Under the pieces are notes generated by a model. The model searched no databases, was not told the origin of the DNA, and saw only the letters and a program-made list of their open reading frames with translations. Below, piece by piece: positions 1 through 64,000 of a DNA stretch of 64,000 bases; the stretch's first letter is position 1; every line of letters begins with the position of its first letter. This DNA is from an uncultured Gammaproteobacteria bacterium (lineage in GTDB: Bacteria; Patescibacteriota; Microgenomatia; UBA8517). The position numbers and the translations under genes are program-made. The stretch lies in contig CAZWNZ010000002.1 in NCBI GenBank assembly GCA_964635715.1, positions 10,100 to 74,099 of the forward strand, read 5' to 3'.

Positions 1-1
1 T

Positions 2-193
2 ATAAGAACTGCCATTCGCGAAGGTAAGACTCATCAGATAGAAAGTATTTTAGAGACCTCGCAGGAAACAGGAATGATGACTCTTGAAAAAACCCTTGCT
101 ACTCTTGTCAAAAATGGCGAAGTGACCTTGGAAGAGGCGGAAAGTTGGTCACTGCGCCCTGAAGAATTAATGAGATTGGTTCGTGGCGTATGA
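2..193 (+). CDS. pilT: Type IV pilus retraction ATPase PilT, C-terminal fragment (5' end outside window)
   Basis: Frame 2 translates to ...IRTAIREGKTHQIESILETSQETGMMTLEKTLATLVKNGEVTLEEAE..., which matches the conserved PilT/PilU C-terminus. Stop TGA at 191-193. The gene sits immediately upstream of pilC, as in pilT-pilC operons. Confidence 0.6.
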   Translation: MRTAIREGKTHQIESILETSQETGMMTLEKTLATLVKNGEVTLEEAESWSLRPEELMRLVRGV

Positions 194-258
194 AACGATT
201 TAACTATGAACTCAACCAAAAAGACAGAAGTGTTGAGTTCTAATTGCCGTGTCTGTAT

Positions 259-1464
259 ATGAAAAGGTTCAATTATAAAGCTAAAGATAAAGTAGGAAGA
301 ATAATAAAAGGTGAAGTTGAAGCTGTTGATATTAATGCTGCTGCCAAATTGGTGAGGAGCAAGGGGTTTTTTGTTATTTCTCTTAAATCCAAGATAGACT
401 CTCCCCTGGCTTTTATTAGGAAAAGAAAGGATAAAGTTAACTCTGCCGATATTGCTACTTTTACCAGACAACTTTCGACTATGATAAACGCAGGATTGCC
501 TATTACGGAAGCCCTTTTAATACTTCGTTCTCAATCAAAAAAAACAATGCAGGCGATTGTCGCACAGCTACTGGCCGATGTTGAGGCTGGCGAATCTTTT
601 TCATCGGCTCTTAGCAAACACCCGCAAATTTTTGGAAAAACTTACATTGCCCTTGTTAAATCAGGCGAAGTTGGGGGCGTACTCGACGCCGTTCTCGTCA
701 AACTTGCCGACAATTTGGAAAAACAGGCTGAATTCAGAAGTAAAGTAAAAGGAGCTTTGATTTATCCGGTCATTATCGTTGTAGCAATGATTGTTGTTGC
801 TGTCGTGATGATGATTTTTGTTATTCCTAAATTAATGTCTTTATATACAGATATGGATGCCGAACTTCCCGCACCAACAAGAATACTTATTGGAGTATCC
901 AGTTTTATGGCAAAGTATTGGTTTGTTTTTGCCGCACTGTTGTTTATCGGATATTATGTTTTCCGTCTCTACCGTTCCACACCTGAAGGTAGGCACAAGA
1001 TTGACGAGCTGTTGTTTAAGATTCCGATTTACGGACCATTACAGCAACAGATAATTCTTACGGATTTAACCAGAACCCTGTCCATGATGGTTGGTGCCGG
1101 TGTTTCAATTTTAGAGTCTCTCCATATAACTTCAGAAGTAGTTGGCAATACGGTAATTTCGGATGCAATTATTGATTCATCAAATCAGGTGGAAAAAGGT
1201 TTTCCTGTCGCCTTTGCTTTTTCGAAGCATCCCGAAGCCTTTCCTTTTATATTAAGCCAAATGGTGGCCGTTGGAGAAGAGACAGGTAAGATGGACGATA
1301 TTTTAGGTAAAATCAGCCGCATTTTTGAAGTTGAAAGCGATGAGAAGGTAAAAGGTTTAACTGCGGCTATTGAACCAATAGTTATGGTTGTTTTGGGAAT
1401 AGGTGTTGGTTTTATGGTTATTGCGGTTATTTTGCCAATCTATAGTTTGTCGAGTACTTTCTAA
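259..1464 (+). CDS. pilC: Type IV pilus inner-membrane platform protein PilC (GspF family)
   Basis: About 400 aa with two GspF-like repeats and three TM segments. ATG at 259 (MKRFNYKAKD...) is preferred over the TTG at 244 used by the ORF track. Confidence 0.85.
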   Translation: MKRFNYKAKDKVGRIIKGEVEAVDINAAAKLVRSKGFFVISLKSKIDSPLAFIRKRKDKVNSADIATFTRQLSTMINAGLPITEALLILRSQSKKTMQAIVAQLLADVEAGESFSSALSKHPQIFGKTYIALVKSGEVGGVLDAVLVKLADNLEKQAEFRSKVKGALIYPVIIVVAMIVVAVVMMIFVIPKLMSLYTDMDAELPAPTRILIGVSSFMAKYWFVFAALLFIGYYVFRLYRSTPEGRHKIDELLFKIPIYGPLQQQIILTDLTRTLSMMVGAGVSILESLHITSEVVGNTVISDAIIDSSNQVEKGFPVAFAFSKHPEAFPFILSQMVAVGEETGKMDDILGKISRIFEVESDEKVKGLTAAIEPIVMVVLGIGVGFMVIAVILPIYSLSSTF

Positions 1465-1492
1465 AGGGTCGAAAATAGCCTTAGATTGCCAC

Positions 1493-1521
1493 TTGACAAG
1501 GTTTTTGTGAGGATTGATACT
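1493..1521 (+). promoter_or_regulatory. Sigma70-type promoter upstream of the major pilin gene
   Basis: TTGACA at 1493-1498, a 17-nt spacer, then GATACT at 1516-1521, about 14 nt upstream of the pilin ATG. Confidence 0.45.
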
Positions 1522-1534
1522 GGATATAGAAGTT

Positions 1535-2080
1535 ATGAAAAACAAGACGGCTACCGGTTTTACATTAATTGAGCTTCTTATAGTTATCGCAGTTTTAGGA
1601 ATTTTAGCAGTCGCTGTTCTTTCTGCAATTAACCCCATTGAACAAATTAACAGAAGTAGAGATACGGGCAGCCGTTCGGATGCAGAGCAGCTTTTGAGTG
1701 CAATAGACAGATTTTATGCTTCAGCCGGTTATTATCCTTGGAAAGTTGGATCAACGGGTACAGATGCGTATGCTTGGACGGCAGTACCTAGTGTCACAGA
1801 TGGTACAACGCTAATGCTTACAAAATTGTCTGAAGCAGGTACGGGTGAGGTAAAAGCTTCATTTACGACAAGAATAAGTGAGTCTGATTATAATCCTTTA
1901 TACTTGTACAATCGTGGAACTCAGGGAGATAGCACATATATCTGCTTCTTACCAAAATCTGACTCTTTCCTTACAGAGGCTGCTAATAGGTGTGGGGGAA
2001 CTCTTGCGGCAGATTTTCCCGGTGATGCTTGCCCCACTGATTGCGCCACGTCAAAGACTTGTTTATCCTGTTTACCATAA
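1535..2080 (+). CDS. pilA: Type IV (pre)pilin, candidate major pilin
   Basis: N-terminus MKNKTATG|FTLIELLIVIAVLGILA is a class III signal with a Gly-Phe cleavage site and Glu5. It has its own promoter and is the first pilin after pilC. C-terminal Cys pairs are present. Confidence 0.8.
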   Translation: MKNKTATGFTLIELLIVIAVLGILAVAVLSAINPIEQINRSRDTGSRSDAEQLLSAIDRFYASAGYYPWKVGSTGTDAYAWTAVPSVTDGTTLMLTKLSEAGTGEVKASFTTRISESDYNPLYLYNRGTQGDSTYICFLPKSDSFLTEAANRCGGTLAADFPGDACPTDCATSKTCLSCLP

Positions 2081-2108
2081 AGTTCTCTTCTTCTGCTAAT
2101 ATTAAATT

Positions 2109-2888
2109 ATGATAGTGTTTGTGCTTTTTATTCTCGGGATTTGTTTTGGTTCTTTTGTTTCTGCGATGACTTGGAGAATTCCAAGGAATATTTCATTTGC
2201 AAAAGGTAGAAGTATTTGTCCGAACTGCAAACATAAGATATCTTGGTATGACAACATTCCATTGCTCTCATACTTGATTCTTAAAGGCAAATGCAGATAT
2301 TGCCATGGAAAGATTTCCCTCCGCTACCCTGCTATCGAACTTACTGCCGCAATCGGTTTTGTCACCATTTTTCTCTTCACCTTTAAAGGTCCGACCCTAC
2401 AAGGTGTATATAGTATTTTTACTCTAGTTACATTACTTTGCTATTTGACTGTTTTTGTAATCTTACTGTCTATTTTTGTTATTGATTTGGAAAATCAAAT
2501 AATCCCCGATTCCCTTGTTTTTTTCGGAATATTAATTGTCCTATCTTGTTTATTAATTACCAATCCTCACTCATTAATCATAAATCTGTTTTCCGGTCTT
2601 GTTGCTGCATCATTTTTGATGTTGATTCATTTGGCAACCCGCGGCCGTGGAATGGGTCTTGGAGACGTAAAATTTGCGTTACTTGGAGGCATGATTGTTG
2701 GTTCAAAATTACTGCCAATATGGCTTCTCTTATCTTTCTTGACAGGTGCGATATCAGGCTGCATACTGATTTTAGTTGGCCGGGCAAAATTGAAAACAAA
2801 AATAGCCTTTGGTCCGTTTTTGGTCGTTAGTGTAGCTCTGTCAATTATTTTTGGAGAGAAAATACTTAACCTCTTATTTTTAGTCTAA
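2109..2888 (+). CDS. pilD: Prepilin peptidase / N-methyltransferase (A24 family)
   Basis: Polytopic membrane protein. N-terminal CPNC...CRYC tetracysteine zinc motif and conserved Asp-containing loops typical of PilD. Confidence 0.85.
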   Translation: MIVFVLFILGICFGSFVSAMTWRIPRNISFAKGRSICPNCKHKISWYDNIPLLSYLILKGKCRYCHGKISLRYPAIELTAAIGFVTIFLFTFKGPTLQGVYSIFTLVTLLCYLTVFVILLSIFVIDLENQIIPDSLVFFGILIVLSCLLITNPHSLIINLFSGLVAASFLMLIHLATRGRGMGLGDVKFALLGGMIVGSKLLPIWLLLSFLTGAISGCILILVGRAKLKTKIAFGPFLVVSVALSIIFGEKILNLLFLV

Positions 2889-2892
2889 GCTT

Positions 2893-3477
2893 ATGATTAA
2901 AGCGAAAATATTTTCCAAAAGTGAAAAGATTTGTCTTATATCTGTTTTTCTGGTTTTAGTTGCCATTGCTGTCCCCAATTATATTGTCAGTTTGAGAAGA
3001 GCTCGTGATCAAGTAAGGCGCGATGATCTTGGCGCAGTCCTTCACTCAGTGGGAGAATATTATTCGGATTTTGGGTCCTTTCCATTATCTGCCCCTGACG
3101 GAAACATTATGGCATGTTTAAAAGATGGCGATGTCCCCTACCGGGGTGAAAAAGGACAGTGGATCATCAATCATATTTCCTGTTTTTGGGGAGTAAACGC
3201 TTTTGAAAATCCCGTTACAAAGACTGATTATATGGCCATTCTTCCCCGCGACCCACATTGGCAAGAAGGTGCCTCATATTTGTATATAAGTGATGGTGTG
3301 CGATGTCAGATATTTGCACACATGGAAGGAGATGATGAAGCTGAAGTAGACCCGAATGTTATTTCGAGAAACTTAATGTGCGGTAGCTATATATGCAATG
3401 TAGGTAGATCGTATAATTGTGATGTGAAGAAAAGCATAGAAACATGTGCGGAAGAAGCAGAGGCCGCTAAAAAGTAG
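2893..3477 (+). CDS. Atypical pilin-like protein (hydrophobic N-terminal helix, no canonical G-F-T-L-I-E motif)
   Basis: N-terminal segment LISVFLVLVAIAVPNYIVSLRRARDQVRRDDL resembles a mature pilin alpha1 helix but lacks the prepilin cleavage motif. Several Cys in the C-terminal half. Embedded in the pilin gene array. Confidence 0.4.
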   Translation: MIKAKIFSKSEKICLISVFLVLVAIAVPNYIVSLRRARDQVRRDDLGAVLHSVGEYYSDFGSFPLSAPDGNIMACLKDGDVPYRGEKGQWIINHISCFWGVNAFENPVTKTDYMAILPRDPHWQEGASYLYISDGVRCQIFAHMEGDDEAEVDPNVISRNLMCGSYICNVGRSYNCDVKKSIETCAEEAEAAKK

Positions 3478-3489
3478 TATTATTAAATT

Positions 3490-4008
3490 ATGTTTGCTGC
3501 TGCCAATAAAAAAAACAAACATGGCTTTACTTTGACGAAAGCAAAGCGTACGGAGAGTGGTTTCACTCTCATTGAACTTCTGGTGGTAATTTCAATTATT
3601 GGTGTACTTATTGGTATAGCAACTGTTTCCTTTACCGGCTCACAAAAAAAGGCACGGGACGCCAGAAGGAAATCAGATCTGAAATATTATCAAAGTGCTC
3701 TTGAATTTTATGCGAACAAGAAAAATGGATATTACCCGATGTACTATACGAATGTTCAGGCTTCCGGTATTCAGCTGTGTGAAGGAAGTCTTGATTTAAG
3801 TAACTGTCCGGAGGATCCAAAAAATAATGCGGATGAAACTATTTACTACCACTATCAATCAGACGGAACACAAAATTCAGGGCTAGCTACAGCGACTCGA
3901 TATATTTTATGGTCAATAAATGAAAACACGGGTAGCTATTGGGCAATTTGCTCATCCGGTTCGGTAGTGGAATCGGCCAGCAAGCCCACACTGTCGACTT
4001 GTCAATAA
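3490..4008 (+). CDS. Type IV pilin
   Basis: Contains SG|FTLIELLVVISIIGVL. An earlier GFTLT appears to be a degenerate duplicate of the motif. The start codon may lie downstream of 3490. Confidence 0.7.
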   Translation: MFAAANKKNKHGFTLTKAKRTESGFTLIELLVVISIIGVLIGIATVSFTGSQKKARDARRKSDLKYYQSALEFYANKKNGYYPMYYTNVQASGIQLCEGSLDLSNCPEDPKNNADETIYYHYQSDGTQNSGLATATRYILWSINENTGSYWAICSSGSVVESASKPTLSTCQ

Positions 4009-4009
4009 T

Positions 4010-4486
4010 ATGACTAAATCAAACCAAAATATTAAGACTGTTGGTCGCGAGGGTGCCTTTACTTTGATTGAACTTTTGGTGGTTATTTCAATAATGGGTC
4101 TTTTGCTTGCCTTATCCGTTTACGGTATACAAAGTGCAAGACGTGCTTCACACGATGCCAGAAGGAAGTCTGATTTGGAGCAAATCAGAAGCGGTTTGGA
4201 AATGTATAAGTCGGACTGCAACAGCTACCCTGCCACACTCGGATTAACATTAAAAGGAAATGGTAGCGGTACTAATTGTTCCACAAGTAACATTTATATA
4301 GATGAGGTTCCGACGGATCCTAAAAGTGATGGGGTTTACGATTATGATTACGTTTCTGACAACTCCTACACATTAAGAGCTTGTCTGGAAAGCTCGGATG
4401 ACTCGCAATGTGATACAAGCAGTGGCTCCATTGTGCAGTGTACATCAGGAGGATATACAGGATGTCGTTATACTGTTCACCAATAA
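4010..4486 (+). CDS. Type IV pilin
   Basis: REGA|FTLIELLVVISIMGLL prepilin motif. Cys-rich C-terminus. Confidence 0.75.
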   Translation: MTKSNQNIKTVGREGAFTLIELLVVISIMGLLLALSVYGIQSARRASHDARRKSDLEQIRSGLEMYKSDCNSYPATLGLTLKGNGSGTNCSTSNIYIDEVPTDPKSDGVYDYDYVSDNSYTLRACLESSDDSQCDTSSGSIVQCTSGGYTGCRYTVHQ

Positions 4487-5028
4487 TGAATAATGTACAT
4501 TTCCCTACCCATACCCCTAAAAAAATAGAGAATGCTTATACCCTTATCGAACTTCTGATTGTTATCATGATAATGAGTGTTCTCTTTACAATCGGATACA
4601 TAGGGTATCGTGATTATGCCAGGCGCCAAGTTGTAGCCGGTGTTGTCAAGCAGATACAAGGAGATCTAAGATTAACTCAGCAAATGGCTCTTTCCGGGCA
4701 AAAACCCAATGAAAAAGGTTGTGCAAATTATACGGGTTTGGCTTTAGACGGTGTGTATTTTGGTATTACAAATAACCCAAAGCCCTTATATAGAATAAGA
4801 GCAGTTTGTGGAAATGATCAAACTACCTACCCTATTATTAAGGAGGTTAATTTACCGGATGGTATTGTTTTTGATTTTAGTGATGTTACTTATAATCCAA
4901 TTGTTTTTAAAGTATTGGGTCAGGGCACAAGTATTCCGGCCGGAGAAACAGCTGTGATTACTCTAACCCAAACAGGCACGGAAAATGTTGGAACAATTTC
5001 AGTGAGTTCGGGAGGGGAAATCAAATGA
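4486..5028 (+). CDS. Pilin-like protein (minor pilin)
   Basis: ATG at 4486 overlaps the previous stop by 1 nt. MNNVHFPTHTPKKIENA|YTLIELLIVIMI motif. Confidence 0.65.
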   Translation: MNNVHFPTHTPKKIENAYTLIELLIVIMIMSVLFTIGYIGYRDYARRQVVAGVVKQIQGDLRLTQQMALSGQKPNEKGCANYTGLALDGVYFGITNNPKPLYRIRAVCGNDQTTYPIIKEVNLPDGIVFDFSDVTYNPIVFKVLGQGTSIPAGETAVITLTQTGTENVGTISVSSGGEIK

Positions 5029-5489
5029 AAAATACTCAAAAGAAACCGAATACCGAAAACGGACAATCTCTTTTTGAAGTTGTTGTAGCAATTGCACTAA
5101 GCGCATTAATTGTAACTGGAATTGTTGCAATGGGAGCCAATTCTATCCAAAATTCTTCATATTCAAGGGATAAAACTTTAGCTTCCAATTATGTTCAAGA
5201 GGCTCTCGAGTGGGTTCGGCAGGAAAGAGATCAAAATATGGATGTTTTTTTAGCAAAAGCTGTTCCCGGCACCACTTATTGTTTGAACTCTCTTGAGTGG
5301 CCCAAATCAGCCATTAAATGTTCAAATGGTAGTGTTATCGCTGACACTAAGTTTTCCAGAGAAATTATATTTCCATCTTGCGATGGTGTATGTCCGACAA
5401 GAGTTGTTGAAATAAAAGTTATTGTTTATTGGAATGACTCCAAGGGATATCACGAATCATCAAGTTTTACTGATTTATCTACAAGATGA
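5025..5489 (+). CDS. Minor pilin / pseudopilin-like (PilV-like)
   Basis: NGQS|LFEVVVAIALSALIV class III-like N-terminus. ATGA overlap with the upstream gene. Confidence 0.6.
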   Translation: MKNTQKKPNTENGQSLFEVVVAIALSALIVTGIVAMGANSIQNSSYSRDKTLASNYVQEALEWVRQERDQNMDVFLAKAVPGTTYCLNSLEWPKSAIKCSNGSVIADTKFSREIIFPSCDGVCPTRVVEIKVIVYWNDSKGYHESSSFTDLSTR

Positions 5490-6001
5490 AAATAAATAAG
5501 TTATATAAAAAATTTGAACAGGGATTGAGTCTTATTGAGATATTGGTTGTAGTTCTTATTTTTGCTGTTTTGGGAGTAATGATCTCAGCTTCGTTGATAC
5601 TGACCATCAATGGTACTAAAAAAGGTGAGTCAGTTATTAAAGTCAGAGAAAATGTCAATTATGCATTTTCAGTAATTGAAAGAAACTTAAGAAATGCTAA
5701 AGATATTGTGGATTGTACGGATAGTAATCAGATTGTTTATATCGACCAGTATGGTAATCAGTCCAGTTTTTCCTGTGTTAATGTCGGTCAGGAAAATTCT
5801 TATGTGGCATCCGGTTCGGGTTCATTGAGACTAACCTCAACAATGTTAAAGATAACTAACTGTTCTTTTACCTGTTTGCAACAAGAAGATCTTTCTCAAT
5901 CGCCTATTATTACAATAGATATTTCAGCCAAAGATGCTGAACTTTCGGGTGTACAAAGTTCCAGTGTTAATGCTCAGACAAAAGTATATTTAAGAAATTA
6001 G
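5486..6001 (+). CDS. Minor pilin / pseudopilin-like (PilW-like)
   Basis: EQGLS|LIEILVVVLIFAVLG N-terminus. Translationally coupled within the pilin array. Confidence 0.6.
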   Translation: MKINKLYKKFEQGLSLIEILVVVLIFAVLGVMISASLILTINGTKKGESVIKVRENVNYAFSVIERNLRNAKDIVDCTDSNQIVYIDQYGNQSSFSCVNVGQENSYVASGSGSLRLTSTMLKITNCSFTCLQQEDLSQSPIITIDISAKDAELSGVQSSSVNAQTKVYLRN

Positions 6002-6049
6002 AAACAACAAATTGCATTTAAATTATGTAGTTGCTAAACTAAAAATGCG

Positions 6050-6925
6050 ATGAAGAAATATGAATCTGGTCAGGCTTTGGTATTAATACTTCTTTCTCTT
6101 TCGGTTGTTTTAACGATAATTTTATATGTTTTGTCCCGCTCAGTCACAGATATCTCGATTTCCACTCAACAAAATGATTCTGTTAGGGCTTTTTCAGCTG
6201 CTGAGGCCGGAATAGAAAATGCTTTAATTACCGGGGTTGGTACGGGGGGTGATGTGACAATCGGTGATGCTACTTATTCGGTCGAAGTTTTAAATTCAGG
6301 CTCTACGACGTTTAATTATCCAGACTCTATGCTTTCCGGAGATACGATGACTTTATGGTTTGTTTCTCACAAAAGCGATGGTAGTTTAACTTGTGGCTCA
6401 GGGTATCCTGCATGTTTTACCGGAAATACTGTCAAAGTTTGTTGGGGAAAGTCGGGAACATCATCTTCCGGTACATCAACTCCGGCTCTTGAGGTTAGTG
6501 TTTATTACGAATCTATTCCAGGAGACCTTTCCAGTATAAAAGTTGTTCGATCTACATACGACCCGAATGCTTCCAGAATTTCCTCGAATTCTTTCGGGTC
6601 TGCAGTGACAAGTTTGTGTACAATAGACGGAATCGGTTATGCATTTCAAAATACAATAACTTTGTCGGAATTGGGAGGTGTGAGTTTTAACAATAATGGT
6701 TTATTGTTTGCAAAAATTAAAATGTTATATAACACCGATGTGGCACATCCTATCGGTTTTAGCGCTTCCGAAGCTCTTCCTTCTCAAGGGCTAGAGGTTG
6801 TTTCGACAGGAACTTCCGGTGCCGGAAGTAGTCAAAGCAATCGCAAAATTAGCGTATTTCAGGGTTGGGCGGAGTTTCCTCTCAGCGGTTTTTCACTTCT
6901 GGTTCCAGCTGGAATTACAAAATAG
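6050..6925 (+). CDS. PilX-like minor pilin / pilus tip-associated protein
   Basis: N-terminus MKKYESGQALVLILLSLSVVLTII followed by ...AFSAAEAGIENAL resembles the PilX N-terminal domain. About 290 aa. Confidence 0.45.
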   Translation: MKKYESGQALVLILLSLSVVLTIILYVLSRSVTDISISTQQNDSVRAFSAAEAGIENALITGVGTGGDVTIGDATYSVEVLNSGSTTFNYPDSMLSGDTMTLWFVSHKSDGSLTCGSGYPACFTGNTVKVCWGKSGTSSSGTSTPALEVSVYYESIPGDLSSIKVVRSTYDPNASRISSNSFGSAVTSLCTIDGIGYAFQNTITLSELGGVSFNNNGLLFAKIKMLYNTDVAHPIGFSASEALPSQGLEVVSTGTSGAGSSQSNRKISVFQGWAEFPLSGFSLLVPAGITK

Positions 6926-6985
6926 GATAGTTAGTTATCCTTGACGTTTAGGTGTTTTTTATTGTTAAATGAACTATATACTGCC

Positions 6986-7999
6986 ATGTTAGGAATAGAT
7001 ATCGGAAGTAAAACTATTAAGATTGTAGAACTTGAAAAAAACGGAGCTTCATATACGTTATCTGCTTCGGGAGTTGTTGGATATTCAGGTGTGAGTGTGG
7101 ACAAAATGACCATCGACAAAGAAATGTCGACTTTTGCTCAAGTGATTAAAAAACTGTGTACTGAGGCGCGTGTATCCACCAAAGAAGTTGTTCTTTCTAT
7201 CCCGGAATCACTAACGTTTACCCGTACAATTAAATTTCCTGCATTAACTGATAGTGAGATTGCCTCTGCTATAAAATGGGAAGCTGAACAATATATACCC
7301 ATTCCCGTTAATGAAGCAATTATTCAACATACTGTATTAAAACGGGATAGTTCGGGTGGGGCGAATTCCGGGGTAATAGTCCTTTTGGTTGCTGCCCCTC
7401 GGGTAATTGTTGAAAAATATGTTAAAGTTGCTCAATTGGCGGGTTTGACTCCTGTTGCGGTAGAGACAGAACTTATAGCTCTGACACGCTCACTTGCACC
7501 CATAGATAAGACTGTCCTTTTGGCTGATTTGGGAGGATCTTCGACAAATCTGGCGATTGTGAATCATGGTTTGTTATCATTTTCCCGATCTTTACCTGTA
7601 GCCGGAGACGCTTTCACCAGAGCTGTATCACAGGGTCTTGCAATTACTCCCCAACAAGCAGAGGAATATAAAAAAGCATACGGCATGTCCGCGAATCAAC
7701 TCGAAGGAAAAATTAAAAGTGCCTTAGATTCTGTGGTACGTATAGTGGCCGATGAAATTAAAAAAGCCGTTAATTATTATTTAACAGAAGAAAGAGGTGA
7801 AATGCCGACGTCTCTTATTATGTCTGGTGGTTCAAGTGGTATGCCTGAGATGATCTCAAATTTTACTCAAGTTGTTGGTATGGAAGTTTTAGTTGCCAAT
7901 CCCTTTGCTCGTGTTCATATGGATGCGGGATTGATGCAAAAACTAGCACCATTCGCACCACTTTATGGGGTAGCTGTAGGTTTGGCAATGCGTGAATAG
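6986..7999 (+). CDS. pilM: Type IV pilus assembly protein PilM (actin-like ATPase fold)
   Basis: MLGIDIGSKTIKIVEL... actin/FtsA-like phosphate-1 motif. ATG at 6986 is preferred over 6941. Confidence 0.8.
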   Translation: MLGIDIGSKTIKIVELEKNGASYTLSASGVVGYSGVSVDKMTIDKEMSTFAQVIKKLCTEARVSTKEVVLSIPESLTFTRTIKFPALTDSEIASAIKWEAEQYIPIPVNEAIIQHTVLKRDSSGGANSGVIVLLVAAPRVIVEKYVKVAQLAGLTPVAVETELIALTRSLAPIDKTVLLADLGGSSTNLAIVNHGLLSFSRSLPVAGDAFTRAVSQGLAITPQQAEEYKKAYGMSANQLEGKIKSALDSVVRIVADEIKKAVNYYLTEERGEMPTSLIMSGGSSGMPEMISNFTQVVGMEVLVANPFARVHMDAGLMQKLAPFAPLYGVAVGLAMRE

Positions 8000-8004
8000 T
8001 CAAT

Positions 8005-8544
8005 ATGCCTGTTAATCTCAATCTTTTACCACAGGACTTTCAAATAAGTAAAAGTGCCGGAAGTGCAATTAAAACAATGAAGGCACTAGGTGTTATATTG
8101 ATTGTGGTTTTTATAGTGTTTTGTTTAGGTCTTGGAGCCTTTTTCATTTATAGCAAACTTTCTTTAAATAAGCTTCAGACAACTGTGGATGGATTGAAGG
8201 TTCAGGTTAAAGCACAGGAGAAAAGTGAACAGCAATTGATATTGCTTAAAGATAGACTTAGTAAAATTGGTTCCGTTAGAGCTTCATCTGGGGCATTGTC
8301 AAATGTCAACAATATGGATTCTTTGATATCTAATATGTCATCCGTTTCAAATATCGATGAGGCCAGTATTAACATAAATAAAATGAACCTAATATTGAGT
8401 GTAAACTCTAACGAAGATCTGGTTACTTTTATGGACAACCTAAAAAAATCGACTGCTTTTACTTCGGTTAGTTTGGCGTCTTTTAACTACAATTCAAAAG
8501 GGTATTCGTTAGACGTTAATTTTACAAACTTAGATACTAAATAA
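8005..8544 (+). CDS. pilN: Type IV pilus assembly protein PilN
   Basis: MPVNLNLLPQD... (the INLLP motif), a single TM segment, then a coiled-coil periplasmic domain. Confidence 0.7.
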   Translation: MPVNLNLLPQDFQISKSAGSAIKTMKALGVILIVVFIVFCLGLGAFFIYSKLSLNKLQTTVDGLKVQVKAQEKSEQQLILLKDRLSKIGSVRASSGALSNVNNMDSLISNMSSVSNIDEASININKMNLILSVNSNEDLVTFMDNLKKSTAFTSVSLASFNYNSKGYSLDVNFTNLDTK

Positions 8545-8545
8545 A

Positions 8546-9232
8546 ATGGAAAAATTATCAGGCGGTATGACCGAGAAGGACAAACAAATTTTAAAAGCAG
8601 TAGCTCCGCTTTTTATAGTAATTATATTGTTTTTTGTGGTAGGAAAATTTGGGATATCTCAAATTAAAAATACGAGGCAACAAATTAACACAATTAAGAA
8701 AACGGAATCTGTTTTAACCGGAAAGTTAAAAATACTTCAATCTATTTCTGAAGTGTCTGCGTCAGGTGCGGATATATCACTAGTTGCCTTGCCTGAAAAC
8801 AACCCCGCTCTTTCTGTAATTTCTCAGATTAAATTTTTAGCTTTTACAAATTCAATTGTTATTGAAAGTATAAAATCGTCTACCCCCGGCGAGGTAGTTG
8901 ATTTGTCTTATGTAACAACATCATTCACTGCAATCGGAACAAAGGATTCAATATTGTCTTTTATCCGAGCCATAGACACAATTGCGCCAATTTCGGTTGT
9001 AGAAAAAATGGACATTTCAACAAATGCCGGATCCAGTGAGGCAAGTGTCTCCATGAGGACATATTTTGCGTCACTTCCAAAGACTATACCAACGATTACG
9101 CAAGCGATTACGGATCTAAATGCTTCGGAAAAAGAATTACTTTCCGACATATCCCTACTGACAGCACCGGTATTTGGAGAACCTTCATTCGCTTCAGCAA
9201 GCGCTATAAATCAAAACCCCTTTGGTCAGTAA
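8546..9232 (+). CDS. pilO: Type IV pilus assembly protein PilO-like
   Basis: Single-TM protein with a coiled-coil immediately after pilN. The call rests on position and architecture. Confidence 0.45.
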   Translation: MEKLSGGMTEKDKQILKAVAPLFIVIILFFVVGKFGISQIKNTRQQINTIKKTESVLTGKLKILQSISEVSASGADISLVALPENNPALSVISQIKFLAFTNSIVIESIKSSTPGEVVDLSYVTTSFTAIGTKDSILSFIRAIDTIAPISVVEKMDISTNAGSSEASVSMRTYFASLPKTIPTITQAITDLNASEKELLSDISLLTAPVFGEPSFASASAINQNPFGQ

Positions 9233-9245
9233 AGAAGAAAATTTT

Positions 9246-9473
9246 TTAACCCTCAACGTTTAGAGTAACTGCGGATTTTTCCAACGTGGCTCTAACTTTC
9301 AGTATATTTCGTAAAGATTTAATCATGCGACCTCCCTTTCCTATTATTAATCCTATATTTTCAGGATCAGTTTTAATTGTGTAGGAAATTCTACCGTCAT
9401 CTTGTGACTCAAGGATTTCGTATTTTTTCTCTCCGAGAATGTTATCGAGTAAAAAATTAAGTAAATCTGTCAT
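9246..9473 (-). CDS. KH-domain RNA-binding protein (YlqC/UPF0109-like)
   Basis: 75 aa with an IGKGGRMIKSLR GXXG KH motif. Adjacent to rpsP, as in many bacteria. Confidence 0.65.
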   Translation of the reverse strand: MTDLLNFLLDNILGEKKYEILESQDDGRISYTIKTDPENIGLIIGKGGRMIKSLRNILKVRATLEKSAVTLNVEG

Positions 9474-9476
9474 GTG

Positions 9477-9698
9477 TTATTTTTCGAGTATTTTTTTGAC
9501 GGAAGCACTCATTTGTGCTCCTGTTTTGGTCCACTTGCTGAGTTTTTCCTTGTCGATTTCCTTTATTTTTTTAATAGGATTCCAGGTTCCAATATATTCA
9601 ATAATACCGCCGGTTGTCTTTTTTCTTGAATCGGTAACAACAATCCTGTAAAAAGGAGCCTTTTTTCTACCGAATCTCGAAAGTCGAATTGTAACCAT
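9477..9698 (-). CDS. rpsP: 30S ribosomal protein S16
   Basis: MVTIRLSRFGRKKAPFYRIVVTDSRKKTTGGIIEYIGTWNP is the canonical S16 N-terminus. Confidence 0.9.
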   Translation of the reverse strand: MVTIRLSRFGRKKAPFYRIVVTDSRKKTTGGIIEYIGTWNPIKKIKEIDKEKLSKWTKTGAQMSASVKKILEK

Positions 9699-9705
9699 AT
9701 GGGGA

Positions 9706-10377
9706 CTATTGTACCTTTTTTGTTAGCACCTGGCAAGCAGCTTCCTGCTCGGCCGCACTTTTATTTTTACCCTCTCCCCTGCCCCAGGATTTTCCATTGA
9801 CAAGAACTTCTATAACAAACTTTTTGTTATGATCAGGTCCAGATTCCTCAACTACCTGATATTTAGGAGCACCATAGCCTTTAGCCTGCACTTCCTCCTG
9901 AAGTCTGCTTTTATAATCTTTTAGCGGTTTACTTGCTTTTTCAGAAGCACTTACAAGAATGTTTTCCTGGATAAACTTTTCCGCTTCTATAATCCCCTTA
10001 TCAATAAAAATTGAACCGATAATAGCTTCAATTGTGTCAGCCAACAGAGAAGGATTCGTTCTCCCTCCACCATCTTCCTCACCTTTTGACAAAAATAGGT
10101 AGGGTCCTATTTCCAGTTTGGTTGCAATTTCTGCAAGTGAAATAGTATTTACCAGATTTGCACGAAGCGCAGTGAGATATCCCTCTTCCTTTTCCGGATA
10201 TTGGTCATATATTGATTTTGAAACAACATATTCGAGAATTGCATCTCCCAAAAACTCCATTCTTTCATTGGAATTTCTTACACCTTTGTGCTCATTTACC
10301 CATGAACGATGCGTCAGTGCTTGATCAAACAGGTCAACGTTTTTGTAGGTAATTTTAAGTTTATCTATGTTTTTCAT
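9706..10377 (-). CDS. rnc: Ribonuclease III
   Basis: ERMEFLGDAILEYVVS RNase III signature plus a C-terminal dsRBD. Confidence 0.9.
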   Translation of the reverse strand: MKNIDKLKITYKNVDLFDQALTHRSWVNEHKGVRNSNERMEFLGDAILEYVVSKSIYDQYPEKEEGYLTALRANLVNTISLAEIATKLEIGPYLFLSKGEEDGGGRTNPSLLADTIEAIIGSIFIDKGIIEAEKFIQENILVSASEKASKPLKDYKSRLQEEVQAKGYGAPKYQVVEESGPDHNKKFVIEVLVNGKSWGRGEGKNKSAAEQEAACQVLTKKVQ

Positions 10378-10616
10378 TGTTGTTGGCTAAGTGAATCGAT
10401 AAGTTCGGAAAAAGTTTCTACCTCACTAAAATCTACACTTTCAGTGTCATAATTCTTGCTTGACAGTAATTGCATAAAATCAGTCAGATCAGATGCCTTC
10501 ATATGTAAGTCTTCAGTCAGTGAAAAATCATCTTCTATATCCTCAGGTTCTATTCCGAGAAAACCGGCAAGTATTTTTTTTACAGATTCTTTTAAATCGT
10601 TGTATTCCCTGTTCAT
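10374..10616 (-). CDS. Acyl carrier protein-like (PP-binding) small acidic protein
   Basis: 80 aa, acidic. The segment DLHMKASDLTDFMQLL resembles the ACP helix II phosphopantetheine attachment region. Overlaps nusB and rnc by 4 nt each. Confidence 0.45.
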   Translation of the reverse strand: MNREYNDLKESVKKILAGFLGIEPEDIEDDFSLTEDLHMKASDLTDFMQLLSSKNYDTESVDFSEVETFSELIDSLSQQQ

Positions 10617-10975
10617 GTTTCTTTTGGTTCCTCTTTGTATATTGTACCCAAAACTCCGTTGACAAAAGAAGGAGAAGATTCACTTCCAAATTCTTTTGCC
10701 AGTTCCACTGCCTCATCGATCACCACTTTAGGTGGGGTTTCTTCATTCTCAAGTTCATAAATTGCTAGCCAGAGAATTGCAAGATCTATTTTATTAAGCT
10801 TATCAACCGGCCATTGAGGTGCGGCTTTGGTAATAAGGCCATTTATGTTTTCCTTCTCCTTGAGTATTTTTTGAACCAATTCGGGAAGATTTGGTTGGGC
10901 GGTGTATGTTTCTGCAAACAACAACTTAATCGCCTCACGTCTTTTTAAATGTCGCGGATCGGTTGCGGTTTTCAT
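10613..10975 (-). CDS. nusB: Transcription antitermination factor NusB
   Basis: RRLAREA-like N-terminus (RREAIKLLFA) and a conserved NusB C-terminal helix set (VVIDEAVELAKEFGSESSPSFVNGVLG). Confidence 0.8.
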   Translation of the reverse strand: MKTATDPRHLKRREAIKLLFAETYTAQPNLPELVQKILKEKENINGLITKAAPQWPVDKLNKIDLAILWLAIYELENEETPPKVVIDEAVELAKEFGSESSPSFVNGVLGTIYKEEPKET

Positions 10976-11016
10976 GCACTAAGTATAGCTGTGACGAACT
11001 GTAAGTGGCAAGGGGA

Positions 11017-11175
11017 TTATTTGTATATACCGCAGTAGGGGCATGCACGATGGCTTTCTTTTAGTTTCTTGCAATTTGCACAAATACTCAAATTGCCAAG
11101 TTTTAATTTTGGCTGTCCTCCGCGCCTGATATTACTTCTACTCCTCGTGTGTTTTCTCTTTGGTAACGGTGTCAT
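11017..11175 (-). CDS. rpmF: 50S ribosomal protein L32 (not in the supplied ORF track; below its length cutoff)
   Basis: Hand translation of the minus strand gives MTPLPKRKHTRSRSNIRRGGQPKLKLGNLSICANCKKLKESHRACPYCGIYK*. This has the L32 N-terminus (P-K-R-K-x-S-R-S-R-R) and a C-x-x-C...C-x-x-C zinc ribbon. Confidence 0.8.
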   Translation of the reverse strand: MTPLPKRKHTRSRSNIRRGGQPKLKLGNLSICANCKKLKESHRACPYCGIYK

Positions 11176-11207
11176 AACGGTAATTATAATTTATATATTG
11201 AAAATTC

Positions 11208-13211
11208 TCAATTGGAAATTGTGTGTTCAATCATATGTTTTACCCAAGGGTATTTATTGGGGCTTTTAATGATATCGACAGCAGTGTTTTTTGCAGCCTT
11301 AATCAGTTCATAATTGTCCCAACTGGCGACTTTGAGTTCGGGGAATCCTGACTGTGCGTTTCCGAATATTTCTCCCGGCCCTCTTAGTTTTAAGTCAAGT
11401 TCAGACAGTTCAAAACCGGAGTATGTCTTTTCCATCGCTTTCAGCCTCGTGTACGCATGTCCAGAGTGGAAGTTACTAAAAAGTAGACAGTAAGACTGCA
11501 TATCACTCCTACCCACCCTACCGCGCAGCTGGTGAAGCCCAGCTAAGCCGAAGCGCTCTGCAGCCTCGATTACCATAATTGTTGCGTTTGGGATGTCAAT
11601 TCCCACTTCAACCACAGGTGTGGTGACCAAAATATCTATTTTTCTGCTTTTAAAATCGTCCAATACCTGATCCTTTTCTTGGGCTTTCATACGTCCGTGA
11701 AGAAGACCCAGCTTTTGATTTGCAAATGTAGATTTAAGGCGGTTAAATTCGGAAGTTACAGACTTTACATCCGCCAGTGTTTCGGATTCAGAATCTTCAA
11801 TTAGTGGGCAAACTATAAAAGCTTGAGCTTTTTGACCCACAATTTGTTTATTAATCCATTTATAAGCACCCGATCTTTTCTCTTCGGGAACAACCCAAGT
11901 TTTCACTTTTCTGCGGCCTTTAGGCATATCTTTGAGTATCGAAAGATCCATGTCCCCATATGAGGCAAGAGCAATGGTTCTGGGTATAGGAGTTGCCGTC
12001 ATTGTTAGTACGTGTGGTGTCCCCGATTTTTTAATTAGATGCTTTCTTTGTTCAACTCCAAAGCGATGCTGTTCATCAATTACTACGAAGGCAATGTTGT
12101 CAAAACTTACCTTGTCGTGTATTAATGAGTGCGTTCCTATAAAAATATCGCTTCTGCCGACCTCTATTTTTTTGACACTTCCGGTTATTAGTGAAATTCT
12201 AATGTTAAATTTAGCAAATATTTTTTTGAGAGTTTCATAGTGCTGATTGGCAAGTATTTGAGTCGGAGCCATGATGATACTTTGAAAACCGTTTGCAAAA
12301 GCCGCAAACATGCCGGCGGCCGCAACAACAGTTTTTCCGGAACCGACATCACCTTCAAGAAGTCTATTCATGGGCACATCCTTGACCATATCGGATAATA
12401 TTTCATTGATCGTTATTACCTGAGAATCCGTCAGTTTAAATGGCAAATCGCTTATGAACTTTTCCGTTAGTTTTTTATCAATTTTCAATTTATGGGCAAT
12501 TTTGTTTTTGTGCCAGTTAATTTTGCGGATCATGCTAGTTAACTCCAAATTCAAAAGTTCATTAAAAGCCAATCTTTTTTTACCTGTTTCCATATCGTCT
12601 ATTTTTTCCGGAAAATGAACGTTTTTAATGGAATCTCTGTAACCGGTTAGGGAATATTTAGTCAAAATGTCATTCAGCAAATATTCTTCTATAGTCGCAA
12701 TCGAAAAAGCGTCGCTGATTTTCCTGCGAATCCATTTTGATGAAAGTCCCGAGGTTTCGGGATAAACAGGTACGAGACGTCCTGTATGCATAGTGTTGTC
12801 TGTTTCCTCGACCATTAGTTCGTAATCGGGTGAAGTCAAACAAAGTTTTCTATTAAAAAATCCAACTTTTCCCGACAGAGATATTAAGCGTCCGGGATAT
12901 AATGTTTTAATTAGGAAGGGTTGGTTGAACCAAAGTACTGTGATTTTTCCAGTAGAATCCTCAACAGAACCAATTTGCATTTTTAGACCTCTTTTTGAAT
13001 AGATGTTTTTAAGAGAAACAACCTTGGCATGTATGGTGGATGTATCGCCTGCACGCAGATTTTTTATTGTAGTAATGTTTGAGTAGTCAAGATAGCGGCT
13101 GGGAACGTGATAGAACAGATCTTCAATAGTGGTAACACCAAGTTTCTCAAATTTTTTTGCAAAAACAGGACCAATATTCGGCAAATCGGAAATGCTCGAA
13201 TTTAAATCCAT
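11208..13211 (-). CDS. recG: ATP-dependent DNA helicase RecG
   Basis: Wedge domain followed by an SF2 helicase core (GDVGSGKT Walker A, DEQHRFG motif II). 667 aa. Confidence 0.9.
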   Translation of the reverse strand: MDLNSSISDLPNIGPVFAKKFEKLGVTTIEDLFYHVPSRYLDYSNITTIKNLRAGDTSTIHAKVVSLKNIYSKRGLKMQIGSVEDSTGKITVLWFNQPFLIKTLYPGRLISLSGKVGFFNRKLCLTSPDYELMVEETDNTMHTGRLVPVYPETSGLSSKWIRRKISDAFSIATIEEYLLNDILTKYSLTGYRDSIKNVHFPEKIDDMETGKKRLAFNELLNLELTSMIRKINWHKNKIAHKLKIDKKLTEKFISDLPFKLTDSQVITINEILSDMVKDVPMNRLLEGDVGSGKTVVAAAGMFAAFANGFQSIIMAPTQILANQHYETLKKIFAKFNIRISLITGSVKKIEVGRSDIFIGTHSLIHDKVSFDNIAFVVIDEQHRFGVEQRKHLIKKSGTPHVLTMTATPIPRTIALASYGDMDLSILKDMPKGRRKVKTWVVPEEKRSGAYKWINKQIVGQKAQAFIVCPLIEDSESETLADVKSVTSEFNRLKSTFANQKLGLLHGRMKAQEKDQVLDDFKSRKIDILVTTPVVEVGIDIPNATIMVIEAAERFGLAGLHQLRGRVGRSDMQSYCLLFSNFHSGHAYTRLKAMEKTYSGFELSELDLKLRGPGEIFGNAQSGFPELKVASWDNYELIKAAKNTAVDIIKSPNKYPWVKHMIEHTISN

Positions 13212-13216
13212 TTTAA

Positions 13217-13318
13217 TTAAGAGTAGATTATAAAAGGCAGGATTGCTCCCAGGATTAGTGCTATGCCTGCGATAATAATTACTACAGTAAATATTTTTTT
13301 ACCCTTTTTACTAATCAT
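13217..13318 (-). CDS. Possible 33-aa single-TM micro-protein (MISKKGKKIFTVVIIIAGIALILGAILPFIIYS)
   Basis: Its ATG overlaps the tyrS stop codon (ATGA), and its stop lies 6 nt before the recG ATG. The hydrophobic core is flanked by Lys residues. No homology assessed. Confidence 0.2.
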   Translation of the reverse strand: MISKKGKKIFTVVIIIAGIALILGAILPFIIYS

Positions 13319-14463
13319 TTTGCTTTTAGAAAAGTTCTGGAACCGACTTTTATTTCGTCTCCGGTTTTGACCTGATAGTTTGAATCATCGATCATTTTTC
13401 CATTTACGTCAACAGCTTTTTGTTTAATTAAACGTTTAGCCTCACTTTTGCTACCCTTCGAAGTGAAATCTACGATTGTATCTGTCAATGTTTTTCCGGC
13501 ATCTATTTTTATATTAAATTCAGGCTTTCTCTCCTGAAAAATATGCTCAAATTTACCCTGAGACTTAATTGCTGCGTCTTCTCCCCAAAGCAAACTAACT
13601 ACCTCGAGCGCCAGGTGTTTTTTCTCTGTCATCGGGTTTTTGTTTATCTTTTCCATGATTCCATCCAAAGGAAGTTCTGTGAGCAATTCAAAACCCAGTT
13701 TTATCACCTCATCGGGAAACGACATAATACCTGCGTAAAAATTTTCAGGCGTAGAGTCCAAAAATAGTGCGTTTCCTGTAGTTTTTCCGACTTTGTTTCC
13801 GTCTTTGTCTACTAGGAGCTTGGTTGTTAACACATACTTCTCCTTTTTGGCAACGGCATTCATCAGAGTTCTTCCTGCCATCATATTAAACATTTGATCA
13901 TTCCCCCCCACTTCCAGGTCCACTCCCATTTCGACAGAATCTTGGGCTTGAGCTACCGGATACAAAAATTCATGAAGATAAATTGGGGCATTGCTTTTGA
14001 GCCTATTTTGGAACATATCGCGTTCAATCATTTGTTGAACTGTGAAATTAGAGGTAATTTCGATAAGGTCTTTAAAAGAAATTTTATCTAGCCATTTGGA
14101 GTTAAATAATATTTTAGCGGGATTTTTTCCTTCAAAATCAAGAACCATGGCTGCCTGTTTTTTCCAGGCTTTGGCATTTTTCAAAACTTCCTTTCGAGTG
14201 AGTTTTTTTCTGGTGGCAAGTTTATCAGTCGGATCCCCTATCATTCCGGTAAAATCACCAACCAGGAAGATAACTTCGTGGCCTAACTTTTGGAATTGCC
14301 TAAGTTTCATTAAACCGACAAAATTTCCAAGGTGAAGTGAAGGAGCTGATGGATCAAATCCCTGGTAAAGTTTGATTTTTCTTTTAGACATCAAATTAGC
14401 CAGACCTTTTTTGTCAGGCAATACTTGTTGCACCCCTCTAGTTAAAACTTCATTGGTATCCAT
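13315..14463 (-). CDS. tyrS: Tyrosine--tRNA ligase
   Basis: HIGH-type motif (PSAPSLHLGN), KMSKS-like KVGKT, and a C-terminal S4 domain. Start is placed at MDTNEVL (14463) to avoid a 29-nt overlap with the downstream M20 gene. The ORF track extends to 14502. Confidence 0.85.
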   Translation of the reverse strand: MDTNEVLTRGVQQVLPDKKGLANLMSKRKIKLYQGFDPSAPSLHLGNFVGLMKLRQFQKLGHEVIFLVGDFTGMIGDPTDKLATRKKLTRKEVLKNAKAWKKQAAMVLDFEGKNPAKILFNSKWLDKISFKDLIEITSNFTVQQMIERDMFQNRLKSNAPIYLHEFLYPVAQAQDSVEMGVDLEVGGNDQMFNMMAGRTLMNAVAKKEKYVLTTKLLVDKDGNKVGKTTGNALFLDSTPENFYAGIMSFPDEVIKLGFELLTELPLDGIMEKINKNPMTEKKHLALEVVSLLWGEDAAIKSQGKFEHIFQERKPEFNIKIDAGKTLTDTIVDFTSKGSKSEAKRLIKQKAVDVNGKMIDDSNYQVKTGDEIKVGSRTFLKAK

Positions 14464-14473
14464 ATATTTGATT

Positions 14474-15577
14474 CTAATTGTTTGTTCCCATCTTATCAAC
14501 AAACAGCTTTAATCCATCACAGAACTTCAGACATGAACTAATGCTAATCCACTCATCTTCAGAATGGATTTCGCCACCAATTGGTTTAATCATTAAAATT
14601 GGAACCTTTTGCTTTCCAAAGTGGCTTGCATCAGAAGCTCCATATGTAGGCGTGATTAAAACCCTTGTTTTGTATGTTTTTTCTAAAGACTCAATAAAAT
14701 TTTTAACAATTTTTGAATTAGTATCGGTAAATGTAGGATCTGTCTGGGATAGAACATTGATAATAAGACAAGTGTCTGTTTCCTTTGCAAGTCTTTTAAC
14801 TGTGTTTGTAATGTTTTTTGCACTGTCAGTATCAGGGAATCTAAAATCAAGTTTCATACTTGCTTCATTACATACTTGATTGACAGATATTCCCCCATTG
14901 ATTTGGCCAATATTCATGGTTGTATTCCAATTCTCTTTTTTGCTGTTTTTTCCATAAATTTTGATTAGTTTACTAGCAAGAATTGTTAACGGTTCTATTG
15001 CATTTTTTCCCATCCATGGACGACTGGCGTGAGCTTGGGACCCTACTGATTTAATTTCCAACCAACAAACGCCCTTACTTTTGTTTACAAAATTTAAATT
15101 ATCGCCACCATCGGGAATAATTAGTGTTTTAGGTTTGAATCCAAGTTTTTCAACTAAGTAACCACATCCTTTACTTCCGTCAGTTTCTTCGTCGGTTGTT
15201 ATAACAAAAGCAAATGAAATATCAAATCTATTAGAAGCAACATAATTCACTAACTCAATTCCAATGGGAATTGAGAACTTCATGTCACTTACCCCGCGTC
15301 CATATATTTTGTCTTCTTTAACACATGTATCAAACATTTCGGGTTTTGCTGATACTACATCCATGTGGATCAAGTAACACAAATCTGGCGAAAGAATATC
15401 TTTATTGCCCGCAATAAGTATTTCAGTATCTTTATTTTGAAAACGCTTAATTAATAACTCTTTGGATAATAGTCTTTCAACAAAATCCAAAGCCTTAGAA
15501 TTTTCCTCTACATTTCCAGTAACTGTTTCAAATGCCACTAATTCTCTTAGTTGTTTTATAAAACTTTGTTTATTCAT
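14474..15577 (-). CDS. M20-family metallopeptidase (ArgE/DapE-like deacylase)
   Basis: H-x-D-V-V and GRGxxDxK metal-binding motifs, and an EETDGSKG catalytic region. N-terminus MNKQSFIKQLRELVAFETVT is typical. The ORF-track start at 15703 would translate a hairpin. Confidence 0.7.
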   Translation of the reverse strand: MNKQSFIKQLRELVAFETVTGNVEENSKALDFVERLLSKELLIKRFQNKDTEILIAGNKDILSPDLCYLIHMDVVSAKPEMFDTCVKEDKIYGRGVSDMKFSIPIGIELVNYVASNRFDISFAFVITTDEETDGSKGCGYLVEKLGFKPKTLIIPDGGDNLNFVNKSKGVCWLEIKSVGSQAHASRPWMGKNAIEPLTILASKLIKIYGKNSKKENWNTTMNIGQINGGISVNQVCNEASMKLDFRFPDTDSAKNITNTVKRLAKETDTCLIINVLSQTDPTFTDTNSKIVKNFIESLEKTYKTRVLITPTYGASDASHFGKQKVPILMIKPIGGEIHSEDEWISISSCLKFCDGLKLFVDKMGTNN

Positions 15578-15597
15578 ATTGTTAATGTCAACAAAAA

Positions 15598-15634
15598 ACC
15601 TCCTTGCGGAGGTTGATCTATTTTTCTTTTTTAA
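15598..15634. terminator. GC-rich hairpin (CCTCCTTGCGGAGG) flanked by T/A runs, between divergent genes
   Basis: aaaaaaCCTCCttgcGGAGGttgatctatttttctttttt. It looks like a bidirectional intrinsic terminator, yet lies between a minus-strand and a plus-strand gene start. Confidence 0.3.
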
Positions 15635-15774
15635 GCCACTAAATAGTCGCTCCGCGTTTGAGGAGGTCAAAATAGTGCCTGTACCAATTTTTCTGCATAA
15701 CATTTGTACTATAGCCTTTTGCCAACATATATGTCAAATTTGCCCATGTTTTCACAAGTTGGTACAATGAGGAC

Positions 15775-18369
15775 ATGTGGAAGGACAGAAGGAGAAAAAC
15801 TACTTGGAGAGATAGAAGAGTTTATGGAAAATCAGTGATTCGCAGCAGGAAATTTGCTAAATGGGCAAAAATAGCATTCTTTAGTGCAGTCGGCCTTTTT
15901 ATATTTCTTTTTTTTGTGCTTCCGCTTTTGGCATTTAACCTCCCCTCTCCTGACGAGATTGTAAGAACTGAAGGCTATTCGACTAAGATTTTAGATAGAA
16001 ACGGTAATTTGCTTTACGATATTTATGCTAGTCAAAACAGAACTCCGGTTAAGTTGGACAGTATTCCTCTATATTTGCGTCAAGCCACAATTGCTATTGA
16101 AGACAAGAATTTTTATAAACATCAAGGATTTGATCCAATTGGTATAGTCAGAGGTTTTTTGCGCATTTTTACTAAAGGTAGAATGGCCGGAGGTTCAACC
16201 ATTAGCCAGCAGCTGGTGAAAAATGTTTTATTGTCGAATGAAAGAACCATAATTCGTAAAGTTAAGGAATTTGTTTTAACTCTTCAGATAGAGAGAAAAT
16301 ATTCAAAAGATGAAATTTTACAGATGTACCTTAATGAAGCTCCTTATGGTGGTACTTCTTGGGGAGTTAGTGCGGCAGCGGAAACTTACTTTGATAAAGA
16401 TATTGTAGATTTGACATTGGTCGAATGTGCAATACTTGCCGGAATGCCACAATCCCCGTCAAGATATTCTCCATATTCATCAACACCGACCGCATACGTC
16501 GATCGTTCAACCGCTGTTTTGAGAAGGATGAGGGAGGATGGGTACATTACAGAAGAACAGGAGACAAGTGCAGTTGAGATGCTGCCCAATGTAGAGTTTA
16601 AAGAAAAAGGTGCTAGCCTTAATGCTCCCCATTTTGTTCAATATGTTGAAAATTTACTCATCGAAACCTATGGAGATGCCGTTGTCGAACAGGGAGGCCT
16701 TACTGTCACAACAACATTAGATTTAGATCTTCAGGAAGAATCTCAAAATATTATTGCGGAGGAAATAGCCAAAGTTGAATCGCAGCATATAACTAATGGC
16801 GCTGCTGTAGTTTTGAACCCTGAAACAGGAGAAATCTTGGCAATGGTCGGATCCAAAAATTTCTTTGCGGAAGATTACGATGGACAGGTAAACGTGACTA
16901 CATCTCTCAGACAACCGGGAAGTTCTTTTAAACCTTTTACTTACGTTACAGCTTTTAAGGAAGGTTACACACCGGCAACTTTATTAATGGATGTGCCTAC
17001 AAGTTTTCCGGGTGGAACAGACCAGAAAGACTACAATCCGGTAAATTACGATGGTAAATATGTGGGTCCTATCCAAATTCGCTACGCTTTGGCCAATTCG
17101 CGTAACGTTCCCGCTGTAAAAATGCTGGCAATGGTTGGAATTAAAGATGTTTTAGAAACCGCAACTGATCTAGGTATTACCACTCTTCCACCGACAGACG
17201 AGACTTTAAAAAGGGTTGGTTTATCCCTAACTCTTGGGGGCGGTGAAGTAAGATTGATTGATATGACTGCTGCCTACTCAGCTTTTGTTAACGGTGGTTA
17301 TCGCGTTGAACCTACGGCTATTCTTAAAGTGACTGATATAGACGGTAAAGTTTTGGAAGAAAACGAACCACAAAAAGGGAAAAGTGTGTTATCCGAAGGA
17401 GAGGCATTTCTTATAAGTAGCATTCTTTCTGACAATAATGCCCGTGCGGACACTTTTGGAGTCAATTCGTATTTGAATGTGGCCAATACTATGGCTAAAA
17501 CAGGTACTACAAACGATAAAAAAGATAATTGGACGATTGGAGGAAACGCGAACGCGATGGTTGGTGTTTGGGTTGGTAATAATGACAACAGTTCTATGTA
17601 TTCGGTAGCCTCCGGAATTAGTGGGGCGTCGCCAATTTGGCATAATGTTGTTTTGCAAGCATTAAAGGATAAAACGACCGTTTCTTTTTCTCCCCCAACC
17701 GATGTTGTACAGGCTACGGTTGACAGTGTTTCGGGCTATCCTGCCCATGATAATTTTGTTTCTAGGTCGGAATACTTTATTAAAGGTGCAGAACCTACCG
17801 GCACTGATCCGATCCATGTAATGTTGAAGGTTTGTAAAAGCGATGGAAAGTTGGCAACACCGAGTGATATTTCTTCAGGTAACTACGATAGCAAAGAGTA
17901 CTTTATTTTTAAAGAAGAAGACCCAACTTCCGGATCTTCCGGTCCCAATCGTTGGCAGGAAGCTATACTCAATTGGATGAATACACAGGTTGATTCTAAA
18001 TATCATCCTCCTACTGAATACTGCGGCACAAGCAATCCTTTGAGTGTCGAATTTAACGGTCCACATGATCATGACACTCTCTCTGTCGGAGACAAAACCG
18101 TCAGTTTTACTGCAAATTCTAATTCTGCAATTACTCAAGTGGAGTTAAAACTTAACGGCAGTAAGATTTGCTCGTTTAATAACGGGTCGAATAATTATTC
18201 ATGCAGTGTCAACTTTCCTTCAAACGGTATCTATACTTTGCAGGCTATAGCTATGGATTCGGCAAACCATCAGTCGGATAGAACTATTATAATCGGAGTC
18301 GGTCAAGCTTGGAATGCAACACCCACACCTTTGCTTACCCCAACCCCAACGCCTTCACCTACTCCTTGA
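15775..18369 (+). CDS. Class A penicillin-binding protein (PBP1A-type transglycosylase/transpeptidase) with a C-terminal extension
   Basis: GT51 motifs (EDKNFYKHQGFD, GGSTISQQLVKN) and a transpeptidase region (SSFKP-like SxxK, SRN, KTGT). About 200 extra C-terminal residues end in PTPLLTPTPTPSPTP. Confidence 0.85.
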   Translation: MWKDRRRKTTWRDRRVYGKSVIRSRKFAKWAKIAFFSAVGLFIFLFFVLPLLAFNLPSPDEIVRTEGYSTKILDRNGNLLYDIYASQNRTPVKLDSIPLYLRQATIAIEDKNFYKHQGFDPIGIVRGFLRIFTKGRMAGGSTISQQLVKNVLLSNERTIIRKVKEFVLTLQIERKYSKDEILQMYLNEAPYGGTSWGVSAAAETYFDKDIVDLTLVECAILAGMPQSPSRYSPYSSTPTAYVDRSTAVLRRMREDGYITEEQETSAVEMLPNVEFKEKGASLNAPHFVQYVENLLIETYGDAVVEQGGLTVTTTLDLDLQEESQNIIAEEIAKVESQHITNGAAVVLNPETGEILAMVGSKNFFAEDYDGQVNVTTSLRQPGSSFKPFTYVTAFKEGYTPATLLMDVPTSFPGGTDQKDYNPVNYDGKYVGPIQIRYALANSRNVPAVKMLAMVGIKDVLETATDLGITTLPPTDETLKRVGLSLTLGGGEVRLIDMTAAYSAFVNGGYRVEPTAILKVTDIDGKVLEENEPQKGKSVLSEGEAFLISSILSDNNARADTFGVNSYLNVANTMAKTGTTNDKKDNWTIGGNANAMVGVWVGNNDNSSMYSVASGISGASPIWHNVVLQALKDKTTVSFSPPTDVVQATVDSVSGYPAHDNFVSRSEYFIKGAEPTGTDPIHVMLKVCKSDGKLATPSDISSGNYDSKEYFIFKEEDPTSGSSGPNRWQEAILNWMNTQVDSKYHPPTEYCGTSNPLSVEFNGPHDHDTLSVGDKTVSFTANSNSAITQVELKLNGSKICSFNNGSNNYSCSVNFPSNGIYTLQAIAMDSANHQSDRTIIIGVGQAWNATPTPLLTPTPTPSPTP

Positions 18370-20317
18370 TTGAAGCCCCGAATTTGGATTTGGCGGAAGA
18401 AATTATTTCCTTTCGGATTTTTTCTACCTCAAGGTCAGTTAGAGTTTTTTCTGGATCATGATATTTAATGTGAAATGTGTAATTTCCATTGAATTCTCCA
18501 GTAAAACTAACTCCACTTATTCTGTTATTTAATGAACATATATAGCTAGTAACATCAATGATATGTGTACGATCAGGAATGTGTAGCGTTATATCCTCAT
18601 CTTGTGCCGGGTATTTTGAAATCGGTTTAAATGAAACAACCTTGGGGGAAATCTCCATAAGCTTCGTTATCTCAAACTCGTAGTATATTAGCTTATCCCC
18701 TTCAAGATATCCGATTTTGCCGATATATTTTCCTTTGGAATAAATGAATGCACAGCGGCTTGCGCCAAAACCTTTTGATTCTTCAGATTTAAATGTATAT
18801 TCAATATTAAATCTTTCCAGGAATCCTTCAATAACACCTTTGGCATCTCGATATTCATAACCACTGAAAATTCCCGCCAGCATATTTCTCTCTTCCGGTA
18901 AATCATTTACTTTTGGTAAATAAATATTAGCTATTTCGAACAAATGAAATTTATCTATTATTCCTAGATTTTCTTTTGCCGCCTTTGTCAATGAAGGCAT
19001 AAGAGACGTTCTCATGTATTCGGTCTCCGGTCCTAACGGATTTTTTAGTTTTACACTTTTACTATCAACTTCGTTGCCCGGCACAAGCGCTAATGTGTAA
19101 ACTTCGGTTCCGCCAAAGCCGGATATGATATTTTTAATTTCTTTTTCAAAAGCAAATTTAGGATCTTCCGGACGCTCCGGAATAGAACCTTCCATAATAT
19201 GGCTTGGAAGATTGTGATAGCCGTAAATTCTGGCTATTTCTTCAACAATATCCTCCTCGTTCTTAACATCCTTCGCTCTCCATGAAGGAACAGATGTCGT
19301 AAGAGTATTTCCTGACCAGCTGCATTCAAACCCGAGAGATTTAAGGTATTCCCCGATCTCTTTTTTACCAATCTCGATCCCAATTCTTGTTGCAATATAT
19401 TCAAGCGTAGTTTTAATATTGACTGTTTTATACGACGCACTATGCATATCCAAAACCTCCTTTGACACGCTCCCCCTTGTAAGCTTTTTGAATAGATCTA
19501 TGGCAGACAATATTGCGGGTGCAACCAGTTCTTCATCTATTCCCTTTTCAAAAATTGAAGCAGCCTGAGTTCTTTGGGAAAGAGTCATGGAAGTCTTTCT
19601 GATATTTACCGGGTTATATGTTTGTACGAAAAGAAGAACATTTTTGGTATTTTCATCAACCGCGCTTGATGCTCCGCCCATAATTCCCGCCAAATCAATA
19701 AGTCTACCCTCCTCATCTTCAATTACAATATCCCCTCCGGGCAGTGTAAATTCTTTTCCGTCAAGAGTTGTAATTTTTTCACCCTTCCTGCTTTCCCTCA
19801 AAATCATTTTTGCACCTATTATTTTATCGTAGTCAAAAGTGTGAACAGGCTGCCCCAACTCCAGCATTATGTAGTTGCTGATATCGACAATATTATTGAT
19901 CGGGCGGATGTCTGCTGACAAAAGTTTCCTTTTGACTATTTCAGGAGATTCTCCGATTTTGGCGTTTTTAATTAGTGCAGTGGTAAACCTCGAGCAAAGC
20001 TTTTTATCAACAGTTGCATTTATATAGTTGGTTTGTTTGGAAAAAACATATTCTTTGTTTTGCGACCTTATCGGCTTTAATTTTGCGGGGATATTGAATC
20101 TTGGCAAGATAGCTGCGGCTTCCCTGGCAATCCCGTAAACTGAGGCAGTGTCAATTCTATTTGTTGTTACTTCAATATGGTAAATATAGTCGTCTCCCGC
20201 TTTTTCCACTCTTTCAAAAGACGGACCGCACAAAGAAACGTATTTTGCAATCTCGGAAGGTTTTGCCGAGGTAATCAAAAATTCTCTAAGCCAAGAATCT
20301 AATATTTTGATATCCAT
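18359..20317 (-). CDS. pheT: Phenylalanine--tRNA ligase beta subunit (short form)
   Basis: B3/B4 and B5 domains plus a catalytic-like domain. 652 aa, lacking the N-terminal EMAP/tRNA-binding domain of the canonical bacterial PheT. Confidence 0.8.
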   Translation of the reverse strand: MDIKILDSWLREFLITSAKPSEIAKYVSLCGPSFERVEKAGDDYIYHIEVTTNRIDTASVYGIAREAAAILPRFNIPAKLKPIRSQNKEYVFSKQTNYINATVDKKLCSRFTTALIKNAKIGESPEIVKRKLLSADIRPINNIVDISNYIMLELGQPVHTFDYDKIIGAKMILRESRKGEKITTLDGKEFTLPGGDIVIEDEEGRLIDLAGIMGGASSAVDENTKNVLLFVQTYNPVNIRKTSMTLSQRTQAASIFEKGIDEELVAPAILSAIDLFKKLTRGSVSKEVLDMHSASYKTVNIKTTLEYIATRIGIEIGKKEIGEYLKSLGFECSWSGNTLTTSVPSWRAKDVKNEEDIVEEIARIYGYHNLPSHIMEGSIPERPEDPKFAFEKEIKNIISGFGGTEVYTLALVPGNEVDSKSVKLKNPLGPETEYMRTSLMPSLTKAAKENLGIIDKFHLFEIANIYLPKVNDLPEERNMLAGIFSGYEYRDAKGVIEGFLERFNIEYTFKSEESKGFGASRCAFIYSKGKYIGKIGYLEGDKLIYYEFEITKLMEISPKVVSFKPISKYPAQDEDITLHIPDRTHIIDVTSYICSLNNRISGVSFTGEFNGNYTFHIKYHDPEKTLTDLEVEKIRKEIISSAKSKFGASIKE

Positions 20318-20370
20318 TTTAGTTTATTTTTGTTTCACTACATTACTATATAGTAATGTAGTATTTACGT

Positions 20371-21396
20371 TCAAAATTGTGATAAATATCGCAAATCCGT
20401 ACTGTAAAGCTGCCTCAAATCTGGGATATTAAGCCCGTCTTTCATCATTAAAACTCTTTCTACTCCCCACCCGAAAGCAAATCCTGAATAGACTTTGGGA
20501 TCAATTTTACCGGCTTTCAAAACATTTGGATGGACCATTCCGGCACCTCCCAGCTCAAGCCAACCTTCCTTACAAACTCTGCATCCGCGTCCGCCACACA
20601 CGCCGCAACTGATATCTATTTCAAAAGAAGGCTCAGTGAACTGAAAGTGATAAGGCCTTAGTCTTGTTACTCTATCTTTACCATAGAAAGACTTAGCAAA
20701 ATAATCCAAGGTTCCCTTTAGATTCACAATTGAAATATTTTTATCGACAACCAATCCTTCAAACTGATGAAACATCGGAGTATGAGATATGTCTGATTGT
20801 CTCCGATAGCATTTCCCTATATTAATCATGCGAACCGGAGGTTTGCCGACTTTTAGCATTTCCCTCACCTGGCCGTTGCTTGTATGTGGAGTTAAAACAG
20901 TTTTTCCATATTCGGTATTTTCCGGTGCATCAATAAAAAAAGTTTCCCACTCGTCCCTTGCAGGGTGACTTTTGGGCATATTTAGAGCTTCAAATGCAAA
21001 GTAATCCCATTCAACCTCCGGGTATCTTGACCTCTCAAAACCGATTCTTCCGAAAATTCGGGATATTTCATCGATGGTCTTGGTGATTAAGTGTGTATGT
21101 CCTATTTCCGGCTTCTTCCCGGGGATTGTTGGATCAAACCATTCGCGGGCATTTTCTTTAAAACTATTTCTTTGATTACCCAGTAGTGTTTCAATAGATT
21201 TTTTGGCTTCATTAATAGTTTGGCCTATTTGCTTTCTTTCTTCCGGTTTAAAATTCTTTATATTTTTAACAAGTGTTGTGAATTTACCGTTTCTCCCAAG
21301 ATAGTCAATTCTGATCTGTTCGAGCTCGCTTGCAGTCTCTGCAGACATAATTTGTGCAACTGCCTGGTTTTTAATATTTAAAATATCTTCTTGCAT
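20371..21396 (-). CDS. pheS: Phenylalanine--tRNA ligase alpha subunit
   Basis: Class II aaRS core with HPARD... motif 2 and a Cys-rich segment. Adjacent to pheT. Confidence 0.85.
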   Translation of the reverse strand: MQEDILNIKNQAVAQIMSAETASELEQIRIDYLGRNGKFTTLVKNIKNFKPEERKQIGQTINEAKKSIETLLGNQRNSFKENAREWFDPTIPGKKPEIGHTHLITKTIDEISRIFGRIGFERSRYPEVEWDYFAFEALNMPKSHPARDEWETFFIDAPENTEYGKTVLTPHTSNGQVREMLKVGKPPVRMINIGKCYRRQSDISHTPMFHQFEGLVVDKNISIVNLKGTLDYFAKSFYGKDRVTRLRPYHFQFTEPSFEIDISCGVCGGRGCRVCKEGWLELGGAGMVHPNVLKAGKIDPKVYSGFAFGWGVERVLMMKDGLNIPDLRQLYSTDLRYLSQF

Positions 21397-21490
21397 ACTA
21401 TTGTTTAGCTAATGGCTAATAGTTCACCCATTTTACACTAAAAAAGCCTCCCTTTTGTAGGAGGCCAATTTAAATCAAAGCTTTACCTCC

Positions 21491-21841
21491 TTATTCAGAT
21501 TTGGTAAAGCCTGCTTCTTTCACTATTTTTTTGAAAGTTTCAGGATCTTTTGAGGCAATATCGGATAAGATTTTTCTATCAATCTCAATTTTCTCCTTCT
21601 TAAGGCCTGCTATAAACTTGCTGTAGGAAATGTCAAGAGATTTAACCGCCGCGTTGATTCTGGAAATCCATAAGGTTCTTAAATTTCTCTTCTTGAGTTT
21701 TCTGCCATGATAAGCATAGGCTCCGGCATGAAGGACAGCTTCTTTAGCAGTTTGAATTCTGCGGCCCCTTGCTTGCTTGTACCCTTTGGCTCTGGCCAAA
21801 ATTTTTCTATGTCTTATAGCTGAAACTGATTTAACTCTCAT
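21491..21841 (-). CDS. rplT: 50S ribosomal protein L20
   Basis: MRVKSVSAIRHRKILARAKGYKQARGRRIQTAKEAV... is the canonical L20. Confidence 0.9.
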   Translation of the reverse strand: MRVKSVSAIRHRKILARAKGYKQARGRRIQTAKEAVLHAGAYAYHGRKLKKRNLRTLWISRINAAVKSLDISYSKFIAGLKKEKIEIDRKILSDIASKDPETFKKIVKEAGFTKSE

Positions 21842-21844
21842 TGT

Positions 21845-21900
21845 GTTAGTAACTAGTAGTTAGTAGTTAGTAGTTAGGTTTTTTCCTAACTACTAGATTC
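21845..21900 (-). repeat. TAG-rich stop-codon repeat hairpin in the rpmI-rplT intergenic region
   Basis: gtaactagtagttagtagttagtagttagg-tttttt-cctaactactag forms an ~11-bp stem. It belongs to a motif family also present at 31790-31818 and 32367-32425. Confidence 0.5.
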
Positions 21901-21906
21901 TAATTT

Positions 21907-22131
21907 CTAACTTCTAGTTTGTGCTCCTTTCCTGGTTTTCTTTCCAACAGCCTTTTTTACCTTTTTGGCGTAAAAACCCTTTAATTCGATAGTCTTTTTA
22001 AGGTTTCTAAGCTGCTTGCTGCTTTTACTGCTTTTCAAATGTCTCCTAAAACCTTGACGACGCATAACCTTACCGGTTTTGGTAATCTTAAATCTGTTTG
22101 TTATTGATTTTCTGACTTTACGTTTATTCAT
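21907..22131 (-). CDS. rpmI: 50S ribosomal protein L35
   Basis: MNKRKVRKSITNRFKITKTGKVMRRQ... is the canonical L35. Confidence 0.85.
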   Translation of the reverse strand: MNKRKVRKSITNRFKITKTGKVMRRQGFRRHLKSSKSSKQLRNLKKTIELKGFYAKKVKKAVGKKTRKGAQTRS

Positions 22132-22163
22132 TACTTTTTTCTCCTTCGATTCACTTTGCTCGC

Positions 22164-22739
22164 TTAGGACTTCACTTCGTTCAACTTCTCTTTCTTTACT
22201 TCCTGTCTTTTGGCATTTACCTTATTTGTTGGCGAAATCACTGTAACCAAATGTTTGCCAAGAAACTTTGGTTCCATATCGGTGATAATTGTATCACCAA
22301 ATACTCCCTTAATTTTATTAATTACGTCGTACCCTGTGTGTTTGACCCTCATTTGAGGTCCCTTAAAAACAACAACAACTCTTACTTTATTTTTGTCTTC
22401 AAAAAATTCCCTGATCCTCTCGACCCTTGTATTAAAATCGTTCTCGGCTATAAAAGGACTAAAACGAATCTCCTTAACTTCCCCACCCTTTACTTTTTTA
22501 GCTTGTGTACGTGCTTTTTTCTCTTCTGCGTATCTAAATTTTCCAAAATCTACAATTTTTGCAACAGGTGGTGTGGCTCCTGGTGCAATTTCGACAAGTG
22601 TTAATCCTGCCTCTTTTGCTTTCGCAATTGCCTCATCCCGCTTCAATTCCCCAATCATTTTTCCTTCCGAATCGACAACCCTAAGAGAGGGAGCTCTGAT
22701 CTGAAAGTCTGTCCGCCAAAAAAGATTTTGTTTTCCCAA
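22164..22739 (-). CDS. infC: Translation initiation factor IF-3 (apparent TTG start)
   Basis: IF3 N- and C-domains (RAPSLRVVDSEGKMIGEL...; KEIRF...VKHTG). The first in-frame start after an upstream stop is TTG at 22739. IF3 genes characteristically use non-AUG starts. Confidence 0.85.
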   Translation of the reverse strand: MGKQNLFWRTDFQIRAPSLRVVDSEGKMIGELKRDEAIAKAKEAGLTLVEIAPGATPPVAKIVDFGKFRYAEEKKARTQAKKVKGGEVKEIRFSPFIAENDFNTRVERIREFFEDKNKVRVVVVFKGPQMRVKHTGYDVINKIKGVFGDTIITDMEPKFLGKHLVTVISPTNKVNAKRQEVKKEKLNEVKS

Positions 22740-22757
22740 TGTTTAACTTGTATGTGA

Positions 22758-22786
22758 ATTGTACCTAAAAAAGTAAATTTATTCAA
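22758..22786 (-). promoter_or_regulatory. Sigma70-type promoter for infC
   Basis: Minus strand TTGAAT, a 17-nt spacer, then TACAAT, about 18 nt upstream of the TTG start. Confidence 0.45.
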
Positions 22787-23032
22787 GAAGGTCGTTGATG
22801 CAATAAAAAACTAGGAAATTTGGCTATATCTTCCTGGTTTTAAAGGTTATATTTCAGGTCTGGGAATGATTTTACTGGTAATAACGAAAGCAGGGGAAAC
22901 GCATGCAACATTTTCTATCTGCGATGCAATTATTCTCGCGTTTTTGTTGTTTTTCAACGAAACAACGATGTTTGCAGTGTATTCTACACCAGTGGAAAGG
23001 TCTGAAACCATTATTTCTGAAATCTCAGATTT

Positions 23033-23116
23033 TCAGGGAACAGCCCATATAAGCTCTGCTACCCATTCCGGGTTGAACGAATATTTAACCCGGACGTAAA
23101 CAAATGTTTTTATCAT
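23033..23116 (-). CDS. Possible 27-aa micro-ORF with a strong Shine-Dalgarno site, in the thrS-infC gap
   Basis: Minus strand AAGGAGGcaaaATG encodes MIKTFVYVRVKYSFNPEWVAELIWAVP*. It is one of very few perfect SD sites in the window. Its function, if any, is unknown. Confidence 0.2.
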   Translation of the reverse strand: MIKTFVYVRVKYSFNPEWVAELIWAVP

Positions 23117-23245
23117 TTTGCCTCCTTGAGCAAATTGAGTTTGTTTTTAAACAGCAAGCTGACAATTTTTATTCCATTAACAAAAAACGCTTTGTTTTTT
23201 GACTGAGGCGATTTTATCCGAAAGTATGAGGGAAAGCAAGAAAAG

Positions 23246-24997
23246 TTAACTAATTATTTTTTCCTCAATCTCTTTTTTCAAAGCTTTAATGAAGTCATCT
23301 AAATCTTTACTTCCCAAGTCTTCCCCGTTTCTTTTTCTTACGGCAACTTTATTGGCTTCTGCCTCACGGTCGCCAACTACAAACATGTAAGCAACTTTTT
23401 CGTTTTGGGCGTTTCTGATTTTATTCCCAAGGGTCTCGTTTTTGTCATCAAGTTCGGCTCTAACTCCAGCCTTTTTTAGTTCAGCTAATACCTTTTTGGC
23501 GTAATCCAAATGGCGTTCAGCAATTGGCAATACTTTTACCTGAACCGGTGTTAGCCATGTTGGGAAATTGCCCCCAAAGTGTTCAATAAGAATCATTAAG
23601 AATCTTTCAGGAGATCCAACTATGGCTCTATGGATCATCACCGGCCTTTTCTCTTTTCCGTCAGAATCAATATAAGTCAGTTTAAATCTTTCAGGTAGGA
23701 AATAATCAATTTGAACAGTTGAAAGCTGCCACTCTCGTCCCAATGAATCCTTGGCAATTAAGTCCATCTTTGGTGCATAGAAAGCTGCTTCTCCAGGACC
23801 TTCAAAATATTCAATATTATTCCTCTTCATTATCTCCTCTGCCCACTTCTCTGTCTTGTCCCAGACTTTCGGGTCGCCTATATATTTATCCGGATTTTTA
23901 GGATCTCTTGTAGAAAGTCTGTATTTATAAGTAAGACCAAAGGTTTTCATTATTTCCTTGGTCATAGTGAGGGCGCGGTCCACTTCTTCATCCACCTGGT
24001 CTTCGCGGCAGAAAACATGGCAATCATCTTGAGAAAAGGCACGTACTCGGGCAAGTCCTGAAAGTTCGCCCGGTTTTTCATCTCGATAAAGCATCGCAAA
24101 ATCAGTTAAGCGAATTGGCAAATCCCGATAGCTTCTTGCCTGCGAGGCATAAATTTGGGTATGCTGAGGGCAATTCATGGGTTTTAGGTAAAATTCCTCA
24201 TCGGAATAACTGGACATCACTTTAAACATTGAATCTTTGTAATGGTCATAATGTCCGGAAGTTTTGAAAAGATCCGCTTTTGCAATCTGGGGAGTCCAAA
24301 CCTGGGTATAGTCTTCTTTTGATTGAACGGACTCAACGTAGTCATTCACAAGCCTTCTTAAAAGTGCTCCTTTTGGCGTATAAAGAGGAAGTCCTGCTCC
24401 TACAAGTTCGGAAAAGGTAAATAGATCTAATTCTTTCCCGAGTTTTCTATGATCGCGCTTTTTAGCTTCTTCCTTCATTGCAAGAAAATCGTTAAGTTCT
24501 TTATCTGTCGGAAAAATTGTGCCGTAAATTCTGGTTAACATCTTATTCTTCTCGTCTCCCCGCCAATAAGCACCTGCCACTGAAAGAAGTTTAAAATGTT
24601 TAAGTTCGGCAGAAGGATTTTCAATGTGTCCCCCGCGGCAAAGATCGCGGAAGTTTCCGGATTGGTAAACAGTCAGTTCATCGCTATCTTTTGAATGCTC
24701 GTTGATAAGTTCTTCTTTGTATTCATTTCCTTTAAACTCTTTCAAGGCTTCTTCTTTTGTCAAAACATTTTTCTCAAATGATTTCCATGATTTAACAATC
24801 TCGTGCATTTTTTCCTCAATCTTTGGAAACTCAGCTTCGGAAATTTTTGTCTCACCAAGGTCGATATCATAATAAAATCCGCTTTCGATTGCCGGACCAA
24901 GAGTTAATTTGGCTTTTGGCCACAAGTCCATTACGGCTGCGGCCATAAGGTGTGAACACGAATGCCTAAGAAATTCAAGATTCTTCAAATCTTTCAT
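23246..24997 (-). CDS. thrS: Threonine--tRNA ligase (lacks the N-terminal TGS domain)
   Basis: Starts in the second additional domain (HSCSHLMAAAV zinc/editing motif), then a class II core and anticodon-binding domain. 583 aa. Confidence 0.85.
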   Translation of the reverse strand: MKDLKNLEFLRHSCSHLMAAAVMDLWPKAKLTLGPAIESGFYYDIDLGETKISEAEFPKIEEKMHEIVKSWKSFEKNVLTKEEALKEFKGNEYKEELINEHSKDSDELTVYQSGNFRDLCRGGHIENPSAELKHFKLLSVAGAYWRGDEKNKMLTRIYGTIFPTDKELNDFLAMKEEAKKRDHRKLGKELDLFTFSELVGAGLPLYTPKGALLRRLVNDYVESVQSKEDYTQVWTPQIAKADLFKTSGHYDHYKDSMFKVMSSYSDEEFYLKPMNCPQHTQIYASQARSYRDLPIRLTDFAMLYRDEKPGELSGLARVRAFSQDDCHVFCREDQVDEEVDRALTMTKEIMKTFGLTYKYRLSTRDPKNPDKYIGDPKVWDKTEKWAEEIMKRNNIEYFEGPGEAAFYAPKMDLIAKDSLGREWQLSTVQIDYFLPERFKLTYIDSDGKEKRPVMIHRAIVGSPERFLMILIEHFGGNFPTWLTPVQVKVLPIAERHLDYAKKVLAELKKAGVRAELDDKNETLGNKIRNAQNEKVAYMFVVGDREAEANKVAVRKRNGEDLGSKDLDDFIKALKKEIEEKIIS

Positions 24998-25197
24998 AAA
25001 ATTACAAATTCTAAATGCTAAAATCTAAATTTAGTTTACATGAAGACGGGTCAAATTAGAAGATCCGTGGTTCCACTTCAATTTCCCTCGATTTCTCTCA
25101 GGACTCTTTGAGACTTCTTTCTACTCCGTAGTTGGTGAGTCTATTTCAACGTAGAAATGGTTTAACACTCATAATTTAAACTTTTACTAAATCAAAG

Positions 25198-27009
25198 TCA
25201 ATGTTTGGCTAGTTTAGCGGCTTTTCTTGCTTCAACTTCGTCCAGAATTACTTTTCTGATACGAACTGATTTTGGAGTTATCTCGACTAGCTCCGTATCA
25301 TCAATGTACTCCAATGCTTCCTCAAGTCCCATTCTGTGAGGAGCATTAAAATGCTCCATACAACCGTCTCCCTTACTTCTCATGTTACTTAGTTTCTTTT
25401 CCTTACAGGCATTGACTCTCAAGTCTCCTGCCCTACAACCTTGTCCAATAACTTGGCCTTTGTATATTTTTTCTGCGGGTCCAACAAAAAATTCTCCCTG
25501 ATCCTGAACCTGTGTCATCCCATAAAGTCTCGTTTCACCTGTTTCGTAGGCAACTAAACTTCCACGATCACGCTCGCGGGTAAACCCATCATCTGGTAAA
25601 AATTCATAGAAAGCTGCGTTCATTATTCCCAAGCCTTTGGTGTCGGTTATAAATTCACTTCTAAAACCAATAAGTTCTTTTGTGGCGACAGTAAACTCGA
25701 CATATGTAATCCCTTCTGTTGTTTCCAGATTGTCCATTTTGGCATGTCTTTGACCCATTTTTTGAATAACAATTCCGGAATATTCTTCGGGAACTTCAAC
25801 ATATACTTTTTCAAAAGGCGTCATTGTTTTTCCGTCTTCAATGTGAGTAATAACATGGGGGCGACTAACTGCAAATTCATAGCCCTCGCGCCTAATGCGC
25901 TCGATAAGTATGGCCAAATGAAGTTCTCCTCTGCCGGAAACAGTCCAAGTTCCGTCCGAATTATCCTCAACTTTTAAAGCAACATCGGTATCAAGCTCTT
26001 TATAAAGACGGGCTCTAATCTGACTACTGGTTTTGAATTCTCCCTCTTTTCCTCCAAAAGGAGAAGAGTTAACCATAAAAATCATTTTAACTGTGGGCTG
26101 CTCAATCTCGAGAAGAGGTAAAGCAATTGGCGTAATAGGATCGGCTATCGTTTCCCCAATATTGATATCGAGTATTCCGGTAACAGCCACAAGATCTCCC
26201 GCCATGGCCTCTGATTCTTCAATTTTCCCCAAACCCTTAAAAGTTGAAAGCGAAGTAATTTTGCACTTTTTAATTTGCCCATCGCGGTTTATATGAGCGA
26301 TATCTTGACCGTTTACTATTTTTCCGGAATGGATTTTGCCGATAGAAATTCTACCTTTATAGTTGTCGTAGCCAATGTTGCTGACAAGCATTTGCAATGG
26401 CTTTTGGTCATTAATTATTGGTTTAGGAATATATTCTAAAATGGCATCAAAAATTGGGCAAATGTCGGTCATTTTTTCTAATTCAGGTTCAAGCCCTGCT
26501 TTGCCGTCGCGTCCTGAGGCGTAAACTGTCGGGAAAAGGGCGGTTTCTTCGTTTGCACCAAGTTCACAGAAAAGATCAAAAGTTTTGCCTTGCACCCATT
26601 CAGGTCTGGCCCCTTTTTTATCAATCTTATTTACAATGACAATAATCTTAAGTCCCAATTTAAGAGCTTCTCTTAATACAAATCGAGTTTGAGGCATTGG
26701 GCCTTCCTTTGCATCAACTAATAAAAGAGCTCCATCAGCCATAGAAAGAACACGTTCTACTTCCCCGCCAAAATCAGCATGGCCTGGAGTATCAATAATA
26801 TTTATCTTTACGCCTTTCCATTCAACTGAAGCATTTTTGGAAAAAATAGTAATTCCACGCTCACGCTCCAGTTCGTTACTGTCAAGAATAGTATCTTGCT
26901 CGGCAACTTCCTTTTTCATTTCGGTGTGGCTTTGACGCAAAAGAGCGTCGACCAGAGTTGTTTTACCGTGGTCAACGTGAGCAATAATAGCAACATTTCG
27001 TATTTCCAT
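25198..27009 (-). CDS. typA: Translational GTPase TypA/BipA
   Basis: [18 protein letters not shown]1 motif, EF-G-like domains, and a BipA C-terminal domain. Confidence 0.9.
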
Positions 27010-27145
27010 AATCTAATAATTTATTCCTTAGGGAAACAAGCTTGGCTTATTTCCATATATTTAATAAGAAATCCCACTTCGCTGAAGCTTTACGGGATTA
27101 AACCTATAGCATTATTATACTCCCAATATTCAACAAATGCGAGAG

Positions 27146-27216
27146 TGGACTCGGCGGGAATTGGACCCGCTACTCTTCCATGCCATGGAAGCGTGTTACC
27201 GGTATACCACGAGCCC
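27146..27216 (-). tRNA. tRNA-Ala (anticodon GGC)
   Basis: Hand-folded cloverleaf GGGCTCG-TG-GTAT...CTTCC-ATGGCAT-GGAAG...GCGGG-TCCAATT-CCCGC-CGAGTCC-A. G3:U70 Ala identity pair is present. No encoded CCA. The T-loop is unusual (TCC instead of TTC). Confidence 0.6.
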
Positions 27217-27276
27217 TCATGGGCGTGATAATTATATCATCTTTAATCCTAATTCGGAATTCGATATACTGACCTC

Positions 27277-28062
27277 ATGAATCTTTTACATGTTTTTATT
27301 CTTTCTGTGGTTGAGGGTCTGACTGAATTTCTTCCTATCTCTTCAACCGGACATCTAATATTGGTATCTAAAATCTTGAATCTGGAATCTAGTGACTTTT
27401 TAAAAACTTTTGAGATTGTAATTCAACTTGGAGCGATTATGGCTGTAGTTGTTCTTTACACAAAAAAACTATTGAGTATCAAGTTTATTAAAAAACTTTT
27501 TGTGGCCTTTATCCCCACGGCAATTGTAGGCTTTACACTATATCCCATTATCAAAAATGTTTTGCTTGGAAGTTCCAGTATTACTCTGAATGCTTTGTTT
27601 TGGGGAGGTGTGGTTTTAATATTAATCGAATTAATACTAAAGAACTCAAAACTCAAAAATCAAAACTCAAAATTTACTGCAAGCATAGGTACAATAAGCT
27701 ATAAACAGGCATTTTTAATTGGATGCTTCCAGTGCCTTTCAGTAATTCCGGGAATGTCGAGGGCTGCATCAACAATTATTGGCGGTTTGGCGGTGAAACT
27801 CGACAGGTCTACCGCCACTGAGTTTTCATTTCTTTTGGCAGTTCCGACAATGGTGGCTGCAACCGGCTATGATTTGTTCAAATCGCGCGATCTTATTTCT
27901 CAAGGAGGATTTCTTACTCTAACCGTCGGAACTGTTCTTTCGTTTATCTTTGCAATGATTGCGATTAAATTTCTTATCGGCTACGTTAAAAAGCACGATT
28001 TTACCTGGTTCGGGGTGTATAGGATAATACTTGCCATCTTGTTTTGGATTTTTGTTGTATAA
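27277..28062 (+). CDS. uppP: Undecaprenyl-diphosphate phosphatase
   Basis: VVEGLTEFLPISSTGHLIL motif and an 8-TM BacA family fold. Contains a low-complexity insertion KNSKLKNQNSKF. Confidence 0.85.
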   Translation: MNLLHVFILSVVEGLTEFLPISSTGHLILVSKILNLESSDFLKTFEIVIQLGAIMAVVVLYTKKLLSIKFIKKLFVAFIPTAIVGFTLYPIIKNVLLGSSSITLNALFWGGVVLILIELILKNSKLKNQNSKFTASIGTISYKQAFLIGCFQCLSVIPGMSRAASTIIGGLAVKLDRSTATEFSFLLAVPTMVAATGYDLFKSRDLISQGGFLTLTVGTVLSFIFAMIAIKFLIGYVKKHDFTWFGVYRIILAILFWIFVV

Positions 28063-28096
28063 AAACAACCCCCGCTTTTTGGCGGGAGTTGTTTTG
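28063..28096 (+). terminator. Intrinsic terminator after uppP
   Basis: aacaacccccgc-tttttg-gcgggagttgtt hairpin followed by tt. Confidence 0.5.
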
Positions 28097-28208
28097 CCTA
28101 CATATTTTGCTCTCCTTTCTAATAATAATTACTATAAAGGTTAAATCTTAGAAGTTGCTTAATTTGGTATAATAAAGTGTGAATATTAAATACAAGAAAA
28201 AAATTGTC

Positions 28209-28349
28209 ATGCTTGCTTTGATAGTTGCCTGTATCGGCATTGCTTTGTTTTTACTTAGGCGCAATGAAGATGTGTGGATCTGTCAGGATGAAGTCTGGAT
28301 AAAGCACGGAAACCCCACGGCAACGATGCCTCCCACTCCCTGCAAATAG
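28209..28349 (+). CDS. Possible 46-aa membrane-anchored micro-protein
   Basis: MLALIVACIGIALFLLRRNEDVWICQDEVWIKHGNPTATMPPTPCK, preceded by an extended -10 element (TGgTATAAT) near 28155-28163. Confidence 0.2.
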   Translation: MLALIVACIGIALFLLRRNEDVWICQDEVWIKHGNPTATMPPTPCK

Positions 28350-28361
28350 TATAATTACCAC

Positions 28362-29321
28362 ATGTCGGATAATTTTTGGATAAATATTTCAAAACCATTT
28401 ACTGCTCTGGCCCCAATGGATGACGTTACGGATAATGTTTTTAGACAGGTTCTACTTTCTACGTATAGGCCGGATGTGTTTTTCACTGAATTTTCTAACG
28501 TGGACGGATTGATACATGGAGCCAATGGAATTCCTCTAAGAAAGCTTGATTACACTCAGGATCAGCATCCTATCGTTGCCCAAATTTGGGGCAATATTCC
28601 TGATAATTTTGAAAAAGCGGCAAAAATAGTGGAAAAATTGGGTTTTGACGGAATAGATATCAATATGGGTTGCCCTGTTCGCGATGTTGTTAAAAAAGGC
28701 TGTGGATCCGGGCTAATCGGTAACTATGAATTAGTTAAGGATATTATCAAATCAACCAAAAAAGGATCAGGTGGACTTCCTGTCAGTGTAAAAACCAGGC
28801 TTGGTATTAATAAAAATATTGCTGATGAATGGATAAAATTTTTACTTGATCAAAATCTTGCCTGTTTAACAATCCACGGCCGTTTAGCAAAGCAGATGTC
28901 TCATGGAGATGCCGATTGGGCTGAAATTGGTAAAATTTGTTTACTGCGCAGAGAAATTGCTCCTAAAACATTAATTATCGGCAATGGTGATGTTAAAAAC
29001 TATCAGGAAGTGCTGAAAAAGTACAACGAATATGGAGTAGATGGGGTTATGATTGGCAGAGGTGTTTTTAATAATCCTTGGGTGTTTGACAAAAACGATG
29101 GTAAAAATCACACAAAACAAGAATATTTTAAACTATTGCTTTATCACATTGATTTGTTTGAAAAAACCTGGGGCAAAACTAAAAATTTTGCTGTATTAAA
29201 GAAGTTTTTTAAGATATATGTAAAGGATTTTAAGGGTGCTAATTCTATAAGAATAAAATTGATGCAGACAGAAAATGCTGACCAGGCAATAAAAATAATC
29301 AATAGTCAATCAATAATTTGA
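28362..29321 (+). CDS. dus: tRNA-dihydrouridine synthase
   Basis: LAPMDDVTDNVFRQV motif, an FMN-binding TIM barrel (GIDINMGCP), and a catalytic Cys region. Confidence 0.75.
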   Translation: MSDNFWINISKPFTALAPMDDVTDNVFRQVLLSTYRPDVFFTEFSNVDGLIHGANGIPLRKLDYTQDQHPIVAQIWGNIPDNFEKAAKIVEKLGFDGIDINMGCPVRDVVKKGCGSGLIGNYELVKDIIKSTKKGSGGLPVSVKTRLGINKNIADEWIKFLLDQNLACLTIHGRLAKQMSHGDADWAEIGKICLLRREIAPKTLIIGNGDVKNYQEVLKKYNEYGVDGVMIGRGVFNNPWVFDKNDGKNHTKQEYFKLLLYHIDLFEKTWGKTKNFAVLKKFFKIYVKDFKGANSIRIKLMQTENADQAIKIINSQSII

Positions 29322-29911
29322 CACAATCTTTTTCTCGTGCATATAATGTCCTAGTGAAAAATAAGAAAATTGTTTTGATTGGAGTATTAATGGTGGTTGC
29401 GGTGGTTTTGGTGGTGCTATTTTTATTGAAAAAGAATAACTCAACATCTTCCACATCCTCAAACATCACTTCAGATGAGGAGTCCACATTTGCCGGTTCA
29501 ATGAAGGATCTTATAGCTAGTGGAAAGTCACAAAAATGCTCTTACACTAATGAGAGTGGAAGTGGCATGTTTTACATTTCTTCTGTGGGAGATTTCAGAG
29601 GAGACTTAACATCTGCAATTGAGGGAGTAAGCACAAATAGCCACATAATAGTAACCGACAACACTTCATACTATTGGTCGGATGGTCAATCTACAGGCAT
29701 GAAAATAGTTAGTGAAGATAATCAGATTGTAGAAACTGAAGATATCGACACAAATAGTTATTCTGTTACAGATATGGATAGTAGCTATACATATAAATGT
29801 AATGTTTGGATATTGGACTCTTCCAAATTTAACTTACCCGATGACGTTGATTTTCAATCGATTGATGAAATGATGGGTTCCTACGGCATAGAAATTCCTT
29901 CTTCAGAATAG
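29318..29911 (+). CDS. Hypothetical membrane-anchored Ser/Thr-rich protein
   Basis: N-terminal TM helix (IVLIGVLMVVAVVLVVLFLL), then an STSSTSSNITS linker and an acidic C-terminal domain. ATGA coupling with dus. Confidence 0.4.
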   Translation: MTQSFSRAYNVLVKNKKIVLIGVLMVVAVVLVVLFLLKKNNSTSSTSSNITSDEESTFAGSMKDLIASGKSQKCSYTNESGSGMFYISSVGDFRGDLTSAIEGVSTNSHIIVTDNTSYYWSDGQSTGMKIVSEDNQIVETEDIDTNSYSVTDMDSSYTYKCNVWILDSSKFNLPDDVDFQSIDEMMGSYGIEIPSSE

Positions 29912-29995
29912 GTTTTGAATTACCCGCACACTTCAGATATAATTGCAATGTAGTTTACGGACACTTACATCGCTTTGGATGAAGCGGTAGTATAC

Positions 29996-30069
29996 GGACG
30001 CTTAGCTCAGTTGGTTAGAGCGCATTCTTGACGTGAATGAGGTCAGGGGTTCGAGTCCCTTAGCGTCCA
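29996..30069 (+). tRNA. tRNA-Val (anticodon GAC)
   Basis: GGACGCT-TA-GCTC-AGTTGGTTA-GAGC-G-CATTC-TTGACGT-GAATG-AGGTC-AGGGG-TTCGAGT-CCCTT-AGCGTCC-A. Perfect acceptor stem. Confidence 0.85.
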
Positions 30070-30134
30070 CTCGCTTCGCTCGTTTCCGCTTCGGTTCTCG
30101 ATAGTGCTAGATAGGGAATTGGTGTTGTGCACAC

Positions 30135-30152
30135 GAGTTCCTTAGCGTCCAC
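30135..30152 (+). repeat. Partial copy of the tRNA-Val(GAC) 3' end
   Basis: GAGTTCCTTAGCGTCCAC versus the tRNA 3' end GAGTCCCTTAGCGTCCAC (17/18), 83 bp downstream. A 5'-end-like copy (TACGGACACTTA) lies at ~29958-29969. Confidence 0.6.
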
Positions 30153-30220
30153 ACATTCGACTCGTTTCTCTCGCTCAGTGCAAGCTTACAATAAGCCAAT
30201 TATTTAGTTATGATGAAAGT

Positions 30221-30850
30221 TTACCCAGCAGATCTTTGTGAATAACTTTCGGGATTAAGAAGAAAACTTGTACCCTTTTTGTGATATTGAGCCCAATAAT
30301 TTTTCTTTTCGGCCCTTTTGTTAGTGCTTTGAAGCCATGTGGCTGCCAAGTCAATCCTCTGTCTGAATGACTGTAAAAACTCCAAAAGATTGGTAAAAAA
30401 GTTTATATGGTAAATTCCGGGTTCAACCGGAGCGGAAACTGCTGCAGCTTTTGCCGCCTCGGCCAGTCCTTGTGTACCCTCAGCAACTTTTTGAATTTCC
30501 TGCATTATAGCCTGCAACTGTACTTTAAGCTCAGAGCTTTTTTCCTGAAAGACACGCTTTTCTTCATTAACCAAGTGCTTTTCCATAGAAATTTGCTTTT
30601 TCTCAGCTTGAACTTTTTCTTCTCTACCACTTAAAACATCGCTCATTTGCAATGTTTGTCCCTGATTCAACTCACCCGATCTTCTAGTGTTGGGCAAACC
30701 CAATCCTAAAAGTTCACGGAAAAAATCGTCAGAAGTATTTTTAAGAAGATCTCTTGTTTGAACTGAAGCACTTGTTCCTAAATCTTTAAGAGATTCAAGA
30801 ACATTTTGGCGGGTGATGTTGTTTTGATTTTTCTTTTTATTATCTGCCAT
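30221..30850 (-). CDS. Hypothetical coiled-coil protein
   Basis: 209 aa with a Lys-rich N-terminus and a central heptad-rich region (EKKQISMEKHLVNEEKRVFQEKSSELKVQLQAIMQEIQK). No recognisable catalytic motif. Confidence 0.4.
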   Translation of the reverse strand: MADNKKKNQNNITRQNVLESLKDLGTSASVQTRDLLKNTSDDFFRELLGLGLPNTRRSGELNQGQTLQMSDVLSGREEKVQAEKKQISMEKHLVNEEKRVFQEKSSELKVQLQAIMQEIQKVAEGTQGLAEAAKAAAVSAPVEPGIYHINFFTNLLEFLQSFRQRIDLAATWLQSTNKRAEKKNYWAQYHKKGTSFLLNPESYSQRSAG

Positions 30851-30861
30851 TTGGCCAGAGT

Positions 30862-31764
30862 CTAAATCAAATTAATAAGAAAATCCAGTGCAGCCCTGCG
30901 CCTCAAAATTGATTCTGTTAATCTTTTTCTGCTTTCAATCTCATCACCATCGACACTTTTGCCATTTTTGTTTATTTGTGACATAGCCAAAGCAGCTTCG
31001 ACTTCTTTTTCATCTATTTTTATGTTTTCCGTTTTGGCAACTTCGCTAAGTATTAAATCGAGAGAAATGGCATCTTTTGCCTGTTTTGCATAATCTGCAC
31101 GAAGATCTTCTGCTTTTTTACCAATTGAAGCTAAATATCCTTCTAAGGCCAAACCCAGTTTTTCAAGGCGTTCCAAAAGAGCTGAAAGGCGACTATCCGC
31201 CTCTTCCTCAATCAGTATTTGAGGTATATTTATTTTAACGTTATCGAGAATTGTTTTTAAAACCACTTGTTCCTTTTCTTCATGAGTCGGTTCTTTCTTT
31301 TCATCCGGTTTGCCCTTGTCGGGAGTCCAAAGATTGGATGCATTAGAAGCTCCAACTATTTCCTTTTTGTAGTCACCAAGATCAACTTTAGGTAACTCAC
31401 AAGTTATAGCTCTTATTTGCCAGGCTTCACCCTCTTTGGCATTAACCAATTCAAATTTTGGGTATATTGCAATTTGAAGTTTGTTTTCAGTTATGGCGGT
31501 AGCTAAAGCCTCTGGCAGCAAGTGACTTAGGGAATGTTCGATAAGTGTGTTTTGAGGAATTTTAGCCTCAACTTTATCCAAAGGAGCCATTCCCTTTCTG
31601 AATCCCGGAATCTCCACATCTTTAGCAAATTCCTTTATTACACTAGCTTGAGCATTTTTGATTTCGGCAAATGGAATAGTAAAAGTAATCTGAATATTGC
31701 CATTATCTTCGCGCGCAACCACCGATGTTATTTTGTCCCCTGAAAGGTTTTTTTGATCAGCCAT
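30862..31764 (-). CDS. tig: Trigger factor-like chaperone (short form)
   Basis: N-terminal ribosome-binding domain with EIPGFRKGMAPL (GFRxGxxP signature). About 300 aa, apparently lacking a full PPIase domain. Start is at MADQKN (31764); the ORF track gives 31785. Confidence 0.65.
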   Translation of the reverse strand: MADQKNLSGDKITSVVAREDNGNIQITFTIPFAEIKNAQASVIKEFAKDVEIPGFRKGMAPLDKVEAKIPQNTLIEHSLSHLLPEALATAITENKLQIAIYPKFELVNAKEGEAWQIRAITCELPKVDLGDYKKEIVGASNASNLWTPDKGKPDEKKEPTHEEKEQVVLKTILDNVKINIPQILIEEEADSRLSALLERLEKLGLALEGYLASIGKKAEDLRADYAKQAKDAISLDLILSEVAKTENIKIDEKEVEAALAMSQINKNGKSVDGDEIESRKRLTESILRRRAALDFLINLI

Positions 31765-31789
31765 GAAGGTATTATACTTCAGCAAGTAA

Positions 31790-31818
31790 ATTCTAGCTAC
31801 TAGTAACTAGCTACTTGC
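31790..31818. repeat. TAG-rich stop-codon repeat motif (tagctac-tagtaac-tagctac)
   Basis: Intergenic between tig and a small ORF. It shares AGTAACTAG/CTAGCTAC words with 21845-21900 and 32367-32425. Confidence 0.45.
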
Positions 31819-32029
31819 CCCCAGAAGGCCCGCCTTTGTGTTGGGTGTGGAAAGTAGCCTGATTAAATTTTGCTCCAGGTGAGCCTTTGGGTACAAATCC
31901 CTTATTTCCTGAAAACATAGATTGTTTTTTGAAGCCAAAACCCATTGACGGCAATTTATTTTTTTGTGTTTTATCGTTGTTATTTGTCATTTGTACATAA
32001 ATATTATATACTATACACAGAGTTTTCAA
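31811..32029 (-). CDS. Hypothetical small Gly/Lys-rich protein
   Basis: 72-aa ORF (...MGFGFKKQSMFSGNKGFVPKGSPGAKFNQATFHTQHKGGPSGGK), low complexity. May be spurious. Confidence 0.2.
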   Translation of the reverse strand: MKTLCIVYNIYVQMTNNNDKTQKNKLPSMGFGFKKQSMFSGNKGFVPKGSPGAKFNQATFHTQHKGGPSGGK

Positions 32030-32105
32030 GGGAGAGATGCTTCGATTTTTAAGCCTCAGCCTTTGTTCAGACTTCGATTAAAAGGAGGTGAAAATTTAAA
32101 TAAAA

Positions 32106-32366
32106 ATGCAATCCAAGCTATTTGTTGGTAATTTAGCGTGGGAAGTAACCGCAGAAGATCTTAAAGCCCTTTTTGCAGAAGCAGGAACTGTTGCTGATGC
32201 CGCTGTCATTTCTGATAGAATGACTGGCAGAAGCAGAGGTTTTGGTTTTGTAACTATGGGTAGTGATGCTGAAGCGCAGGCAGCTGTTGAGAAATTTAAT
32301 CAATACGAGCTTAAAGGCCGCAAGATTAATGTCAATATTGCCAGACCCATGGAACCAAGACAGTAA
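32106..32366 (+). CDS. RRM-type RNA-binding protein
   Basis: RNP2 KLFVGNL and RNP1 RGFGFVTM motifs. 86 aa. Confidence 0.8.
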   Translation: MQSKLFVGNLAWEVTAEDLKALFAEAGTVADAAVISDRMTGRSRGFGFVTMGSDAEAQAAVEKFNQYELKGRKINVNIARPMEPRQ

Positions 32367-32425
32367 CTAGTAGCTTGTAGCTAGTAGTTAGTAGATAGGT
32401 TCGGAAGATAGTTAGTAGTAGGTTC
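32367..32425. repeat. TAG-rich stop-codon repeat motif downstream of the RRM gene
   Basis: ctagtagcttgtagctagtagttagtagataggttcggaagatagttagtagtagg. A GCCGCAAGGCGG hairpin follows at ~32453-32464. Confidence 0.45.
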
Positions 32426-32494
32426 GATAAAGGGACTTAGTACGTACGAATAAGCCGCAAGGCGGATTTTGAAAGAGTTAGCTATCTTTTTAAC

Positions 32495-33550
32495 TCAATG
32501 GATATTCTTTCTGAAGAACTCCAAATTGTTTTCTACGACCATATCCCAATTTGGTCTCATGTTGTGATCCGTCCCTGAATATTTCATATAGACTGCTGAG
32601 ACCGTCGCCTCTTCAAGTTTTTTATTTAAATTATCGCTGTGCCAGTATGGTACTGCAGTATCGATAGTTCCCTGGTTTAGTTGGATTGGTGCTTTAATAA
32701 AACTTAAATAGTTCGTGAGCGAAAATTTTTCAGCATCATATGTATTTTCAAAATCTGCCGTTTCTTCTATCAGAAATTTTCCCCCATCTTCAGCCTCGTC
32801 AATATAATAAAGAATAGATGCGGGGAATCTCATTGAAACAGGTGCCCAAAGAACTGTCGGGTAGTTTACACCTGTAATTTCAAGTGTAGTTAAGGCAACC
32901 TGTCCTCCATTACTATGTCCCCAAATAAATATATTTTTACTATCCCACTTTTCTAATGAATTAACTGATTTCAGTGTGACTGCAGCAGTTACCCATGTTT
33001 GGAATCGTGACTCGAATATGTCAGTAGCTTCTTTATCGCTTTCTCCATATCCCATAAAGTCAGGCGCCACTGTTATGTAGCCATTTTGGGCAAACACTTT
33101 CGCCGATGGTTGAGTGCCCGCACCCATCACGTAAGTCTCCTGACTGACAAAACCTCTAAACATCACGACAACCGGAAACGTCCCGTTGCTTTTTGGAATA
33201 TTGATTACTCCGGAAACGGTTTTTAGGTTTCCCGAAAGGTCGGGGCTAAACTGCATGGAGTATTTGTATGTCGAATAGTCGTCAGTTTCCGAGATCAAAT
33301 CCCCTATTTCAATTTTATTTTCAGGAAAATTTACTTTAGAGAGATTCTCTATGGAGTATTTGTAAAGCGGGGTAGGTTTAATTTGCGAGACCACCTCAGT
33401 AACTTTATTTGTTTCCTTGGGAAGAGTGTAAAGAATCCTTCCAAACCAGCCGATGGAGATAAAAACAGTAGTTAGTATCAAGTAGTAAGTAGCTTGTTTA
33501 AATTTGTGCATGTTTAATTTTAACATGTGTTGTCCCATACAATTTATCAT
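32495..33550 (-). CDS. Secreted alpha/beta-hydrolase (S9/dienelactone-hydrolase-like)
   Basis: N-terminal TM/signal anchor and a GHSNGG nucleophile elbow (G-x-S-x-G). Confidence 0.5.
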   Translation of the reverse strand: MINCMGQHMLKLNMHKFKQATYYLILTTVFISIGWFGRILYTLPKETNKVTEVVSQIKPTPLYKYSIENLSKVNFPENKIEIGDLISETDDYSTYKYSMQFSPDLSGNLKTVSGVINIPKSNGTFPVVVMFRGFVSQETYVMGAGTQPSAKVFAQNGYITVAPDFMGYGESDKEATDIFESRFQTWVTAAVTLKSVNSLEKWDSKNIFIWGHSNGGQVALTTLEITGVNYPTVLWAPVSMRFPASILYYIDEAEDGGKFLIEETADFENTYDAEKFSLTNYLSFIKAPIQLNQGTIDTAVPYWHSDNLNKKLEEATVSAVYMKYSGTDHNMRPNWDMVVENNLEFFRKNIH

Positions 33551-33660
33551 TCGCCTTTTACAGAACTATCCGTTCACGGCTCGTGCTACATTTTGTACGG
33601 GACTGCGCATTATTGATATAGTTTTTGGTGCTTGATTCGTATTTTCTTCGGGTTGATAAT

Positions 33661-33673
33661 AGTACAAAGTACT
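33661..33673 (+). promoter_or_regulatory. Candidate SOS operator (AGTAC-N3-GTACT palindrome)
   Basis: tAGTACaaaGTACTtggtac lies 17 nt upstream of the small ORF preceding the Y-family polymerase gene. It matches the cyanobacterial-type LexA box RGTAC-N3-DGTWCB. Confidence 0.3.
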
Positions 33674-33689
33674 TGGTACATAGAAAAAG

Positions 33690-33917
33690 ATGAAAATTGA
33701 TGAAAAAGTTGAGGTTGGGTTTAATGGTTATCCCAGATGGGTAAAATGGAAAAATAAGGTATACAAAGTTGAAAAACTAGGGCTCCACCACACTTATCAT
33801 GAGGGAAAAATCCTTTATCACGTCTTTTCAGTAGCCACAAAAACTCTTTTTATGAGATTGATTTTAGATACTGATATTTTAAGTTGGAAATTAACTGATA
33901 TTGAAAATGGAATTTAA
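33690..33917 (+). CDS. Hypothetical 75-aa protein translationally coupled to the Y-family polymerase gene
   Basis: MKIDEKVEVGFNGYPRWVKWKNKVYKVEKLGLHHTYHEGKILYHVFSV... overlaps the polymerase gene start by ~10-17 nt. Confidence 0.4.
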   Translation: MKIDEKVEVGFNGYPRWVKWKNKVYKVEKLGLHHTYHEGKILYHVFSVATKTLFMRLILDTDILSWKLTDIENGI

Positions 33918-35151
33918 TTCTGCCCCGAGCAATTGCCTGCATTTAGACCTAAATTCCTGCTTTGCTTCCATCGAACAGCAGGCCAATCCCTTTCTGCGTG
34001 GCAAACCTTTGGTTGTTGCGGCTTTTAATTCATATAAAGGTTGTATTTTGGCTTCATCAATCGAGGCAAAGCGCTTGGGTATAAAAACCGGTATGTGGGT
34101 TGGTGAAGCTCAAAAAATCTATCCCAAGCTCAAAGTTCTCACCCCTGATCCTTGGAAATACAGAAATGTCCATTTAAAGTTAAGGAAACTTATTTCAGAA
34201 TACACAAACGATTTTTCTCCCAAATCAATTGATGAATTTGTACTCAATCTGGAAAACTACAATGCACTGTCAGCAGGTAGCATGCAGCAAGTAGCAAGGG
34301 AAATAAAAGATAGGATAAAAAGTGAAATTGGGGAATGGCTCACTGTTTCTATCGGCATTGCCCCTAACAGATATTTGGCGAAAATCGGTGCGGGGTTACA
34401 TAAGCCTGATGGTCTAGATGAAATAAATAAAGATAATTTCAAAGAAATCTATTCAAAACTAAAGTTGACAGATTTAACAGGTATAAAAGAGCGAAACGCT
34501 GCACGACTGGCTTCTTTGGGCATTTATTCAGTCTTAGACTTTTATGAAGCTCCGATTTGGAGGCTAAAAGCTGCATTTCATTCAATTGCAGGACTTTATT
34601 GGCATATGAGACTTTCCGGTTATGAAATCGACAATTTTGAAAGCCGGAGGAGCAGTTTTGGCAATTCGGTAGCAATAGGCAAAAATATAGCAAATATTGA
34701 AGAACTTTCCCCCATCCTTGCTAGGCTTACGGAGAAGACCTGTAGCAGGTTGAGAAGCGCCGGTTTTACAGCCGGTGGAATTCACTTAACGTTGGTTTAT
34801 AAAGATGGCTCATTTTGGCATAAGGGAAGGCGACTTTCTGAAAACAGATTTGACACACGTGATATTTATAAAGCTGCTTATAGACTGTTAATCGAAGCCA
34901 AACCTCAAACTCCGGTACTTAATATTGCGATTTCTTGTTTTGATTTGAGTACTGGTAGCAAGCTTCAGTTGGGACTTTTTGAGAATGAAGCCAAAAAAGA
35001 AAAATTGGTCAAGTCTGAAGATTTAATTAATCGCCGTTATGGAGATTTTACTGTGGCTTCAGCCAAAAGTTTTGGTGGAGCAAAGATTGTTCTTGATAGA
35101 ATTGCTTTTGGTGGAGTGAGAGAGTTGGAAGAATTCAGTTTAAATTCCTGA
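33907..35151 (+). CDS. dinB: Y-family DNA polymerase (DinB/Pol IV-like)
   Basis: LHLDLNSCFASIEQ (D-x-D/N-CFFA-like catalytic motif), then SIEAKRLGIKTGM and little-finger domains. About 415 aa. Confidence 0.8.
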   Translation: MEFNSAPSNCLHLDLNSCFASIEQQANPFLRGKPLVVAAFNSYKGCILASSIEAKRLGIKTGMWVGEAQKIYPKLKVLTPDPWKYRNVHLKLRKLISEYTNDFSPKSIDEFVLNLENYNALSAGSMQQVAREIKDRIKSEIGEWLTVSIGIAPNRYLAKIGAGLHKPDGLDEINKDNFKEIYSKLKLTDLTGIKERNAARLASLGIYSVLDFYEAPIWRLKAAFHSIAGLYWHMRLSGYEIDNFESRRSSFGNSVAIGKNIANIEELSPILARLTEKTCSRLRSAGFTAGGIHLTLVYKDGSFWHKGRRLSENRFDTRDIYKAAYRLLIEAKPQTPVLNIAISCFDLSTGSKLQLGLFENEAKKEKLVKSEDLINRRYGDFTVASAKSFGGAKIVLDRIAFGGVRELEEFSLNS

Positions 35152-35637
35152 AACAGTAACAGAATCCCCAACTTTTATAGAATTAGAATCAGAAAAACCT
35201 GCATTAACTTCCAAAACAAAATCAACTGGTTTACCGGCAGAGTATGTCTTTAAATTTTTATCGGATGCGTTTTCAGCCGGAACTGCGACGTTTTTATCGA
35301 TTCTTACAATTTTATTATTGTCAATCCAAATAATATCGATAGGAATTAGCATTCCTTTCATCCAAAACACGGGGGTGTCGGTTTCGTCGTAAAAAACAAA
35401 AAGCATTCCGTTATTCTCACCAAGAGAAGATCTTTCCGAAAGGCCTCCGGCTCTTTCTTCTTTAGTTTTTGCAAGTTCTACATTGATATTCTTATCGTTA
35501 ATGGTTACAACTGTTCCTGCTGCTGTGGGTTCTTCAGTTGGGATTGGTTTAAAAGTAGAACCTTTTTTAATAAACATCCCTACGGCTGCAATAAAAACTG
35601 CTGTTGCAACAAGAGAAATAATTATCTTTTTTGTCAT
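35140..35637 (-). CDS. DUF192-domain secreted protein
   Basis: GMLFVF...PVFWMKGMLIPIDIIWID...VDFVLEVNAG matches the DUF192 (COG1430) signature. N-terminal TM anchor. Confidence 0.6.
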   Translation of the reverse strand: MTKKIIISLVATAVFIAAVGMFIKKGSTFKPIPTEEPTAAGTVVTINDKNINVELAKTKEERAGGLSERSSLGENNGMLFVFYDETDTPVFWMKGMLIPIDIIWIDNNKIVRIDKNVAVPAENASDKNLKTYSAGKPVDFVLEVNAGFSDSNSIKVGDSVTVSGI

Positions 35638-35782
35638 TGTTGAAGTTTAACAATAATAATAAAAGTAAGCAAAAATATAAAAATTGGAATTGTCATGAAT
35701 ATAATATTTTTAACAGAAGTTTTGTGGTTTTTATGTATATGAAGCTTTTCTAGGTCCATAAGCTTATATTAGCACAAATAGG

Positions 35783-35864
35783 TGCCCTCGAGAGGATTTG
35801 AACCTCTAATCCGTAAGGAATACGCTCCTAAAGCGTACGCGTATGCCAATTCCGCCACGAGGGC
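35783..35864 (-). tRNA. tRNA-Leu (anticodon TAG)
   Basis: GCCCTCG-TG-GCG-GAATTGGCATA-CGC-G-TACGC-TTTAGGA-GCGTA, a long variable arm, then AGAGG-TTCAAAT-CCTCT-CGAGGGC-A. Confidence 0.8.
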
Positions 35865-35878
35865 TAGTGGAAGTTAGA

Positions 35879-36400
35879 TTATATATCAAAATCCAAAGGT
35901 AGTGTGTCGATTTTATTGACAAAGAAAGACACGTTTTTTCCCCAGGTTTTTGATGGAGGAGCATAAACACGGGCTATTTCAGAAATAGAATCTACTCCCC
36001 TGTCAAAATACTTTGTTTTAAGCACGCTTGAGACATGAGAAATAGAGTTTTCCCAGGATGTAAAAGTATATTCTCCATTTGACCATCCATAGGCATTATA
36101 TGAATCATTAGGAATGTGTTTTCCGAATGTTGATTCCACACCTGCAATAGCAGGAATAAGTCTGTAATCGAGGTTGTTGTCATCCGCATAGGTAACAAAC
36201 TCTTCAGCATACTCGGCCAAAGGCGAGTTGTATTTTAATAAAAATTTTCTCAAATTTTCCACACGATAGTCAAAGCTTTCATTGTCATTTAAAGTATTTA
36301 ATACTGCTGATTGCTCGGCAATGGTTTGTGCACGCAAATCTTTCGCGCATGAAAAAACAAGCACGATAACAAATAGTAATGTAAGAATAATTTTTCTCAT
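35879..36400 (-). CDS. Secreted lysozyme-like / lytic-transglycosylase-like protein (paralog 1)
   Basis: Signal/TM N-terminus (MRKIILTLLFVIVLVF) and an RLIPAIAGVESTFGK...NAYGW motif (catalytic Glu-Ser as in SLT/GH23-like folds). Paralogous to 36569-37204. Confidence 0.45.
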   Translation of the reverse strand: MRKIILTLLFVIVLVFSCAKDLRAQTIAEQSAVLNTLNDNESFDYRVENLRKFLLKYNSPLAEYAEEFVTYADDNNLDYRLIPAIAGVESTFGKHIPNDSYNAYGWSNGEYTFTSWENSISHVSSVLKTKYFDRGVDSISEIARVYAPPSKTWGKNVSFFVNKIDTLPLDFDI

Positions 36401-36414
36401 AGTTATTTTATTTA

Positions 36415-36449
36415 GTAAAAAAGAAGGGGGATACCTTTCGGTACCCCCC
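36415..36449 (-). terminator. Hairpin plus U-run between the two lysozyme-like paralogs
   Basis: Minus strand GGGGGGTACCGAAAGGTATCCCCC followed by TTCTTTTTT. A TTGACA-N17-TATAGT promoter-like element lies upstream on the minus strand at ~36500-36530. Confidence 0.4.
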
Positions 36450-36568
36450 AAATATAATCCCAACGCCGAGATCATGTTTCCATGCCTAAGCCTCGGAATG
36501 TGTAAGTACTATAGCATAGTACTACAGGATTGTCAAGCTTATAGATAGATAATCTATAGTTAATGAAG

Positions 36569-37204
36569 TTATTGCATATCTTGCATAAAAGCACTTACGC
36601 CGTTGGCCCAGGAACCATTGCTCAAAGGAGTGTATTTGGACATAATTTCTTCAATAGTTGAATAACCTTTATTTAAATATTCTTCTCTTAGACCGTAACT
36701 AACGGTTTCTATGCCTTCACTAAATGACTCAAAACCAAGGGTTCCTTTGCTGTGTATTCCCCACCCCCAACAATTATACGAATCTACAGGAATAATCTTA
36801 CACAAGTTACTTTCTTGCTGAGCAATAGCTGTTACAAGACGAAAATCAATTGAATACTTGTCAGCAGTTTCGACAATAAATTCAGCATAAGGTACAAGTG
36901 GTGAGTTGTATCTTTCCAGATACTGCTTGACTATTTGAGGTCTGGCATCCGCCGATTCGATTGAAGAAGACACACTTGGAATATTAGAAGGAAGTGAGGC
37001 GTAAACACTGATTCCTGATTTGGGTGAAACTACAAGATTTGTTGTATTAAATTTCTTCTCCAAGACATCGTTTTTCTCCAAAGAAAAAAGCGAAAAAAGA
37101 CTAACACCTATGGTTAACGGAGTAATTGCAAAAAAAACTGCTATAAGAACAATGTTTTTCCAAAAACCAAAATCTTCTTGCCCAATTTGTGAGTACCCTT
37201 TCAT
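36569..37204 (-). CDS. Secreted lysozyme-like / lytic-transglycosylase-like protein (paralog 2)
   Basis: N-terminal TM, then NSPLVPYAEFIVETADKYSIDFRLVTAIAQQESNLCK...NCWGWGI, which parallels paralog 1 (AIAQQES motif). Confidence 0.45.
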   Translation of the reverse strand: MKGYSQIGQEDFGFWKNIVLIAVFFAITPLTIGVSLFSLFSLEKNDVLEKKFNTTNLVVSPKSGISVYASLPSNIPSVSSSIESADARPQIVKQYLERYNSPLVPYAEFIVETADKYSIDFRLVTAIAQQESNLCKIIPVDSYNCWGWGIHSKGTLGFESFSEGIETVSYGLREEYLNKGYSTIEEIMSKYTPLSNGSWANGVSAFMQDMQ

Positions 37205-37284
37205 CTAATCAGGATGACACGAAATAGGAGACGAAGTCAAGTTTGTGAGCCATTGTCAAACCCGATCCGGTGCAAACGCAAGTG

Positions 37285-37356
37285 AGCGGCGGAGCGGATT
37301 TGAACCGCCGACCTTCTCCTTGGCAAGGAGACATTCTACCACTGAACTACCGCCGC
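37285..37356 (-). tRNA. tRNA-Gly (anticodon GCC)
   Basis: GCGGCGG-TA-GTTC-AGTGGTA-GAAT-G-TCTCC-TTGCCAA-GGAGA-AGGTC-GGCGG-TTCAAAT-CCGCT-CCGCCGC-T. Perfect acceptor stem and U73. Confidence 0.85.
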
Positions 37357-37398
37357 AAGCATTTATGCGAGCAAAGTCTTTCGGTGGCCAAGCTTTGC

Positions 37399-37420
37399 TT
37401 ACCACTGAACTACCGCCGCA
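37399..37420 (-). repeat. Partial copy of the tRNA-Gly(GCC) 5' end (22 nt)
   Basis: Minus strand TGCGGCGGTAGTTCAGTGGTAA sits 43 nt upstream of the intact tRNA, followed by an unrelated GCAAAG...CTTTGC hairpin. No T-arm follows. Confidence 0.6.
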
Positions 37421-37513
37421 AACAACCAATTGACAGACTCAATTTTACACTAGCTTTAAAAAAAACTCTACTCCACTGTTTGATATTTTTATTTGTAATG
37501 AAATTTAACTATA

Positions 37514-38857
37514 ATGAAATTAAATATGAAGAAAATTACAGAAATCGCAACACCACCTCCGAAGGATTTAGATCTGGAAGAAGCACTCCTTCAGGAGAAC
37601 TTACTTTTGAAAAATTCTGCGGTTCCAATTTTAACCGTTTCAGCAACCTTCAGAAAAGAACTGGCAGATAAATATCATAGTGAGATACACAGCTCGTCTC
37701 CAGATGTTGTTTTCAGCAGGGCACATTATTCCATGGCTGAAGCCGTACGTTATATGGCTGAGGAAATGAAGTTGAAGGCCCAAATGTCAGACCCAACAAA
37801 CTATGTAAGTGTAAAAAACTGGAAAAATGTAGAGTTTGTTGAGACAAGTGGGCAAATGGTTGCTAGGATCAAACTACTGAAATGGCTAAAAGATAAAGTT
37901 GATACATTTGTGAGAGGAAAACTCCCTGTTGCCGAAGCCATTCAGGAGCCTTTAGATTATTTGACTAGTGAGATTGTAAAACCAGTAGTATCCTTACATT
38001 ATGAGGTTGGAAACATATTGGCAAAGAATGGAAAAAAAGTTGTTCAAGTCGTAACCGATCCCCATGTCCGCCCTCAGTATTTAGATTGTTTACCCTCCGA
38101 CAATATTACATATGCTTTATTTGATGAAGAAACAAAAATGGATTTTGTGGCTGAGTCCAAACGTCAAAATAAAACGCTCGGAGAAAATCAGTTGATAGTT
38201 ACCGGCCCTCCGGTGGATCCTAGAATATGTAGGGTTGGAATGAACAAAAAGGTCATGAAAAAAGAAGAACCTGTCAATTTGGCAATCTGCACGGGTGGCC
38301 TTGGAACGAATTTATCTGAAATAAGAAAAGCATTGGATATACTTTCCCCTCTTCTTAAACCGCCCGAGAAAATAAGACTTTTTCTTTATGCGGGTACCCA
38401 TAAAGATTTTCGTTACTTTTTTGAAGAATTTGCCGAAAAACAAAATATTCGAGTTGGTAATTTGGATGATGAAACTGCGAGGATAAGAATTCTTTGTGAA
38501 GACTCAATTATTGATGCAAACAACAACCTTATTAAATATATGTTCCCCTGGGCTCATGGCGTTATGACTAAACCTTCAGGAGATATGGCATATGATGCGG
38601 CTGCAGCCGGGTGTTTTATGTTTTTCCTTCAGCCGTGGGGTGAATGGGAAGAAAATATCCAGAAAAGGTTTGCTAAAATGGAGATAGGTTTTGATATCGA
38701 TTTAGATAACGATGTAAAGTTTTTATTGTCAGATTGGTCTAGTAATCCGAAATTAATTCAGGCATTGGAAAATGCTCACAATTTGCCAAAACTATTCAGA
38801 GAAGGAACGAAAAATATTGTTAATCTTCAACAAAAAATTTTGAAGGAAGAATACTAA
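37514..38857 (+). CDS. GT-B glycosyltransferase, MGDG-synthase/UgtP-like (GT28 family)
   Basis: C-terminal VMTKPSGDMAYDAAAAGCFMFFLQPWGEWEENIQ parallels the UgtP/MGDG synthase ITKPGG...G.QE..NA motif. A Gly-rich ICTGGLGTN segment is in the N-terminal half. Confidence 0.45.
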   Translation: MKLNMKKITEIATPPPKDLDLEEALLQENLLLKNSAVPILTVSATFRKELADKYHSEIHSSSPDVVFSRAHYSMAEAVRYMAEEMKLKAQMSDPTNYVSVKNWKNVEFVETSGQMVARIKLLKWLKDKVDTFVRGKLPVAEAIQEPLDYLTSEIVKPVVSLHYEVGNILAKNGKKVVQVVTDPHVRPQYLDCLPSDNITYALFDEETKMDFVAESKRQNKTLGENQLIVTGPPVDPRICRVGMNKKVMKKEEPVNLAICTGGLGTNLSEIRKALDILSPLLKPPEKIRLFLYAGTHKDFRYFFEEFAEKQNIRVGNLDDETARIRILCEDSIIDANNNLIKYMFPWAHGVMTKPSGDMAYDAAAAGCFMFFLQPWGEWEENIQKRFAKMEIGFDIDLDNDVKFLLSDWSSNPKLIQALENAHNLPKLFREGTKNIVNLQQKILKEEY

Positions 38858-38881
38858 AGTGCCACGTAGCTTTAACGTAGT

Positions 38882-38957
38882 GGTGCTGAGAGTGTGAGTC
38901 GAACACACATTTGACGCTCTTCAGGCGCCCGCCGTGACCACCTTGGCTATCTCAGCG
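38882..38957 (-). tRNA. tRNA-Phe (anticodon GAA), CCA encoded
   Basis: GCTGAGA-TA-GCC...GGC-G-GGCGC-CTGAAGA-GCGTC-AAAT-GTGTG-TTCGACT-CACAC-TCTCAGC-A-CCA. The D-arm is atypical (3-bp stem, long loop). Confidence 0.65.
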
Positions 38958-39114
38958 CGAATAATCGTGAGCGATGAGAAAAGCTTTGCTTATCTCATCG
39001 CGTCGAAATGGATTTCGCTTTTAAGTTTATCGCATTAGCTTAAACTTTTCCGCTCCATCATTTCTCCTCTCAAAATTACAAAAGTAATTTTGTAATAAAC
39101 ACAATAAAAACTTG

Positions 39115-39188
39115 TGGATCCAGTAGGGTTCGAACCTACGACCTTACGGATGTAAACCGTACGCTCTAACCAACTGAGCTATGGATCC
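39115..39188 (-). tRNA. tRNA-Val (anticodon TAC)
   Basis: GGATCCA-TA-GCTC-AGTTGGTTA-GAGC-G-TACGG-TTTACAT-CCGTA-AGGTC-GTAGG-TTCGAAC-CCTAC-TGGATCC-A. Confidence 0.85.
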
Positions 39189-39195
39189 ATGTGTG

Positions 39196-39276
39196 TGCGC
39201 GGGACAGGAGTTGAACCTGCATGAGAAACCTCACACGCTCCTTAGGCGTGCGCGTATACCATTCCGCCACCCGCGC
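39196..39276 (-). tRNA. tRNA-Leu (hand-folded anticodon AAG, unusual A34)
   Basis: GCGCGGG-TG-GCG-GAATGGTATA-CGC-G-CACGC-CTAAGGA-GCGTG, a long variable arm TGAGGTTTCTCAT, then GCAGG-TTCAACT-CCTGT-CCCGCGC-A. Positions 34-36 read AAG. Confidence 0.65.
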
Positions 39277-39286
39277 CTGTAACTTG

Positions 39287-39370
39287 TGCCGGGGGCGGGA
39301 GTTGAACCCGCACGCTCTTGCGAGCACACGCTCCTGAAGCGTGCCTGTCTGCCAATTCCAGCACTCCGGC
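39287..39370 (-). tRNA. tRNA-Leu (anticodon CAG)
   Basis: GCCGGAG-TG-CTG-GAATTGGCAGA-CAG-G-CACGC-TTCAGGA-GCGTG, long variable arm, then GCGGG-TTCAACT-CCCGC-CCCCGGC-A. One A6:C67 acceptor mismatch. Confidence 0.7.
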
Positions 39371-39429
39371 AATTATATCAAATTTATGACCTTAGACTGC
39401 AACGATTCGACCAAGGATATGATTTCTTG

Positions 39430-39501
39430 TGACCTTGGGAAGAATCGAACTTCCATCTCATCCTTAGAAGGGATTTGCTCTATCCGTTGAGCTACAAGGC
39501 C
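39430..39501 (-). tRNA. tRNA-Arg (anticodon TCT)
   Basis: GGCCTTG-TA-GCTC-AACGGATA-GAGC-A-AATCC-CTTCTAA-GGATG-AGAT-GGAAG-TTCGATT-CTTCC-CAAGGTC-A. Confidence 0.75.
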
Positions 39502-39542
39502 AAGTGTAATAAGGCATTGGAGCCAACCGACAAGGTATTACC

Positions 39543-39564
39543 TTATCCGTTGAGCTACAAGGCC
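39543..39564 (-). repeat. Partial copy of the tRNA-Arg(TCT) 5' end (~22-24 nt), no T-arm
   Basis: Minus strand GGCCTTGTAGCTCAACGGATAA lies 42 nt upstream of the intact tRNA. A weaker 3'-end-like fragment (tgaccttagactgcaacgattcgaccaagg) is at ~39386-39420. Confidence 0.55.
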
Positions 39565-39647
39565 AGTTTATAGGTGACTTATTTTATCACGAGGCACGCT
39601 CTTTTGCTAAACGGATTACACTTAGATAAAAAAATGAAGTCAAAAAA

Positions 39648-39965
39648 TTAAATAAATTTGTTTAATTTAATCTCGCTAAGGATTTTGCATGGCTCAACGA
39701 TTTTAGGATCAGCTAGTTTATAAAAAATATTCTTTCCATCTCTTCTGGCTTCAACGATGCCTACATATCTAAGATAAGCAAGGTGTTGGGATGTGTTTGA
39801 TTTCCTAGTTCCGAGTTCTTTTGAAATATCATTAACTGTAACTTCCTTATCTTTGATAATATTCAGGATTTCAAGTCTTTTAGGATTAGACATCACTTTG
39901 AATAGTTCGGAGCATTTTCTGTAGAAATCTTTACTGTGTGATTTTTTGGTTATATTTTTTGCCAT
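39648..39965 (-). CDS. ArsR/SmtB-family HTH transcriptional regulator
   Basis: LFKVMSNPKRLEILNIIKDKEVTVNDISKELGTRKSNTSQHLAYLRYVGIV is a winged HTH of the ArsR type. Start chosen at MAKNITKK (39965); the ORF track gives 40013. Confidence 0.7.
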   Translation of the reverse strand: MAKNITKKSHSKDFYRKCSELFKVMSNPKRLEILNIIKDKEVTVNDISKELGTRKSNTSQHLAYLRYVGIVEARRDGKNIFYKLADPKIVEPCKILSEIKLNKFI

Positions 39966-40036
39966 ATTTAAGTCTGTAAAAATACATTCTAATACTCTTT
40001 CAAATTTTGTCAAATGCCTGATAGAATGAATTACTC

Positions 40037-41437
40037 ATGAAAAAAATTTTTGGATTTATTTTATACATATTTATAATTTTACTTTCACCAGACTGTGTTT
40101 TTGCTGAGAACAAACCTCTTGAGGTTCAGAATAACATTTTTGGTATACATATAACTAACGAAAATGATCTAAAGGAGGCGGCTATTCTAGTTAACTCATC
40201 CGGTGGTGATTGGGGTTATGTGACATTTGTGATAACAGAGTCGGAACGCGATTATAATCGCTGGCAAAATGCATTTGATGAGGCCAGGCGTCTTCATTTA
40301 ATTCCAATCGTTAGAATTGCATCTAAATTAGACGGCGGAAACTGGGCTATTCCCCAATATGAGGAAATAAACAATTGGGTAGCCTTTTTAAATTCTCTAA
40401 ACTGGGTGATTGAAAACAGATATGTAATAATTGGAAATGAACCAAATCATGCGAAAGAATGGGGCGGAAATGTCGATCCTGAAGCTTATGCCACATATTT
40501 ATCATCCTTTTCCCAAAAACTAAATGAAGCTTCTCCTGAGTTTTTTGTTCTACCTGCCGGAATGGATGCTTCCTGCGGAAATACAAAATTAACAATGGAA
40601 GAAGGTGTTTTTATCAGAAAAATGATTCTTGCGGAACCCAATCTTTTTGAAAATCTGGACGGTTGGACATCTCATTCCTACCCTAACCCGGATTTTGCCG
40701 GCGAGGCTACTGATACAGGAAAAGGTTCAATATCCACATTTATATGGGAACTCGATCTCTTGCATTCGCTAGGAATCTATAAAGAGCTACCTGTTTTTAT
40801 TACGGAAACGGGGTGGTCAGTTAAGAATGTTGATCCTGAGAAAATTGCAGATATGTATGAATATGCATTCCAAAATGTATGGAATGATAAACGTATAGTT
40901 GCCGTAACACCATTTATTTTAAATTACAAAGATGACCTTTTTTCTGAATTTTCCTGGAAAAAAGACGACAATTCGTACCATTCATTTTATGAAAAATATA
41001 AAAACATTTCTAAAACTGCAGGCAAACCGATTCAAAAAGAGAGCGGACAAATTATTGGTGCTTTGGCACAACCTGTCGTTTTTACAAAATCAGACTTTAT
41101 CGGTGCTGTTTGGGCTAGAAATACAGGACAAACTATTTGGAGCACAAATAATATAAGGTTGACGAGCGATAACTTGGACTTAAATTTTAAAAATAATCTG
41201 CTTTTTGATATCGAACCGATTAAAACAGGCTTAATCGTCTTTAAGGCCACTTCAGAACAAGACAAAGGCGTTTTACTGAAATCAATATACATAGCAAATA
41301 GTGACGGTGAAAGAATTACCAATAGTTTTCCTATTGAGTTTTTAATAGTTAAAGGAGACAAGACTCAAATGCAGAGCGCTGTTGTTAAGTTTGGAGAATA
41401 CTTGCAAAATTCATTTAATCTAAACTTTAGTGAGTGA
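40037..41437 (+). CDS. Secreted glycoside hydrolase, clan GH-A (GH5-like TIM barrel) with a C-terminal beta-rich domain
   Basis: Signal peptide, IIGNEPN (acid/base Glu) and FITETGW (nucleophile Glu) motifs. About 466 aa. Confidence 0.5.
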   Translation: MKKIFGFILYIFIILLSPDCVFAENKPLEVQNNIFGIHITNENDLKEAAILVNSSGGDWGYVTFVITESERDYNRWQNAFDEARRLHLIPIVRIASKLDGGNWAIPQYEEINNWVAFLNSLNWVIENRYVIIGNEPNHAKEWGGNVDPEAYATYLSSFSQKLNEASPEFFVLPAGMDASCGNTKLTMEEGVFIRKMILAEPNLFENLDGWTSHSYPNPDFAGEATDTGKGSISTFIWELDLLHSLGIYKELPVFITETGWSVKNVDPEKIADMYEYAFQNVWNDKRIVAVTPFILNYKDDLFSEFSWKKDDNSYHSFYEKYKNISKTAGKPIQKESGQIIGALAQPVVFTKSDFIGAVWARNTGQTIWSTNNIRLTSDNLDLNFKNNLLFDIEPIKTGLIVFKATSEQDKGVLLKSIYIANSDGERITNSFPIEFLIVKGDKTQMQSAVVKFGEYLQNSFNLNFSE

Positions 41438-41506
41438 GCCCAGATGGATTCGAACCATCGACCTTTTCCTTAAGAGGGAATTGCTCTACCGCTGAGCTAT
41501 GGGCCC
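41435..41506 (-). tRNA. tRNA-Lys (anticodon CTT)
   Basis: GGGCCCA-TA-GCTC-AGCGGTA-GAGC-A-ATTCC-CTCTTAA-GGAAA-AGGTC-GATGG-TTCGAAT-CCATC-TGGGCTC-A. The 3' end abuts the GH gene stop codon. Confidence 0.8.
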
Positions 41507-41535
41507 TAGAATAGGCATATTCTAACACTTTTGGA

Positions 41536-42378
41536 TTACTTACTCCACCTCGCCCAGATGCCGGTGGAAAGAAGACGGCCGCCTGAGGTTTCTTTTAGAG
41601 TTAATTCTCCATTTTCAATATTGCCTCCAAACGATCCGAAATAATCATTTAAAGTATTTGCAAGAGTGATTGAGGAGCTTGAAATTGCATAGGCATTGGC
41701 CAAGACAAAAAGAGGGCTATCCGACATTAGCTTTTGGCAATTGGTAAGAAGTTTGGGGAAATCGCGGTTAAAATCCCAAACTTCACCTGTTGGTCCGTGT
41801 CCATATGCAGGCGGATCCATGATAATAGCATCATATTTGATTCCTCTTTTGATCTCTCTTTGAGTAAATTTCAAAGCATCGTCTATTATCCATCTGATTG
41901 GCCAATTTTCATCGTTTAGTGCACGATTTTCATTTGCCCAAGTAATTGCCGGTTTACTGGAGTCAACGTGAGTTACTTTTGCGCCAGCCTTTGCCGCAAA
42001 AAGACTTGCAATTCCTGTGTAACCAAAAAGATTAAGAACAGTTATTGGTCTTTGGTTATTGGTTATTTGGATATTGATATAATCCCATTGAGTTGCCTGT
42101 TCGGGGAAAATCCCCGTATGTTTAAAGGGAGTCAGCTTGGCATAAAATTTAGTTCCTTCATGGTTTAAAACCCATTTTTCCGGAATCTTGCTTTTTACAT
42201 TCCATGTTCCTTTATCTTCCGTAATCCTTTTAAAATACGCGTCAGCTTTTTGCCAATCGGCTTCCGGCAAAATCTTTTTCCAAATGATTTGGGGGTCCGG
42301 TCTATCTAAAACATAACTACCCCAACGTTCCAAACGCCTTCCTCCGCCACTATCCATTAATTCATAGAAATTATTCAT
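41536..42378 (-). CDS. Class I SAM-dependent RNA methyltransferase (RlmI/RlmK-like)
   Basis: Rossmann fold with FGYTGIASLFAAKAGAKVTHVD (motif I) and IIMDPPAY (motif IV, DPPY-type). Confidence 0.55.
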   Translation of the reverse strand: MNNFYELMDSGGGRRLERWGSYVLDRPDPQIIWKKILPEADWQKADAYFKRITEDKGTWNVKSKIPEKWVLNHEGTKFYAKLTPFKHTGIFPEQATQWDYINIQITNNQRPITVLNLFGYTGIASLFAAKAGAKVTHVDSSKPAITWANENRALNDENWPIRWIIDDALKFTQREIKRGIKYDAIIMDPPAYGHGPTGEVWDFNRDFPKLLTNCQKLMSDSPLFVLANAYAISSSSITLANTLNDYFGSFGGNIENGELTLKETSGGRLLSTGIWARWSK

Positions 42379-42385
42379 ATAGTAT

Positions 42386-43462
42386 TTATAAGAACCTTAT
42401 TTGCATCCCTTCCTGAATTTTTGTATCAAACGACATTTCCTGGCCGGGAAACTTAGCACCCGTTCCCCAAATTTTAACAACCTTTTTGCTAGCAGCAAAA
42501 TCCGGACCGATTTTTTCTGCGACATTTTTTAATGTATCCCCTTCTTTCATTATAATCGGACTTCCTTTTCCGATTTCCTCCTCCGGTTTAACTAAGTAAA
42601 CTGTAACAAACCTCAGAGCTTTCCACATCTCCTTAATTAATTCATCGATTCCGACGCCTTTGTCTGCACTAATTGCTACATATTCTCCGTCGATCTGATC
42701 TTTATAGTTTGGTTCCTCATCAACTTTATTTACTACCCAAATTGTCGGAATATACGCACGATTTTGACTAAATGCATCAAAAAGCCTTTCCATTGTAATA
42801 TTTTCCTGTAGAGTAATGGTTCCATTATTAATGCCGTATTCACGGGCAATATCTTTTATCGTTTCCTTATCTATATCCTGTTTGATATTTGAAAATACAT
42901 CAAGTCCCCCGCTTATTTTTTTCTCAATGATAACTTTAGGAGGTTCTTCATTAATCCTAATTCCTGCTCCAATAAGTTCATTCACCATACCGGCAAAGGC
43001 AGGCACTCTTTTAACATCGGTCATAACAATTAGAAGATCAGCACCTCTGGCAACTGACAAAACTTCCTTTCCTCTTCCTTTTCCTTCTTTGGCACCGGTA
43101 ATAAGACCCGGGATGTCCAAAATCTGAATATATGCTTCGTTGTATTTAAGCATGCCCGGAATAACTGTAACGGTAGTAAATGCGTAAGGTGCAACCTTGC
43201 TTTCAGCATTAGTTAACTTATTTATTAAAGTAGATTTTCCCGCTGAAGGTGGACCTATCAGAACAACTGTGGCGTCTCCCTGTTTCTTAACTTGATAACC
43301 ACCTCCCCCACCACCTTTTTTCCCAGCCTGTTCGATTTCGCGATCCTTCAGCCTTGAAATTTTGGCACGCATGGCTCCAATAAAACCGTTTGTGGCCTTA
43401 TGGTGAGGAGTTTTTCTTAATGTCTCTTCAATTTGTTCAATTTGTTCGTCAATCGTCATCAT
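42386..43462 (-). CDS. DRG-family (Obg-like, archaeo-eukaryotic type) GTPase with a C-terminal TGS domain
   Basis: ...KKGGGGGGYQVKKQGDATVVLIGPPSAGKSTLINKLT... matches the DRG/Rbg1 glycine-rich G1 region. A TGS-like C-terminus follows (GDTLKNVAEKIGPDFAASKKVVKIWG). Confidence 0.65.
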   Translation of the reverse strand: MMTIDEQIEQIEETLRKTPHHKATNGFIGAMRAKISRLKDREIEQAGKKGGGGGGYQVKKQGDATVVLIGPPSAGKSTLINKLTNAESKVAPYAFTTVTVIPGMLKYNEAYIQILDIPGLITGAKEGKGRGKEVLSVARGADLLIVMTDVKRVPAFAGMVNELIGAGIRINEEPPKVIIEKKISGGLDVFSNIKQDIDKETIKDIAREYGINNGTITLQENITMERLFDAFSQNRAYIPTIWVVNKVDEEPNYKDQIDGEYVAISADKGVGIDELIKEMWKALRFVTVYLVKPEEEIGKGSPIIMKEGDTLKNVAEKIGPDFAASKKVVKIWGTGAKFPGQEMSFDTKIQEGMQIRFL

Positions 43463-43497
43463 TTCGAGTATAATTATACCTGAATTCGAAACAATTC

Positions 43498-43571
43498 GCG
43501 CCTGTGGCCTAACGGATAGGGCACCAGTCTTCGGAACTGGGTTTGTAGAGGTTCGATTCCTCTCAGGCGCA
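43498..43571 (+). tRNA. tRNA-Arg (anticodon TCG)
   Basis: GCGCCTG-TG-GCCT-AACGGATA-GGGC-A-CCAGT-CTTCGGA-ACTGG-GTTTGT-AGAGG-TTCGATT-CCTCT-CAGGCGC-A. Confidence 0.75.
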
Positions 43572-43626
43572 CAACAATTTAACCATTGACACCCCTTCCC
43601 TTAAGTGTGATATAAAGAGTTCCAAG

Positions 43627-45231
43627 GTGAAGTATATTATTGTTTCCGGCGGTGTTCTTTCCGGCCTTGGCAAAGGCATCACTGCTGCCTCTCTCGGACT
43701 TCTTCTTCAGTCTCGCGGCTACAAAGTAACAATTATGAAATGTGATATGTACCTCAATATTGATGCCGGTACTATGAACCCTCTAGAACATGGTGAAGTT
43801 TTTGTTACAGGAGATGGATTGGAAACTGATCAGGACCTGGGACATTATGAAAGATTTTTGAATATTGACTTGACCCGTGCCAATTACATGACCAATGGGC
43901 AAATTTATCAATATGTTTTAGATAAAGAAAGGGCTTTGGAATACGGTGGAAAATGTGTTGAACCATATCATCATATTCCTCCTGAGATTATTAATCGTTG
44001 GGAGGAGGCAGGTCATGCACACAATGCTGACATTACGATTGTTGAATTTGGCGGGACTGTGGGAGAATATGAAGGTCTTTTGTTTTTTGAGGCTTTCAGG
44101 CGTTTAAAACTTACTAAACCAAAGGATGTTATTTTAATTCATGTTGGATATCTCCCTGCACCGGGAAACATCGGAGAACTTAAAAGTAAACCAATTCAGC
44201 AATCAATCTCTACTCTTAATTCCTTGGGTATTATGCCCGACTTTGTTGTAGGACGTGCCGAAAAACCAGTTGATGACAAAAGAAAAGAAAAAATAGCACT
44301 AGCTTCCGGTTTACCAATAGAAAATATAATTAGTAATCCTGATTTGGATTCGGTTTATAAGGTTCCGCTATTTCTTGCAAAAGAAAGACTTGATATCAAA
44401 GTTCTCAAAAAACTTGGATTAAAAACAAACAAACTCAATATCGATAAATGGAAAGACATGGTTGCCAAAGTTAATAAAAATAAAGACAGAACTATAAAAA
44501 TCGCGATTGTCGGCAAATATCAGAAAAGCGGTGACTATATACTCCAAGATTCATATGTAAGCGTTGTAGAGGCATTAAGACATGCCTCAGCACATTCAGG
44601 AATTGGTGTCGAGATAAGCTGGATTGATTCTGAGGATCCAAAAATGGACCTTTCTGAAATGGATGGGATTCTTGTTCCCCAAGGCTGGGGAAAGCGTGGA
44701 ATAAATGGAAAAGTACGTGCCATTAAATACGCACGTGAGCACAATATTCCCTATCTTGGACTATGTTTTGGTATGCAAATGGCTGTGATTGAATTTGCAA
44801 GAGATGTTTTGGGCTTCAAAGATGCTAATACTGAAGAAGCAGAAGACGGTACAAAACACCCCGTGATTCACACAATGGACTATCAAAAAGAACTTATTAA
44901 AAATAAACAATTTGGTGGAACTATACGTTTAGGCGCCTGGCCTTTAAAGATTAAAAAAGGTTCAAAACTTGAAAAGATTTATGGCAAAGATTTAGTTTTG
45001 ACCGAACGTCACAGGCATAGATATGAATTCAATAATAAATATAGGGAGATTTTTGAAAAACACGGACTCAAAGTTGCAGGTACTTCACCCGATGGAAAAT
45101 TGGTCGAAGCAATTGAAATTCCAACTCTTAAATTCTTTATTGGAACACAATATCATCCTGAGTATATTAGCCGTGCTCTCAAGCCTCATCCTATTTTTGT
45201 AGAATTTCTTAAGGCTGCTACAAATAAATAA
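43627..45231 (+). CDS. pyrG: CTP synthase
   Basis: MKYIIVSGGVLSGLGKGITAASLG synthetase domain and a GATase domain with GLCFGMQ. Confidence 0.9.
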   Translation: MKYIIVSGGVLSGLGKGITAASLGLLLQSRGYKVTIMKCDMYLNIDAGTMNPLEHGEVFVTGDGLETDQDLGHYERFLNIDLTRANYMTNGQIYQYVLDKERALEYGGKCVEPYHHIPPEIINRWEEAGHAHNADITIVEFGGTVGEYEGLLFFEAFRRLKLTKPKDVILIHVGYLPAPGNIGELKSKPIQQSISTLNSLGIMPDFVVGRAEKPVDDKRKEKIALASGLPIENIISNPDLDSVYKVPLFLAKERLDIKVLKKLGLKTNKLNIDKWKDMVAKVNKNKDRTIKIAIVGKYQKSGDYILQDSYVSVVEALRHASAHSGIGVEISWIDSEDPKMDLSEMDGILVPQGWGKRGINGKVRAIKYAREHNIPYLGLCFGMQMAVIEFARDVLGFKDANTEEAEDGTKHPVIHTMDYQKELIKNKQFGGTIRLGAWPLKIKKGSKLEKIYGKDLVLTERHRHRYEFNNKYREIFEKHGLKVAGTSPDGKLVEAIEIPTLKFFIGTQYHPEYISRALKPHPIFVEFLKAATNK

Positions 45232-45232
45232 G

Positions 45233-45305
45233 TCGGAGTGCCCGGATTCGAACCGGGGACCTCCACGTCCCAAACGTGGCGCTCTACCATCTGAGCCACA
45301 CTCCG
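45233..45305 (-). tRNA. tRNA-Pro (anticodon TGG)
   Basis: CGGAGTG-TG-GCTC-AGATGGTA-GAGC-G-CCACG-TTTGGGA-CGTGG-AGGTC-CCCGG-TTCGAAT-CCGGG-CACTCCG-A. C1:G72 fits Pro. Confidence 0.85.
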
Positions 45306-45392
45306 TGGTGCCGAGGGCGGGACTCGGACCCGCATGAGTTATGCACTCGAGGGCTCTTAAGGCCCTTGCGTATACCATTTCGCCACCTCGGC
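45306..45392 (-). tRNA. tRNA-Leu (anticodon TAA), CCA encoded
   Basis: GCCGAGG-TG-GCG-AAATGGTATA-CGC-A-AGGGC-CTTAAGA-GCCCT, long variable arm, then GCGGG-TCCGAGT-CCCGC-CCTCGGC-A-CCA. Its 3' CCA abuts the tRNA-Pro 5' end with no spacer. Confidence 0.7.
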
Positions 45393-45435
45393 TTAACATG
45401 TGTATTTTAACATTTTTTTGATATAATTTACTTTG

Positions 45436-45506
45436 TATTTGAAAAGCGGGATTAGTTAATCGGCTTAACGACAGCTTTCCAAGCTGTGAAGAGGGGTTCG
45501 ACTCCC
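45436..45506 (+). tRNA. tRNA-Gly (anticodon TCC)
   Basis: GCGGGAT-TA-GTTA-ATCGGCT-TAAC-G-ACAGC-TTTCCAA-GCTGT-GAAG-AGGGG-TTCGACT-CCCCT-ATCCCGC-T. Confidence 0.8.
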
Positions 45507-45524
45507 CTATCCCGCTCTGAACGA

Positions 45525-45603
45525 AGTGAAGAGTGGGAATGAACGCAGCGATTATCCCGCTCCAAGTCATCGAGGAGCAAGGGAATGAGCGCAGCGATTA
45601 TCC
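45525..45603. repeat. Two ~33-nt direct repeats (46-bp period) downstream of tRNA-Gly(TCC)
   Basis: GGGAATGAACGCAGCGATTATCCCGCTCCAAGT and GGGAATGAGCGCAGCGATTATCCTACTCCAAGT. Both contain the word TTATCCCGCT/TTATCCTACT, which resembles the tRNA-Gly 3' end (CTATCCCGCT). Confidence 0.5.
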
Positions 45604-45620
45604 TACTCCAAGTTTATATG

Positions 45621-46331
45621 TTACTCTGCTTTTGAAGAACCAACTACGATTTGTATATCTGTAGTTGAAGAAGAAGAGAGAGTTTGACTATCCCCCACCA
45701 CATAATTTTCTGAAAGGGCATCTTTTAACTTTTCTATTACGGCACTGTCTATACTGGCTTTGGCTTTAATTATGGTCTTTGTGTAATCATAAGTAGCCGC
45801 ATTGCCTGTTGATACTACATTGAACCCCGCATCCTCAAGTAATTTCTTAACAACACCAGCCTCTCCTGCAGTTCCTGATCCGTTATATACAGCTACATCG
45901 AATTCAGAGACATCAACTTCCGATTTGGGAGTAGGTGTTGGTGTCGATACTGGATTCAATGAGGACACAGGGGTTGGTGTAGGCTCAACATCTATAGTAT
46001 TAACACCTTTCTGATAAAAGACGATGCCTCCCAAAATTGCACCTAAAATAAAAATTCCGGGTATTAGGATCCAAGCAACCGGAGAACCAGGTTTTTTAAT
46101 TTCAGTCGGTCTTTCAATAAACGAGGACGTTTTTTCTGGCTCTTTAATAGTTTCTTGAGTGTCTTCACCTCCAGAAGTTTTAATGCCTTCATTTAGGATT
46201 TCAGGTTGGGGTGTTTCCTCCATCATTTTTTCTTTGGCAATCGAAGATTCAGACGCGGAAACCGTATTTGGGATTTCTATCTCTTCAACAACCATTCTAT
46301 GTCTTGAGGCAGAGTCTTCTTTGTTCGGCAT
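45621..46331 (-). CDS. LytR_C-domain membrane protein
   Basis: Acidic N-terminal region, one TM helix, a PTPTPVSSLNPVSTPTPTP linker, and a C-terminal VAVYNGSGTAGEAGVVKKLLEDAGFNVVSTGNAATYDYTKTII LytR_C signature. Confidence 0.55.
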   Translation of the reverse strand: MPNKEDSASRHRMVVEEIEIPNTVSASESSIAKEKMMEETPQPEILNEGIKTSGGEDTQETIKEPEKTSSFIERPTEIKKPGSPVAWILIPGIFILGAILGGIVFYQKGVNTIDVEPTPTPVSSLNPVSTPTPTPKSEVDVSEFDVAVYNGSGTAGEAGVVKKLLEDAGFNVVSTGNAATYDYTKTIIKAKASIDSAVIEKLKDALSENYVVGDSQTLSSSSTTDIQIVVGSSKAE

Positions 46332-46374
46332 TGAATAAGTATTAGATATTTTTGTAAAAATATCAAGAATGAAA

Positions 46375-46420
46375 GATAAAAAAAGCGCCGTCTTTATCTT
46401 TTTTATAGATTGTTGACGGC
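46375..46420 (-). terminator. Intrinsic terminator downstream of the small ORF at 46476-46703
   Basis: Minus strand GCGCCGTC ... GACGGCGC (8-bp stem, long loop) followed by TTTTTTT. Confidence 0.4.
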
Positions 46421-46475
46421 GCGTATGATCGATTTAATTGTGATTTATGTTCTTAGAGCAAATTTCTAAGTTATA

Positions 46476-46703
46476 TTATTTGGTACTGGAATATTGTTTA
46501 AAAGAACCTTGTTCTATTGCCAATCTCCGCATACGGCGATTGTTTCGAAAATTCCCAAATTCCTCTGGTGCAATCAAAAGCATCACATCAACTGATACTT
46601 CCAATCCACTCAATTCAGGATCTCGAACTGTAATAAAACTTGGGTTGTTATCAAACTCCCATTGGGCACGATCAGACATCTCACTTTCGGACAGTGTTGG
46701 CAT
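46476..46703 (-). CDS. Hypothetical 75-aa acidic protein with a strong SD site
   Basis: Minus strand AAAAGGAGGcttgATG gives MPTLSESEMSDRAQWEFDNNPSFITVRDPELSGLEVSVDVMLLIAPEEFGNFRNNRRMRRLAIEQG... A terminator lies downstream. This is one of the few genes here with a canonical SD. Confidence 0.45.
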   Translation of the reverse strand: MPTLSESEMSDRAQWEFDNNPSFITVRDPELSGLEVSVDVMLLIAPEEFGNFRNNRRMRRLAIEQGSFKQYSSTK

Positions 46704-46811
46704 CAAGCCTCCTTTTCTGTTTATAACCTACAAAAAGTAAGTTGTTTGCATATTATCATAAGTGATTTTAGTAATCAATGTTATAGGTCTTCAAATAGTA
46801 AGAGTTTTTTA

Positions 46812-49190
46812 TTAGAAGCATATTTTCCAAATACAAAAATGTTTTTTTGTGGTATTGGAATTAATAATTGGAGTAGGACTAGTTGGTGGCTGTGTGTCTA
46901 CATCTTGTATTTGAACCTTGGGCATATCCAAATTCACGGAGGAAGATCCTAAAACAACGTGCGGCATCTTTGTATTTTTATACACGATTGAATTTCCTTT
47001 TGCTCTAACCGATACAACATTACTCCATTTACCGGTCGCACATCCGTTACCTGAACGAACCTTAAAATAGTATGTAATTTCAGGATTAAGACAATCTATT
47101 TCAAAACTAAGCACACCCGGTGAGTAACCTTGTTCAAAAGACACTCCATAACCTTCAGAACTCGACGATTGCCCATAAGCAATATAATAATAGGTTGTTT
47201 TATCCATTACCGGACTGAAAAACAATTTAACTTTACCCAAAGAAGTGTTTATTTGAAAAAGATCGGGAGTGCCTGTGGGATAAGTATCACCGCAACTATT
47301 TGGCCCGGCATTACTAATACCTGTATTTTGATTGGAATCATTATTATTTCCAGGTTCCGCATTGTCTGTACCACTACCGAATGTGGTAATTTCGCTATAC
47401 GAATAGTACTGAATTCTATGATTTTTAGAATCTGCAATATAAACGGTGTCGTGACCATCGACAGTAAGACCTCTAGGTAAATTAAAGTGGCTGTTATCCA
47501 TACCCCAACTTCCAAATTCAGCCTGTAAATTACCACTGGTATCAAACATCTTTACTTTTTTGATATTGGAGTCAAGAATGTAGATGTTATCACTGGAATC
47601 TATAGCGATATCTGCATTTGATCCGTATGTACTGTTATCAAAAGTTACACCAGACCAGTTATTGCTAGTATCAATGATGTAGGAAAAAACACCTGTTTTT
47701 GTATATTTAGAAATAGCATCATTATCATCACTTACATATAAATTATCGCTACTGTCAAAAGCTAACCCCATGGGTGTATAAGAATAACTTATGGTTCCCT
47801 TAAATTCCCCTGTAGAGTCAAACATTTGGACACCATAACTATCGCTAACAAAAAAATTGTCAGATGAATCGACAGCGACACGGTTTGGGCTATAAAGTGA
47901 CCCACTTAAATCTGAAAACTGAGAAATAGTTTGTAGCAATGTCCCATTTGTGCTGTATTTATAAACAGAATCATCGTACTGTACAACGATATAGATATTG
48001 TCATTACTATCAATGGCAATACCCTGATTGTAATAATAATAGCCAGATGAGAGACTTGATAACGTCCATTGGTTTACATATTCATTATTCTCATTAAATA
48101 CTTGTACCCTGTTATTAAAATGATCCAAAACATAGCGATTGCCATTTGAGTCTACCGCAATATCTTCGGGATAATAAAATTGACCATTTCCTGTTCCTGC
48201 GCTTCTCCACACATCAATTACAGTTGTCCCATCTAAGGAAAATTTTCTAATTTGTAATTCAAGGCAATCGTAACTACAACTGTCCGGTTTAGATAGACCA
48301 TCTAAAACATAAATATATCCATCTGATGAAATATTAATATCCTGACCAGATGAGAATTGACCGGAGGCCCACAAACCAATATATGCCCAGGAAGAATCGT
48401 ATTTTCTTACTTCAGTTCCCCCTTTAAACACATAGAAATTACCACTGGAATCTTCAACAACATTTCTAACCGTACCAACACCAGTAATGGTACTTATCAA
48501 AACACCTTCTTGTGTATATCTTCTAATATTTCCACTATCCATCAAGTCTATCGTACCGGTAGACTCCACACTGATTCCATAAATGGAGGATGTGTATGTT
48601 GGGACATCAAAAGCTGTTTGAAGGTTTCCCAGATAGTCAAACTTTTCAACTTTTGGTTTACTGGTTGTAGTGTTGTAACCAACGCTAAAAACATAGTCAC
48701 CCTGAGTTGCTAAATGATAATAATATCTACCGTCTCCAACCGTATTCCAACGAGCCAAAAAAGTCCCGTCCTGACTAAAACTTTGGATCTGAGAAGTTAT
48801 TGTAGCACCTCTAACTTTATCAACATCTCGATCTAAAACAAACACATAATTATCACTCACAGACACGGCAGTGGCATATTGAAACTCACCATCACCTGTC
48901 CCTTTTTCGCCCCATTGTTCAACAAAATCTCCATTGCTACCAAATTTGTAAACTTTGGGGCCTAATTCCTCAACAACATACATGTTTCCATCTGGGTCCA
49001 GACCGAATCTACCAGTGTCATTAAATGAAGCATAGTGTTCGTCTCCTGAGACACGAATGGTACCTCGATAAGTTGGTGCATCTACAGCCAAAACTTTGGA
49101 AGAAAATATAGAAAGAAATGAAATCAGAACAATAATCAATATCAACAGGTTTTTACCTCTTAAAATTTGGATTTTTATCTCATTCATCAA
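46812..49190 (-). CDS. Secreted NHL-repeat beta-propeller protein with a C-terminal FN3-like domain
   Basis: Signal/TM N-terminus and multiple NHL-type repeats (e.g. NLPRGLTVDGHDTVYIADSKNHRIQYY; YYPEDIAVDSNGNRYVLDHFNNRVQVF). C-terminal ...ITYYFKVRSGNGCATGKWSNVVSVRAKG. 792 aa. Confidence 0.65.
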   Translation of the reverse strand: MMNEIKIQILRGKNLLILIIVLISFLSIFSSKVLAVDAPTYRGTIRVSGDEHYASFNDTGRFGLDPDGNMYVVEELGPKVYKFGSNGDFVEQWGEKGTGDGEFQYATAVSVSDNYVFVLDRDVDKVRGATITSQIQSFSQDGTFLARWNTVGDGRYYYHLATQGDYVFSVGYNTTTSKPKVEKFDYLGNLQTAFDVPTYTSSIYGISVESTGTIDLMDSGNIRRYTQEGVLISTITGVGTVRNVVEDSSGNFYVFKGGTEVRKYDSSWAYIGLWASGQFSSGQDINISSDGYIYVLDGLSKPDSCSYDCLELQIRKFSLDGTTVIDVWRSAGTGNGQFYYPEDIAVDSNGNRYVLDHFNNRVQVFNENNEYVNQWTLSSLSSGYYYYNQGIAIDSNDNIYIVVQYDDSVYKYSTNGTLLQTISQFSDLSGSLYSPNRVAVDSSDNFFVSDSYGVQMFDSTGEFKGTISYSYTPMGLAFDSSDNLYVSDDNDAISKYTKTGVFSYIIDTSNNWSGVTFDNSTYGSNADIAIDSSDNIYILDSNIKKVKMFDTSGNLQAEFGSWGMDNSHFNLPRGLTVDGHDTVYIADSKNHRIQYYSYSEITTFGSGTDNAEPGNNNDSNQNTGISNAGPNSCGDTYPTGTPDLFQINTSLGKVKLFFSPVMDKTTYYYIAYGQSSSSEGYGVSFEQGYSPGVLSFEIDCLNPEITYYFKVRSGNGCATGKWSNVVSVRAKGNSIVYKNTKMPHVVLGSSSVNLDMPKVQIQDVDTQPPTSPTPIINSNTTKKHFCIWKICF

Positions 49191-49363
49191 CCCAATAAGT
49201 ATCAGCTATAGGAGTAAAGATGTCAATTACCTCAAGTGTACGAAACAAAGCATGAGTCGGTTGGTAGACTTATTTAGAACCAGACAAGTTAAGAGTATTC
49301 AACCCTCGTCTATTTTTTAAAAAGACTGTTTACTTTCTAACGTCTGAGATATAATCTTTTCTG

Positions 49364-50107
49364 ATGACATACAAATCCGATGAAATAAAAAAAGTTGTAG
49401 AAGAAGGTTATGCAAATATCGCTTCTTCTTCCGGTTGCTGCGGTGGCTGTGCCTGTGGCTCAAACAGATATGCACAAAAACAATCTGGACAATTTGGTTA
49501 TTCAGATAAAGAGATGGATGAAGTTCCTGCCGGTTCAAACTTGGGTCTTGGTTGTGGCAATCCTACAGCCATAGCTTCCCTGAAACTTGGTCAAACTGTT
49601 CTAGATTTAGGTTCCGGCGCCGGTTTTGATGCCTTTTTAGCTGCTAATCAGGTAGGTAAAACTGGAAAAGTCATTGGTGTAGACATGACAGATGAGATGC
49701 TTAAACTAGCTAGTGAAAACGCAATCAAAAATAATTATAAAAATGTAGAATTCAGAAAAGGTGACATAGAAAAACTACCTGTTGATGACAATTCGATAGA
49801 CGTAATAATTTCTAACTGTGTAATTAACCTGGCCCCTAACAAACTCAAAGTTTTTAAAGAAGCTTACCGTGTTTTAAAAAACGGTGGTAAATTAATGGTT
49901 TCTGATGTTGTTTTGGCCAAAAACTTACCGGAAAATATAAAGAACGATAAGGAATTACTTGTTGGGTGTATCAGTGGAGCGATCCTTAAACAGGATTATT
50001 TGAATTTATTAAACAAAGTTGGATTTAATGACATTACAATTCTTAAGGAAGTTCCTGCGTTTTTAAAAGATTATGGTCTCAGCATAACTTATTCTGCGAC
50101 TAAATAG
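49364..50107 (+). CDS. arsM: SAM-dependent methyltransferase, arsenite methyltransferase (ArsM)-like
   Basis: N-terminal Cys-rich [13 protein letters not shown], then class I MTase motifs [11 protein letters not shown] and [10 protein letters not shown]. 247 aa. Confidence 0.65.
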
Positions 50108-50212
50108 CATTAATTACTTCCACCCGACTTTTACCCGCAGGGCTTAGGTTTCTTTTTGCTCTCTTTTTAATCCAACCGGCCGGCATATATTTATGTTATT
50201 TATTATTTATTA

Positions 50213-50270
50213 CTTGCAGGGTCGGACCCTGCAAGGTGTATATAGTATATATAGTGTATTAGTATTTTTG
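50213..50270 (+). repeat. Palindrome plus AT-rich/T-run element that shares ~29 nt with the pilD coding sequence
   Basis: CTTGCAGGGTCGGACCCTGCAAG palindrome (50213-50235), then gtgtatatagtat...tagtattttt. 50220-50248 matches pilD 2388-2416 (ggtcCgaccctAcaaggtgtatatagtat) at 27/29 positions. Confidence 0.5.
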
Positions 50271-50279
50271 GGGTATTGG

Positions 50280-50333
50280 GGTGGTCGACGCGAGTCGAAC
50301 GCGCAAACCCCCCGCCCTGGCGGGGTGCTCTAA
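50280..50333 (-). other. 3' half of a split tRNA-like element (variable, T-arm, acceptor 3' strand, C73), preceded by a palindromic direct repeat
   Basis: Minus strand TTAGAGCACCCCGCCAGGGCGGGG-GGTTT-GCGCG-TTCGACT-CGCGT-CGACCAC-C. The acceptor 3' strand is perfectly complementary to the 5' half at 50684-50725. Confidence 0.55.
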
Positions 50334-50575
50334 CTTAGACCTAATAATTTTTTGAAAGCGTTTCCTCCTTTATATGATTTAATCAGATATTCTCTTTTAG
50401 AGGCTAATTGTCTAGATTCAAACTCTTCCGAATAAATCAGTTTATATGGTCCTTTGTTTCTTGTAGAGATATTCTTACCATGGTTATGTTCAATTAATCT
50501 ACGTTGTATGTCTGAAGTTGACCCAATATAATATCTACCATTTTTAATACTCTGAAGAATATATACATAAAACAT
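50330..50575 (-). CDS. Small GIY-YIG nuclease-superfamily protein (YhbQ/UPF0213-like)
   Basis: MFYVYILQSIKNGRYYIGSTSDIQRRLIEHNHGK...KGPYKLIYSEEFESRQLASKREYLIKSYKGGN shows GIY...YIG, R, E and N core residues. The ORF-track N-terminal extension is a translation of tRNA-His. Confidence 0.7.
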   Translation of the reverse strand: MFYVYILQSIKNGRYYIGSTSDIQRRLIEHNHGKNISTRNKGPYKLIYSEEFESRQLASKREYLIKSYKGGNAFKKLLGLS

Positions 50576-50585
50576 ATTTGGTGTG

Positions 50586-50659
50586 GGTGGGTGAGCGGAT
50601 TCGAACCGCCAACCTCCTGCTCCACAGGCAGGCGCTCTAACCATTGAGCTACACCCACC
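50586..50659 (-). tRNA. tRNA-His (anticodon GTG) with encoded G-1
   Basis: G-GTGGGTG-TA-GCTC-AATGGTTA-GAGC-G-CCTGC-CTGTGGA-GCAGG-AGGTT-GGCGG-TTCGAAT-CCGCT-CACCCAC-C. G-1:C73 is His-specific. Confidence 0.85.
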
Positions 50660-50683
50660 AAATAAGTATTACGAAGCAACCAC

Positions 50684-50725
50684 CCCGCCATGGCGGGGTG
50701 CTCTAACCATTGAGCTACGACCACC
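50684..50725 (-). other. 5' half of a split tRNA-like element (G-1, acceptor 5' strand, D-arm) ending in the palindromic direct repeat
   Basis: Minus strand G-GTGGTCG-TA-GCTC-AATGGTTA-GAGC-A-CCCCGCCATGGCGGGG. The D-arm is nearly identical to that of tRNA-His. No T-arm follows. Confidence 0.55.
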
Positions 50726-50796
50726 AAGTCAACATGAGTATTTTATCATTTTTGCTTCAAAATGGCTAAGCTTGATTATTACACGCCGAATTCCAA

Positions 50797-52122
50797 TTAT
50801 CTTCTGGAAACTGAATAAGTAATTGGGTAATAGAGGAAGGCTGCAGGCGAATCTTCAACCAAAAATCTCTGAAAATCCATATATATTTTCTTGCGTGAAG
50901 TGAGGTCAATCTCACTTCTTCCATCCTCAAGAAGTTTATCAATTCTTACATCTTCATAGTGAGTTATATTTGTTGAGGTCTGAGTGGAATGCCACAACGA
51001 ATATTGATCGGGGTCGTCAGGAATATTAAGTATTGCGAGGAAAGCCTGATATTCGGTAGGAGTAATTGTTACAACCTGCAAATTAACATTTATACCCACT
51101 ACACGCCAGTTTTCGGCTATTATTTCAGCTTTATCCAAAAGAAGCGAAGGTGTAGCAAGGTTTATAGTAATATCTGTTTGTTTGCTTGTTTCTTTATAAT
51201 CTTTAATCATTTCCTTCGCTTTCTCGGGATCGTAATTGTATTGTTTAACCTGGGAATTATAAGCCCATGAATTAATGGCTATGGGGCTTATGGCTCGTGA
51301 GCCGCCTAGTTTTTCTTTGTCTATTGCATAAGTTAAAGCTTGGCGCATTTCCTTTTCGGCCAATATGCCGTCTTGCGTATTAAAGAAAACTGCAACAAAC
51401 TCATCAAAATTGGAGGAACTGCTGATTTTTATCTTTTTCCACTCATCAAATGGACTTATGCCAAAAAGATCCTCCATCCGGTCGACCTCACCAAGCTCAA
51501 AAGCAATCTTTAAGCTTTCTTCTGTCGGGTAGAACTTATATGTTAAATTACCATTTTCTTCAGAGCTTAAATTTATTTCTTCGACGAAAGAACCATTTAA
51601 CGAAATATCTTCCACTTTCCATTCACCTGTTCCCAAAAGACCGGATTTAAATGTAGGTTTCGAAACTACGGAAGGGAAAGCAGAATATGTATTATCAAGT
51701 TTAAAAATAATTGTTTTTTCATCGGGTTTTTCTACCAATACATCAGAAAATTGATAATTAATACTCTCACTGGTAACTTTGTCTCCATCCTGCCAAACCA
51801 CATCATTTTTGAGAGTGAAAATCCATGTCTTTCCTTTATCAGTAGTTTCCCAAGAAGAAGCAAGATCAGGAATAACACTACCTTCAGAGTCAACCTGAGT
51901 TAATCCGTTACTAACTAATCTTAAAATTGAGTTGGGTAGATCACTAACAGTATATCTGCCCGTCTGACCGATTTTTAGATTATTTTTAAAATTAAGAGTG
52001 GGTATTAAAAATCTGAGCAGAAAGAAGATAAACACACCCAAACCTATTCCAAGAAAAATGAGAATTCTGAATCTTGAAAAAAAAGCTCCAACCAGCCTAA
52101 AAATGTATCGGAGATTTAGCAT
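50797..52122 (-). CDS. ABC-transporter substrate-binding protein (family 5, peptide/nickel type), membrane-anchored
   Basis: N-terminal TM anchor and a ~400-aa bilobal extracytoplasmic domain. Its size and layout fit the SBP_bac_5 family. Confidence 0.45.
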   Translation of the reverse strand: MLNLRYIFRLVGAFFSRFRILIFLGIGLGVFIFFLLRFLIPTLNFKNNLKIGQTGRYTVSDLPNSILRLVSNGLTQVDSEGSVIPDLASSWETTDKGKTWIFTLKNDVVWQDGDKVTSESINYQFSDVLVEKPDEKTIIFKLDNTYSAFPSVVSKPTFKSGLLGTGEWKVEDISLNGSFVEEINLSSEENGNLTYKFYPTEESLKIAFELGEVDRMEDLFGISPFDEWKKIKISSSSNFDEFVAVFFNTQDGILAEKEMRQALTYAIDKEKLGGSRAISPIAINSWAYNSQVKQYNYDPEKAKEMIKDYKETSKQTDITINLATPSLLLDKAEIIAENWRVVGINVNLQVVTITPTEYQAFLAILNIPDDPDQYSLWHSTQTSTNITHYEDVRIDKLLEDGRSEIDLTSRKKIYMDFQRFLVEDSPAAFLYYPITYSVSRR

Positions 52123-52128
52123 TGATTG

Positions 52129-52341
52129 TTAAAAAACCAGGCGTAGGGTGGATATCGCAACAAACAAAAAAGCTGTCACAAAAGTCAGCTTAAAAACCAA
52201 TTTCTCCAAACCTCTTCGGGTAAACGAAGATCCGCCATAAGCACCCGATCTTCCAAATCCGGTTCCTCTTGCCTGTATTAATATCAATACAATAAGTGCT
52301 ACGGATATTACTATTTGGGCTACTGTCAAAAATTGATACAT
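52129..52341 (-). CDS. secG: Preprotein translocase subunit SecG
   Basis: 70 aa, two TM helices with a Gly-rich loop (ARGTGFGRSGAYGGSS). Confidence 0.7.
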   Translation of the reverse strand: MYQFLTVAQIVISVALIVLILIQARGTGFGRSGAYGGSSFTRRGLEKLVFKLTFVTAFLFVAISTLRLVF

Positions 52342-52367
52342 TTTACGTTGTAATTATATCACTTCGC

Positions 52368-52769
52368 CTATTTTAATAACCAATCAAGAATTGATGAAGT
52401 AATGGAAATAACAAACGAAAATACTATTAAGGCAACAATTCCATGTAAAGAAATCGCAGGTATACTTATCCAGTAAGAATTGAATCCGGCAAAAACGAAA
52501 TCCAGAACTTTGAACCCGGGAACAATTAGTGTGACAATATAAAGCGCAACAGCATAACCAACCCATCTGAATAGTCCAAAAGTTATTAGGTTCAAGGGTA
52601 AAATCAAGAGGTTAATGACAGGCTTAATAATTAAGGATGTTAACCCTAGAACAATACCTGTTAAAACGATCGTCTCAGCTCCTTTTTCAAAAAATAAGCC
52701 TGTAACAATCAGCGAAACCAAATATAAGGTTACCGAATTGACTACAAAATATTTTATAGCCTTTCTCAT
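52368..52769 (-). CDS. DUF360 / phage-holin-family-4-like 4-TM membrane protein
   Basis: ...IIKPVINLLILPLNLITFGLFRWVGYAVALYIVTLIVPGFKV... matches the PF04020-type pattern. Confidence 0.5.
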   Translation of the reverse strand: MRKAIKYFVVNSVTLYLVSLIVTGLFFEKGAETIVLTGIVLGLTSLIIKPVINLLILPLNLITFGLFRWVGYAVALYIVTLIVPGFKVLDFVFAGFNSYWISIPAISLHGIVALIVFSFVISITSSILDWLLK

Positions 52770-52793
52770 TCTTTAAGTATAGATTGCCGCAGC

Positions 52794-54140
52794 TTAGTTT
52801 TCAAATAATGAACGTTTGAACAGTTTGTGGTGATAAACCCTTGCAAATCTATGAGCTTCATCCCTCAATCTTCCGACGAGATTTAGGGAAGGCCCACTCT
52901 TTAAGATCCATTCTTTGAAAGATAAAGTCTTTCCAATAAATGATGGAATAACTAATGTTTCCAATCTTTTCGAAAGACCGATAATTGGAATATGTTCGCC
53001 GTCAAATTCTCTTAAGAAAACTGAAAGCTGTCCTTTTCCGCCGTCAACAATTATTAAATCAGGGACGCCCCAATCTTTCAAATGTTTCTTTCTTCGTCTG
53101 GCAACCTCTTTCATGGAAGCATAGTCATCCCCACCATTTTTCTGATATATTTTAAAATGCCTGTAATAATTTTTATCGGGCGTTCCATCGACAAACGTAA
53201 CCATAGATGCTGTAGCATTTTGGCCGTGTAGATGGGCAATATCATAGCACTCCATACGATTCAAGTTTTTAATTTTCAATTTGCAATTTACAAGTATTTT
53301 TTTAAGCTCGTCCATTTCTTTTTTCCTGATATCTTCAAACAAATTAGGATTTTCGAGATATGAATCAATTGAAATCTTGGAACTGGTAATGTATTCCAAC
53401 CCCCGAATTTTGTTTCGCAAACCTGCAGCGGTCTCAAAATATTCATTATTTGAAGCGACTTTCATTTCTTTTTCCAAGTTACTCTTAACACTTTCGATTT
53501 TTCCATCAAGCACTGCCTTAATGTGTTTTATATTTTGTTTGTACCTTTTTGTTTGCATAATTCTTAATTCATGGTTCTTAATTCCATTTATCTCATTCGG
53601 GCAAGGATTACATAAACCAATTTGGGAATAAAGACAGGCTTTTTTGCCGATTTTATGATCAGAGTAAGGAAAAATTTTTCTAAGCATACCAAGAACAGAT
53701 TTGACATTAGTAGATGAAGGAAATGGCCCATATTTAGCTAATAGCCTTTGGTTATCAGCAATTAGTTTTCGGGCAGATAAAATTCTGGGGAAATCTTCTT
53801 TTGTTATCACTATATAGAGAGGGTGTTTATCATCTTTAGAAACAATGTTGTATTTGGGCATGTAATACCTTATGAGTTTTGCCTCCAGAAGCAAAGCCTC
53901 AAGCTCACTGGTCACGCGGATATAAGAAATTTCATCAGCCTCACCTATCATCTTTTTTATCTTGTTTTCTAGTTCCAAGCGAAAGTATGAAGCAACCCTT
54001 TTTCTTAAATTAATAGCCTTACCTACATATATCGGATTTCCCTTTTTAAAATAAATATAAACTCCTGGGCTTTCGGGAAATACAGAATAAACCTTAGGAG
54101 ATATTTGTATTCGGCGGAGTTTGGGTATTGGATTTATCAT
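52794..54140 (-). CDS. uvrC: Excinuclease ABC subunit C (short form lacking the C-terminal HhH2)
   Basis: N-terminal GIY-YIG domain (PGVYIYFKKGNPIYVGKAINLRKRVASYF), a UvrBC-interaction region, and an RNase H-like endonuclease domain. 448 aa. Confidence 0.8.
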   Translation of the reverse strand: MINPIPKLRRIQISPKVYSVFPESPGVYIYFKKGNPIYVGKAINLRKRVASYFRLELENKIKKMIGEADEISYIRVTSELEALLLEAKLIRYYMPKYNIVSKDDKHPLYIVITKEDFPRILSARKLIADNQRLLAKYGPFPSSTNVKSVLGMLRKIFPYSDHKIGKKACLYSQIGLCNPCPNEINGIKNHELRIMQTKRYKQNIKHIKAVLDGKIESVKSNLEKEMKVASNNEYFETAAGLRNKIRGLEYITSSKISIDSYLENPNLFEDIRKKEMDELKKILVNCKLKIKNLNRMECYDIAHLHGQNATASMVTFVDGTPDKNYYRHFKIYQKNGGDDYASMKEVARRRKKHLKDWGVPDLIIVDGGKGQLSVFLREFDGEHIPIIGLSKRLETLVIPSFIGKTLSFKEWILKSGPSLNLVGRLRDEAHRFARVYHHKLFKRSLFEN

Positions 54141-56001
54141 TAGATTTATTTTTGTGAAAGCCTATTTTATCAAAAAAAGCAAATACTTTTATTTTACGGG
54201 CTTTAATGTAAATGAATGACATTATTATCAATAGAAAAACGGAAATAATAACCAAACTATTAATGACAATTTGTTTTTTATTCGTAAGTATTTGGGATTC
54301 ACTGGAACCCACAATCACCTTAATAACACCAGGCATATCTTTACCTAAAAAACTGTGTGTCAAGGTTACCTGAATTTGCTTATTTGCGTATGGTGGCAAT
54401 ACATTAATAACGTCACGCGTCTTTTCAACAGAATCATAATAAATTGAAGGATAAACAGAATATAAAGCTGCGGGTCCCGGATTTGAAACAGTGACTTTAT
54501 AAATACTACTGAAGAATGGTAAAACTCTGTATGGTTCAATTGCAACAGAAGGAGTGCTTATTTTATTTTCCGGCAGTTGACCAAATGAAACATAAACATC
54601 CTTTTGAGGATTTGGACCAAGTTTGTATGAACCAGGCGGGTAAGGTTCCCGTGCGTTTGCGCCATGGATAACAAATGCAAAATGTCTAAGATCTAATTTG
54701 TTGAAATAATCAACACCGCTGGTAGAACCCCATGTAGGATCGATGGGAATCCATACACCTTTATCTTTGTCATAGTATTCAGGCCATGCATGTAAAACGT
54801 CAGCCACTAGACCAAGCGGCTGTATGTCTGAATTTTCCGTATAGGCATACCCGTTTATTTCTCTGGCAGGAATACCAGCAGCCCTGGCAATTGCAATAAA
54901 AAGATCAGTAAATTCCATACATATCGCAGTATTTGGAGACTCGAGTGCAGCTGAAGCGCCCATTCTTTGCACATTTTGCTGTACCCTTTCAGTGTCATAA
55001 TTTAAAGTCCTGGCTACATACGAATAAATAGCCTGAGGCGTCTTAAGTTCTTCCGCCAATTTTTGAATTTGTGGATTGCTTGTTTGCCAGTATTCAGTTT
55101 CTATTAAATTATTACTAAGCGTTTCAGTTGACGGCTTAGGGAAAGATCGATAACTGGCAAATATTTGAACCGCTCCAAACACAGACACATCAATTCTTTC
55201 TCTGGGAGACAGGTCAAAAGTTGCAATCCAATTACCATCGGAGTCGACTGAAACATTTGTCGGTACGGGTTCAATTTTTTGTATGTAAACTTTCTGGAAA
55301 GCTGTATCCGGAGGAAGAGCAATATCAGTTGTAGTATTTCTGGAAAGCGGGTTTTCAAGGTGATAAGAAAGATTAAAAGAGAAAACCTGAAATTGTCCAA
55401 AGCCGGCACTAATACCTGTCTGGAGAAGATCGGTTTTATTGAATCTATAAATATATCTATCATCGGCGATTTCCTGTGACGTAGCCTGCGGTGAAATATA
55501 AGCTTCATATCCGAACGATGTTGGGACCCTAAGTATTAATTGATAATCTCTGAAATTATTATCTTGCCCGAGTCTTGGAATAGAGATTTCCCAAACCTCC
55601 CCCGTTCTTACGGCAAAACCGGAATTTTCATAGGATACAATAAAATGCCGTTGGACACCTTTTCCAACGCTCGCATCTGTAAAACTTACTTTAATATTTG
55701 TAATATCTCCCGTTTTTGTTACATCGACGGGGAAAGCTGTGCCCAAATCGCTGTGGGCGGCTACATTTGTTACATCAATATTTTCAAGGCTAAGAGTGTA
55801 GGTTGTTGCGTAAATATCGGAAAAATTGTTTTCCAGTGTAATTTCATGAGTTATCAACGACTTACCACTTTGCTGAATATCATATGTTACGATAGCGTCT
55901 ACTGAAAATTCATTCGCAGCACATATATGTTGAGGTAAAAGGTAAAGGGTAAGGGGTAAAAGAAATATAAAGATAAATACTAGCTTCTTCCAAAATCTCA
56001 T
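54094..56001 (-). CDS. Secreted transglutaminase-like protein
   Basis: Signal peptide. Transglutaminase core NTAICMEFTDLFIAIARAAGIPAR with a catalytic Cys. C-terminal TM helix and a Ser/Thr/Asn-rich tail. Confidence 0.65.
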   Translation of the reverse strand: MRFWKKLVFIFIFLLPLTLYLLPQHICAANEFSVDAIVTYDIQQSGKSLITHEITLENNFSDIYATTYTLSLENIDVTNVAAHSDLGTAFPVDVTKTGDITNIKVSFTDASVGKGVQRHFIVSYENSGFAVRTGEVWEISIPRLGQDNNFRDYQLILRVPTSFGYEAYISPQATSQEIADDRYIYRFNKTDLLQTGISAGFGQFQVFSFNLSYHLENPLSRNTTTDIALPPDTAFQKVYIQKIEPVPTNVSVDSDGNWIATFDLSPRERIDVSVFGAVQIFASYRSFPKPSTETLSNNLIETEYWQTSNPQIQKLAEELKTPQAIYSYVARTLNYDTERVQQNVQRMGASAALESPNTAICMEFTDLFIAIARAAGIPAREINGYAYTENSDIQPLGLVADVLHAWPEYYDKDKGVWIPIDPTWGSTSGVDYFNKLDLRHFAFVIHGANAREPYPPGSYKLGPNPQKDVYVSFGQLPENKISTPSVAIEPYRVLPFFSSIYKVTVSNPGPAALYSVYPSIYYDSVEKTRDVINVLPPYANKQIQVTLTHSFLGKDMPGVIKVIVGSSESQILTNKKQIVINSLVIISVFLLIIMSFIYIKARKIKVFAFFDKIGFHKNKSNDKSNTQTPPNTNIS

Positions 56002-56052
56002 GTAATTAGTATAGCGTAAAAAACTGTACTACCGTAACATTACAGCAGTCAC

Positions 56053-58968
56053 CTACTTTAAATATTCTCCCGTATATGAAGATTTGTTTTTAACTATATC
56101 CGAGGGGCGTCCAGTTGCTACAATTTCTCCCCCTCCATCTCCCCCCTCAGGTCCCAAATCAATTATCCAATCAGAATTTTTAATAACATCAATATTGTGT
56201 TCAATTACAAAAACTGAGTTACCTTTTTGCACGAGTAGTTTTAGTACTCTAAGAAGCCTCTCAACATCAGCAAAATGAAGCCCTGTTGTGGGTTCATCTA
56301 AAATATAAACAGTTCTACCTGTGGCTTTACGGGAAAGTTCTGTGGCCAATTTTACTCTTTGGGCTTCTCCTCCGGAAAGAGTGGTGGCCGGCTGACCTAA
56401 TTCCATGTATCCTAAGCCGACCAGGGAAAGTGTTTCAAGTTTTTGTTCAATTTGAGGATGGGCGTGAAAAAATTCCAAAGCCTCATCAACCGTCATACCC
56501 AGTACTTCAGCAATATTTTTGCCCCGATAGGCAACTTCTAAAGTTTGAGCGTTATAACGTTTTCCGTGACAAACATCGCAAGTCACCCAAATATCACTCA
56601 TAAACTGCATTTCTATCTTTATTTGCCCTTGTCCCTCACATGCTTCACAGCGTCCACCGCGTACGTTAAAAGAAAACCTTCCCTTTTTAAATCCGAGGGT
56701 CTTTGCTTCGCGTGTGGCTGTAAAAACGTCCCTGATTGGATCAAACAATCCCGTATATGTTGCTGGATTACTTCTCGGAGTTCTTCCGATCGGGCTCTGG
56801 TCTATTAAAATTGCCTTATCTACAAAATCCAAACCCTCAATTCTTTTATATCCGCCTGTTTCACCTCGGTAGAGAGGATTTAACTCCTTTTGCAGTGCCG
56901 GGTAAAGTGTATCAACAAGCAAAGTGGATTTACCTGATCCCGAAACGCCGGTAATTGAAACCAATTTTCCAAGGGGAAATTCAACCTCTATATCTTTAAG
57001 ATTAAATCTATTTGCCCCGATTATTCTTAATGTTTCTTTTTTGTCATCAATTTTTAATTGTAAATGTCCCAACTCAATTTTCTTCTTGCCTGATAAATAT
57101 TTGCCGGTTAGTGATTTGGGATTCTTATTAATCTCTTCAGGAGTACCCTCAGCCATGACTTCGCCTCCATGTTTACCTGCTCCCGGCCCAAAATCGATAA
57201 TCCAATCGCTTTCTTTCATCATTGTGGCATCGTGTTCAACAACTACTACACTGTTGCCCAGATCCCTAAGTTTTTTTAATGTATCTATAAGTTTCTGATC
57301 ATCTCTCGGGTGAAGCCCGATTGTTGGTTCATCGAGTACATATAAAACACCCGTTAAGCCGGAACCTATCTGTGAAGCAAGTCTTATTCTTTGAGCTTCA
57401 CCTCCCGATAAAGAACCTGCAACTCTATTAAGAGTTAGATATTCCAATCCCACGTCCAATAAAAATTTTAATCTTCCCTCCAATTCCTTAATTATCAATT
57501 TTCCAATTTCCTTTTCCCTTTCGTTTGTTCTATCGTTACATAACAGTGATACAGTCCAATCAATTGCATGGTCTATAGAAAATGTCGTAACATCAGCAAT
57601 AGACAATCCGCCGATTGTGATTCCCAAAGATTCTTTTTTGAGTCTTGCTCCATTACAATCCGGGCAAACTTTTTCCCTCATGTACTTTTTAATCTCATCT
57701 CTCACCCAGTCGCTTTCGGATTCCTGATATTTTCTTTCAAGTTCCGAAACAATACCTTTGAATTCCTGATAAATGTAGGTTTCTTTTCCGAACCTATTCG
57801 TCCCGTAAACTTTATAAAGTCTGTCAGCTGTTCCGTTTAACAAAATATCAATTTTTTCCTGTGACAAATCTTTAATTGGCGTTCTCATATCAATTCCGTT
57901 TTCTTCGCACATTTGCTTAATTATTCGCCCGTACCATGTTTCATGCTCAAAAGTGTTGACATAAGGAAGAATTCCGCCCTCATTGATCGTCAGCTCAGGA
58001 GAAAAAATGAGATCGGGTTCAACTTTTAGAATTTTTCCTAAACCCGTACAGGTAGGACACGCACCTTCAGGGGAATTAAAAGAAAATGTTCTGGGTTCAA
58101 TTTCTGGTAAAGATATATTATCAACGGGACAGGCAAAACGCTCGGAAAAGATGTGGTCCTCAATCTTTTTGGGATAAACCGGCATTGTAAATTCCTTGTC
58201 CTGCACTTCGCCAAGAACCATCAAGCCTTCAGCCAGATTCAAAGCTTGCTGAATTGAGTCTGTAAGCCTATTTTTAAGCTCGGATTTTGTCGCCTGGTCT
58301 TTGAAAGTAGTATTTGTAACGGCAATTCTGTCAATCACGGCATGGATTGAATGTTTATTGGTTTTAATAAGCACTAAATCTTCGGACAAATCATGAATAT
58401 ATCCGTCAATTCTGGCTTGTCTGTAACCCTTGCTTTTTAAATTTTCAAAGAGCTGGGAAAACTCACCTTTTCTGTCATGAACCATCGGGGAAAGCACCAA
58501 AAACCAGGCTTTTTTGTTCATTTTTGCTTTGCTCTCAATCAGTTCCATCGCAGCTTCGACTATCTGATCGAGCGTCTGATGGGAAATTTCCCGGCCGCAT
58601 ATCGGACAGTGAGGATGCCCGATTCTGGCAAAAAGAAGCCTTAGGTAGTCGTAAATTTCAGTTACAGTTCCGACTGTACTTCGAGGGTTATGCGAAGTCG
58701 TTTTTTGGTCTATAGATATTGCCGGAGAAAGGCCTTCTATGGAATCAGCATCAGGTTTCTCCATGATGCCCAAGAATTGACGAGCATAGGAAGAAAGACT
58801 TTCAACATATCTTCTTTGTCCTTCGGCATAGAGCGTATCGAATGCCAAAGAGCTTTTTCCTGACCCAGAAACACCCGTAAGAACTACAAGTTTATTTTTG
58901 GGAATATCCAAATCAACATTCTTTAAATTATGCTGCCTGGCACCTTTAATTTTAATGTTATTTTCCAT
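56053..58968 (-). CDS. uvrA: Excinuclease ABC subunit A
   Basis: Two ABC ATPase modules (GVSGSGKSSLAFDTLYAEGQRRY; ITGVSGSGKSTL) and zinc-finger Cys clusters. 971 aa. Confidence 0.95.
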   Translation of the reverse strand: MENNIKIKGARQHNLKNVDLDIPKNKLVVLTGVSGSGKSSLAFDTLYAEGQRRYVESLSSYARQFLGIMEKPDADSIEGLSPAISIDQKTTSHNPRSTVGTVTEIYDYLRLLFARIGHPHCPICGREISHQTLDQIVEAAMELIESKAKMNKKAWFLVLSPMVHDRKGEFSQLFENLKSKGYRQARIDGYIHDLSEDLVLIKTNKHSIHAVIDRIAVTNTTFKDQATKSELKNRLTDSIQQALNLAEGLMVLGEVQDKEFTMPVYPKKIEDHIFSERFACPVDNISLPEIEPRTFSFNSPEGACPTCTGLGKILKVEPDLIFSPELTINEGGILPYVNTFEHETWYGRIIKQMCEENGIDMRTPIKDLSQEKIDILLNGTADRLYKVYGTNRFGKETYIYQEFKGIVSELERKYQESESDWVRDEIKKYMREKVCPDCNGARLKKESLGITIGGLSIADVTTFSIDHAIDWTVSLLCNDRTNEREKEIGKLIIKELEGRLKFLLDVGLEYLTLNRVAGSLSGGEAQRIRLASQIGSGLTGVLYVLDEPTIGLHPRDDQKLIDTLKKLRDLGNSVVVVEHDATMMKESDWIIDFGPGAGKHGGEVMAEGTPEEINKNPKSLTGKYLSGKKKIELGHLQLKIDDKKETLRIIGANRFNLKDIEVEFPLGKLVSITGVSGSGKSTLLVDTLYPALQKELNPLYRGETGGYKRIEGLDFVDKAILIDQSPIGRTPRSNPATYTGLFDPIRDVFTATREAKTLGFKKGRFSFNVRGGRCEACEGQGQIKIEMQFMSDIWVTCDVCHGKRYNAQTLEVAYRGKNIAEVLGMTVDEALEFFHAHPQIEQKLETLSLVGLGYMELGQPATTLSGGEAQRVKLATELSRKATGRTVYILDEPTTGLHFADVERLLRVLKLLVQKGNSVFVIEHNIDVIKNSDWIIDLGPEGGDGGGEIVATGRPSDIVKNKSSYTGEYLK

Positions 58969-59062
58969 AGCAAATGCCCGCCGGTTCCATCCGGTGGTGG
59001 CAAAATTATATCACAAATGGTATGATTCGCGACGGGTTGACATTTTAGTGTATTATAAATAT

Positions 59063-59371
59063 ATGAAGAAACTTCCCCAGAAAATACAAGTCAAAGTAAT
59101 TAAAAATCGTAAAACAGGCGTATATCTTGCCGAACTCCCGGATTTTGATATTTTTACAGAATCGGATAGTTTTAGTGGTTTAGTTTTTCAGGTAAACGAT
59201 TTGATTTACACATATTTTGATATTCCTGAGAAGAATCACGGAGAAATTTGGTATATGCCTCCGCAGGTACCCTCATTAACTGAACAACAAAATCCTCCAG
59301 TTGATCCAATTTTATTCCACATACTAACTTCGGATGGCAATTTCTCTTCATGCCTAAATGGGAAAGTATAA
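59063..59371 (+). CDS. hicB: HicB-like antitoxin (UPF0150 fold, no appended DNA-binding domain)
   Basis: MKKLPQKIQVKVIKNRKTGVYLAELPDFDIFTESDSFSGLVFQVNDLIYTYF matches the HicB N-domain pattern (..Y.A.VP.LPG....G.T.EEAL). Overlaps hicA by 14 nt. Confidence 0.55.
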   Translation: MKKLPQKIQVKVIKNRKTGVYLAELPDFDIFTESDSFSGLVFQVNDLIYTYFDIPEKNHGEIWYMPPQVPSLTEQQNPPVDPILFHILTSDGNFSSCLNGKV

Positions 59372-59612
59372 TTTTGGTTCAAGGGATCTTTGTAAATTTT
59401 TGACCAGTCGAAAATTTGTTTCTAACAAAGTAAATGGTTCTAGTCATCAAAAATATAATTTACCTAAAAATGTGCAGTGTCCTTCAGGGTTTAGACCTTT
59501 TATAATTGTGACATTAGGTAGGAAACAATATGATCCACACACTTCATCTAGTTACATTAGACAATTAAAAAACCTTGGTATTACAGATGAAGAACTGAAA
59601 GATTTGGTTTAA
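59358..59612 (+). CDS. hicA: HicA-like mRNA interferase toxin (YcfA family)
   Basis: ...VNGSSHQKYNLPKN...FIIVTLGRKQYDPHTSSSYIRQLKNLGITDEELKDLV shows the GSHH and helix motifs of HicA. Confidence 0.55.
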   Translation: MGKYNFGSRDLCKFLTSRKFVSNKVNGSSHQKYNLPKNVQCPSGFRPFIIVTLGRKQYDPHTSSSYIRQLKNLGITDEELKDLV

Positions 59613-61627
59613 CCAATCTCTTTAATTTTGTCCCTAATATCCGCTGCAAGTTCAAAATTTAGGTCTTGGGCGGCGAGGCGCATTTCGGTGGTCAGGTTTT
59701 TCACCAAGCGCTTTTTCTCCATAGGCGTCATGGCGTCTAAGTCCAAATGAGGCAGGCTTTCAAACATCGGTTCTTTACTGCCAAAAACCCAGGGGGCTTT
59801 TTCACCCTCGGTTCTATCTATTAGCTTCTCACGAATGGGCTTACTTATACTCTTTGGAGTGATTTTGTGCTTTTTGTTGTAGGCCAACTGGTATTCACGC
59901 CTGCGCTTGACCTCGCTCAGGGCTCTTTCCATGGAGCCGGTGATTCTATCGGCATACATAATTACGCGTCCCTCAACGTGTCTGGCGGCCCTACCCATCG
60001 TCTGAATGAGCGTTACGTCGGATCTTAAGAATCCTTCTTTATCCGCATCAAGTATGGCTACCAGGCTCACCTCGGGAAGGTCTAAACCCTCACGAAGCAG
60101 GTTAATTCCGACCAAAACATCATATTTTCCGGCTCTAAGATCATCCAGAATATCTCCTCTATCAAGCGTGGCCACATCCGAGTGTAAATACTGTACTTTC
60201 AAGCCCTGTTCATTTAAGTAAGCAGTCAAATCCTCAGCCGTGCGCTTTGTCATGGTTGTCACAAGTGTTCTTTGTTTTTTGGCTACAACCTTTTTAATTT
60301 CGGTAATTACATCCGCCACCTGATTTTTAATCGGTTTAATTTCAACTAGAGGGTCAGGAATACCTGTCGGACGTACCAATATTTCGGTGGTTTTGCCTCC
60401 ACTCATGCTTATTTCCCAATCGTTTGGAGTGGCTGAGCTAGCTATAAAATTCGGGACTCTCCTCATAAATTCATCAAATTTTAGAGGTCGATTATCCAAG
60501 GCCGAGGGAAGCCGAAATCCATAATCAATAAGTGTCTGTTTTCTGGCCAAATCCCCATTAAACATGCCTCGGATTTGAGGAAAAGTCATGTGGGACTCGT
60601 CTACCATAAGCATCCAATCGTTGCCGTAAGGCTCGTTAAAGTAGTCGAGTAAGGAAAAAGGAGCGTCCCCGGGAGATCTTCCGTCAAAATATCTGGAATA
60701 ATTTTCAATTCCTTTTACATAACCAACCTCCTTAATCATTTCAATATCGTAAGTAACTTTTTGGGCCAAACGGTGTGCCTCAAGCATTTTTCCTTCTTTT
60801 TTTAACTCTTTTACGCGAATATCAAGGTCATTCATCATTGCGGCAAAAGCGTCGTCATAGCTTTCAGGATCTGTCATAAAATGCTTGGCAGGGTATAAAA
60901 CAAAGTTTCCATTTGCCAGTTGCCAGTTATCAGTTAATTCACCAGTTAATGAATTAATTGCAGTCACCGATTTTATTGAATCCTCGTTAAACTCAATTCT
61001 GACGGCATCATCCATGTAGGCCGGATAAATATCAATTGAGTCTCCGCGAACTCTGAATGTTCCCCTATCGAATCCAAATTCGCTTCTCTCGTACTGTAAA
61101 TCCACAATTCTGTCGATAATTTGCTGGCGCTTTATCTTCATTCCGGAAGTAATTTCCAGAACAAACTTACCGTATTTTTTGGGAGAGCCAATGTTGTAAA
61201 TACATGAAACTGAGGCTACAACTATTGAGTCACGGCGCGTTAAAAGATTAGCGGTTGCCGCGAGCCTAAGCTTATCAATTGTCTCGTTGATGTCTGCGTC
61301 TTTTTCGATATATGTATCTGTGGAAGGAATATATGCTTCAGGCTGGTAGTAATCATAGTATGAAACAAAGTAGCTGACTGCGTTTTCAGGGAAAAGATCC
61401 CTCATTTCCTGGTAGAGTTGAGCTGCTAAGGTTTTGTTGTGGGAGATAATAAGAGTTGGTCGTTGAACTTTTTCAATCATATTAGCCATAGTAAAAGTCT
61501 TTCCAGAGCCGGTTACACCAAGAAGTGTCTGATATTTATTACCACGCTCAAGTTCCCCGGAAAGCGAGGCAACAGCACGCTCCTGATCAGGAATCATTTT
61601 GTAATTTGTCTGAAGTTTAAATTTCAC
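59609..61627 (-). CDS. uvrB: Excinuclease ABC subunit B
   Basis: MKFKLQTNY...QTLLGVTGSGKTFTMANMI Walker A, a beta-hairpin region, helicase motifs, and a C-terminal UVR domain. Confidence 0.95.
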   Translation of the reverse strand: MKFKLQTNYKMIPDQERAVASLSGELERGNKYQTLLGVTGSGKTFTMANMIEKVQRPTLIISHNKTLAAQLYQEMRDLFPENAVSYFVSYYDYYQPEAYIPSTDTYIEKDADINETIDKLRLAATANLLTRRDSIVVASVSCIYNIGSPKKYGKFVLEITSGMKIKRQQIIDRIVDLQYERSEFGFDRGTFRVRGDSIDIYPAYMDDAVRIEFNEDSIKSVTAINSLTGELTDNWQLANGNFVLYPAKHFMTDPESYDDAFAAMMNDLDIRVKELKKEGKMLEAHRLAQKVTYDIEMIKEVGYVKGIENYSRYFDGRSPGDAPFSLLDYFNEPYGNDWMLMVDESHMTFPQIRGMFNGDLARKQTLIDYGFRLPSALDNRPLKFDEFMRRVPNFIASSATPNDWEISMSGGKTTEILVRPTGIPDPLVEIKPIKNQVADVITEIKKVVAKKQRTLVTTMTKRTAEDLTAYLNEQGLKVQYLHSDVATLDRGDILDDLRAGKYDVLVGINLLREGLDLPEVSLVAILDADKEGFLRSDVTLIQTMGRAARHVEGRVIMYADRITGSMERALSEVKRRREYQLAYNKKHKITPKSISKPIREKLIDRTEGEKAPWVFGSKEPMFESLPHLDLDAMTPMEKKRLVKNLTTEMRLAAQDLNFELAADIRDKIKEIG

Positions 61628-61763
61628 CCATATATTTTATCACGAATTTTTACTTGTGTATTTGGGATATGTTCGGGTTTGTATGACTAAGATGTAGTTG
61701 ACGTCTTCGGGTAATGTTTGTAAATTGACTATAACATCTCATAACTACAATAACTTGTGGTGA

Positions 61764-62408
61764 GTGAGTGAAACGAATCGAATCATGGCACTAATAGTCT
61801 ATAGCAAGCAAAGACAAATTTTGGGATTTATCAAACAATATATTGAACTTAATGGCTCTGCGCCTACACTAAAGAAAATTGCGGAAGCCATTGGTGTTTC
61901 TTCTTTAGCAACTGTTCACGAACATCTCCAAGCTCTGGAGGCAAAAGGGCTTATTAAAAGAAAACAAGGAAAGGCACGTTCGATAGAACTTATTGAAGGA
62001 GATACGGATTTAATAAAAGCCGAGAATTTCAATGCTCCAATCCTTGGATTTATTGCTGCAGGTATGCCAATCGAACCCTATACAGATCCGAATGCTTCGA
62101 TGAATATTCCGGCAGCTTTTGTGACGGGCGTCAAAAGAACATACGTTTTACAGGTTAGAGGTGAAAGTATGATAGAAGACGGCATTATGGATGGAGATAA
62201 TGTTATTGTTGAGCAGACCGACAGTGCCCATGATGGTGATGTTGTGGTTGCACTTCTCGATAATGGAATGGCTACACTTAAAAGATTTTATAAAGAAGCC
62301 ACACGTATTCGTTTGCAGCCGGCAAATTCCACAATGCAGCCTATTTTTGTTAAAAATGTCAGGATTCAAGGCAAAGTGGTCGGACTTGTAAGAAAGTACA
62401 AAAACTGA
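61764..62408 (+). CDS. lexA: LexA repressor (S24 peptidase)
   Basis: N-terminal winged HTH (TLKKIAEAIGVSSLATVHEHLQALEAKGLIKR), an A-G cleavage-region analog, GESM Ser nucleophile, and Lys in ...TLKRFYKE. Confidence 0.85.
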   Translation: MSETNRIMALIVYSKQRQILGFIKQYIELNGSAPTLKKIAEAIGVSSLATVHEHLQALEAKGLIKRKQGKARSIELIEGDTDLIKAENFNAPILGFIAAGMPIEPYTDPNASMNIPAAFVTGVKRTYVLQVRGESMIEDGIMDGDNVIVEQTDSAHDGDVVVALLDNGMATLKRFYKEATRIRLQPANSTMQPIFVKNVRIQGKVVGLVRKYKN

Positions 62409-62417
62409 TTTCTTCGA

Positions 62418-63026
62418 TTAATTTTCCTTACCCTTTTTCAAATGCTTCCAAATGTAAACTACTGCAAGAATAATAAATATCCCGACAATAACATATTGGA
62501 ATTTTCTAAAAAACGGTTCTATCACGTGCCAGTTTTGGCCGAGTTTAAGGCCTGCAAAGGCTAAAATCCCCGACCAGATCAGAGATCCGACAAAAGTAAA
62601 CAAACTAAATAGTTTAAGATTCATTTTGGCAATACCTGCAGGAAGACTGATAAAAGTCCTCACAATAGGCAAAAGACGGCTACCAAAGGCAATTCCCTGC
62701 CCATATTTATCAAACCAAAAAAGAGCCTTATCAAAATCTTTTTCATGGACAAGAATCCATTTTCCCCATTTTCTAATAGCTTTTCTAATCCAGTCTTCAC
62801 CCATTTTGACTCCTAGCCAATAAGCCAGAAGTGATCCGATTAAATTTCCAAAAGCTCCCACCAATGAAGCAACCCAAACATTCATTGTACCGAGTCCTGA
62901 CATAAATCCTGCAAAAACCATTGTTACTTCAGAAGGGATCGGAATCAGACAGCTTTCCAAGGTCATGAATAGAAAAACAGCAAAATAACCGTAGGATGAA
63001 ATAAAATCTGTTAGTAATTCAGCCAT
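62418..63026 (-). CDS. DedA/TVP38-family membrane protein
   Basis: Polytopic protein with a DedA signature region (FGNLIGSLLAYWLG...RLLPIVRTFISLPAG). Confidence 0.6.
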   Translation of the reverse strand: MAELLTDFISSYGYFAVFLFMTLESCLIPIPSEVTMVFAGFMSGLGTMNVWVASLVGAFGNLIGSLLAYWLGVKMGEDWIRKAIRKWGKWILVHEKDFDKALFWFDKYGQGIAFGSRLLPIVRTFISLPAGIAKMNLKLFSLFTFVGSLIWSGILAFAGLKLGQNWHVIEPFFRKFQYVIVGIFIILAVVYIWKHLKKGKEN

Positions 63027-63067
63027 AGATAAAAAGTATACAGGCCATAAACTAAGTTGTGAACCAC

Positions 63068-64000
63068 CTAAATTTCCAGTCCACCAAGAAGATTCCTTCC
63101 GGTCATATTCGTGGGGACATTCAAACCAAGCAATTTCAAAACAGTCGGCGCCACATCTGCTAATATTCCGGCAGAAAGTGTCATAGATTTACTCATTAAT
63201 TTTTGAGAAGCTACTATAAACGGAACAGGATTTTTACTATGCTCTGTATCAATAGCTCCAGTAGACAAATTAATCATTTCCTCAATGTTTCCATGATCGG
63301 CAGTAACCACTAAATACCCGCCATAAGCCAGAATAAAATTCAGAAGTTTACCGACACACTCATCAACAACTTCAGCAGCTTTAACTGCAGGCCCAATACT
63401 ACCGGTATGTCCAACCATGTCAGGACTGGCATAATTTATTAAAACAAACTGGTACTTTCCAAGTGTTTTTATATTTGAAAGAACATTTTCAGTAATTTCC
63501 CTAGAACTCATTTCCGGTTTTAGATCATAGGTCGCAACTTTGGGAGACGGTATAATTATCCGGTCTTCACGATCAAAAGCGGCCTCCTGCTGACCATTAA
63601 AGTAAAAGGTTACAAAACGTTCTTTTTCAGTTTCGGCCACACGAAGCTGATTGTAGCCTGCGTCTGCAATGACAGAACCAATAGGTATTTTTACATTCTC
63701 CGGGCTAAAGGCTACTTTTGCCCCACTTTCAACAATGGCTTTTTCAAATTGAGTCATAGTGGCAAAATATAGGTTTTTAAGTTTAGAACCTCTTTTAAAA
63801 GGCTCCGTTAGAACAGAGGTTGTCGGAACTTGATATCCTTTTTTGTATTTTTCAAGGTAAGGATCGAATCCCACAGGCAAATTTGCTTTAGAAAAATCAG
63901 TAAAAGTGAATGCACGTGTTAATTGCCTTGGCCTGTCTATTCTAAAATTGAAAAATATTACTGCATCATTATCTTTGACTGTGGCAACGGGATTGCCTGC
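63068..64000 (-). CDS. gpmI: 2,3-bisphosphoglycerate-independent phosphoglycerate mutase, C-terminal ~310 codons (5' end beyond window)
   Basis: The frame is open to 64000: ...DNDAVIFFNFRIDRPRQLTRAFTFTDF...PVGFDPY... then SPDMVGHTG and VTADHGN metal-binding motifs. Confidence 0.85.
   Translation of the reverse strand, partial: AGNPVATVKDNDAVIFFNFRIDRPRQLTRAFTFTDFSKANLPVGFDPYLEKYKKGYQVPTTSVLTEPFKRGSKLKNLYFATMTQFEKAIVESGAKVAFSPENVKIPIGSVIADAGYNQLRVAETEKERFVTFYFNGQQEAAFDREDRIIIPSPKVATYDLKPEMSSREITENVLSNIKTLGKYQFVLINYASPDMVGHTGSIGPAVKAAEVVDECVGKLLNFILAYGGYLVVTADHGNIEEMINLSTGAIDTEHSKNPVPFIVASQKLMSKSMTLSAGILADVAPTVLKLLGLNVPTNMTGRNLLGGLEI

What the first reader, a model, noticed from the sequence alone, without database searches (positions are those of the whole stretch)
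50280..50725. Split tRNA-like gene whose halves flank an intact tRNA-His and a GIY-YIG nuclease gene, with palindromic direct repeats at both junctions
On the minus strand, a 5' tRNA half (G-1, GTGGTCG acceptor, canonical D-arm; 50725-50684) and a 3' half (variable loop, GCGCG-TTCGACT-CGCGT T-arm, CGACCAC acceptor, C73; 50333-50280) are perfectly complementary in the acceptor stem and would form a His-type (G-1:C73) cloverleaf. They are separated by ~350 bp. The intervening DNA contains a complete tRNA-His(GTG) and a YhbQ-like GIY-YIG nuclease ORF. Each half ends or begins with a ~24-nt imperfect direct repeat, TTAGAGCA-CCCCGCC-A(T/G)G-GCGGGG, which includes a 7-bp palindrome around an NcoI-like core. 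That repeat occupies the place of an anticodon arm but cannot form a canonical 7-nt loop with U33. The layout is compatible with three readings: a mobile GIY-YIG cassette inserted into a tRNA(-like) gene, leaving a duplicated target; a tRNA gene carrying a large insertion or intron; or a tRNA-derived att-like site. None of these is annotated by ordinary gene finders, and the ORF track mistranslates the tRNA as protein.
Basis: partly seen in the sequence, partly recalled or inferred. Interest (0 to 1): 0.75.

Follow-up and report, generated by a model that had tools for sequence, protein, structure and literature searches.

The report
tRNA-nested GIY-YIG nuclease cassette
A tiny selfish DNA cassette (one 81-residue nuclease gene, its own spare tRNA-His gene and two copies of a GC-rich palindrome) sits inside, and has broken, the bacterium's original tRNA-His gene; the same layout recurs next to tRNA genes in dozens of other uncultured bacteria and I found no description of it in the papers I searched.

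Summary
On the minus strand, a 5' piece (50725-50676) and a 3' piece (50334-50277) of one former tRNA-His gene bracket an intact tRNA-His(GTG) and an 81-aa GIY-YIG ORF. The repeat is 32 nt (29/32 identical) and contains a 16-nt palindrome where the anticodon arm should be.

The halves are not a functional split tRNA, an intron or an att site. They are the remains of the resident tRNA-His. Related genomes carry a single uninterrupted tRNA-His, with no nuclease gene, behind the same promoter. The enclosed tRNA-His is a different allele.

The palindrome is not a decayed anticodon arm. In 80 loci encoding homologues, 75 have a co-oriented tRNA within 100 nt. Hairpins with a CCGC core are 24-fold enriched next to the ORF. 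They replace tRNA arms, or sit in tRNA loops, of partial tRNA copies.

The protein is a minimal Slx1/UPF0213 (YhbQ)-type nuclease.

Best reading: a homing-type selfish cassette that lives in tRNA genes and supplies a replacement tRNA. The role of the hairpin and the way the cassette moves are inferred, not shown. Six full-text searches found no prior description. The closest known case is phage T4 SegB.

The parts
50740..50768 (-). Promoter-like site of the resident tRNA-His gene: TAGCCA, 17-nt spacer, then TG-extended -10 TAAAAT.
   Evidence: Found by the consensus scan. The TG-TAAAATA box and leader align with the promoter of the uninterrupted tRNA-His genes in L132, L134 and L135. Function is inferred.
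50676..50725 (-). 5' fragment of the resident tRNA-His. It contains G-1, acceptor GTGGTCG, the D arm, A26, the palindrome in place of anticodon arm 27-43, variable loop TGGTT, and the first 2 nt of the T stem.
   Evidence: Read directly from the sequence. The 5' half matched 45 metagenome loci, all ordinary tRNA-His genes. The Rfam tRNA model does not call it on its own.
50683..50698 (.). Left hairpin: the perfect 16-nt palindrome CCCCGCCATGGCGGGG.
   Evidence: It belongs to the family-wide CCGC-core hairpin class.
50660..50675 (-). 16-nt spacer (ttcgtaatacttattt). It serves as the 5' leader of the enclosed tRNA-His.
   Evidence: Read from the sequence. Comparable spacers occur in L004, L010 and L053.
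50585..50659 (-). Intact tRNA-His(GTG) with encoded G-1 and acceptor GTGGGTG/CACCCAC. It is a different allele from the split gene and is read here as the cassette-borne replacement copy.
   Evidence: ARAGORN and Rfam RF00005 at 73.4 bits. Compared with the split gene, it differs at acceptor pairs 5:68 and 6:67, at position 26 and in the T arm.
50330..50575 (-). 81-aa GIY-YIG nuclease gene. The ATG lies 9 nt after the tRNA 3' end. The stop codon TAG lies inside the D-loop/D-stem motif GTTAGAGC of the 3' fragment.
   Evidence: Pfam PF01541 at E=3e-17. Homologues are mostly 78-85 aa. Conserved residues include Y5, Y16, G18, R26, H30 and E62. The closest solved structures are UPF0213 proteins 1zg2 and 1ywl, followed by SLX1.
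50277..50334 (-). 3' fragment of the resident tRNA-His. It contains the end of the D loop and the D-stem 3' strand, A26, the palindrome, the variable loop, T arm GCGCG-TTCGACT-CGCGT, acceptor CGACCAC, C73 and CCA.
   Evidence: Read from the sequence. Its T arm and acceptor nearly equal those of the intact tRNA-His genes in L087, L117 and L126.
50310..50325 (.). Right hairpin: CCCCGCCAGGGCGGGG on the minus strand, one change from the left copy.
50676..50707 (-). Left copy of the 32-nt direct repeat (tRNA positions about 19-50, with the palindrome in place of the anticodon arm).
   Evidence: the repeat finder family D1, 91% identity.
50303..50334 (-). Right copy of the 32-nt direct repeat.
   Evidence: the repeat finder family D1.
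50197..50251 (-). Inverted repeat (CTTGCAGGGTC / GACCCTGCAAG) followed by A/T-rich sequence, about 30 nt downstream of the 3' fragment. It may be the terminator of the transcription unit.
   Evidence: the repeat finder pair I1. The terminator scan did not call it. Function is inferred only.

Best explanation
The locus is a resident tRNA-His gene invaded by a small selfish cassette.

What the cassette contains:
- a complete replacement tRNA-His gene;
- an 81-aa Slx1/UPF0213-type GIY-YIG nuclease gene that begins 9 nt after that tRNA;
- two copies of a CCCCGCC..GGCGGGG palindrome. The palindromes now stand where the resident gene's anticodon arm was, one in each half.

How the locus is expressed (inferred): the resident promoter upstream of the 5' half drives one transcript. 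The order is dead 5' half, spare tRNA-His, nuclease mRNA, dead 3' half. The cell keeps a working tRNA-His because the cassette supplies one.

How it spreads (inferred): by homing-type double-strand-break repair or gene conversion. The nuclease breaks a tRNA gene, and repair copies the cassette from a filled allele. The two tRNA halves serve as homology arms. Because tRNA sequences are so conserved, those arms also work across species.

The hairpin is a sequence-specific element tied to the nuclease. It could be the nuclease's binding or cleavage site, or a substitution that disables the broken copy. Which of these applies is not settled.

The two halves are remnants, not parts of a functional split tRNA.
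For: Shown for this locus:
- Anatomy of the locus.
- The split gene is a true tRNA-His by descent. Its 5' half matched 45 metagenome loci, all ordinary tRNA-His genes, and its T arm and acceptor nearly equal those of L087/L117/L126. ARAGORN calls it tRNA-His once a normal anticodon arm is restored.
- Empty alleles exist. L132/L133, L134 and L135 share the upstream synteny and the same TG-TAAAATA promoter and leader. Each has one uninterrupted tRNA-His, with no nuclease gene and no hairpin.
- The enclosed tRNA is a different allele. It differs from the split gene by two compensated acceptor base pairs and in the T arm.
- L011 is a second His locus with the same property. Its flanking halves (GTGGCTG/CAGCCAC) match each other but not the enclosed gene (GTGGTAT/ATACCAC).
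- L004 and L010 have mosaic flanks, as gene conversion would produce.

Shown for the family:
- 75 of 80 loci have a tRNA within 100 nt of the ORF, and all 75 are co-oriented.
- Partial copies of the same tRNA flank the ORF.
- CCGC-core hairpins occur at 2.82/kb near the ORF against 0.12/kb elsewhere. Other GC-rich hairpins are only about 4-fold enriched.
- Protein clades track tRNA isotype, with occasional switches.
- Tandem tRNA+ORF arrays exist.
- Catalytic residues are conserved across homologues.

Precedent:
- T4 SegB is a free-standing GIY-YIG homing endonuclease in a tRNA cluster that recognises the tRNA T-psi-C motif (PMC2330249).
- SegB drives tandem tRNA+segB amplification (PMC13096335).
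Against: - No cleavage activity or target has been shown.
- The 81-aa protein has no DNA-binding domain, unlike SegB or I-TevI.
- The 2006 superfamily survey derives selfish GIY-YIG enzymes from the UvrC+ lineage, not from the Slx1 lineage (PMC1564403).
- Within the window's own lineage, the filled loci (window, L004, L001, and partly L131) could all descend from one old insertion. Their ORF identity (74-85%) is close to that of the neighbouring SBP gene. Recent mobility is therefore not shown here.
- In most other loci the fragments are 100% identical to the enclosed tRNA. That fits in-place duplication as well as import followed by gene conversion.
- Classical homing logic does not explain how the enclosed intact tRNA escapes cleavage.
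- It also does not explain why hairpins replace different arms in different lineages, or how the 32-44-nt overlap between the two halves arises.
Confidence: 0.62

Rival explanations
1. Hairpin-ended transposon or integrating mini-circle. The two palindromes are the element's ends. Because each is its own reverse complement, they act as both direct and inverted terminal repeats. The dimeric nuclease cuts them like a GIY-YIG restriction enzyme or cruciform resolvase, and host ligase or repair rejoins the DNA. The element would then excise and insert by cut-and-ligate, or by single crossover at the hairpin-bearing segment. That would leave the 32-44-nt direct repeat.
For: - Identical palindromes bound the [tRNA+ORF] unit in the window, L010, L014, L016 and L008.
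- The overlap between the halves has exactly the form that single-crossover integration at that segment would leave.
- The stem sequence is conserved while the loop varies from 2 to 7 nt. This suggests recognition of an intra-strand hairpin or cruciform.
- The nearest structural relatives include the structure-specific nuclease SLX1.
- The GIY-YIG restriction enzyme Cfr42I cuts the related palindrome CCGC/GG as a tetramer (abstract of PMC2241918, seen).
Against: - Empty alleles carry a normal anticodon arm with no hairpin, so a hairpin-to-hairpin reaction cannot explain first entry.
- Hairpins also occur singly, in pairs, and inside pseudo-tRNAs away from the ORF junction.
- A hydrolytic GIY-YIG enzyme cannot carry out strand transfer on its own.
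- No excised or solo-hairpin allele was found for this locus.
Confidence: 0.17
2. Not mobile. The nuclease is a resident, possibly useful, structure-specific enzyme tied to tRNA genes, for example to resolve R-loops or cruciforms at highly transcribed tRNA genes, or to act on tRNA itself. The broken tRNA copies and hairpins are local scars of its activity, produced by in-place duplication.
For: - In most loci the fragments are 100% identical to the adjacent intact tRNA.
- Local tandem amplifications are common.
- The Slx1-like prokaryotic family was predicted to be a repair family and is recurrently fused or linked to a COG4123 methyltransferase. One case is fused to a TrmH (tRNA Gm18 methylase) orthologue (PMC1564403).
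- The arrangement in the window's lineage could be inherited vertically.
Against: - Close relatives do well with a single uninterrupted tRNA-His and no such gene.
- Homologues sit at more than 13 different tRNA isotypes in several phyla. Clades are specific to an isotype, with occasional switches.
- In the window and in L011 the enclosed tRNA is a different allele from the broken one. In-place duplication does not give that result.
- A conserved hairpin sequence shared across phyla is not what random scars would look like.
Confidence: 0.12
3. RNA-level function. The two halves pair in the primary transcript to form a tRNA-like scaffold, or a genuine split or intron-containing tRNA. This structure is processed or spliced, or it stabilises the nuclease mRNA. 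The GC hairpins act as RNA stabilisers.
For: - The acceptor strands pair 7/7 with G-1:C73, and the joined halves fold as a cloverleaf.
- One promoter probably drives the whole unit.
- The ORF always has a hairpin on the side away from the intact tRNA.
Against: - The rejoined molecule has no usable anticodon loop.
- No intron model matches.
- Acceptor complementarity drops to 4/7 in L004 and is also lost in L010. The halves are decayed in L001.
- Most flanking fragments in the family lack an acceptor strand or a T arm, so they cannot be RNase P or RNase Z substrates.
- The stem sequence itself is conserved rather than merely stable. This argues against a generic RNA stabiliser.
Confidence: 0.05

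Closest known systems
Phage T4/T6 SegB (free-standing GIY-YIG homing endonuclease in a tRNA gene cluster)
   Same: - It is a GIY-YIG nuclease gene outside any intron or intein, embedded among tRNA genes.
- It recognises a conserved tRNA-gene motif (the T-psi-C stem-loop) and is inherited together with neighbouring tRNA genes (PMC2330249).
- It drives tandem amplification of a tRNA+segB segment through microhomology between the tRNA 5' region and the segB 3' end (PMC13096335). The tRNA+ORF arrays in L048 and L051, and the overlap of the ORF's 3' end with a tRNA 5' end, parallel this.
   Different: - SegB is phage-borne. From my own knowledge, not checked here, it is much larger than 81 aa and carries a DNA-binding region.
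- It sits between tRNA genes and is not reported to break one.
- The protein here is 81 aa, of the Slx1/UPF0213 type, and chromosomal in CPR, Bacteroidota and other bacteria. It lies inside a broken tRNA gene, comes with a replacement tRNA, and has conserved palindromes that replace tRNA arms.
- Only distant homologues (<=45% identity) exist in the phage collection.
UPF0213 / YhbQ / YazA, the prokaryotic Slx1-like minimal GIY-YIG proteins (structures 1zg2 and 1ywl)
   Same: - These are the best sequence matches among solved structures (E=9.5e-13 and 6.4e-10).
- They have the same minimal single-domain architecture, as described in PMC1564403 and PMC7017083.
   Different: - Those proteins are regarded as housekeeping or repair factors of unknown function. 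The 2006 survey I searched (PMC1564403) does not mention nesting in tRNA genes or hairpin partners.
- The subfamily here has a distinctive C-terminal IKSYKGGxAFKKL motif.
- It is nearly always adjacent to a tRNA gene.
'Fractured genes' (a host gene split in two by a free-standing homing endonuclease gene; Dassa et al. 2009, PMC2677866)
   Same: Two halves of one conserved gene are separated by a free-standing endonuclease gene. The endonuclease may bring its own expression signals with it.
   Different: - In fractured genes the host function is rescued by split inteins that rejoin the protein halves. Here it is rescued by a complete spare gene copy carried inside the insert.
- The new endonuclease family predicted in that paper is Vsr-like, and the hosts are mainly phage.
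tRNA-targeting integrative elements (integrase-mediated; the element carries a partial tRNA copy that restores the gene)
   Same: - The element lands in a tRNA gene and keeps tRNA function by bringing tRNA sequence with it.
- Direct repeats of tRNA sequence flank the insert.
   Different: - No integrase is present.
- The insert is under 400 bp.
- A whole tRNA is supplied rather than a 3' portion.
- The repeat contains a foreign palindrome that is absent from empty sites.
- This comparison rests on general knowledge of integrative elements.
IS200/IS605 elements and REP/RAYT systems (hairpin-dependent mobile DNA)
   Same: A small element with one short ORF and conserved GC-rich hairpins near its ends. 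The hairpin structure, rather than the loop sequence, is what is conserved.
   Different: - Those systems use an HUH/Y1 transposase that forms covalent intermediates. Here the only protein is a hydrolytic GIY-YIG nuclease.
- The hairpins here are not dispersed through the genome. Only the two copies occur in 64 kb.
- This resemblance is recalled from general knowledge and was not tested.

Membership tests
GIY-YIG nuclease superfamily (Pfam PF01541) | A match to the GIY-YIG catalytic domain profile above the curated cut-off | tested here: met
   63.1 bits against a cut-off of 22.6, E=3.1e-17, covering residues 1-67.
GIY-YIG nuclease superfamily (Pfam PF01541) | Conserved catalytic residues: the Tyr residues of the GIY and YIG motifs, an Arg, a His/Asn and a Glu | tested here: met
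   Y5, Y16, G18, R26, H30, E50, R61 and E62 are invariant in 30 homologues. Assigning catalytic roles to these residues is by analogy only.
Slx1 / UPF0213 (YhbQ, YazA) lineage | Closer in sequence to Slx1/UPF0213 proteins than to UvrC or I-TevI-type enzymes | tested here: met
   Profile search against PDB: 1zg2 at 9.5e-13, 1ywl at 6.4e-10, SLX1 at 6.5e-5 to 1.3e-3, I-TevI at 4e-4, UvrC at 0.67.
Slx1 / UPF0213 (YhbQ, YazA) lineage | Minimal stand-alone domain without auxiliary domains (prokaryotic members, PMC1564403) | tested here: met
   The protein is 81 aa and the only domains found are GIY-YIG and the overlapping T5orf172.
Slx1 / UPF0213 (YhbQ, YazA) lineage | Structure-specific cleavage of branched, flap or stem-loop DNA | not testable with these tools
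   This needs biochemistry.
Free-standing homing endonuclease (Seg/Mob type) | The nuclease gene lies outside any intron or intein | tested here: met
   No intron family matched in Rfam at E<=10. The ORF stands alone between tRNA sequences.
Free-standing homing endonuclease (Seg/Mob type) | Presence/absence polymorphism at the same genomic site in related genomes | tested here: met
   Filled: window, L004, L001. Empty: L132/L133, L134, L135, all behind the same promoter and synteny. The relatives are only about 70-78% identical in the neighbouring protein, so this is between lineages, not within a population.
Free-standing homing endonuclease (Seg/Mob type) | Site-specific cleavage of the allele that lacks the endonuclease gene | not testable with these tools
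   This needs an in vitro cleavage assay on an empty tRNA-His allele.
Free-standing homing endonuclease (Seg/Mob type) | A separate DNA-binding module joined to the catalytic domain, as in I-TevI and SegB | tested here: not met
   The 81-aa protein contains only the catalytic domain. For this reason I describe it as working like a homing element but do not file it as a Seg-family member.
Free-standing homing endonuclease (Seg/Mob type) | Co-conversion of flanking markers (mosaic flanks) | tested here: inconclusive
   Flanks mix resident and cassette types in L004 and L010. They are pure resident type in the window and L011. This is compatible with co-conversion but not proof of it.
tRNA gene with a group I or group II intron | An intron ribozyme fold between the exons | tested here: not met
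   cmscan at E<=10 over 49900-51100 lists no intron family.
tRNA gene with a group I or group II intron | Exons that join into a tRNA with a 7-nt anticodon loop | tested here: not met
   The joined halves give a 16-nt arm with a 2-nt 'anticodon', which ARAGORN reports as tRNA-???.
Split tRNA genes (Nanoarchaeum type) | Halves break in or next to the anticodon loop and together restore a complete anticodon arm | tested here: not met
   Both halves carry the whole palindrome, and no anticodon can be restored.
Split tRNA genes (Nanoarchaeum type) | Complementarity between the halves is conserved in relatives | tested here: not met
   L004 pairs at only 4 of 7 acceptor positions, and the halves in L001 are decayed.
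Integrase-mediated tRNA-targeting island | A tyrosine or serine recombinase gene inside the insert | tested here: not met
   The insert holds only the tRNA and the 81-aa ORF. The neighbouring genes are a methyltransferase and a solute-binding protein.
IS200/IS605-like hairpin transposon | An HUH/Y1 transposase (or TnpB) encoded by the element | tested here: not met
   The only ORF is GIY-YIG. The Y1_Tnp gene next to L001-L003 is a separate, oppositely oriented neighbour and is absent from the window.

The most novel reading that the evidence does not exclude
This would be a previously unrecognised class of autonomous mobile element.

- Composition: a cassette of about 0.3-0.4 kb made of a minimal Slx1-type GIY-YIG nuclease plus a cognate CCCGCC/GGCGGG hairpin.
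- Target recognition: it would recognise tRNA genes by their DNA cloverleaf or cruciform structure and break them in loop regions.
- Footprint: it would replace tRNA arms with tight hairpins.
- Host survival: it would supply or duplicate a working tRNA.

If so, the Slx1 lineage, thought to be purely housekeeping, would include a widespread selfish branch. tRNA genes in CPR, Bacteroidota and other phyla would be shaped by it.
Probability: 0.3. Interest if true: 0.85.

Novelty: new variant of a known kind. Interest (0 to 1): 0.72.

Why it matters
- New host-rescue strategy for a selfish nuclease gene. Known solutions hide the gene in a self-splicing intron or intein, or place it between genes. 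This cassette breaks an essential single-copy tRNA gene and brings a spare copy.
- Possible new role for a poorly understood protein family. The minimal Slx1/UPF0213 nucleases have no established function. This subfamily appears in at least 327 places in the collection of one genome per species.
- A candidate substrate to test. The conserved hairpin could be assayed directly with the purified protein.
- Practical consequences for annotation. Gene finders extend the ORF into the tRNA, as in the 104-aa database entry. tRNA finders either miss the broken copies or call hairpin-substituted pseudo-tRNAs as real tRNAs (L051). tRNA counts in reduced CPR genomes can be wrong as a result.
- If the nuclease really reads tRNA-gene structure, it could also be of interest as a tool.

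Tried and rejected
Readings rejected:
- Intron. Rfam at E<=10 and intron-aware ARAGORN found nothing.
- Functional split tRNA. The joined product has no anticodon, and complementarity is lost in siblings.
- att site of an integrase island. No recombinase gene lies in or next to the insert.
- The palindrome as a decayed anticodon arm. The same CCGC-core hairpin accompanies homologues at Ile, Thr, Gly, Pro, Ser and Tyr genes in other phyla.
- The hairpin as a generic terminator or RNA stabiliser. The stem sequence, not just its stability, is conserved. The one other hairpin in the window (28071) is an ordinary terminator unrelated to the element.
- Defence-system membership. PADLOC gave only a meaningless weak hit.
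- Phage origin. Only distant phage homologues were found.

Searches that led nowhere:
- Six full-text literature searches found no description of tRNA-nested Slx1-type GIY-YIG cassettes.
- The metagenome scan for the 5' half returned only ordinary tRNA-His genes. It gave no unsplit hairpin-bearing copy and no closer sibling.

Not attempted:
- Structure prediction and fold search were not run, because sequence matches to solved UPF0213 and SLX1 structures were already clear.
Full report
**1.

Reading the minus strand gives the following order.
- A promoter-like TAGCCA-17-TG-TAAAAT site at 50768-50740.
- A 5' tRNA piece at 50725-50676. It contains G-1, acceptor GTGGTCG, a canonical D arm and A26. 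Then come the 16-nt perfect palindrome CCCCGCCATGGCGGGG, variable loop TGGTT and the first two bases of a T stem.
- A 16-nt spacer.
- An intact tRNA-His(GTG) at 50658-50585, with G-1 at 50659 (ARAGORN; Rfam 73.4 bits).
- Nine bases, then an 81-aa ORF (ATG 50575, stop 50332-50330) that matches the GIY-YIG domain at E=3e-17.
- A 3' tRNA piece at 50334-50277, overlapping the stop codon. It contains GTTAGAGC, A26, the palindrome with one change (AGG), the variable loop, T arm GCGCG-TTCGACT-CGCGT, acceptor CGACCAC, C73 and CCA.

The palindrome pattern has zero expected chance matches and occurs only at these two places in the window.

The two acceptor strands pair 7/7. The joined halves fold as a cloverleaf (-38.1 kcal/mol, z=-3.15). 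The 104-aa ORF in the mechanical list and in the public protein set (P0001) over-extends into the tRNA. Most homologues are 78-85 aa and begin MFYVY.

**2. The split gene is a real former tRNA-His**

The Rfam tRNA model does not call either half. ARAGORN calls the joined halves a tRNA with a 2-nt 'anticodon'. It calls them tRNA-His(GTG) as soon as a normal His anticodon arm is substituted.

A metagenome scan with the 5' half returned 45 loci. All are ordinary intact tRNA-His(GTG) genes without a GIY-YIG gene. Three of them (L087, L117, L126) have a T arm and acceptor nearly identical to the window's 3' half.

The two halves therefore descend from one normal tRNA-His gene of the 'GTGGTCG/CGACCAC' type. 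Its anticodon arm has been replaced by the palindrome.

The tRNA-His enclosed between the halves is a different allele. It has acceptor GTGGGTG/CACCCAC, so pairs 5:68 and 6:67 both differ in a compensated way. Position 26 is G rather than A, and the T arm is different.

**3. Siblings and empty sites**

Close homologues of the nuclease lie in the same layout.
- L004 (74% protein identity) has a 5' piece with ACCCGCCCTGGCGGGT, an intact tRNA-His, the ORF and a 3' piece. Its 3' piece now carries the T arm and acceptor of the enclosed tRNA and pairs with its 5' piece at only 4 of 7 positions.
- In L001-L003 (85% identity) both pieces are badly decayed.

The halves are thus not conserved as a pair.

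Using the neighbouring solute-binding protein as a handle, I fetched relatives with the same upstream gene order: transglutaminase-like protein, UvrC, holin-like protein, SecG, solute-binding protein.
- L132/L133, L134 and L135 (71-72% protein identity) carry a single uninterrupted tRNA-His(GTG) with a normal anticodon arm. They have no GIY-YIG gene and no palindrome. That tRNA lies behind the same TG-TAAAATA box and leader that precede the window's 5' piece.
- L131 (78%) has a hairpin-bearing 5' piece plus an intact tRNA-His but no ORF. A serine recombinase gene abuts the tRNA.

The insert is absent from related lineages, and the palindrome arrived with it.

**4. The pattern is family-wide**

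A scan of one genome per species found 327 stretches encoding relatives, and 80 loci were kept.
- In 75 of 80 loci a tRNA gene lies within 100 nt of the ORF, and in 60 within 30 nt. All 75 are on the same strand as the ORF. The background in the same loci is 0.10 tRNA per kb.
- The tRNA is either 1-12 nt upstream of the ATG (His, Ile, Thr, Gly, Pro) or at or overlapping the stop codon (Ser, Tyr, Gly, Lys, Asp, Glu).
- Hosts are mostly Patescibacteria (CPR). Bacteroidales, Ignavibacteria-like, Omnitrophota, Neomarinimicrobiota and Lentisphaeria also appear.

Nearly every locus also holds partial copies of the same tRNA, usually 100% identical to the intact one. These copies are combined with GC-rich hairpins.
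- L016 (tRNA-Thr) is the mirror image of the window. The order is 5' piece (positions 1-59 with CCCCGCCGGTGGCGGGG in place of the anticodon arm), ORF, intact tRNA-Thr, then 3' piece (16-76 with the same hairpin). The two pieces overlap by 42 nt.
- L010, L014, L008, L049, L053, L062 and L075 follow the window's order.
- In Ser and Tyr loci, one or two hairpins are inserted in the D loop (after nt 14-16) or exactly between nt 36 and 37 of the anticodon loop.
- In Bacteroidales tRNA-Pro arrays, the copy after each ORF has its D arm replaced by hairpins (L051), or both its D and T arms (L048). The anticodon arm stays intact. ARAGORN still calls the L051 copy a tRNA-Pro.

**5. The hairpin is a specific partner of the gene**

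- With a pattern-based count, 63 of 81 loci have a CCCGC(C)..(G)GCGGG hairpin within the flanks, at 2.31/kb against 0.13/kb elsewhere.
- An unbiased census of all perfect hairpins (stem >=6, loop 2-7) gave three figures. CCGC-core hairpins occur at 2.82/kb near the ORF against 0.12/kb far from it (24-fold). Other GC-rich hairpins occur at 0.62 against 0.16. AT-rich hairpins occur at 3.65 against 2.33.
- The modal stem is 7 bp, (C/T)CCCGCC, and the modal loop is 3 nt. The innermost pair covaries: C-G 89 times, T-A 17, A-T 6, G-C 2.

A conserved stem sequence with a free loop length points to sequence-specific recognition of an intra-strand hairpin or cruciform. It does not point to a generic terminator or RNA stabiliser. 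The only other such hairpin in the window (28071) is an ordinary terminator.

**6. The protein**

The closest solved structures are the UPF0213 proteins BH0048 (1zg2, E=9.5e-13) and EF2693 (1ywl). SLX1, I-TevI and UvrC follow.

[quoted passage not shown] The GIY-YIG motif residues are invariant in 30 homologues, and a C-terminal IKSYKGGxAFKKL motif marks the subfamily.

The 2006 superfamily survey describes prokaryotic Slx1-like proteins as minimal stand-alone domains predicted to act in repair. It derives the selfish GIY-YIG enzymes from the other (UvrC+) lineage. It notes fusions to a COG4123 methyltransferase and to TrmH, but says nothing about tRNA-gene nesting (PMC1564403).

PHROGs gives weak 'homing endonuclease' hits and PADLOC gives nothing useful. 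The phage collection has only distant relatives.

**7. Evidence for movement**

- Protein clades track tRNA isotype and layout. There are separate Pro, Gly, Tyr, Ser(TGA), Ser(GGA), Ile, Thr and His clades. Occasional switches lead to Lys, Asp, Gln or Glu. This fits faithful homing to one tRNA gene plus rare jumps.
- In the window and, independently, in L011, the two flanking pieces match each other but not the enclosed tRNA-His. In L011 the flanks are GTGGCTG/CAGCCAC and the enclosed gene is GTGGTAT/ATACCAC.
- In L004 and L010 the flanks are mosaics of resident and cassette types.

Compensated differences between two separated pseudogene halves cannot arise by drift. The enclosed tRNA was therefore imported, or is an old paralogue that the empty alleles do not show.

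Tandem tRNA+ORF arrays also exist: a 359-nt period in L048 and L051, and 66-99-nt arrays of 5' pieces in L048, L062 and L047. They show that the locus is recombinationally active.

**8. Most likely mechanism**

Shown:
- The cassette is absent from related genomes.
- It sits inside the resident tRNA-His transcription unit.
- It contains an intact tRNA-His of a different allele.
- The nuclease is conserved.
- The hairpin is a conserved partner of the gene.

Inferred:
- The resident promoter transcribes the dead 5' piece, the spare tRNA-His, the nuclease mRNA and the dead 3' piece as one unit.
- The nuclease breaks an intact tRNA gene.
- Repair copies the cassette from a filled allele, using the two tRNA pieces as homology arms. 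This also lets the element cross species, because tRNA sequence is conserved.
- Selection keeps only insertions that bring a working tRNA of the same isotype.

Unresolved:
- What exactly is cut.
- Why the enclosed tRNA is spared.
- How the 32-44-nt overlap between the pieces forms.
- Why hairpins replace different arms in different lineages.

The main rival is a hairpin-ended cut-and-ligate or single-crossover model. It explains the overlap and the identical terminal palindromes. It does not explain first entry into hairpin-free empty sites.

**9. Comparison with known systems**

The nearest known system is T4/T6 SegB. It is a free-standing GIY-YIG homing endonuclease in a tRNA cluster that recognises the T-psi-C motif (PMC2330249). 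It drives tandem tRNA+segB amplification (PMC13096335).

The cassette here works like such an element but fails one defining feature of Seg/I-TevI-type enzymes, namely a separate DNA-binding module. It also belongs to a different GIY-YIG lineage. I therefore do not file it as a member.

'Fractured genes' (PMC2677866) share the idea of a host gene split by a free-standing endonuclease, but there the function is rescued by split inteins. Integrase islands and IS200/IS605 elements share single features only.

Six full-text searches found no description of this arrangement. The library does not cover subscription journals, so prior description cannot be excluded.

**10. Verdict**

The functional split-tRNA and intron readings are rejected. 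The mobile-cassette reading is supported and extended.

I rate it a new variant of a known kind (a free-standing, homing-type nuclease element at tRNA genes). A substantial chance remains that the hairpin-plus-Slx1-type nuclease pair defines a new class of element.

Noticed in passing
window 50330-50644 (-); protein P0001: The public protein set and the mechanical ORF list carry a 104-aa version of the nuclease. Its first 23 residues are a translation of the tRNA-His gene. Several homologues of 96-138 aa look like the same over-extension.
   Followed up: partly
L001-L003, 3383-4066 (-): An IS200-type Y1_Tnp transposase gene lies 55 nt downstream of the GIY-YIG ORF, on the opposite strand. These are exactly the siblings in which the 3' tRNA piece has decayed. 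It may be an unrelated insertion that destroyed that piece.
   Followed up: no
L131, 3775-5466: This sibling has a hairpin-bearing 5' tRNA-His piece and an intact tRNA-His but no nuclease ORF. The 5' piece also carries a second small hairpin (ccccaattaaatcgggg) in its D loop. A 515-aa serine recombinase gene on the opposite strand overlaps the tRNA 3' end. A second mobile element may have targeted the same tRNA.
   Followed up: partly
L048, 1100-2600; L051, 1380-2330: These Bacteroidales loci hold tandem arrays with a 359-nt period: tRNA-Pro or pseudo-tRNA-Pro plus an identical ORF, three copies each. L048 also has at least four 66-nt repeats. Each repeat consists of the upstream flank, the first 10 nt of the tRNA and a hairpin.
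   Followed up: partly
L051, 1737-1813 and 2096-2172; L015: ARAGORN calls pseudo-tRNA-Pro copies as ordinary tRNA-Pro(CGG), even though their D arm is replaced by CCCCGCCATCGGCGGGG and G18/G19 are missing. tRNA counts in such genomes may be inflated.
   Followed up: yes
L045, 1151-1400: This is a nearly full-length pseudo-tRNA-Ser without an ORF. It carries two hairpins exactly between nt 36 and 37 and a further structured insert of about 90 nt in the T arm. Hairpin insertions may accumulate in dead tRNA copies independently of the ORF.
   Followed up: no
window 50576-50584 and class-U loci (L008, L010, L014, L060, L062, L075): Where the intact tRNA is upstream, the ATG follows the tRNA 3' end by only 1-12 nt, with no Shine-Dalgarno-like sequence. 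After tRNA 3' processing the nuclease mRNA would be almost leaderless.
   Followed up: no
L009, L012, L013, L019, L029, L043 and others: Where the intact tRNA is downstream, the last 3-15 codons of the ORF are encoded by the acceptor and D-arm sequence of that tRNA. For tRNA-Ser the C terminus reads ...GEVA* from GGAGAGGTCGCATAG. The protein C terminus therefore changes with the tRNA isotype.
   Followed up: partly
L006, L009-L011, L016, L035, L039 and others (record titles): Many loci with CPR-like content are labelled 'uncultured Gammaproteobacteria', 'Pseudomonadales' or 'Bacteroidales' in TPA_asm MAG records, and one is labelled Heimdallarchaeota (L033). Some of these taxonomic labels look unreliable.
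   Followed up: no
window 27145-50658: The window holds 15 tRNA genes between 27 kb and 51 kb, yet only the tRNA-His locus carries a nuclease cassette or element-type hairpins.
   Followed up: yes
window 28066-28095: The hairpin CCCCCGCTTTTTGGCGGG followed by a T-rich run lies right after the ORF at 27277-28062. It is an ordinary intrinsic terminator and only superficially resembles the element hairpin.
   Followed up: yes
literature (PMC1564403): The 2006 GIY-YIG survey reports recurrent fusion or operon linkage of prokaryotic Slx1-like nucleases with a COG4123 methyltransferase, and one fusion with a TrmH (tRNA Gm18 methylase) orthologue. It took the TrmH fusion as a hint of a role in RNA metabolism. 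This earlier tRNA link may be related to the tRNA-gene association seen here.
   Followed up: no
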